From assembly GCF_001194135.2 (NCBI RefSeq), contig NC_068982.1:115242648-115281524 (forward strand): DNA of 38,877 bases. The letters run 5' to 3'. Shown one piece after another: positions 1 through 38,877 of the stretch; the first letter of the stretch is position 1, and each line of letters starts with the position of its first letter. The notes beneath the pieces were generated by a model. The model was not told the DNA's origin. It did not search any database and saw only the letters and a list, made by a program, of their open reading frames with translations. This DNA comes from Octopus bimaculoides (lineage: Eukaryota). The position numbers were made by a program, and so were the translations under genes.

Positions 1-626
1 GGGAAGCAAGCTTCTTTATTTCAATATTTTTGCCATAAAGGCATTACATAGAGGGGACACCTACAACACATGTGGGGACATATAACAATTAAAAATATAT
101 AAAACAAAATATGATATTATGAATGTCATGAAAATGAACATCAAAAACAAATTAAAATTATGATAAGATGTGTGATAGTTGAAAATGAAAATATGAAGAG
201 TGTGCTACTCACCCCACACTGAGCAACACCACTTGCTACCTCTGAGTCCTAATTTCCTTTTAGTCTCTGTTCAGTTCCGCTATCGCTCCTTGACTGCACT
301 CTCTCGTAACCTTTTTCACAGGGGGAGGGGTTTTCTAAATTTTGAGGTGTCTGCTCTGTTTTTTCCCTTTTTTTCCTGTGGGGAAATGAGGTGGGTGGGT
401 TTGGTGTCTGTATGGAGAGGGTGGTCTCGGGTGGGATGGAGTTGGACTGGGGGTACCACATCATACTCAGTGTTCTTTCTTTTTTTCTCTTCTCCCTTCT
501 ACTCTCTGTTACTCTCCATTCTTCCTCCTTCCCTCTGTCTGTCTTTTCTTCCTCTCTTTTCTCTTCTGTCTCCACAACTGTTTCCTCTGCTATTGTCCTC
601 TGTGTGTGTGTGTATATTATTCCTCA

Positions 627-915
627 TCATCATCATTTAATGTCCGTTGTCCAGATTAGTATGGGTTGGACCAAGGCTGGCAAGCTAGAAGGCTGCACCA
701 GGCTCCAGTCTGATTTGGATGCCCTTCCTAACACCAGCTACACTGAGAGTGTAATGGGTGGTTTTACGTGCCACTGGCATGGGTGTCATTTGCATGACAC
801 CAGTATCTGCCATGACTCTGATTTATTTGGCTTGATGGGTCTTCTCAAGCATGGTATAATGCCAAAGGTTTCGGTCATTCATCATTGCCTCCGTGAGGCC
901 CAATGTAATGCTTAG
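627..915 (-). mobile_element. RTE-type LINE 3' end (ORF C-terminus, 3' UTR and (GAT)n tail), 5'-truncated
   Basis: The minus strand encodes LGLTEAMMNDRNLWHYTMLEKTHQAK*, an RTE-like C-terminus. It runs directly into the repeat ...ttaggaagggcatcc...tccaacccat...ttaaatgatgatgatg that recurs about ten times in this window. Confidence 0.75.
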
Positions 916-1234
916 ACATGAACAATTGATACTAAAACACCAGTTTCCTTTTATTGTTTTACTGGAATCAGCCATTGGACACTGACCATGCTCGGGTACT
1001 ATCTTCAAGAGTTTTAGTTGATATTTACTCCATTGCTCATTTCAGTCGTGTTTATTTTAACAATCTCTTGATATAATTAGGCTACATTATTATTTTTATG
1101 TAAAATAACTAATATTTTTTTTATTTATTGGTGATATTAACTTGCTATTTATCACATAATTTGTACTTAAAGTTCCATTAACAATATAATAATTTTGAGT
1201 TTGATTTAAATATGAACACTAGTAAAGTGGTCTT

Positions 1235-1735
1235 AAAAGCATTTGTACAATGGCTTACTTTTGGCCAAATACTTTTCCTGCAGCTGTCTTACTAGGAAAA
1301 TGGCATCTGTGGTACTCTTCCCAGGTACAAAACCACACTGCATCTCATCTAGTTTATTTCTAATCAATTGAGCTATAACTATCTCTGTAACTTTCATGAC
1401 CTGGACCAACAGCTTGAAATCTCTGTAGTTGTTTCTATCTAATGTATCACCTTTACCCTTGTAGAAGCTAACTATAATACTGCTACACCAGTCACTGGGG
1501 ATAACACCTTCCTGAATAACCTAATTAACCAGTGACTAGGCTGTATCCCACACTGCTGGATATTTTAATCATCTCAGCAGTGATATTTGATTGCCCAGGA
1601 GCTTTCCTTGTCTTCAAATCCTTAATTGTCTTATCTATTATACTGCTATCAACTCTGATGGCTGGTCCCTCAATTGGTTCGATATTTAGTAGACTCTCCT
1701 TCTCCCATTCGTTTTCCACATTTAGTAACCTTTCA
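1235..1735 (-). mobile_element. RTE-type LINE reverse transcriptase N-terminal fragment (decayed)
   Basis: Minus-strand translation with a frameshift: ...KTRKAPGQSNITAEMIK... / IIQEGVIPSDWCSSIIVSFYKGKGDTLDRNNYRDFKLL... / DEMQCGFVPGKSTTDAIFLVRQLQEKY. These are canonical non-LTR RT domain 0-2 motifs. Confidence 0.9.
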
Positions 1736-2075
1736 TAGTGGCACTTCCATGCATCTTTCTTCTCTTTATATATATGTGGGTGTCACTACTGGTGATATCA
1801 TCAAATTTAGAATTTATCCACAGATGATATGAACAGTAATGACATCTAACTTCAAATCTCAGTGTTTGAATGTATATATATGTAGTGAAACTACCTCCCG
1901 CCATTAGATACAAACTACTATCGCCATTACATACAATCTTCTCATTTAAATATAAATAAATGCGAGCGTAGTAGAGAACCTATTCCTTGTCCATCACGTG
2001 ACTGATCATTATTCGAATCGGCAACTTCTTCGAACCGTTCCCGCCAGAACGCAAACTGACCAATCACGGCCCCTA

Positions 2076-2571
2076 NNNNNNNNNNNNNNNNNNNNNNNNN
2101 NNNNNNNNNNNNNNNNNNNNNNNNNNNNNNNNNNNNNNNNNNNNNNNNNNNNNNNNNNNNNNNNNNNNNNNNNNNNNNNNNNNNNNNNNNNNNNNNNNNN
2201 NNNNNNNNNNNNNNNNNNNNNNNNNNNNNNNNNNNNNNNNNNNNNNNNNNNNNNNNNNNNNNNNNNNNNNNNNNNNNNNNNNNNNNNNNNNNNNNNNNNN
2301 NNNNNNNNNNNNNNNNNNNNNNNNNNNNNNNNNNNNNNNNNNNNNNNNNNNNNNNNNNNNNNNNNNNNNNNNNNNNNNNNNNNNNNNNNNNNNNNNNNNN
2401 NNNNNNNNNNNNNNNNNNNNNNNNNNNNNNNNNNNNNNNNNNNNNNNNNNNNNNNNNNNNNNNNNNNNNNNNNNNNNNNNNNNNNNNNNNNNNNNNNNNN
2501 NNNNNNNNNNNNNNNNNNNNNNNNNNNNNNNNNNNNNNNNNNNNNNNNNNNNNNNNNNNNNNNNNNNNNNN
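2076..2571. other. Assembly gap (N run)
   Basis: N bases. Confidence 1.
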
Positions 2572-2818
2572 CACATTCACACTCTCACACAGACATACAT
2601 CTTTAACGCTACAATAAATATCTCTGTTATTCACCTAATACGGTTGTGGTCTTTCATTACTGGTCATCTATGTTATCGTCGCATAACATATCATATACAT
2701 CATCTTTGATATATATATTTGTATGTTCGACCGTGTGACACGTTTAAATAAAAGGAGTCCTGTTTTTCCATTCGTCACCATTTCTCCTTTTTGAGTTCGC
2801 ACAGTCGTCCCTTACAAT

Positions 2819-2833
2819 TGGTGACCCCGACGT
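2819..2833 (+). promoter_or_regulatory. Primer-binding site complementary to the tRNA-Trp 3' end (copy 1)
   Basis: TGGTGACCCCGACGT is the reverse complement of the conserved eukaryotic tRNA-Trp 3' end (...ACGUCGGGGUCACCA). It lies 2 nt after ...TTACA. Confidence 0.85.
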
Positions 2834-2850
2834 CGGTCGTCTCTTACAAT

Positions 2851-2865
2851 TGGTGACCCCGACGT
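2851..2865 (+). promoter_or_regulatory. Primer-binding site complementary to the tRNA-Trp 3' end (copy 2)
   Basis: Identical 15-mer exactly 32 bp downstream of copy 1, again 2 nt after TTACA. Confidence 0.85.
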
Positions 2866-3417
2866 TGGTCGTCCCTTACATATATATATGGATGAAAAGT
2901 GGTTAGGAGTCCATACAAATCAAAAATTATAGTTAAAAAAGTAAATAAAGTTGGAAAAGGCACAGAAGTATATTTTAGAGAATGTTTAATAAAATATAAC
3001 CAGTTTCAATGTATCCATCTTTTCAAATATTAGAAATATTAGAAAGAATTTTGTGGGGAGTCAGAGAGAAAAAACATTTTTAGGGGATTTAACAATTTAA
3101 ACCCTGAACAAGTTATCGAACTCCCAGTTGTTATTTATGGTATAAGTCTCTAATTTGTCTACCCTGCACTTATATGCATCAATTAGGGCTTCTCTAGACT
3201 TATGCCTAACTGCAGGTTTTTCTTAGTTTCCATGTTTTTCTTTTCTATATCATCTTTTATCACTGAGTCTATGGACTTCTTTTAACTTCTGTCTACCAAA
3301 TCTACTCACAAAGCTTTGGTTAATTTGGGGCCATAGTAGAAGACACTTCTCTAACATGCCACATAATGTGACTGAACTAGAAACCACATAGCAGAAAGGC
3401 AAACTTCTTAATGACAA

Positions 3418-3605
3418 TATATGCTTTATTATTATTAAAGATGCAAAAATATCACAAAATATCACACTCAGAGTTTTACGTTCCTGTTTGTCGGACAGTT
3501 TACATTCTCAATCTAAACTCCGATGAGCGGGAATGTGAAACTCTGAGTAGCAGTTTTTTGTGATATTTTTTTGATGTTTTTGCAGCTTTAATAATAAAGC
3601 ATATT
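3418..3605. repeat. Long palindromic (fold-back / MITE-like) element
   Basis: Outer arms atatgctttattattattaaagatgcaaaaa... and ...tttttgcagctttaataataaagcatat. The core arms 3466-3502 and 3514-3548 pair around an 11-nt loop. Confidence 0.8.
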
Positions 3606-3674
3606 ATTCTACCCCCAGTATTCAAATATTGTATTTTCCCACCTTGTTTCACATTTCTATGTGCTTACTTTGGT

Positions 3675-4369
3675 NNNNNNNNNNNNNNNNNNNNNNNNNN
3701 NNNNNNNNNNNNNNNNNNNNNNNNNNNNNNNNNNNNNNNNNNNNNNNNNNNNNNNNNNNNNNNNNNNNNNNNNNNNNNNNNNNNNNNNNNNNNNNNNNNN
3801 NNNNNNNNNNNNNNNNNNNNNNNNNNNNNNNNNNNNNNNNNNNNNNNNNNNNNNNNNNNNNNNNNNNNNNNNNNNNNNNNNNNNNNNNNNNNNNNNNNNN
3901 NNNNNNNNNNNNNNNNNNNNNNNNNNNNNNNNNNNNNNNNNNNNNNNNNNNNNNNNNNNNNNNNNNNNNNNNNNNNNNNNNNNNNNNNNNNNNNNNNNNN
4001 NNNNNNNNNNNNNNNNNNNNNNNNNNNNNNNNNNNNNNNNNNNNNNNNNNNNNNNNNNNNNNNNNNNNNNNNNNNNNNNNNNNNNNNNNNNNNNNNNNNN
4101 NNNNNNNNNNNNNNNNNNNNNNNNNNNNNNNNNNNNNNNNNNNNNNNNNNNNNNNNNNNNNNNNNNNNNNNNNNNNNNNNNNNNNNNNNNNNNNNNNNNN
4201 NNNNNNNNNNNNNNNNNNNNNNNNNNNNNNNNNNNNNNNNNNNNNNNNNNNNNNNNNNNNNNNNNNNNNNNNNNNNNNNNNNNNNNNNNNNNNNNNNNNN
4301 NNNNNNNNNNNNNNNNNNNNNNNNNNNNNNNNNNNNNNNNNNNNNNNNNNNNNNNNNNNNNNNNNNNNN
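3675..4369. other. Assembly gap (N run)
   Basis: N bases. Confidence 1.
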
Positions 4370-4384
4370 ATATTCACACACATA

Positions 4385-4462
4385 TATTTATATACATACA
4401 TATGTATGTATGTATGTGTGTGTATGTATGTGTGTATGTATGTATGTACATATGTATGTATG
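4385..4462. repeat. (TATG)n/(TA)n microsatellite
   Basis: Direct reading. Confidence 0.9.
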
Positions 4463-4689
4463 TAATTTAAATGTTTTACTAAAAATAGCTGATGCAGTTA
4501 CGATATTTAAAGATTTTATGATTAACTACTTAAAAAATTTATTTCAAAAAATAGAATGTCATAAACCATTGGGAAGAAGTTTTTGTAGAGATGTGTATTT
4601 TGTGGGTAAGCACTTTCATTCTTCAACTTTTCCAACACACATGTTCTGGGCTAATGCATATAGAAGTTGTTTTAAGTAATGGTGTTGAC

Positions 4690-5740
4690 TATTTTGAGTT
4701 TAGATTTGGATTGAGTTTAGAATGCTTATAAAGTGTTCTTCTTTTGCCTTTCATTCTTGATCAGTTTCATTTCTTATTTTGTAAATAGGGAATATTTTGA
4801 ATTTTTCATTTTCATAAATGTCTAGATGTTTACTACATGGAACATTTTTTAGAGATGAATCTTTAATTTGCTGTTTGTGCACACTCACATTGTTGGTTAG
4901 TTTTGTTCCTATTTCTCCAATGTAATTCTCATTTCATTGTGGGCATGTGAGGCAATAAATGAGATTTTTTTATTTTGCAATTCATGTTTGCATTCACTTT
5001 AAATAATTTCTCATTCTAGAATATTTCGGTTACTCCTTGTTCAATTATTCCACATGTTCTACTACAAAGTCTCTACAGTTCATTATCTGCATTATTTCTT
5101 TCCCTGAGTAGAATGTTGCCTTTGTTAGGAGTCTTTTGAAATTTGGTAGTTGTCTTCAACCATTGATGATTTATGACTCTTCAATTATTTGTTGCAGATT
5201 CGATAAATACAATGTAGAATTGGGAGGTATTGTTTGGCCAAATATAGGATGTTGTGGTTCCTAGGATTATGAGTGATTACAAATGGGATATTTATATTTG
5301 TATATTTGATTTCACCCTCAGTTGGAATGTTTCTTCATAAGGCTGATATTGAGATTTCTTTTGCTTTGGTTATAGCATGATTTATTGGGTTTTTCAGGTA
5401 TTTGTATTTTTGAAGGAAAATGTTCAGTTTTACCAGTTATTTCACATATCTGTTTGTTTTGTAACTATTGAGCATATACATCTTGCCCTATTGAATGGTA
5501 TGTTCCCTTTTGTGTGGGAAGAGTGACAAGATCTAAACTTTAAATATTGGTGTGTGTCTGTATCTTTGCAGTAGAGATCAGTTGTAACTGACTCCTTTTC
5601 TTTAATTATCAAAATGTCTAGGAAAGGAAGTTCCCTTTCATTTATTTCCAAAATAAACTGGATTGATTCATGAAGGCTATTTATTGATTTAAGGAGTTTG
5701 CAAGGTCCTCCTTACTTTTGTTCTGAAAGTGAGGAGGCCT
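4690..5740 (-). mobile_element. Penelope-like element fragment 1 (RT thumb plus GIY-YIG endonuclease), decayed
   Basis: Minus strand: LLKSINSLHESIQFILEINERELPFLDILI...TTDLYCKDTDTHQYLKFRSCHSSHTKGNIPFNRARCICSIV, then NLIYCLTCPQ*NENYIGEIG (GIY-YIG motif). Many stops. Confidence 0.85.
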
Positions 5741-6469
5741 TTTTGTAGTCACTCTTAATCCTAACAATGCCTCCCAATTCTGCATCAACCACCCCTTCCA
5801 CATCTTCTCCACCACAGCTCTTTCTCTGCTTCCAATATCTCTTTTCTCTCTAGCTATCTAGAACCATCTCATTTGTTAGCCCTTCTTCATCTATTAATAT
5901 TGTTCTCCACACCCATGTGTTACAGTGGCCATCACATCCGCACCCTCTCTGGACCACTAAATTATTTCACTTCAAGCACTCTGCCTGTCTATCTCTCTAC
6001 TCCACTCATGCAGCCTATCCAAACACATCATCTCTTTTCTCCCTCTGTCAACAGTATCACCATTACTAACCTGCTGCTAGCATACCTCTAAGAGCCCCCC
6101 AATTCATGCACATCCCTCCCCTCACCCCTTTTCAATCTTTACAGATGTTGCCTACCTACTTCCCTCTTTATCACTTCCGCTATCTTTTCACCCACACACT
6201 CTTACACCTCCTACTCCTCCTCCTACCCGAGATGCCACCCGAACACTTCATCACCACTATCTATCTTTTTGGAGGTACCATCTATTCATTCTCACTTACT
6301 CTCTCTCCCTCTCTCTCTTAAATATTATCAACCATGTAGCTCCCCTATGAGAACCAACCCTACCTCAACCTCTTCCCTCATAACTTAACCCTCATCTACC
6401 AAAAGGACACAACATCCCATCTTTTCAGGCTTTGTAGGCTTGCAAGCCACATGATGGCTTCAATAGTGT

Positions 6470-6682
6470 TGGTTGCATAAAAATAAAAGGCACCCAGTAT
6501 ACACTGTAATGTGGTTGGGTATTAGGAAGGGCATCCAACCACAGAAACAATGCTAAAGCAGACAATGGAGCACAATGTAGTCCTTGGACTCATTGGATCC
6601 TTGTCAAACTCTCCAACCCATGCTAGCATGGAATGTGGAAGTTAAATGATGATGAAGATGACAACGATGATGATAATGATGG
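6470..6682 (+). mobile_element. RTE 3' UTR copy with (GAT)n-like tail
   Basis: Contains taaaaggcaccc...ggaagggcatcc...ccaacccatgctagcatgg...ttaaatgatgatg. Confidence 0.7.
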
Positions 6683-7065
6683 TAATATATAGACATGCAT
6701 ATGTGTTTGTGTGTGTGTTTGTGTCCACCTTTCTCCCTCTAAGTCATATAAAAAAAATTAAATAAAACTGAAAGAGTTAACGCACTATACCAGAGTTTAT
6801 GGATATTTAAAAAGGAAAAAGAGAATTAGTGAATTTAGTATTACTTTCGGTAGTGACTTACAAAAGTGAAGAGAGTGTTGGAAGATTTTGATACCACTCT
6901 GCTGGGAGTCTGGTCTGGTGGTCTGGATGCTTGCAATAGTGTGAATTCTGCTAAAGTTACCCATGGTAAAATGCAGAAAAATAATAAATAATTTGAAAAA
7001 AAAAACCCCCCAAAAAACCAAAAAAAAAAAACCACTGCACAATCAAATGTATTCAAATAATTGGG

Positions 7066-7071
7066 TTTATT
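7066..7071 (-). terminator. Putative polyadenylation signal of the CCDC181-like gene
   Basis: Minus-strand AATAAA about 150 nt after the stop codon. About 25-35 nt further on is a GU/U-rich tract (gtggttttttttttttggtttttt), the expected downstream element. Confidence 0.55.
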
Positions 7072-7170
7072 TAATTTTTAAAATGTATATGGAAATAAAA
7101 ATCTATTTCTAATACTGCCTTGAAAATAATGAAAAATTGAATATAAAGAATGTTCTAGATTTTTAGATGA

Positions 7171-7230
7171 CTCAATTCAATTCAACTCAGTTCAACTCCA
7201 CTCCATTCAACTCAGTTCAGCTCATTTCAG
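7171..7230. repeat. Degenerate pentanucleotide repeat (AATTC/AACTC/CACTC) overlapping the stop codon
   Basis: ctcaattcaattcaactcagttcaactccactccattcaactcagttcagctcatttcag. Confidence 0.7.
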
Positions 7231-7402
7231 TTTTAAAGCTGCATTTCTTGGCTCTTTATACCGAAAAGAATTATTTAAGCAGAGATTCCATGTCATGTTC
7301 TTAATCAATCTGGAACGATGTAACAAACGCTGATGAAACCAATTTTTCTGTTTTTTTAAGTATTTCTGTTTCTTTTTCTCAAGATATTTGCTTTCCAGCC
7401 AC
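7222..7402 (-). CDS. CCDC181: CCDC181-like protein, last coding exon (not in ORF track)
   Basis: Acceptor ttataattattcag|G; phase 2 matches the previous exon (AG|G = Arg). Encodes WLESKYLEKKKQKYLKKQKNWFHQRLLHRSRLIKNMTWNLCLNNSFRYKEPRNAALKLK*. WL follows AYQR and there is a late FRY motif, like the remembered CCDC181 C-terminus (AFKQWL...FRF). Confidence 0.85.
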
Positions 7403-7489
7403 CTGAATAATTATAAAGACATCTCATGGTAAAGAAGAAAGACAATGGAATAATAGAGTAGGAGGTAGGTGTTAAGTAATTCTACAGGT

Positions 7490-7850
7490 ATGGCTGTGTG
7501 GTTAAGAAGCTTGCTTTGCAACTACTTGGTTTTGGGTTCAGCCCCACTGTAAGACACTCTGGGCAAAGATCTTCTGATATAACCCTAATCCAACCAATGA
7601 CTTTGCGAACTGGTTGACAGAAACAGTGTGGAAGTCTGTTATGGCTGTGTGGAAGTCTGTCACGGCTGTGTGGAAGTCTGTCATGGCTGTGTGGTAAGAA
7701 GCTTGCTTCCCAACCACATGATTCCAGCTTCAGTCCCACTGTGTGGCACTTTGGGCAAGTATCTTGTACTATAACCTTGGGCTGACCAAAGCCTTGTGAG
7801 TGGATTTGGTAGACAGAAACTGAAAGAAGCCCATTGTGTGTGCGTGCGCG
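7490..7850 (+). mobile_element. Head-to-tail dimer of a tRNA-derived SINE joined by three 21-bp repeats
   Basis: Two copies of ggctgtgtggt(t)aagaagcttgctt...gggcaag...ccaa...tgg(t)..acagaaac, separated by (gtgtggaagtctgtcatggct)x3 at 7626-7688. Confidence 0.7.
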
Positions 7851-8498
7851 TACACATGTACTACTGCTGCCTGTAAAAGCAGAGAGCTGTCTGCAGCTGC
7901 CTTCTAGTCTTTAAGCAACCAGACTGTCAGTTTTGGAGAATTCTTGATTCATGAGATTATCTCCCCTTCTCATTTAGAGTTAGCAACAACTGCCATCAAA
8001 TGATTGATCTACTCTCTCTGGAAGCAAAGATAATTTCAATAAAGAATTTATCTTGTATATTATTTAATATATTCTTCTTTGTTTTTCTAGCACATGCCAC
8101 TAGCCACACTGAATTATGTGGCTTAGCTTATTTTCATATAATTTATGCAAATTGTTTAAGCTTTAAATATATTCTACTCTTTTCTGTATATGTCTAAGTG
8201 TCTCTTCTGCTGAACATAAGGCAGGGCAATTGCTGTGCTGAATATGCTTATTGAGGCAGAAATATATGTCCACAGTTGTTCTCTTGTCTTTAGACAAAAC
8301 AACAAAGAGAAGATTGTCTTTTCCTTAATAACGTCAATTTTAGAGAATCTTTGATTCTTGAAGTTATCCCCCTTGTCATTTAGTACTGGTACCAAATGAC
8401 ACCAAGCAGTTGACCTACTTTCTCTAGAGGTGGAAATAATTTCAAATATTTTTCAATAAATCAAACTACATCTTGTATGTTATCTGATGTATATATAA

Positions 8499-8543
<45 letters not shown>

Positions 8544-9069
8544 NNNNNNNNNNNNNNNNNNNNNNNNNNNNNNNNNNNNNNNNNNNNNNNNNNNNNNNNN
8601 NNNNNNNNNNNNNNNNNNNNNNNNNNNNNNNNNNNNNNNNNNNNNNNNNNNNNNNNNNNNNNNNNNNNNNNNNNNNNNNNNNNNNNNNNNNNNNNNNNNN
8701 NNNNNNNNNNNNNNNNNNNNNNNNNNNNNNNNNNNNNNNNNNNNNNNNNNNNNNNNNNNNNNNNNNNNNNNNNNNNNNNNNNNNNNNNNNNNNNNNNNNN
8801 NNNNNNNNNNNNNNNNNNNNNNNNNNNNNNNNNNNNNNNNNNNNNNNNNNNNNNNNNNNNNNNNNNNNNNNNNNNNNNNNNNNNNNNNNNNNNNNNNNNN
8901 NNNNNNNNNNNNNNNNNNNNNNNNNNNNNNNNNNNNNNNNNNNNNNNNNNNNNNNNNNNNNNNNNNNNNNNNNNNNNNNNNNNNNNNNNNNNNNNNNNNN
9001 NNNNNNNNNNNNNNNNNNNNNNNNNNNNNNNNNNNNNNNNNNNNNNNNNNNNNNNNNNNNNNNNNNNNN
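8544..9069. other. Assembly gap (N run) flanked by (TA)n
   Basis: N bases with TA microsatellite on both sides. Confidence 1.
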
Positions 9070-9094
9070 TATATATATATATATATATATATAT

Positions 9095-9650
9095 TTGTGG
9101 AAACTAGGGATAGATGAGTGGTTGGCAAGAGCTGTACAAGCCATGTATGCTGTCAGTAAGGTGAGTGCTGGCAACGAGTATAGCAAAGAATTCAGAGTAC
9201 AAGTAGGGATTCACCAATGGTCAATCCTCAGCTCCTCTTCTTCATCATAATCCAGGCAATAACAGAAGAATTTAAGACTGGCTGCCCTTGGGAGCTCCTC
9301 TATGCTGATGACCTTGTTTTTGTAGCTGAATCACTACTAGAACTAGAGAAGTTCCAGGTGTGGAAGCAAGGTCTAGAATTGAAGGGTGTTAGAGTTAACC
9401 AAGCAAAAACCAAAGTCTTAGTAAGTAGGAAGGCAAACAAATCACAAATCCCTTCAAGTAGTTGTCCCTACTTGATCTGTAGAACAGGTATAGGTAAAAA
9501 CTCCATAAGATGTACCTGGTGAAAGCTATAGACACATAAGAGGTGCAACAATATCAGAGGAAGATTAACAGGGAAAATAGTTTTTGTGTGTGAAAGGTGC
9601 ACAGGTACAATTAATAAATGGACTAAAAATGTACAGAAAATAGATTCCAT
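9095..9650 (+). mobile_element. RTE-type LINE RT core fragment with downstream Cys-rich segment
   Basis: LWKLGIDEWLARAVQAMY...EFRVQVGIHQWSILS / IIIQAITEEFKTGCPWELLYADDLVFVAES...VNQAKTKVL, then CPYLIC...NSIRCTW*KL*THKRC...FVCERC. YADD motif present; frameshift and stops. Confidence 0.9.
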
Positions 9651-10289
9651 CACATCTTGACCTAACATTGTCTTGGTTCATTTCCCAACCATTTTATATA
9701 GTGTACTGGGTTCATTTTATTGTGACACCAGCACTAGTGAGGTTGCCTTGCATCGTATAAGGCTAGAGACTGCCCACAACTTTAAGGTAATGTGTCAAAG
9801 AAAGTGAACAGAAAAGAGAGTGGTGAGAGAAGAATCAGAGAGGGTTGGTGAAGGTTGCAAGAGTGTGGTGGGGAGATTGGTGGAAAGTAAAAGGGACAAA
9901 GATGGTTGAAGGTAAATAGGAGTGGAGGTAATTGATGATAGGGTAAGTTATGGGTGTCAATTACACGTGGCTCAGGGGAGAGAGGATGATGACTAGCAAT
10001 ACAAAAAGGGTAATGATAAGAAGTAGCAGGTTCTGGCTTTAGAAATTACACTGGCAGTGTAATACAATAAATAATGAGAGAGTGAATAAAGAGATGAATA
10101 TTGGGTAGAAGAGTGATTGAGAGATGAGTGATGAAGAGATAGATGATAGGAAAATGAGTAAGAGACAAAAGTGTATTGATGACAGGGAAGTGACAAACAC
10201 AAACTGGACAAGGATATATCAGATGAGAGACTCAAATGCATATACACCTTTGCATACATATACACACACATTATACCATTTGGTCTCCA

Positions 10290-10623
10290 TCGTTGTTGGC
10301 ACTCCATCGCTTATGACGTCAAGGGTTCCAGTTGATCCGATCAATGGAACAGCCTGCTCGTGAAATTAACGTGCAAGTGGCTGAGCACGCCACAGACATG
10401 TGTACCCTTTGAATTACAGGCACAACAGAAACAGGAAGTAAGAGTGAGAGAAAGTTGTGGTGAAAGAGTACAGCAGGGTTTGCCACCATCCCCTGCCGGA
10501 GCCTCGTGGAGCTTTTAGGAGTTTTCACTCAATAAACAATCACAACGCCCGGTTTGGGAATCGAAACCACAATCCTATGACCGTGAGTCCGCTGCCTTAA
10601 CCACTGGGTCATTGCGCCTCCAC
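10290..10623 (-). mobile_element. tRNA-derived SINE, near full length
   Basis: The minus strand starts gtggaggcgcaatgacccagtggttaagg (A-box-like) ... ggtttcgattccc (B-box-like), followed by a CpG-containing body ending ...gagtgccaacaac. Confidence 0.75.
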
Positions 10624-10789
10624 TCAGTCTCCATCACTACCACCATTTTCAACATTCGTTTTGTTATGTTTGCAGGTGATTATTTCTGTTGCACTGTATG
10701 TTGCCAACAACATGGCCATTTGACACCTCCTCTGTTGATGAATTTGTCTTATTCTAGTGAGATGCCTATGGTTCAAAATGTAGTAGTAG

Positions 10790-11110
10790 TATATAATCAG
10801 GGTACACTGCATTGTATTATCTGATACATTGTACTGCATAATCAGGGTACATTGTACTATATTATTAATTTTCATAGTACTACAAAATTAGGGTATTATC
10901 AAGGTTTATAATACTGTATTATCAGGGTACATGATACTGCATCATCAGGTTACATAGTATTCTATTATTGGTGTACACAGTACTGTCTCATCAGGACACA
11001 GTACTATATTAGTAGGGTGTACAGTTATTTGGTCATATGATACTATTTTATCCAGTTCCTAGTGCTATATTGTCAGGTACACAGAACAGCTACTGGATAG
11101 CTACTGCACA
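10790..11110. repeat. Degenerate ~21-bp minisatellite (consensus ~atcagggtacacagtactgtatt)
   Basis: Recurrent atcagggtaca...tactg motifs at short intervals. Confidence 0.6.
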
Positions 11111-11406
11111 CTGTGGTACTTAGTTATAACTTACTAGATTGGTATATTGAGAATTATATGTTTTGCTTTCAATATTATATAGTGTCAGTGAAAAAATACG
11201 AACTGCTGTCCTTTCAGTTGTCAGTCACCCTATTAAAAGTCATGATCTGTAGTTATTGATGTAATATAGTACTATTGTATCTTAATAATACTGTTCCACA
11301 ACCTTAATGCATTGTCATAAATATATAAACATGCAAAGGAATGGAAATTTTGCAAATGCCAGTTATCAGCACCAAACAAATTTTCCACATTTATAATGCG
11401 TCTTAC

Positions 11407-11567
11407 CTTTGATAAGCATTTTCAATTTCTTCTGGACTTCGATATTTCTTGACACTGTCCATCTCTTGTTGTTGCCGTTTCCGAAGTAATCGTTCTTGCT
11501 TAAGTTGTTTATGTTTTTTCTGCACCCAAATCCGGTGAATATCAGTTTCTTTTCTAATTCTCTCTTC
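11407..11567 (-). CDS. CCDC181: CCDC181-like coding exon
   Basis: Acceptor ttttgaattgcag|GAA and donor AAG|gtaaga; 161 nt, phase 0 to 2. Encodes EERIRKETDIHRIWVQKKHKQLKQERLLRKRQQQEMDSVKKYRSPEEIENAYQ(R), a charged coiled coil with W..KK motif. Confidence 0.9.
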
Positions 11568-12299
11568 CTGCAATTCAAAATGCAAAAATAACACACTTAT
11601 TCTTCGAGGATTGATATCAAACATACCAATGACAAAAGATTAAAACAATTTTATTACAACAATATAATGTCAGTTCTGCTTACAGCACTGTGCACAATCT
11701 ACAATACTGTTTTTATGGTAATGGTAATTAAGGCATACAAAGTAAACAACATTTATATTTGAAGGAGGTGACATGTTTTATTCTGCTCTTAAATGTAATC
11801 TCAGTGAGATTTACTTAAGAGGCTTGCTATTTTATCTTCTGTGATTCATATCTATGACATGAAAATATTTCATGAATATGGATCTAGTGTCTCTGATTTT
11901 GTTATTTTATAATTTCAGTTTGTTTTCTTCTCTCTTTCTCCCCCCCTCCCCCTCACTTTTTGGACTATAACTTGTGAAAATTATCTTCTTTTCAGAAGTA
12001 TTTGTTCATTAGGGAGTTGAACTGTCAAGCCAGACTGGTAACTGTGTCAGCAAAATCACCAGATATCCAATCAAGAGGTCAGTATTTAATTTCTAATCAC
12101 CAGGACTGTATTTTGTCTGTAACCAACACACAACTTGGAATGGCTTCACATGTAGAAATTTGAAACCTTGTTTTCCAGTATGTACCAGTAGTTGATTAAA
12201 TGTCTAAAAGTCTGAACTGAGTTATTCAAGGGTTATAATTTCTTCAAACTGTTAACTCATCTTTAGAAATGAATGACTTTTCAATATTTTAATTACCTT

Positions 12300-12510
12300 G
12301 GCAGCAAGCTGGTAGAATTGTTAGCATGCTGGGGAAAATGCTTAGCAGCATTTTATTTGTATTTACGATCTGAGTTTAAATTCCATAGGATCAACTTTGC
12401 CTTTCATCCTTTCAGGGTCAATAAAATAAGAAGCAGTTGAAAACTGGGTCGATCTAATTGACTTAACCACCCTCCAAATTGCTGGCCTTGTGCCAAAATT
12501 TGAAGCCAAT
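12300..12510 (+). mobile_element. tRNA-derived SINE (second family)
   Basis: ggcagcaagctggtagaattgttagcatgc...ctgagtttaaattcc...ctttgcctttcatcctttcagggtcaataaaataag...; the same family recurs at about 20130-20620 and 28300-28490. Confidence 0.65.
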
Positions 12511-13449
12511 ATTTTAATCACCTCTAATAATAAGGTTAAAATTATAATTTTATTGCTTTCTAGTGTTGACGCAAATGATTTAAAATTGTAAAGATCACAA
12601 ATTTGTAATGAAGGGGTATATATTAAGCCAACAACTATTCTACATGATCACTTAACCTAGTAAAGATAGCAACCAAATTTTCCTCAAACCCAAATCTATC
12701 ATTTTAAAAAAGGGGACATTGGCTAATGTAGTCACAACTGGAAAGTTTTCAATCATAAGTCTGCTTTATCAGGGCTGACCTAGGCCAAAATAGCAACTGG
12801 TACATATTTTATTGGTACTCACTTCTCTGAGCTGTGATCAGAGAACATAAAAGGATGTAAAGAGATACTTTTTCTCAAACCAGAACTACTATTTGACTGC
12901 TATTTCTAGGAGATCAAGCAACATGTATTGGTTTTCTAACTGGTTGTTGTGATTGTTGATCTTCAGCACCATATCAGTCCTGAGTTATCCAGCCTTTGAT
13001 CAATAGCATTCTAGCTGTGACCACCCTGTCTTTTTAAAAGTACATATAGACTGCATTAAATATTCTTCTATATTCCATATCTAACATAGTAAGTATATTC
13101 CTTATTTAAGATAATTTTGATAATGAATACTTCTGGTTTTAGAAATATAAAGAGCTTGCAAATGATATTAAAGTCTAGGTGGTAGAGTATTCTACAGACT
13201 CATACTTTTAATGTAAACCTCAGGCAGAATCAGTATGACAAGGTTGCCTTTTTTAATAGGTTTGATGGGTTTTCACACAATTTCCATTTACAAAATTTCA
13301 ATCATAAGGTTAGGTTCAACCTATGGCCAGCATAGAAGACACCAAGATGTGGGATCAGCCCTCAGTATTAGGAAATAAAAGTTCTAACTGTTCTGTCTAG
13401 CCTACTTTTACAGACACATCATAAACACACACACACACATATACACATC

Positions 13450-13790
13450 AATTTGCTAGGTGGCTCCACTACTGTAGCGTGTACAGGTCTACCACAGAGT
13501 TTGGTTTGTTCACCACACTTCTTGTATATCAAAGACCTACTTGGTGTCTCTTCCAGCAATGTCTATTCTTATGCAGATGATACCACTTCACTCTTTCCTA
13601 AACTTCTGTGGGGATGAGATGAGCTGGAAGGAAAGGGCTGTGATGTCAACCCAACATCATCCAAATGCAACTAGTCATCTCATTCAAAATCTGCACTGAC
13701 TTCATGAACTTCAGAAACATATTCTAGTGATGTCATGTCAATTCTGCTTCCTTCAACAGCACAAAGGCACATATACTACATATATCAAAG
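13450..13790 (+). mobile_element. CR1/L2/Jockey-type LINE RT fragment (decayed)
   Basis: In-frame TGLPQSLVCSPHFLYIKDLLGVSSSNVYSYADDTT, matching the GVPQGSVL.P.LF..YINDL...YADD consensus; later a FNSTK motif. Confidence 0.75.
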
Positions 13791-13843
13791 GAAAATATAG
13801 TATCCTCTCCCTAAAAACAATACAGTAACCTGACCTTAAACAT

Positions 13844-13844
<1 letters not shown>

Positions 13845-13893
<49 letters not shown>
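13845..13893. repeat. (CA)n microsatellite
   Basis: Direct reading. Confidence 0.95.
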
Positions 13894-13896
<3 letters not shown>

Positions 13897-14179
13897 TGAA
13901 TCAAATCTTGAGCACAGAAGGAATAGCTGTGAAAACAGCTGTAGAAAATCAGGTAAAATACCCCAATAGATGGAAAAAAGGTAACCAGCAGCCTCTACAG
14001 ATAATTAAACTTTTTCCATCTATAAGGGTATTTTACTCAATTTTCTAAAGCTGTTTTCACACCTATTCTCCTGGATTTGAGATTTTCTTCATTTCAAAAA
14101 GTATTTCAACTCACTTGACACTTCAATGTTTACTTATGAATATATATATATATATAATCACATGAACACAACAGTTTAC

Positions 14180-14712
14180 CTCTTCCCTCTTATTCCTTTC
14201 CATTTCTTCCTGAAGTTTCCACTGTTTCTTAACTGCCATTTCTTTCTCTTTGGTTTGATTCAGCCAACATTCAAAAGCCATCTTATTTATTATCTTCTTT
14301 TCCTTTTCCTTTGCCTTCTCTTCTATCATAGCCTTTCTCATTTTTTCTTTGGTTATACGTAACTGCTTCTGAACAGCTTCCTTTTGCTCAGCAGTTAAAG
14401 CATATGGGGAATTGTAGGAACTACAAGTTGAAAATGGACGGTTATCAAGGTTATTCCGCTGGAGTTGAATGTTCAAGTTAGCTGTTAGAGGGCGGTGACT
14501 TTTTGGTTCTAGTTGTTGTCTTTGGTCTTTAGTAGATTTCTGTTTTCTTGGACCATTGGCTGGCAGTTTTTTCATTCTATTTACCAATGCGTTCATATCA
14601 TCTGGAGTAACCAGATCAAAATGGCCATCTCGTTCAATGACCATATCATAGTCATTTTCCAACCTTTCCTCTTGTTTGTCCTTGGAATCCCCTTTTGTAG
14701 GTTTCTTAAGAT
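14180..14712 (-). CDS. CCDC181: CCDC181-like coding exon (largest, carries the diagnostic motif)
   Basis: Acceptor ttttgtcttattatttag|AT and donor GAG|gtaaac; 533 nt, phase 1 to 0. Contains MVIERDGHFDLV (cf. remembered vertebrate LVERDGKFELL), SPYALTAEQKE (cf. YCLSPRQKE) and AFECWL (cf. VFKAWL). Confidence 0.92.
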
Positions 14713-14769
14713 CTAAATAATAAGACAAAAAACTATAATACATTTTTAATATAGACATATTAGGTATGA

Positions 14770-14930
14770 TTGAGATAGCTTGCTTTCCAACTGTGTAATC
14801 TTAGGTTTAATCCCATTGTGTGACATCTTAGGCAAGTTTCTTCTAATAAAGTCCCAGGCCAACCAAAGCATTGTGAGTGAATTTGGTAGGATAGAAACAG
14901 GAAGAAGCCTATTGTATATATGCATGTATG
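14770..14930 (+). mobile_element. tRNA-derived SINE (first family), decayed
   Basis: gcttgctttccaac...ggcaagtttcttct...ggccaaccaaagcattgtgagtgaatttggtagg...gaagaagcc; same family as 7490-7850. Confidence 0.6.
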
Positions 14931-15483
14931 AGAGAGAGAGTTTGTGTGTAACCATGTCTTGACATCACATGATGGTAGTAAATGAGTATTACCATTATAA
15001 AATACAATGATTGCCATACATGAAAGAAATTAATGTAACAAGTTACAACCAAGATGTGTGAGAGACTTTGTGTTCAGGCTGGACTGTTGATCTTGTAGAC
15101 AAAGTTGACAAACTGTTTGGGTGTGTGTAGAGACAGCCGTTGGTCTGTTGGCTGTGTGGTGTCCATACGGCAACAATGTAGGCAGGCATCTGGTGGAGAT
15201 GAAAGCAGAGACTGGCTGGTGTCAGATATATCATTGTCAGAGACGAGTTGCATGTGGTCAGTGGCATGTGGCAAAGACCTAGTGCAGTCAAGAACTGCTG
15301 TTCTTATAGAGAGCAGGAGGCTCCCAGAGCTGGTGATTAATTTCCTGCATAAGGAAAAACGAACACAATTGGATGGCTGGAAACCGACCAATACAAACAA
15401 CAAGTTTGGCTAATCACATGGTCATGTGATCTGCTGGAATGAAAAGGCCTGTGGAGCCGATATCTTGGCATTTAAGCCTAAAT

Positions 15484-15587
15484 GACTCACAATGAAAATA
15501 TCTCACACATAATGACAGTATAAATCACTTCTGCTACACCATCATAGAAGTGATGTTGTTATGTGTGAGATATTTTCATTGTGAGTC
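15484..15587. repeat. Perfect 29-bp inverted repeat with inner 9-bp stem (intronic hairpin)
   Basis: gactcacaatgaaaatatctcacacataa (15484-15512) is the exact reverse complement of 15559-15587. Inner stem atcacttct/agaagtgat. Confidence 0.95.
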
Positions 15588-15639
15588 TTCTAGTCTTCTA
15601 TGAAAAATATCTCTTGCTATGGGGATGTATTAACTTACA

Positions 15640-15752
15640 GGGAAACAGGTGAGGATGGTTAACAAGAAAGGCATCCAGCTGTAGAAAATCTAACTCAACA
15701 AATTCCACTTAATCCATGCAAGCGTGGAAAAGTGGATGTGAAATGATGATGA
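15640..15752 (+). mobile_element. RTE 3' UTR fragment
   Basis: ggcatccagctgtagaaa...ccatgcaagcgtggaaaagtggatgtgaaatgatgatg. Confidence 0.6.
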
Positions 15753-16099
15753 TAACATAAGGTCGGATAGTTTATATATTGGTGCCAGTATTTATTTATA
15801 AATTAATTTAATTGCTTTATATGACAATCATTGAACAACATTGTCATTGGTTACAGATTTCCAACATGCCAATCACTGACTCACTGCATTTGTGGTGGCA
15901 AGAATGATAAGGGAGTATATATGTAATTCAGGACAGAACAAATATCGCAATAGACTTAATTTATAAAGTGCTTTATGTGTTTTCGCACCAACATGTTTTG
16001 TCATCATTGTTATCACCCTCCTCCTCCTCCTTGTTACCACAGGCACAAAGGCCCCTCCCTCAATACTACTCCCCCTCCACCAGTTGTGGGGACATGTAA

Positions 16100-16330
16100 G
16101 GTATTAGTGGCCCCGCCAATGCTGGTGCCATGAAAAAAGCATGCAATAGACTGTAAAGTGGTTGGCATTAGGAAGAGCATCAAGCCATAAAAACTATGCT
16201 AAAACAGACTATAGAGCCCTCCAACTTGCCAGTATGGAAATCATGCCAGTATAGAAATCAGATGTTAAATGATGATAAATAATGATGATGACTGATGAGG
16301 TTGATGATGACTGATGAGGTTAATGATGAC
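16100..16330 (+). mobile_element. RTE 3' UTR copy with GAT tail
   Basis: ggtgccatgaaaaaagca...gtaaagtggttggcattaggaagagcatc...gatgttaaatgatg. Confidence 0.6.
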
Positions 16331-16349
16331 AATGATGACGATGATGATG

Positions 16350-16386
<37 letters not shown>

Positions 16387-16389
16387 ATA

Positions 16390-16420
<31 letters not shown>

Positions 16421-16540
16421 TGTATGTATGTATGTATATATATATAATATATATAATGTGCGTGTGGGTGTGTATGAAAGAGAGAGAGAGAGAGGAAGGA
16501 AGGGAGGGAGGGAGAAAGTGAGAGAGAGAGAGAGAAAGAT
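16270..16540. repeat. Compound microsatellite (GAT)n-(TA)n-(TATG)n-(GA)n
   Basis: Direct reading. Confidence 0.9.
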
Positions 16541-17169
16541 AGGATTCTGCATATGTTCTGATTACCAGATTGCATTCAAAAGTCATTGGGCAACTTGAGG
16601 TTATGATAGAAGATACTTGCTCAAGGTGTTACATTGTGGGACTGAACTTGCAGCCCCATAACTGCAAAGTATATCACTTAGCTACATAGCTTTGTCTGAC
16701 AGCTACTCAATATTATTGATCTTTAGAAAAGAGACAATCAAATACTGCACAGCATTTTGTTTGTCATTCTAGAGTTTCTGTTATCCACTTAAAAAAATAA
16801 TAATACTAGTAATAACAAGGATACTGATACTGCCACTGTTGCCAACAATAAAAGTATCCAGCTAATAGAAATATTTGACTTAACAATAAGTAAATATGAA
16901 AATGGGGAACACTCATCCCAATTATGATTACATCATCTGTGTTGTTATGGTGGTGTGCTAAAGAATATCGCTGCCTTGAGAGCCTAGACAAAGTTTATTC
17001 ACAACTTATAGGTGCTACTTGTAATTATTAGTTGTGTACTCAGTTGTAGTATTCAGGAGAACCGGATGGATTCTATACAGCAGTGTAGCCCTCTTGTGCT
17101 ACATTTCAGCACCGAGATCGTCATAAATTTCATTATACAGCTGAAAAGTTCGTAGGCTGGCCAATTTCT

Positions 17170-17275
17170 AGACATCATCATCAGGATCCTCGTTTAACGT
17201 CTGCTTTCCATGCTAGCATGGGTTGGATGGTTTGACTGAGGACTGGCAAGCCAGGCTCCAATCTGATCTGGCAAG
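17170..17275 (-). mobile_element. RTE 3' UTR fragment (antisense to the copies at 15640 and 16100)
   Basis: catcatcatc...gtttaacgtctgctttccatgctagcatgggttggatggtttgactgaggactgg. Confidence 0.7.
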
Positions 17276-17574
17276 GTTTGTAGTCTGACAGCCAGTTGAT
17301 TCAGCTAGGTTTTTTTCTTTTAAATAAAATTAATGAAGTTTAATAAAGTTAGTTAAGAGAAGAAGGAAGGTGTCCATAAATTCTACCATCCAAACTGATA
17401 CTGAACTTGAACATTTATAGGTTATTGTTAGTAGGAGTCAAAACAAAAGTGAGAAAGGAACTAGGGGTATGGTGTAGATGATTGCATTAGAATGAACTCT
17501 TCTAAAGAAATTAAACTTTAATTCTGCACCTATAATCAATAAAATGTAATGAGATAAGAAAAGAAAACACAAAC

Positions 17575-17721
17575 CATTACTATCAAATGTATTATCCTTG
17601 CATGGCTCTAAATTCTCTGGGAAAACCACATTTTTGGGCTGAATATGGTTGTGTGGAACAAGTTCTGCATAACGTACTTGTGGGTCATCTTTTATGGTGT
17701 TGTTGGAAGAGCTGGTGTTCA
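17575..17721 (-). CDS. CCDC181: CCDC181-like coding exon
   Basis: Acceptor tttacttgcatatttatag|TG, phase 1 to 1. Encodes (V)NTSSSNNTIKDDPQVRYAELVPHNHIQPKNVVFPENLEPCKDNTFDSN. Donor ATG|gtttgt at 17575, with an alternative in-frame donor ATA|gtaatg at 17581. Confidence 0.8.
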
Positions 17722-17949
17722 CTATAAATATGCAAGTAAATATATATACAAACTATAGTTTCCAAATATATTATTCATAAGAACTCAACTTTATCACCCA
17801 ATAAACATACTTATAGTGAATTTAGTTAGTATAATGAACAACATATGTGCCCCACCCTATGCAAACCCTGTAAATAAAGAGACATGCACAGGACTTTAAG
17901 CACTGCATACAGTTCTCTGTCCACAACCAGAAAGATAGAGTCAAAGTGT

Positions 17950-18570
17950 ACAGTCAAAGTGTACAAGTAAGGAAGACAGTGGAATCCACCTTAGATACCA
18001 AGGCAAACATTTGAACATAATACAGAGAATTCGTGATAAAAAAAACAGAATAAACATGTGGTACAACATAAAGATATTTCAAGGGGTAATGCTTGTAGAG
18101 ACTATGCTGCATGGGGAGTGAGCCCACAGGTTTAGGATGGCTATGCAGGAATCTAAACTAAACATTAAGGTTGCAGAAAAACCAGGGAGCTCCATCAAAT
18201 CACAGTTATGTAAGACACATTCCTTTGAGAAGGCCATATGTGCTGATAGGAACTGCATTGCATGTACTTTTAACCCTAGTATTAACAGTAAGACCAGGAA
18301 CGTAGCCTTCCAAATAAAATGCATTGGAAGTGGCAATTCTAGGAACTGAAATATGACATACAGTAAGGAGACTTCTAGGAGTTGAGCTAAGAGACTAAAG
18401 AAACACTGGCTAAAGTATCAGGACAGGAAACAGAGATCAACAGAGTGACATACTGAATCAAATTATTAACGAAATCTTGTCTAAATCCAAGAGACTCATC
18501 GTTAAGACAAGTATGTGAGTCTGTTCTCATAAATGAGACAACACCAACACTAAATAGAAAATATACATTG
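17950..18570 (+). mobile_element. Penelope-like element fragment 2 (Zn-finger linker plus GIY-YIG region), decayed
   Basis: KVAEKPGSSIKSQLCKTHSF...CADRNCIAC...RNVAFQIKC...YSKETSRS*AKRLKKH...LRQVCESVLINETTPTLN. This resembles the PLE C..C / VYxIxC / YIGETSRS / EAVLI...LN pattern. Confidence 0.65.
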
Positions 18571-18749
18571 TAAACCACAACACTACTGCCAATTTTCATG
18601 CAACACATACACAATGTGGGTACGTGTACGTCCATGTAGATAGGAGGGTATGTGTAGGTATAGGTAGGCATACATAGGGCAGTATTATGACAGCAGGATA
18701 CACAGAAATCCATAAAGATAAATACATGCAATTATGAAGAATTCCAGTA

Positions 18750-19080
18750 AACAACTATACACACACATGCATACACATACACACATGAAAACACACACAC
18801 ACACAAGAACACACAACCACATACACATCCTTACACACACACACTGACATGTACAAGCACACACGCACATGTGCACGCGTACAAAAAACACACACACACA
18901 CACAAAAATGCACACATACACAAACATACACATACCTATTAAAAAAACAACAGGCTACACCACACACATATACATATGTGCATGCACACACACACACACA
19001 CAACAGAATGCACATATATAAGTAAACACTCACACATCTAAATGCACACATATGTACACACACACACACACACACACACA
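18750..19080. repeat. Long imperfect (CA)n-rich tract
   Basis: Direct reading; it explains the V/C-rich spurious ORFs. Confidence 0.9.
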
Positions 19081-19289
19081 GAGGCATTAGACCAATTCTC
19101 AGACAGACTTAAAGCAGACCGTGAAGTGTGAGAGCATGTCATTGATGATGTTGAGAATAACTATGAAAGGGCTCTGACAGAGGAAACTAACAATCGATTG
19201 ATTGTTCAATCAACACAATAAACAAACCATTGGATAATTAATTGGTAAAATAAAGAAGTGTTATTGAGCCAGTGCATGTGTTTATTTTA

Positions 19290-19525
19290 ATTGCTGGTGC
19301 CATGTAGAAAGTACTGGTGCCATGTAAAAAGCACTGATGATGGTATCACATAAAAATCATCCAGTACATTCTGTAAACTGGTTGGTGTTAGGAGGGGCAT
19401 CCAGCTGTAGAAATCAAGCCAAAACAGACTATGAAACCTAGCATGACCCTAGCCTTGTCAGTTCATAGCAAGCTGTCCAACCCATGCCAACATGGAAAAC
19501 AGATGTTAAATGATGATGATGATGA
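19290..19525 (+). mobile_element. RTE 3' UTR copy with ~3 short subrepeats and GAT tail
   Basis: (ctggtgccatgtaaaaag)-like units, then ggttggtgttaggaggggcatccagctgtagaaa...ttaaatgatgatgatg. Confidence 0.7.
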
Positions 19526-19691
19526 CCCTCCTTAGACATAACATAATTTATATCAGTAAATAATAAGTACAATAAATAAATTTATTTAATTATGACTTTT
19601 ATAACATTTACTTCTCACACCTAGAATACTTTGATTATATATCCCTTTTTGCTTTCTGTTAAAGGTAGATAAAATAGTAAAGATGTCATAC

Positions 19692-20016
19692 CTGGGCTGA
19701 CAGTTTCTTCAATAACAGAATCATATTCCTCCACATCACTACATACTTCAGCACTCTGGGATATATTTCTGGCATTAGTCTCTGCTTTTTTTATCTCTTG
19801 GTCTGCATTGCCTAACATTACTTCTGTCTCTTTCATGTCAACAATTTCCTTTTCCTGTTTAGCAAGGGATTTTTCATCTGAAGGAGGAACAACTGAAATT
19901 GAAGGGACTGGAGTTTTGGGTTTAAATTCTTTGTTGATGTATCTTTTTGGTGTTTGTGGTGAATTCCCTCCAATTTCTTCGTGTATTTCTTCATCAGGAG
20001 AAAGATAGGTATGATC
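19692..20016 (-). CDS. CCDC181: CCDC181-like coding exon (acidic, low complexity)
   Basis: Acceptor ccattttcaattttacag|GAT and donor CAG|gtatga; 325 nt, phase 0 to 1. Encodes DHTYLSPDEEIHEE...EEYDSVIEETVSP, open throughout, and joins the next exon in frame (G|TG = Val). Confidence 0.85.
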
Positions 20017-20129
20017 CTGTAAAATTGAAAATGGTGAAACAATACCAAATGAAATTAGCATTGACGGACTTTTTAGCTGTTGGGTACAATCTGATGCTGC
20101 TGAAGGTTGCCATCTGTTTCGTCATTATT

Positions 20130-20620
20130 AAGTAGGGAGGTTGACTTTGCTTTTTATCCTTTAGGGGTGTATAAATTAAGTACCAGTTAAGCGACTTACC
20201 CCTCCCTCAAAACTGCTGGCCTTATGCCAAAATTGAAACCATTATTAAGTAGGGAGTTAAACTGGTGAACTGGCAGAATAGCTAGCATGCCAGACAAAAT
20301 GCTTAGCAACATTTCTTCTGATTTAACATTCTGCATTCAGATGCTACCAAGGTTAACTTCACTATTTATCCTATCAGGATCAATAAAATAAATATGTGTT
20401 AAGCACTGGGATCAATATAGGTGACTCTTCTCTCCTCAGAAATGCCAGCCCTGTGCAAAAATTTCAAAAAGTTGTTAAGTAGGGAGTTAAAGTAGCAGGT
20501 TGATAGAATCATTAGATCATTGGAAAATACTATGTGCATTCTAACACTTTACATTCTGGGTTCAAATCCCACCAAAGTCAACTTGGCCTTTCATTCTTCC
20601 AGGGCTGATAAAATAAAGAA
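20130..20620 (+). mobile_element. Cluster of about three decayed tandem SINE copies (second family)
   Basis: Repeated ttaagtagggag...gactttgc(c)ttt..atcct.t.agggg..ataaa.taag motifs. Confidence 0.55.
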
Positions 20621-20699
20621 ATCTTTTATAAATTTGTGTAATACATCATACAAGCAATGGTAAAATCAATATTAACCTAGGATGATGAAGGCTTGAAAG

Positions 20700-21010
20700 A
20701 AAAGAAGCTGGATAGGTTATGTCAGTGTGCATGTATGACAGTGTAAATGATTCAAGAGGAAAATAGGTATAAGAAACATCAGATGTTGATTGCAAGAGAG
20801 AAGACTGCACTGGTATGGTTATGTGATGTATATGGATGAGAACAGCTACATAAAGAAGTGCTGATCTCTAATTGTGAAGGGGACCTGTGGAAGGCCTAGA
20901 CCCAAGATGACATGGGACGAAGTAGTGAGAAATGATCTTCAGATGTTGAGCCTCACAGAAGAAATGACAAGGAACTGAGACTTCTGGTGATTTGCTTTGC
21001 TTAAGAAGTC
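20700..21010 (+). mobile_element. RTE-type LINE ORF C-terminal fragment
   Basis: LQERRLHWYGYVMYMDENSYIKKC*SLIVKGTCGRPRPKMTWDEVVRNDLQMLSLTEEMT; RL.W.GHV...GR.R.TW motif. Confidence 0.8.
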
Positions 21011-21639
21011 ATGTCAGCTAAGTAAAATCATGATTATCCATATATAGTGGCATGTCCCTTATATATATACAGATATTGCTCCAGAGGGCTTCTCTTATGG
21101 ATATGACTGGATTTATGTACATATCATTGCAAAGTTGTGTGGTATATTTGTTATTAGTCAATGTGTGTGTCTTTTTCATCGTTACTTTGTTCTTACTGCT
21201 TTAATCAGGAAGAGAAGAGCAGCATCTGTAATTCTTTAATTTTTTTTTTTCAAGGACTCCATGACTGGCAGGAGGTAGAAAAGAAGTTATCTTCAAATTG
21301 GAGACTTGAACCAAATATTTGCCAGGGAGTGAACTCCACTATAGGAACCCAAGGAGCAGATGGGAGTATTAAACCAAGAGACAGATTAAATCTACTACCC
21401 AAGAATTTAGAACACAAAGAACTAGAACAAACTCATAAAGCATCTTTTCTGATGCTCTAATAATTCCATCAATTCTGGACTGGTGCTTTATTTAACCAAC
21501 TCTGAAAGGATGAAAGGCAGAGATGTCTATTGCAGAATTTGAACTGAGTGTGCAGAGAGCTGGCACAAATAATGCAAGTTATTTTTTTTAATGTTTTAAT
21601 GACTTCACCAATTCACTGTCTAACTCGCTGTCTGTACAT

Positions 21640-22770
21640 CTAACAGGTTTAGAGTAACTTCAAATATCTAGCATGCTTAGCTGGAAAACTTTTGTCCAGT
21701 GTAAAGTTGCAACGAGGAAACCAGGATTACTTTGTTGGCAGAAGAATACTAGCAAAAGAGATTATTTAAGAGTAGAAATTGGTCCAAGAGAAAACAATGA
21801 TATTTAGGGGTCAAAACAGGTTCAGTGTTGAAACAGATTCAATGTCAAAACAGATTTTCTTACATTATGAACTATAGAACTTCATTAAAGTTCTATAAGA
21901 ATAGGGTGGAGGAAATTCAGAGAGCTGTTACATCTGTTGGCCATGAAAGGTTTCTCTCTTCGAGTGAAAAGAAGATTGTATGATGCATGTATACGGACAA
22001 CAATTTTACATGGTAGAGAGATGTGGGACCCGAATGCAGAGGACATGTGAAGGTTAGAAAGGAATGAAGCTAGCATACTCCACTGGATGTGTAATGTAAG
22101 AGTACATGTTTAACAGAGTGCCAGTGTTCTGAGGGAGAAATTAGGCATAAAAGGAATTGGTTGCTGTGTGCAAGAAAGAAGACAGTGCTAGTTTGGTCAT
22201 GTGATGTGGATAGATGCTGACAGCTCCATGAATAAGTGCTAATCTATTAAAGTAGATGGAACACGTGGAAGTGGGAGACCAAGAAGACATAGGATGAAGT
22301 ACTGAAGAACAACCTCAGGAAGCTGAACCTTTTAGGTGAGATGACAAAGGACTGAGATACCTGGCGCCTTGTGGTACTCAAGAAAACCTGTACTCTGCAG
22401 CAGAAGTGTTTGGAACAATCCTCCAGGTGGTTTACAGCACTCATGGCGGTGCCTCATAAAAGTGCTCATGCAGTGCCACATAAGTTCACCCATGTGGTGA
22501 CACATAAAAGCGCCTGTGCAGTATCATGTAAAAACGTCTGTATGTTTCATGTAAAAGCTCCTGTGTGGTGTCTGGTAAAAGTTCCCATGCAGTGCTACGT
22601 AAAAGCACCCAGCACACTCAGTAAAGTGGTTGATGTTAGGAAGGGCATCCAGCTGTAGAAACCATGCCAAATCAGACTGGAGTTTGGTGCAGCTCCCCAG
22701 CTTGCCATCTCTGGTCACACCATTTCCAACCTATGCCAGCATGGACAACAGATGTTAAATGATGATGATG
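21640..22770 (+). mobile_element. RTE-type LINE 3' portion: ORF C-terminus, 3' UTR with 24-bp VNTR and (GAT)n tail
   Basis: KFRELLHLL..KGFSLRVKRRLYDACIRTTILHG.E.W..., later FGHVM. It continues into the 3' UTR with seven ~24-bp units (22449-22611) and ends ttaaatgatgatgatg. Confidence 0.85.
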
Positions 22771-22883
22771 AATGTAAGAGAATAGTGAAGCTGAATGTCT
22801 AGGGAGCATATTGGTGTATGTTAAGGTACCAGGGAAGATAGTTTCGAGTTTTTATTGGAGATTTTTGAATTAATAAAACTTAC

Positions 22884-22944
22884 TTGAGTTGAGTCTCTCA
22901 GATCTTGAGTCAGTGATTTGGCATTTTCATTATTGTTCTCATTA
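22884..22944 (-). CDS. CCDC181: CCDC181-like small coding exon (61 nt; not in ORF track)
   Basis: Acceptor tgtttcccaattacag|T and consensus donor CAA|gtaagt; phase 2 to 0. Encodes (I)NENNNENAKSLTQDLRDSTQ and exactly restores the frame between the 46-nt exon and the 20016 exon. Confidence 0.75.
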
Positions 22945-23890
22945 CTGTAATTGGGAAACAATGATTAAAAAGTTAAACCAAGATAAAGATGATAGGATGA
23001 TAGTAATGTTGTTATTGAGTTAACATGTAGTATTGTGAAGTTTTAATATGTAGCAGGGAACTGTATGTTTTGTTGACATGTAGTATAAAACCATATATGT
23101 AGAAAATGGCATTAACATGGAGTACAGAACCATATATTTAATGAAGAGTACAGAGTTATTGCTGCATGTGATGTTAACATATACATAACTATTATATGTA
23201 ATGTGTAATATTGTCAGTGGCACAGAACTATATTTTCAAAGGTAAGACAGGAAAAGAGGTCCTCCCAGACTGGTAAGATCAATGAAATTGATCTTTAACT
23301 TGAATATCTATCTTAGTCAATCTTTCCTAAGTAAAATGTGGGCAAGAACTGCAGTCTAGAAAAGAAGGGCAAGGAAGATGTTTTGTGCTAGGCCTAACTG
23401 ATATGTCACAACAAAAGTGATAATAAGAGAGGGTCTTGGGGAAGAGAAACTATTCAGTCAGCTAGTTTAGGGAAGCAGAAGTAATTGTCATAGCAATAGA
23501 AGAGGCAAAGAGAAAATCATTCTTCTGTGAGCTAGTGGTCAAGATTTATTAATAAGTGATTTGTTGCTAATGAATTAAATGGCCTGCTACTGGTTAAATG
23601 TAGTATTAACATGCAACATAAAGCTATTGATTTATGTACACAATGGTATAATGTATTACAGAACCATGTATAGAATATGTAGTGACATAATGTTCTACAG
23701 AATCAGAAGTATACAGCATGTTGTGGTATCATGCATTATAGAACTATGTACACAGTGTTGTCATATAATGGGATACAGAACTATGTATAAAGCAGGAGTG
23801 AAGGGTCTATGTATGCAACACATGCACTGCATGCCTTACTATTTTTCCTTGATAAATAATTTTTGTGTAATATATAATTGATAATTGATA

Positions 23891-24211
23891 TTTTACTGCT
23901 TGACTTTCAGTGGTGCAAAGCTGTCAACAGAAACAAAGGGAAGGGAAAGTAAATTTTTTACTGCTTACTGCCAGACATAGCGAGGGCAGTGATGTTATTT
24001 TCTTTGTATTCTATTATTTTCAAGGAAGGAAACAAAAAATGAACAGTCAAGAAAGAGAAAGACACAGAAAGCAGATATTTTGCTGCTTGCCTTTCAGCTG
24101 TGCTAAGTTGTCAACAGAAAGCAAATTTTTTACTGCTTGCTTTCAGTCATAGAGCAGTGACAAAGAAAGAGAAAGACAGAGAACGCAGATATTTCACTGC
24201 TTGCCTTTTAG
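23891..24211. repeat. Local tandem duplication (~2.5 composite units) with five ttttactgcttg..tttcag cores
   Basis: Cores at about 23891, 23956, 24078, 24128 and 24192, with shared flanks gtcaacaga and catag..gcagtga. Confidence 0.75.
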
Positions 24212-24886
24212 CTGTGTTAAGTCAACAGACATGTTACCAACTTTTTTTTCTCTTGAAGTGCTGATGTTTATTCTGTCGTGTGCAACAGAGACCAAAAACT
24301 TGTCTATTCAGAAGATTTCCTGAGGCTTTCCTCATAGTCGGACAGATTTAGATGAGAAATGCATATTTAGTCAATTTAAAAGTTTGTTTTATTGCTTTCT
24401 GATATATTTTGTACAATTATTTGGTACTAAAGAGTATACATTTTATCTTTTATCTTCTACTTGTTCCAATTAGTAGATTGTGGCCATGCTGGGACACCAC
24501 CTTAAATAATTTTTAGTCTAATGAATCTGCCCCAGTGATAACAGTGTATCATTATATAGAATATAACGTATCACCACACATTGTATACATAGAGCTGTAA
24601 ATTTGGAAATTTTGCAAGGGTTTAATAAAGTAATTCTGATATTTTCTTATTTATTAGGATATTAAGCTGATTTTATATTGCATTCCCAAAACAATAGCAG
24701 AACATTTTGATGGTAACTTTGATCTAAATACGATCACTTTATCAGTTTTGTTAAAGTTAGTATGATGTATTCAGGGTTTGTCAGGAGTAGGTGGGTATCG
24801 AAAGGATTAGATATATGCACGTCATATAAAAATGATGTTTCCTGTATATAGGATCCACCAAGCGGAAAAAATACTTGTATACTTAC

Positions 24887-24932
24887 ATTAGAGGAATGTC
24901 CCTTCCTACCACACTGTCAGCTTGCACAGGTT
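24887..24932 (-). CDS. CCDC181: CCDC181-like micro-exon (46 nt; not in ORF track)
   Basis: Acceptor cattttgtttttatag|AA and donor AAT|gtaagt; phase 1 to 2. Encodes (E)PVQADSVVGRDIPL(I). The other two frames contain stops. Confidence 0.72.
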
Positions 24933-25281
24933 CTATAAAAACAAAATGTGGGGTCAAATGAGATAATACTAATGTGTATAACAACTAAACTTATTTCACA
25001 TCTCATGGTCCATAATCTTATTTATATCAAGGCTGAACTGTTAATCTCCTTTAATAAATCTTGAGAAATTAAAACAGACACCTTGAACTATGTTCATAGA
25101 AACTATTATAATCAAATATCAACCTAACCACCCATTAGAAATTATGATTCAACATGAAACTAATTAACTGTAGACAGATGCAACTACTATTACCACTGCT
25201 ACTACTACCACTACTGCTGCAGCTGCTGCTGCTGCTCCTACTCCTAGTTAAACACACATACACACATGCGTGTGTGTATTA

Positions 25282-25282
25282 T

Positions 25283-25341
<59 letters not shown>

Positions 25342-25380
25342 TATCATTTAACTTCCATCTTCCATGCTGGTATGAGTTAA
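25282..25380 (-). mobile_element. (CAT)n microsatellite = expanded tail of a short antisense RTE 3' UTR copy
   Basis: About 20 CAT units followed by ttaacttccatcttccatgctggtatgagtt. Confidence 0.7.
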
Positions 25381-25489
25381 TTGGTTTGGATCCAGTGAAC
25401 CAGAGAACTGTGGTGAGTTTCATTGTCTGCTTTGTCATGGTTTTAAAGGCCCTTACTAATGTCAATTACTTTACAGAGTGTACTAGGTA

Positions 25490-25925
25490 TTTTTTACCAT
25501 GGTACGTTGTCTCCTTCATTGAACATGAAACTTGGCTTGCGAAGACCTGTTGGGGCAAGCGAAATCGAAATTGTGATGGCACCTATGCCCAACGTCGCCT
25601 TCCTGGCACGTGTAAAGACATTCGAGCGAGATCGTTGCCAGTGCCGCTGGACTGGCTCCTGTGCAGGTGGCACATAAAATACACCATTTTGAGCGTGGCT
25701 GTTGCCAGTACTGCCTGACTGGCCTTCGTGCCGGTGGCACATAAAAGCACCCACTACACTCTCGGAGTGGTTGGCGTTAGGAAGGGCATCCAACTGTAGA
25801 AACTCTGCCAAATCAGATTGCAGCCTGGTGCAGCCATCTGGTTCACCAATCCTCAGTCAAATCGTCCAACCCATGCTAGCATGGAAAGCGGACGTTAAAC
25901 GATGATGATGATGATGATGATGATG
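25490..25925 (+). mobile_element. Young 5'-truncated RTE copy (ORF end, full 3' UTR, (GAT)n tail)
   Basis: CpG-rich and close to other copies. WLAKTCWGKR resembles the RTE LEKT..AK terminus. Possible short TSD gtacta at 25480 and 25926. Confidence 0.8.
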
Positions 25926-26129
25926 GTACTAACACTAGCGAGGTTGCCAACTAACTCAGAAGGAAAAAAACGCCCCCAAACTGAGTGGAGGTGTAGTAGA
26001 GAGGGAAGTAGCTTTATGGCAGATGTTGAAAGGCTAAAGTATGATAGAAGGACAAGGTATTTTGTTGCAAGGAAGATACATGGCTATCTGACATCATAGA
26101 GGAAGGGAGATAAATGGTAGTGATGAGGT

Positions 26130-27840
26130 GTCAGAGCATACCATCAAAGTACAAGAAGATACAGCTTTGTACATGGCTTGTACAGCCCTCACAGAGCATC
26201 CACTTATGTCCAGTTCTCTAAGTGATCATTAGATTACTGAACATAGTACCCTATCAAATGCTTTCTCCAAGTCAACAAATGTCAGGAATAGTGGTTTACT
26301 CTTAGACAAATATTTCTCCTGCAGCTGAATCAAACTGCATCTCATCTACATTTACCCTATCACAAATCTATTGTGCTCTAAGTCTTTCTGTGACCTTCAT
26401 AAACTGATTCCAGAAGTTTGAGTCCTCAATAATTTCTTCGCTGGCGTTTCCTTTGCCTTTGTAATAGTTTATGATGATACTGCTATGCCAGCTATTGGGC
26501 ATGACTGTTTGTGTAATTTGATGGTGATCATGTATCCTACCTCATCAGATATTTTGAGCATCTCTACAACTATCCTTCACGTGTCTTTGATTGCTTTATC
26601 TTCCATACTGTTATCAACTTGAATTGCTGGTCCCTCTGTAGGGTTAACATGAAGTGGCCCCTTGTTATCCCATGTATTTGCTACATTTAGTAGCTTCTCA
26701 GTATGTCTTCATCATTCTGAATTCACTTCTTGCCAATGACATCTTGGTTCTCTCTCACTGTCTCATAATCCAGAACATCTCATGCCTCTCATCCTCATGT
26801 TGCAAGACATATGCAAATCTCTTCATTTCTGCCTCGCCCTTAGATAAGTATACCTGTTGTCTAGCTCCCTACTTAGCTATTTAGTAATGATTCTAACTAC
26901 CACCATCCTTCCATGTTTTCTTAGCCTCTCATAACCTTTACCACCCTATCAACAGTATCATTCTACCACCATGTTACTTTTGGCTTGGTAGAGACTTTAC
27001 TCCTACCACATGTCTGATCTGTAGCCCCAAGTTGATTATCTCAATGAAACTCCCAGTTTTCACTTTAATCTTTCTCATATGAGTCAATCAGGATTTTTAT
27101 AAATCTGTTTCCAAATTTTTTTTAGTTTCATTTTTCATGTCATCTTTCATTTCTGTATCTGTCTAGCTCTGACTCTGAAGTCATTAGCCACTGGTCTAAG
27201 TTGCATAGTGCTTTTTTTTACCAGGAAAGATTTTTATAGTTTACAATAGCTTTTGTGTTCCATTTCCTAGTGAGAATGTGATCTATCTAACTTCTGTATT
27301 TTCCAGATTGATAGGTGATGAGAAGGTTGGCTGGTTTCCTGAAGTGTGCGTTGCAAATTGTTAGATCAGTTGCATTACAGAACTCCAGAAGTCTTACACC
27401 CTACTCATTTCTTGAACCATATCCATAGTTTTCATCTATGGTCATGAAAACCATCAACATGTAGGCCAACATGTCCATTGAAGTCATCAGTCATAATGAT
27501 GAAGTCACTGTTGATTGTCACTGAAGTAGTTTGCAGTAAGTCTCATGTTCTTTTGTCAGACCTGCTTGAGGGACATTCTTATCTTAATTATCCTATTGCA
27601 TACCCTGACTACCTCAATTACTTTTTCTATCCATTTCTTAGCTAATAATATACCTACTCCACTCCTGCTGTTACTATTACTCACTCAGAAGAATCTGTAT
27701 TGCTGTCTCTTGCTTGGTTGAAGATCACACAACACACATCCATTTGTCTCTACTCCAGCATTTTCACAATCTCAACAGACCTATCTTCCATTATGCCTAC
27801 ATTTATGGTTGCAGCCCTAAAGTTTTGGAACCTACATTGA
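26130..27840 (-). mobile_element. RTE-type LINE 5' portion: APE endonuclease, linker and RT start (decayed), sense to host gene
   Basis: Minus strand: FRAATINVG...EIVKML; DFNGHVG; GYGSRNE*GVRLLEFCNATDLTICNAHFRKP; later QLQEKYLSKSKPLFLTFVDLEKAFDRV. Confidence 0.9.
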
Positions 27841-28054
27841 ATTAAACAGATAAAAATCTTTAAAACAATATCAACATCTCCACCATGTGTACATATATAT
27901 ACATGCACAACATCCTTATAAAATTGTACATAACATTCTAAAAGAAATGTAGTAATGCCGTGCGCTCGGCGTTACTACAGAAACTTAATTCTTGAAATCC
28001 CTAAATACATTTTACAAATTTAAATTGACATAAATGAAAATGTTAGCATCAAAC

Positions 28055-28211
28055 CTTCGGATACGTTATTTCCAAATTCTCCACTTTTCTCTTTTTCTAA
28101 AACAGGAGACAAATTTCTTTCCTTCATGGATTCTTCTTGAACATTCTGATGTGTTGGAATATTTAGTTGATTTGAATATACATAATTCTTTTCTTTAGGG
28201 ATATGAGAAAT
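28055..28211 (-). CDS. CCDC181: CCDC181-like most 5' coding exon identified (not in ORF track)
   Basis: Acceptor tttaaaatttatttcag|ATT and donor AAG|gtttga; 157 nt. Only one open frame (ISHIPKEKNYVYSNQLNIPTHQNVQEESMKERNLSPVLEKEKSGEFGNNVSE), phase 0 to 1, matching the 46-nt exon. Confidence 0.7.
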
Positions 28212-28299
28212 CTGAAATAAATTTTAAACAACGTTAACTTTTTTCCTTTTTGTTTTTTTGTCTGAAGAAATATAACAAGAACAATTTCTAACATAGACA

Positions 28300-28490
28300 C
28301 AAGAGCTTGAACTTTGTGGAGTGGTATAGTTGATTACATCGATATTTGACTGATGCTTTATTTTATCAGCCCTACCACAAACAGATGAAAAATAAAGTTT
28401 ACCACAGTGGGATTTGAACTTGGAACATTAAGAGCTGTTACTCAATATCATCAGGCATTTTCTCCTCTGCTCTATCAATTCTACCAATAA
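28300..28490 (-). mobile_element. tRNA-derived SINE (second family), decayed
   Basis: The reverse complement contains ttggtagaattgatagagc...gttcaaatcccactgtggtaaactttattt. Confidence 0.5.
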
Positions 28491-30706
28491 TGTAAGTTGT
28501 GGAACATAATTTTTGTTAAAAGCATTTGGTAATTAGCTTTAGATCAGTCTTGATTTAGCAGACCTTAGATCAAGAATGTCCAAGCCATTACAATTTCATC
28601 TGATACTTGGACACAGTGTATCTCGGACTACATTATCCAATGTATGCCCCACTTCTTTTTTTTAGATGAGTGTGATTTTCTAGCAAACCCACTAACTACA
28701 TACAGGCTCTTTTATTTGCTTGTATTGTTGTTTTTTTAAATATAGTATATTTAAGACTACACTATCCAATGCAACTTTCCATTTTTTAAACAATAAGGCA
28801 TACTTTGAGGGAAATTTTGCTGCTGTTTTCCTCTCGCTGTTTTAACAATGTGTGGAGAAAGATGTCTGAATTTTACCTAGCAGATATTCTTGTACATGTA
28901 AATTTCGTTTTTCTTTGAGAAATATTGGTAAAATTTCGCCAATAAAAATTATATTGTGCGATGAATATTATTTAGTAGACTACTGAAGTCCAATGTGATG
29001 TCCCCACCCCCTCTCCAATTTTGAATAGTCAGATAATTTGTGGTAGTGTTTACATTTTCACAAGTAGTGTTTGGTGGGGATTTCTCTCTCCTACTAATGA
29101 ATTTGTTGTAAGTTACAGATGTTTTTAATGTTAAAACAAGGAATTGTTTTTTTTAGTTTTCACATTTTGTTCGTTTTTTAATCTTAGTTTACATGCAATT
29201 TTGAGAAAAGTACCAGGTTGTCATGGAATGTGCAAGAAACAACAGCTAAAATTTCCCTTAAATCACACACCTTTGTGTATGAAAATATTTTGAAAATTTT
29301 TTCTTTTTTTTACCAAAAGACTTCTCACATCATTTTTAAGTGCATAGTGCAAAAAAAAAAAATTATAGGGTAAGAAAAAAAAGTATAGATTTTCAAAAAT
29401 GTTTTCTCATAAAAAGCTTCTGCCTATTATTTCAAAGGCTGTGATGGAAAAAAATTAGAAAAATCCCCATCAAAATGGAGAAAATCCAACTTATGTGGCC
29501 GTCCTGATCCCAAACTCCACCATTTATAGCTATTTATAATAGTTCATTAAAATTTTATTGAAATGGTACCATGTCCCAAAATCTTAGAATTTCTTTAGTT
29601 CTATATCTACTACAAATGTGCCAAAACGCAAGTCCCTATGGCTTGTACTTTTGGATTTAGTTTGGTCTGAAAATATCACAAAATCAACTTTGTTACATGC
29701 AACAAAATATGCTTTCCATAAATATTTTTTAAATTGCCAAAAAATAATTTCATTTTCAAGGATATGGAAAAAAAATAGGCAACTTACTATCCCATGAACT
29801 ATTAATTTGTGTAATTTGAAAATGATTGGCACCTCAGTTTCAAAAATGTGGTCAATTAGGCAAGATTCTGGCCAATTTACTGACCATCCAAATTGTCATA
29901 TTTCCTAAGATATTTGTCCAAATTTCACAAATGAGGTATCAAAATGTTTCTTTTTGGATGCTCTCCAAGAAAAACCACAGCAGAAATTAGATTAAATATT
30001 TTCAAAAATTCACTGTGACACCTACATAGATGTTCTCTCTTGTTGTTTAGTCCCAAGTGAGCTCTGTATGAACAAACTAGTAACCCTAGACATTCCATCC
30101 ATGATCATTCCATCTTTATTTCAGTCTGTATGTCTAGAACTATGTTATCCAACATGTCCTCTCTTTTTAAGATGTGGTGTGAGGAAGATTTTGCTGCAAT
30201 TTCAAGGTCTAACAATTTTGTGGAGGCCTCCTAGTGGTCATGTGAGAGAAACTGGTGTTGGTGTGAAGGAAAGTAGTGTTGATATGATGGTGATAATGCT
30301 TGTGTTATTTGATGACAATGTGATTGCAGCCACAAATATATAAGCCAAGTTTATATATATATATAAAATAGCTTGGTGAAATTACTCTCAGTTATCTTAA
30401 GGTCTGGTATATATAAGGAAAGATAATTTTTCACTGAGACAGTCAAATAATACTGAAACATGTCATGAGTTGTTATCATTCATGTCAGAGATAAATTCAT
30501 TCTCCACTTCATGTCCACATTCAATTTTTAAATAATTAAAACTTCTGAATTGTCTTCCCTATCTATCTTGGCTAGAATAAATCATTAAAAGATGTTTTTC
30601 TTCTATTCTTGCAAGAACTGTAATTTTAATCAAGAAATGTTGGCTTACTGTTATGTTGTGTTAAAATGATATAGATGACATGATAAAATATGAGGAGATT
30701 TTATAA

Positions 30707-31544
30707 GTATTTATTTTGAGATGCTCTGTGTTTCTTTCAATTCATTTTAAATATAACAAAGAATTTAGTAAAATAACTTAGTTATCATTAAGCTAGTGTT
30801 AGGAACATAAATTGTGACTAAGATTTGGTGGAATATTTAATTCAAAACTTATGAAAACAAGACATTTGTACTACAGAGCCAGAGGCTGTTTCAGGCAGGT
30901 TGGTATCATCGTCGTCGTCGTTTAACGTCCACTTTCCATGCTAGCATGGGTTGGACGATTTGACTGAGGACTGGTGAAACCAGATGGCTACACCAGGCTC
31001 CAATCTGATTTGGCAGTGTTTCNNNNNNNNNNNNNNNNNNNNNNNNNNNNNNNNNNNNNNNNNNNNNNNNNNNNNNNNNNNNNNNNNNNNNNNNNNNNNN
31101 NNNNNNNNNNNNNNNNNNNNNNNNNNNNNNNNNNNNNNNNNNNNNNNNNNNNNNNNNNNNNNNNNNNNNNNNNNNNNNNNNNNNNNNNNNNNNNNNNNNN
31201 NNNNNNNNNGCACGAAGGCCAGTCAGGTGGTACTGGCAACGGCCACGCTCATCTCGCTCGAGAAACCTCATGTGTCACCCGCACAAGAGCCAGTCCAGGG
31301 GCACCAGCAACGATCCCGCTCGAAAATCCCACAACAACCCCACACAAGAGCCAGTTCAGGGGCACCGGCAACGATCTCGCTCGAAGAAATTTCATGTGTC
31401 ACCAGCACAAGAGCCAGCCCAGGGGCACCGGCAACGATCCAGCTCGGAAGATTTCATGTGTCGCCCGCACATGAGCCAATCCAGGGGCACTGGCAACGAT
31501 CCCGCTCGAAAGACTTCATGTGTCGCCCGCACATAAAGGGTTAA
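30707..31544. mobile_element. MITE-like element with piggyBac-type terminus (...AAAGGG-TTAA), split by an RTE insertion near its end
   Basis: The AT-rich body 30707-30906 ends ...ggttggtat and resumes aaagggttaa at 31535-31544. The family identity is recalled from cephalopod repeats; the opposite TIR is not preserved here. Confidence 0.45.
30907..31534 (-). mobile_element. Young 5'-truncated RTE 3' UTR copy with a 62-bp tandem array (contains assembly gap 31023-31209)
   Basis: Tail catcgtcgtcgtcg-tttaacgtcc...; the array has 4 full units plus 1 partial, starting at 31269, ~31330, 31393, 31455 and 31517. CpG-rich. Confidence 0.85.
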
Positions 31545-32101
31545 ATAGAATTGGTTACATGAAACAGTAACAAGTGATCTAACAATTAAAGGAAAATGAC
31601 TATATATATTATATTTCCTATCTTAAGATATAAGGCATATAAATTATTTTACACATAAACAATCACAGGGGGAGACTACCCTCATGCTCTTGTAGTGTTA
31701 TTCTGGCCAGAATGAGAACTCATTAGGTTCTCTACTTTATTAGTTTGCTGACTACATGATCACTTTTTGTTATAATCTTGCCAGCTTATGGAAATGGTTC
31801 GTTTAGAGTAGGGTACTCTACTAAGCTGGGCATAGTTGGTTATTCACAGTTTGTTCATAAGACAGTTGTGCTGCTGGTCAATGTTTGAATTGACTATCAG
31901 CTTCTTTTGATGGTTGAATGTGTCAGTGGTTTCTCCTGTATTTCCTTTTAGTCATTGTCCTAATCCCATACAATGCATGTGGGATTAATGCATGTGATGC
32001 ATACATGATAAGATGAGCATCTTGTAATATACATGCTCCAAAACCATTTTCTGAGATGTCTACAAAAAGTATAATTAGTTTCTTGACATCATACTATAAT
32101 A

Positions 32102-32146
<45 letters not shown>

Positions 32147-32319
32147 GTGTAGTTATGAAGTTCCTTTTGCAACTGTGTATTTTGGGAGTTTGGTCCCAGT
32201 GCAGCATCTTGAGCAAGTGTCTGCAACTATAGCCTTAATCTAACCAACTATTAGTGAACAGGATAAGTAGAAGGAAATTGTATGAACTTGTCATTCGTAT
32301 GTGTATGTGTGTATGTGTA

Positions 32320-32325
32320 AGAGAA

Positions 32326-32412
<87 letters not shown>
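32320..32412. repeat. (GA)n/(GAAA) microsatellite
   Basis: Direct reading. Confidence 0.95.
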
Positions 32413-33029
32413 ATATGTTTATTTAAATGTCAATTCCCTATGTTTTCATATGTAATACTTAATTATTTTTAAAAAACTGACATTGCTTAGATTCTCAAAT
32501 GAACAATGTCATATTCAGCAGACATGTGTGTAAAACAAGTGACAGTTGGCAACAGGAAAAGCATCTAGCTGTTTAATCTTTGCTTCCTTATCAGATTGCC
32601 AGTACTACTGAAGTAAAAGTGATTTTCCTCATAAATAAACAACTGTCCTCATTTTTAAGCATATGAATCCATTAATAAACATCCAGACCAGTTTGCCTGG
32701 TTCTCAACAAAGAAACTACCTTATCAGCGTGTCAGACTGTCAATCAAGCTATTCCATTCAGATTTATGTCGCTAACTGTTGCTGTGAAATATTTAAGATA
32801 AAAGATATATATATCTTTTATCATTTACTTGTTTCAGTCTTTAGACTGCAGCCATGCTGGGGCACCACTTTGAAGAATTTTAATTGAATGAACTGACCCC
32901 AGTACTTAATTTTTTTAAAGCCTGATACTTATTCTATTATTCTCTTTTTCTGAACTACTAAGTTATAGGGATGTAAACATACCAACACTGCTTGTCAAGC
33001 AGTGGTGGAGGGGACAAACACAGACACAA

Positions 33030-33190
33030 ATACACATACACACATTGATATATATTTGATAAGCTTCTTTCAGTTTCCATCTACCAAATCCACTCACAAG
33101 GCTTGAGGCTGTAGTAGAAGACATTTGCCCAAAGCACTACACAGTTGGACTGAACCAAGAACTATGTGGCTGGGAAGCAAACTTCTTACC
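33030..33190 (-). mobile_element. tRNA-derived SINE (first family)
   Basis: The reverse complement of 7686-7850: cttctttcagtttccatctaccaaatccactcacaaggc...tgggaagcaaacttcttaccacac. Confidence 0.7.
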
Positions 33191-34121
33191 ACACACACAC
33201 ACATACACACTAGCTGAAATACTCAGCATTGCCTGAATTGAAGATTCAGGGAATAAATTGTAACATTGCAAAGCAATTTTTTTAACTTATAGGAAATCTT
33301 TAAAAAAAAAAAAAAAAAAATCACTCATCATAGTTTAAGAAAATTTTAAAAGAATCTTTTTCTAGGAGTATTTTTTCAGATTTCACTGTTTAAAACATAT
33401 ACAATTTCTAATATTCTGCAAAAGATTGTACACAAATTTAAATATTTTCAGTTCCCCAATTTCTATTAAACATAATCTTAACTCTGACCTAAAGCACTTA
33501 TTCTAAGTGCTTACACCAAAACCCTAACCTTAAATCCTAAATGTAAGGCCTTATCTTAAAACTATAACTCTCAGCTTATCTCTAAATCCTAAACCCTAAA
33601 AGTGACACAAATACTGCTCATAAATCCTAATGCCAATCCTTGACACTAAGTATATTTTTTGTGTCGATTAGCAATTTGCAATGTTTAAAGCATACACTTT
33701 TGGAGAATAAAAATGAAAAAGTACCACTAGGTACATACTTTGAAATGAATGGAGCAAAAATTAATGTTTAAATTATAAGATACCAAAAAATTTTCAGAAA
33801 AAGATATGGAAGTCATATGAGGCATTTATCTAATACTTTGTAAAGCAATATTAAAACACCAGACAAACCTAAGTTGTACTATTACACCAACATGGAACAC
33901 CTAAGTTCCTGCAAAGAATAATTGAGCAATTCTTTTTCAGTATAAGTATTTGATGTGAAACTTCAGGTGTTTTCAGTCTGTTGTTGAGGAATTTACTAGT
34001 ATCTTTCAGTTTCAGTACACAGTTTCAAAGACTGCAGTTGTTGATTCATCATATCTTTAGTTTGGCCACAAGTATTTCAGGTAGTAAATGTATATGTACA
34101 AAACACATGTGTGTAGAGGCT

Positions 34122-34128
34122 AAGAGAA

Positions 34129-34197
<69 letters not shown>

Positions 34198-34279
34198 GAC
34201 AGAGAGTGAGAGAGACAGACAGAGAGAGTGAGAGAAAGAGAGAGAGAGAGAGAGTGAGAGAGAGTGAGAGAGAGAGAAA
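34122..34279. repeat. (GA)n microsatellite with GT/CA variants
   Basis: Direct reading. Confidence 0.95.
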
Positions 34280-35189
34280 GTACAAATAGTAGAAATATAT
34301 AACCCAGAACCTAAAAGCACAGCATGCATACATATATACAGACATACATACATGTATATATTATTTAATAGTTGTACTACATAAGTGATTCATGTCAAAT
34401 GCATCCTAAGCGTTTTATATATGTATGTGTGTGTGTGGAGGAGGCATGTGCATGTCTGTGTATATGTAAACCATCTAAGAGTTGATGAAAAATGCACTCA
34501 TATATCTGTCAGTAGAGTGGGTATATTAACTGAAGTGTACAGTATTATGTATCCATTATGGCCAATCTTACCAATCGGTTTTGCACTAGGTTTTCAACAG
34601 AGTGTTAGGTAACAGTCAGATTATGTAAGCCTGCATTCTTCAGAGGTAGCCATTAGGGAATGAAATATGGCAACTGCCCTCTATTATTGGAGGTGACTAG
34701 GCACATCCAGTTTGTGGTTGCTGTGAAGAAAATGATGAAATGAAATGAGCAGGGGTTTAGTTAAGAGTTATATCCCTTGATATCAAAAACATCATCTCTG
34801 GGAGTGGTTTTGTTGCAAGTCTGCGAGTTTTCTAGAAAAGAGTTTATGAGAAATGTGTGTATCTTCAGGGTTGGTGTTCCTGTGGAAATGGAATGTGTGT
34901 AGTGCTACTATATGTATAGCCTTTGTGGGGGACATACACATCTGTGTTCGTTAGTGTGTTTTCTATTGTTTAGGTTAAATTCTGGGGCATTTATGCATGC
35001 ATATGGTGTGTGTAGGGGTACAACATATGTCGGGGTTTATATTGGGGAAGGTGAAAAAAAAAGTCTATTGGGTGGATGTCCACCATGCTAGGGCATGTGT
35101 GTTTGTGGGTGCATTTGTGTATGTTCTGGTCAAACTTTTTGCTGGGCTCTCAAGTATAGGTGGAGGGCTGAAGTTGGGGGACTGGTAAT

Positions 35190-36566
35190 TATGGACATGA
35201 TGGGTCATGCAGGTATGATAAAATGTACTTCCTTTCATGTGGGCAAGGATTAAAAATTTCACTTTTGCTGTTCAGGTAGATGCCTGGATGCTGAGAGCTC
35301 TTTAGAATTGCTCTTTCCACAGCCAGGCATAAATCTGCACTCCCTGCTGCTATTGACATATGCTTTACATATCTCTAGAAACCTTCACTTTATGCTGTAC
35401 TCAGTGGTGCTTTCTTTCAATGACCATATGTGCTTGGTCAAGGTTATGGCATTATGTCTCTCCAGGATGTTGGAGGACTTGTGGTTGTTATAGCAGGTTC
35501 TGAAGGGACCTTCATTTGCTCCCACAAACTTTTGCATGTTTGGTTGCCCATTTGGTCCTACTGCTGTTACATCTGCCTGATATACGACAGTTTCCATATT
35601 ACAGTGGACATGTTGTGTTACCCATATGTTGAACATCCTGACTCTGTCTCAGGTGTGGGCCTACCTACTAAAATCCTTTTTACAGTGGATGCAAAGCTAA
35701 AAAAAATTCTCAGGGTGTGCCTATTAAATATTTTACTGAACCTGTTCGTACAGAGGACGTGCTAAGGAAAATCTTACCTACTCGGGTTTTAACACTTAAA
35801 GAGAAAGGTGGTGTGAACCACAACACTTTCTAATGGTGCTTTCTCTTGAAGGGGCTAGGGTCTGGTGTGTAACTAATTCTATCCTTCAAACCAATGGTGA
35901 CCAGAGCTTCATTATAGTACTGGGCAGCAGCATCAAAAATCTCTTTGCTTGAAGATAGGTTGGAGATTTGTCTGCTGACATCCTTTACCAGGTTCTTGAA
36001 AACTATGGCTGAATGGCAGGAACCTGTGTTAATATATTACAGCTTCTCATTTGGCTTCCTAAAGGGTCTATAGGCACTGGACTCCAAGTCCAGAGTCACA
36101 TCAAGCAAATTCACCATTTCAGGTTGGTTTTTATTGTGACCTTCAGTCCAAGCGAATTCATGGTGGTGCTGAGGTCCTTCCTAAGCTTATCTAGCATGTG
36201 GCCATTTGCCTCTCTTGATATTGCCAGCGTGTCACTCCTGTAGAGGCAAAAAGCTAATGTAAGGGAACTTCTTTTTGAGTAAATCTAGGATGAAGAAACC
36301 AACATGGTCACACATGTCAGTGCTATCGAATGCACCCATTACCATGTCAAAGGAGCCTTATGGGTCAGTTTGCTTGGCCCAGGCCAACCCTTTACTGAGG
36401 AATAGGGTTTTTTTGACATGCATGACAATGTATATATCCTTATCACTAAATTTGGTGTAGGACCTAGTGAAGTCCAGTACCTTAAAAAGGAGCTCCCTTG
36501 ATATAGAGATGTAAATATCAAGAGGAGCAAATGGCTACATGCTAGATAAGCTTAGAAAGGACCTCA
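35190..36566 (-). mobile_element. Penelope-like element 3 (RT plus C-terminal GIY-YIG; Naiad-like by motif), 5'-truncated with inverted segment, decayed
   Basis: RT: SFDMVMGAFDSTDMCDHVGFFIL...LYRSDTL (degenerate YRDD)...VNLLDVTLDL; thumb: ISNLSSSKEIFDAAAQYYNEAL; EN: VVYQADV...KFVGANEGPFRTCYNNHKSS...LTKHIWSLK; C-terminus: CRLCL...LNSKSEIFNPCPH (with frameshift). Confidence 0.85.
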
Positions 36567-36929
36567 CCTGCTAAATTTAAGCTTAGGGTACTTTTGTGTC
36601 TGTATATTTGTTCTGTCTTATCTAATGTGTCCTCCCGTTTATATAATGTTAGCGTATGACATTGAGATTTGAGTGTTATTTCCAGCCGGTTGGGCAACTA
36701 TACAGATTCTCACATACAAAAATACATGCATGCACACACACATGCATGCACACACACACACACACACACACAATGTTATTTTTTAAATTTAGATATTAGT
36801 TAACTGGTAGAGTGAGTGCACCTGTTTTTCATCGTGACAAAAAGGAGAGAGAGAGAACAGAGAGAGTGGTGGTGTGTTGATGATCTGAATGACAGCTTAT
36901 GTTAATTTACCAACCCACTACCACTGCAT

Positions 36930-37510
36930 ATCAATTTCTTACACTACTTCTTTTCCTTCTAACCCTCAAATATCTCCAACCTTCCATTTGGGTTTTACTT
37001 TGATGACAGGTCTTCTCAAGCACGGCATATTGCCAGTTGTCACAGTTGTTTGTCATTTCCTCTGTGAGGCTTAACATCTGAAAATCATTTCTCACCACTT
37101 TGTTCCACATCTTCCTCTTCCATAAATTCCCTCCATATTTAAAGATAAGCACTTATGCAGCTGTCCTCATCCATATGTATTACATGACTATACAAGTGCA
37201 GTCTTCTCTCTTGCACACTTCAACTGATGCCTCTTATACCCAATTTTTCTCTCAAAACATTTATACTTTGTCATGCATGCATGCTGACAGTGCACATCAT
37301 TTCTTTCAAACCATCATATTTCTTCTGCAGTCACAGCTCATGTTTCACTGCCATATAGCATAGCTGTCTGTACACAGGCATCATATAATCTGTCTTTAAC
37401 TGTGAGGGAGAGGCCCTTTGTTACAAAGGTAATGGCTCTCTGAACTTTGTCCAGCTAGCTCTTATACTAGCAACTATACTTTCAGAGCAACTTTGATCAC
37501 AGCTAATTTG
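36930..37510 (-). mobile_element. RTE-type LINE ORF C-terminal fragment
   Basis: Minus strand: KFRE.LPL...LYDACVQTAMLYGSET...; MWNKVVRNDFQMLSLTEEMTNNCDNWQYAVLEKTCH. Confidence 0.85.
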
Positions 37511-37511
37511 G

Positions 37512-37556
<45 letters not shown>

Positions 37557-38335
37557 CTTTAAAAAGTGTGCCAGAAGGCACAACATGTTACCAAAAGGTC
37601 TAAGTACGGTAGATAAGTTCTACACTTCATGTGGAATGTGGTTTGACAATAAACATCATAACTCCAGACAGGCTAGTGTGCAGAGTCCATGCACAGAAAA
37701 CTTAACCAGCATTTTATACTTTATACATTGTACATGTGTTTCAATAAGCCAAGCCCTGTTAATTTCAGAAACCTAGTTCATTCAGACTCAGATTACTGAA
37801 GGGAGACGTACAGAAAGTCCAAGATGGCTACTGCAAAATGGGCTGCTATTGGTCAAGGTAGGTCCATGATGTTAGAAGTGAGATCAACATTTCAGTGATA
37901 TCAGATACATCGGAAAGGAGAATTTCTTGCATATGTGTATGTATGTGTGTATGCATGTATGTATATATACATCTTTCACGTTCACTTCTAAGGACAAGAG
38001 ATCAAAAGAACTAGCTTTGATACTCTTGCATATATGTAGATAAGACCAGTTGGCTGAAACACAGAAGGAATTGAACCTTGTACAGAGAGTAAGAAAGAAC
38101 ACTGTTGTTGCTTCTAGTGGCAAAATATTTCATTCTGTGGTACTTAATTACAGCTGTAGTACCGTACCAACTTACAAGGTAGACTCTAATTGAGGGACCT
38201 ACTTTCAACTAGCTGGAAGCTGTGTGGACTTCAGTATGCAGTACCTACTTATAGCTAGATAGAATTAAGTGTCTTACCTAGGGGTGTACTAAGTATACTA
38301 CCAGTGATTGAAAAAACTGATTCTGCAGCATCTAC

Positions 38336-38690
38336 TGACTCATCAATAGTGACAATGGATTAGAGACAGACACTATAGTTAAACGTTCTGTTGATTTAGC
38401 AATAGTAACAGTAGAGCAGGGAGACCCACAATAGTTAAATATCCTAATGATTCATCAATAGAAATAGTGGAACAGAGATAGACACAACAGTCAAATATCC
38501 TATTGACTCATTGATGGAAGTAGTGGAACAGCAACTCACTCTATTCTAACATCTTCTTGACTCATCAACAGAAACAGTAGAACAGAAAATAATACAGTTA
38601 AATGGGTCCTATTCCACTATTTCTGTCAATAAGTCTTTTGACCCATGGATAGAAATTGTGGAACAGAGACATACTACACTAAAACAACTG
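38336..38690. repeat. Degenerate ~55-bp minisatellite (core gactcatcaatagaaatagtggaacagag) with one inverted core
   Basis: Direct cores near 38337, ~38395, 38449, 38505, 38559 and 38640; reverse-complement core at 38609-38636. Confidence 0.75.
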
Positions 38691-38693
38691 GAG

Positions 38694-38695
<2 letters not shown>

Positions 38696-38729
<34 letters not shown>

Positions 38730-38877
38730 GTTTAACGTCCGCCTTCCATGCTAGCATGGGTTGGACGATTTGATTGAGGACTGGTGAAACCGGATGGCAA
38801 CACCAGGCTCCAATCTAATTTGGCAGAGTTTCTACAGCTGGATGCCCTTCCTAACGCCAACCACTCAGAGAGTGTAG
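38696..38877 (-). mobile_element. Young RTE 3' UTR copy with (GAT)n tail, running off the window edge
   Basis: (CAT)n-cgtttaacgtccgccttccatgctagcatgggttggacgatttgattgaggactggtgaaacc...gcccttcctaacgccaaccactc; nearly identical to 25760-25925 and 30907-31022. Confidence 0.85.

What the first reader, a model, noticed from the sequence alone, without database searches (positions are those of the whole stretch)
1881..2880. Solo LTR terminating in a tandem array of [LTR end + tRNA-Trp PBS] units
Seen: after the LTR end GTCGTCCCTTACA (2804-2816) come AT, a 15-nt tRNA-Trp PBS and 2 nt. The last 13 bp of the LTR, PBS and linker then repeat, giving a 32-bp period (2804-2835, 2836-2867). A third LTR end (2868-2880) abuts TATA, matching the left flank. 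The two units differ at 2 positions, so simple assembly duplication is less likely. The first PBS/LTR-end junction forms the perfect palindrome CCGACGTCGG (2827-2836). Known: a normal solo LTR carries no PBS, and plus-strand strong-stop DNA ends in a PBS copy. Inference: this is either repeated aberrant strand transfer or fold-back at the PBS/U5 complementarity that still left an integrase-competent CA end, or an ultra-minimal non-autonomous element whose whole internal region is PBS repeats. Either would be an unusual LTR architecture.
Basis: partly seen in the sequence, partly recalled or inferred. Interest (0 to 1): 0.7.

Follow-up and report, generated by a model that had tools for sequence, protein, structure and literature searches.

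The report
Solo LTR ending in primer-site repeats
A young retrotransposon terminal repeat, inserted into an old LINE, really does end in two extra copies of its last 13 bases plus a tRNA-Trp primer-binding site, a one-locus curiosity that probably records a reverse-transcription slip, though I could not show that it is more than a one-off.

Summary
Positions 2804-2880 are a 32-bp tandem array of 2.4 copies. Each unit is the 13-nt LTR end, AT, a 15-nt complement of the tRNA-Trp 3' end, and 2 more nt. The last 13-mer abuts TATA, as does the LTR start at 1881.

New evidence:
- The flanks are collinear pieces of one old LINE once 1881-2880 is removed.
- Both sides of the gap share a CpG content (o/e 1.4-1.5) far above the rest of the window (0.20), so they belong to one young insert.
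- The two sides of the gap show no similarity to each other, and there is no polypurine tract. It is therefore not a miniature two-LTR element.
- Letters 16-17 after each PBS do not match tRNA, so the copies came from element nucleic acid, not tRNA read-through.

Best reading (about 0.4): reverse transcriptase switched templates in the U5/PBS region and lengthened U5, and LTR-LTR recombination later left a solo LTR. Close rival (about 0.3): a post-integration internal deletion followed by replication slippage.

No other family copy could be reached with these tools, and the 2076-2571 gap stays open. Whether the array is a family trait is untested. Interest is modest.

The parts
1230..1812 (-). 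Left flank: degenerate LINE copy (end of the endonuclease-RT linker and the start of RT), the older host of the insertion.
   Evidence: Pfam RVT_1 gives a weak hit on 1236-1520(-). There are 188 RT homologues at E<=1e-5. It matches the in-window paralogue 26271-26775 and the L002 LINE ORFs, residues 331-405 and RT residues 1-99.
1877..1880 (.). Left copy of the target-site duplication, TATA, lying within (TA)4 at 1873-1880.
   Evidence: Direct reading. The length is ambiguous, 4 to 8 bp, because both flanks are TA repeats.
1881..2075 (+). LTR, 5' part (presumed U3). It starts with TGT and carries a CCAAT at 2060.
   Evidence: CpG o/e is 1.52 against 0.20 for the rest of the window.
2076..2571 (.). 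Assembly gap of 496 N with estimated length, lying inside the insert.
   Evidence: Its content is unknown. It is presumed to hold the middle of the LTR.
2572..2816 (+). LTR, 3' part (presumed R/U5). AATAAA occurs at 2613 and 2747, and the part ends ACA at 2816. The heptamer GTCACCA (2774-2780) is complementary to the first 7 nt of the PBS.
   Evidence: CpG o/e is 1.36. It shows no similarity to 1881-2075.
2804..2835 (+). Repeat unit 1: 13-nt LTR end (2804-2816), AT (2817-2818), 15-nt tRNA-Trp PBS (2819-2833), CG (2834-2835).
2836..2867 (+). Repeat unit 2: 13-mer with one C>T (2842), AT, an identical PBS (2851-2865), then TG (a CpG>TpG change at 2866).
2868..2880 (+). Third, terminal copy of the 13-nt LTER end: it has no AT after it and is joined directly to the target duplication, so it is the end that was integrated.
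2881..2884 (.). Right copy of the target-site duplication, TATA, at the start of the TA run 2881-2889.
3169..3295 (-). Right flank: remnant of the same LINE (endonuclease region), collinear with the left flank once 1881-2880 is removed.
   Evidence: Local alignment to paralogue 27074-27198 gives 74.6% of 114 positions and score 56, against a shuffle maximum of 51 in 200. tblastn gives E 0.078. In LINE residue numbering the expected spacing is 423 bp and the observed spacing is 410 bp.

Best explanation
The segment 1881-2880 is the remnant of a young, CpG-rich LTR retroelement primed by tRNA-Trp. It integrated into a (TA)n tract inside an old LINE copy and now consists, as far as the gap allows one to see, of a single LTR.

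Its U5 end is lengthened by two extra 32-nt units, each made of [last 13 nt of U5 + AT + 15-nt PBS + 2 leader nt].

Most likely origin (inferred, not shown):
1. During minus-strand strong-stop synthesis, reverse transcriptase copied the AT and the last 13 nt of U5.
2. It then switched to a point 2 nt downstream of the PBS on element RNA and copied PBS-AT-U5 again. This happened once or twice, or once followed by a later slippage.
3. Strong-stop DNA supplies U5 to both LTRs, so the resulting copy had the array in both LTRs.
4. Its outermost 13-mer, ending CA+AT, was a normal integrase substrate.
5. Ordinary LTR-LTR recombination later left the solo LTR.

The array may already have been carried by the parent lineage.
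For: Shown:
- The array and its exact register.
- Each internal 13-mer is followed by AT+PBS, as at a true U5/PBS junction. The terminal 13-mer lacks the AT and abuts the TATA duplication, as a processed integration end does.
- The PBS matches letters 1-15 of the tRNA-Trp complement, but letters 16-17 (CG, TG) do not. The copies were therefore templated by element sequence, not by reading into the tRNA.
- The flanks are collinear parts of one LINE, with 410 bp between the anchors against 423 bp expected, once 1881-2880 is removed.
- The insert has 29 CpG in 504 bp, o/e 1.47, against 0.20 for the rest of the window and a maximum of 0.75 over 137 tiles. The signature is the same on both sides of the gap. 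The insert is therefore one young element that has had little time for several post-insertion rearrangements.

Inferred:
- An event anchored at the tRNA primer explains, without coincidence, why the array starts 13 nt inside U5, contains the PBS, and ends exactly at the element's end.
- Aberrant strand transfers that leave junctions at or next to the PBS are documented among integrated defective HIV-1 proviruses (PMC12657518).
Against: - There is only one locus. No other family copy could be found, so neither the normal leader sequence nor the family's LTR end is known.
- The junction between the PBS+2 and the 13-mer shows no visible microhomology of the kind that usually guides template switches. 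GTCG is present twice rather than once.
- The two differences between units need either time or inheritance through a lineage.
- A deletion plus slippage at the DNA level gives the same letters.
- The gap hides about half of the insert.
Confidence: 0.4

Rival explanations
1. Post-integration decay. A normal full-length copy suffered an illegitimate-recombination or end-joining deletion. The deletion ran from 2 nt after the PBS to 13 bp before the end of the 3' LTR, leaving 5' LTR-AT-PBS-CG-13-mer. The 32-bp segment, now flanked by 13-bp direct repeats, was then duplicated once by replication slippage or unequal exchange. Two substitutions followed.
For: - It produces exactly the observed letters and keeps both ends and the TSD.
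- Internal deletions and short tandem duplications are the commonest fate of old LTR elements (established knowledge: Devos, Brown and Bennetzen 2002, on illegitimate recombination in LTR retrotransposons).
- The window is rich in micro- and minisatellites.
- One of the two unit differences is a CpG>TpG change, as expected after insertion in this CpG-depleted genome.
Against: - Both deletion endpoints must fall by chance within a few bases of two landmarks, the PBS end and the LTR end.
- A second rare event is then needed.
- The insert still has CpG o/e 1.47 in a genome at 0.20, so it is young and has had limited time for these changes.
Confidence: 0.3
2. Family trait. This is an ordinary solo LTR of a lineage whose U5 already contained PBS copies, inherited through many replication cycles. 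This is a sub-case of the best explanation in which the slip is ancient.
For: The two units differ at 2 of 32 positions although the insert looks young by CpG content. This is easier to explain if the units diverged while replicating.
Against: No second copy was found to show it. Two substitutions in 77 bp is too small a number to date anything.
Confidence: 0.15
3. Assembly or scaffolding artefact. Either the array, or the juxtaposition of 1881-2075 with 2572-2880, was created by the assembler in a repeat-rich draft. Alternatively, the gap hides a whole internal region, so that the element is not solo.
For: - The window is a gappy draft with four N runs.
- The contig carrying the array (2572-3674) is only 1.1 kb and is bounded by gaps on both sides.
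- The gap length is only an estimate.
Against: - The units differ at two positions, and the array is 233 bp from the gap edge.
- The junction letters must exist in reads for a graph assembler to output them (inference).
- The outer flanks are collinear in one LINE.
- Both sides of the gap share the same extreme CpG signature.
Confidence: 0.07
4. Ultra-minimal non-autonomous LTR element (TRIM/SMART-like) whose internal region is made only of PBS repeats.
For: A PBS is present and the total size is small. Very small LTR elements exist, such as the 292-bp SMART (PMC3281118, listed).
Against: - There is no second terminal repeat. Only 13 bp recur, and the LTR parts on the two sides of the gap share no similarity (score 20 against a shuffle mean of 17.6; 52 of 300 shuffles do as well).
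- There is no polypurine tract.
- With no R at the 3' end, the first strand transfer could not occur (established retroelement mechanism).
Confidence: 0.03

Closest known systems
Solo LTRs of LTR retrotransposons and endogenous retroviruses
   Same: It has TGT...ACA termini and a short target-site duplication. It interrupts an older repeat and, as far as can be seen, has no internal coding region. It carries promoter- and poly(A)-like signals (CCAAT, AATAAA).
   Different: A normal solo LTR contains no PBS. This one carries two PBS copies and two extra U5 ends inside its boundaries.
Defective proviruses from aberrant strand transfers (HIV-1 reservoir study, PMC12657518)
   Same: An integrated copy whose abnormal junction lies immediately after the PBS. 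The mechanism is RT leaving its template at the primer region.
   Different: In those proviruses the junction carries tRNA letters beyond the PBS and leads to a downstream internal site. Here letters 16-17 are not tRNA letters, the acceptor is the last 13 nt of U5, and the event is repeated in tandem.
Direct-repeat duplication and deletion by RT template switching in retroviral replication (established knowledge, not retrieved here)
   Same: A short segment bounded by the donor and acceptor sites is duplicated head-to-tail with identical junctions.
   Different: No guiding direct repeat can be seen, because the family's normal leader is unknown.
TRIM / SMART miniature LTR retrotransposons (PMC3281118; bioRxiv 10.1101/010850)
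   Same: Small size and a PBS next to a terminal repeat.
   Different: Those elements have two full terminal repeats and a PPT. Here the second 'repeat' is only 13 bp and there is no PPT.
Minisatellite expansion by replication slippage
   Same: A 32-bp period, 2.4 copies, and identical junctions in each unit.
   Different: The register coincides exactly with functional retroelement landmarks: the U5 end, the 2-nt spacer, the PBS and the integration end.

Membership tests
LTR retroelement, solo LTR | TG...CA terminal dinucleotides forming a short inverted terminal repeat | tested here: met
   TGTA at 1881-1884 and TACA at 2877-2880, also TACA at 2813-2816.
LTR retroelement, solo LTR | Target-site duplication of 4-6 bp | tested here: inconclusive
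   TATA is present on both sides, but both flanks are (TA)n. Any even length from 4 to 8 fits, and the match is less informative than usual.
LTR retroelement, solo LTR | PBS complementary to a tRNA 3' end within a few bases of the LTR end | tested here: met
   A 15-nt perfect match to the complement of the tRNA-Trp 3' end lies 2 nt after CA. The host's own tRNA-Trp is not available, and the window has no tRNA gene.
LTR retroelement, solo LTR | It is an insertion: the flanks are continuous when it is removed | tested here: met
   Left and right flanks map to LINE residues from about 331 onward and about 162-190. Spacing is 410 bp observed against 423 bp expected. The right-flank match is weak (E 0.078; DNA score above all 200 shuffles).
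LTR retroelement, solo LTR | No internal region between the LTR ends (truly solo) | tested here: inconclusive
   496 N of estimated length lie inside it. The two visible parts do not overlap in sequence and share a CpG signature.
LTR retroelement, solo LTR | Other copies of the same LTR in the genome | not testable with these tools
   There is none in the window. The source genome is not in any searchable collection.
TRIM / SMART miniature LTR element | Two terminal direct repeats flanking the PBS and PPT | tested here: not met
   Only 13 bp recur. 1881-2075 against 2572-2816 scores no better than shuffles. There is no purine run of 9 or more in 1781-2900.
tRNA gene or tRNA-derived SINE | tRNA cloverleaf or internal promoter region beyond the 3' end | tested here: not met
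   ARAGORN finds 0 genes. Rfam gives no hit at gathering score, and only noise at E<=10 in 1700-3100. Only 15 nt of the tRNA complement are present.
Provirus with deferred plus-strand transfer (tRNA read-through) | tRNA-derived letters continuing beyond the PBS at the junction | tested here: not met
   Letters 16-18 are CGG and TGG, not those of the tRNA-Trp complement printed.
Assembler-made duplication | Identical copies, typically at a gap edge | tested here: not met
   There are two differences between the units, and the array lies 233 bp from the gap. Reads are not available.

The most novel reading that the evidence does not exclude
The PBS-containing array is not a scar. It would be a heritable feature of a tRNA-Trp-primed LTR lineage whose U5 carries extra primer-binding sites. 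These could offer alternative priming registers, so that LTR length varies from cycle to cycle. Alternatively, in LTR-derived transcripts, they could act as decoy targets for 3' tRNA fragments, which are reported to restrain LTR elements through the PBS (review PMC7472051, listed).
Probability: 0.12. Interest if true: 0.6.

Novelty: new variant of a known kind. Interest (0 to 1): 0.3.

Why it matters
If the array was made by reverse transcriptase, this locus is a fixed genomic fossil of an error at the very first steps of reverse transcription. It would show that an LTR edge can be moved outward past a PBS and still be integrated. That would matter for how LTR boundaries are defined by annotation software, which would call a wrong LTR end or a tiny 'element' here. 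It would also matter for how LTR architecture evolves. If the array is only deletion plus slippage, it is ordinary decay and matters only as an annotation trap.

Tried and rejected
Searches for family copies:
- blastn of both LTR pieces against the window found nothing beyond the pieces themselves.
- Exact or degenerate pattern scans covered the LTR end plus PBS, the PBS-to-13-mer junction, the U5 end and the LTR start. They ran against viral contigs, metagenome contigs and genome contigs. All were empty. These collections evidently do not hold the source eukaryote, so the nulls say nothing about copy number.
- A protein-space search with the ORF spanning the LTR gave no hit.
- Exact look-ups of short LTR and junction ORFs found nothing on record.

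Identifying the organism or finding an orthologous locus:
- The 211-aa ORF at 14123-14758 gave no exact record and no homologue.
- LINE RT homologues sit on unnamed ENA contigs. They share only the LINE with the window, at about 70% identity, and carry no tRNA-Trp PBS.

Empty-site test:
- A base-precise alignment of the joined flanks to the in-window LINE paralogue failed. The paralogue is too diverged near the junction, so only coarse collinearity could be shown.

Other checks that led nowhere:
- Coding remnants of gag or pol downstream of the array: none. The only hits are LINE RT fragments.
- Hairpin or fold-back role of the palindrome: DNA z -1.1 and RNA z -2.4, not compelling.
- Literature search for PBS duplications: one search was mostly noise and one failed on term length.

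Full report

Yes. Reading 1600-3200 shows the letters as described.

- Tandem Repeats Finder gives one array at 2804-2880 with period 32, 2.4 copies, 93% matches and score 140. The repeat finder family D15 agrees.
- Unit 1 (2804-2835) is the 13-mer GTCGTCCCTTACA, then AT, then the 15-mer TGGTGACCCCGACGT, then CG.
- Unit 2 (2836-2867) differs at two positions only, both C>T: 2842, and 2866 at a CpG.
- A third, perfect 13-mer (2868-2880) ends the array.
- The 15-mer occurs nowhere else in the window even with 3 mismatches. Shuffles give 0.14 expected, and 0 of 100 reach two matches.
- The 13-mer occurs only at these three places. Shuffles give 0.26 expected, and 0 of 100 reach three.
- CCGACGTCGG (2827-2836) is a perfect palindrome.
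- The left boundary is TATA|TGTAGTG at 1880/1881. The right boundary is CTTACA|TATA at 2880/2881.
- Both flanks are TA runs (1873-1880 and 2881-2889), so the target duplication could be 4, 6 or 8 bp.

**2. Is the 15-mer a tRNA-Trp primer-binding site?**

The window has no tRNA gene and no Rfam match. I therefore searched the literature for the window's own 15 letters.

- They are the first 15 of the 18 letters printed as the complement of the tRNA-Trp 3' end in PMC4635179.
- They are also the first 15 letters of the reverse-complement oligonucleotide of a human tRNA-Trp gene with CCA in PMC6379413.
- The site lies 2 nt after a CA, which is the usual geometry of a U5/PBS junction.
- Letters 16-18 (CGG in unit 1, TGG in unit 2) do not match the tRNA complement. 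Letter 16 would pair with position 61 of the tRNA, which is C in essentially all tRNAs (established knowledge).
- The letters after position 15 are therefore element letters. This matters for mechanism: the PBS copies were templated by element RNA or DNA, not by reading into the tRNA primer.

**3. The gap, tested first**

Positions 2076-2571 are 496 N. No reading frame is involved. Continuity cannot be shown directly, but three indirect tests were possible.

(a) Collinearity of the outer flanks.
- The left flank is a degenerate LINE on the minus strand. Pfam RVT_1 gives a weak hit on 1236-1520, and there are 188 RT homologues.
- It aligns to an in-window paralogue at 26271-26775. It also aligns to residues 331-405 of the 410-aa endonuclease/linker ORF and to RT residues 1-99 of a better-preserved copy, L002.
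- The right flank 3169-3295 aligns to paralogue 27074-27198. Identity is 74.6% of 114 positions and the score is 56, above all 200 shuffles (maximum 51). tblastn gives E 0.078.
- That paralogue stretch corresponds to about residues 162-190 of the same ORF.
- An intact LINE has about 423 bp between those two anchors. Here there are 410 bp once 1881-2880 is taken out. So 1881-2880 behaves as one insertion into one LINE.
- A base-precise empty-site alignment failed because the copies are too diverged near the junction.

(b) Composition.
- The insert has 29 CpG in 504 readable bp, o/e 1.47. The left part is 1.52, the right part 1.36 and the array 1.37.
- The rest of the window is at 0.20. The median 500-bp tile is 0.17 and the maximum over 137 tiles is 0.75.
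- Both sides of the gap therefore carry the same highly unusual signature. They are best read as parts of one young element in a strongly CpG-depleted genome.

(c) No overlap.
- 1881-2075 and 2572-2816 show no similarity to each other. The score is 20 against a shuffle mean of 17.6, and 52 of 300 shuffles do as well.
- They are therefore different parts of one LTR of at least 440 bp, not two short LTRs.

What remains open is whether the gap hides only the middle of the LTR or something more. 'Solo' is conditional on the gap estimate.

**4. What it is**

It is an LTR-retroelement terminus.
- It has TGT...ACA ends, a TSD, CCAAT at 2060, and AATAAA at 2613 and 2747.
- A true U5-AT-PBS junction is present.
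- There is no purine run of 9 or more anywhere in 1781-2900, so no polypurine tract either upstream of 1881 or inside the array.
- No gag or pol remnant lies downstream. The only coding remnants nearby are LINE RT pieces.
- The superfamily (Gypsy, BEL/Pao, Copia or retrovirus-like) cannot be assigned without an internal region.

Each internal 13-mer is followed by AT+PBS, as at a 5' LTR/PBS junction. The last 13-mer is joined directly to the TATA duplication without the AT, as expected of an end that integrase processed and joined.

**5. How it probably arose**

Any explanation must place the last 13 nt of U5 directly after PBS+2 nt, do so with an identical junction twice, and leave a U5 end at the extreme right.

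Preferred explanation (confidence about 0.4, inferred):
1. The tRNA-primed minus strand was extended over AT and 13 nt of U5.
2. RT then switched to a point 2 nt 3' of the PBS on element RNA, for example the co-packaged copy.
3. It copied PBS, AT and U5 again, once or twice, before continuing normally.
4. Minus-strand strong-stop DNA supplies U5 to both LTRs, so both LTRs of the product become U3-R-U5-[AT-PBS-NN-13-mer]n. The right end still terminates in CA+AT, and the 5' LTR is still followed by AT+PBS.
5. Common LTR-LTR recombination then leaves exactly the observed structure.

Points in favour of this reading:
- It explains without coincidence why the array is anchored on the primer site and ends at the element's end.
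- It agrees with the non-tRNA letters 16-17.
- It has a documented counterpart in integrated defective HIV-1 proviruses, whose junctions lie at the PBS after aberrant strand transfer (PMC12657518).

A variant (about 0.15) is that the slip is old and the array is carried by a lineage. The 2-in-32 divergence of the units in an otherwise young-looking insert leans slightly that way.

**6. The main rival (about 0.3)**

A normal copy lost everything from 2 nt after the PBS to 13 bp before the end of its 3' LTR, by illegitimate recombination or end joining. The 32-bp segment, now flanked by 13-bp repeats, was then duplicated by slippage.

- In favour: it gives the same letters and the same TSD, and it uses the commonest decay processes of LTR elements.
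- Against: both breakpoints must coincide with functional landmarks, a second rare event is needed, and the insert is young by CpG content.
- Both models need the same hidden fact, namely what the family's leader looks like just after the PBS. As it stands, the junction keeps GTCG twice and shows no consumed microhomology.

**7. Rejected or unlikely readings**

- Assembly artefact (about 0.07). The units differ at two positions, the array is 233 bp from the gap, the flanks are collinear, and the CpG signature is shared.
- Miniature non-autonomous element (about 0.03). There is no second LTR or R and no PPT.
- Fold-back at the palindrome. The GACGTC core is intrinsic to the tRNA-Trp PBS. The two copies can pair, but the fold is not better than shuffles as DNA (z -1.1) and only mildly better as RNA (z -2.4).
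- tRNA gene or SINE. Excluded.

**8. What could not be done**

It was not possible.

- The window holds no second copy.
- Every scan of the public collections was empty.
- Protein-space routes found nothing.
- The ENA contigs reached through the LINE share only that LINE with the window and carry no such PBS.
- The organism remains unidentified. It is an AT-rich eukaryote (36.6% G+C) with strong CpG depletion, sequenced as a gappy draft.

**9. Verdict**

This is a real, unusual, single-locus variant of a solo LTR. It most likely records an RT template switch at the U5/PBS junction, with post-integration deletion plus slippage a close second. It is a new variant of a known kind, of modest interest unless a census shows it to be a family trait.

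Noticed in passing
window 1-38877, compared with 1881-2880: The window is extremely CpG-depleted (o/e 0.20; median 500-bp tile 0.17). The insert is at 1.47, higher than any of the 137 tiles. The host genome is evidently heavily methylated in the germ line, and the LTR is a recent arrival.
   Followed up: partly
window 25900-27600 (-): A second, degenerate LINE copy (endonuclease plus RT) of the same broad family as the one hosting the LTR, about 70% identical to it in DNA. I used it as the yardstick for collinearity.
   Followed up: partly
window 9184-9519 (+): An RT fragment with a YADD motif (Pfam RVT_1, E 5.8e-4, below the curated cutoff) lies directly after the gap 8544-9069, which itself sits in a (TA)n tract.
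   Followed up: no
window 391-915, 25494-25811, 30974-31544; inverted copy near 6518-6661: A dispersed repeat shares a recognisable translated motif (…LQSDLDALPN…HWH/HRHEGQSG…) and 21-50-nt inverted matches (I2 and I20; ORFs). It is probably a SINE-like family and was not characterised.
   Followed up: no
window 3419-3604: A roughly 185-bp palindromic, foldback-like segment with nested inverted repeats: 3429-3459/3567-3597 (90%) and 3466-3495/3519-3548 (80%). The self-inverted blastn hit is, and the repeats are. It could be a MITE.
   Followed up: no
window 3271-3410, 7695-7834, 14805-14889, 33064-33188: Another dispersed repeat of about 100-140 bp at 67-76% identity, present in both orientations.
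   Followed up: no
window 2774-2780 and 2819-2825: The U5 heptamer GTCACCA is identical to the last 7 letters of the tRNA-Trp 3' end. It is therefore complementary to the start of the PBS, and the predicted RNA fold pairs them. This could be a U5-PBS stem of the kind known in retroviral leaders, or chance.
   Followed up: no
window 14123-14758 (-): A 211-aa Lys/Glu-rich ORF that looks like an exon. It has no homologue at E<=1e-5 among 5.8 billion proteins and no exact record.
   Followed up: partly
window gaps 3675-4369, 8544-9069 and 31023-31209: Gap 8544-9069 is bordered on both sides by simple repeats ((TA)n), and gap 3675-4369 is followed by a (TATG)n run; the borders of 31023-31209 were not examined. 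Such gaps are typical of short-read scaffolds, so gap sizes here deserve little trust.
   Followed up: no
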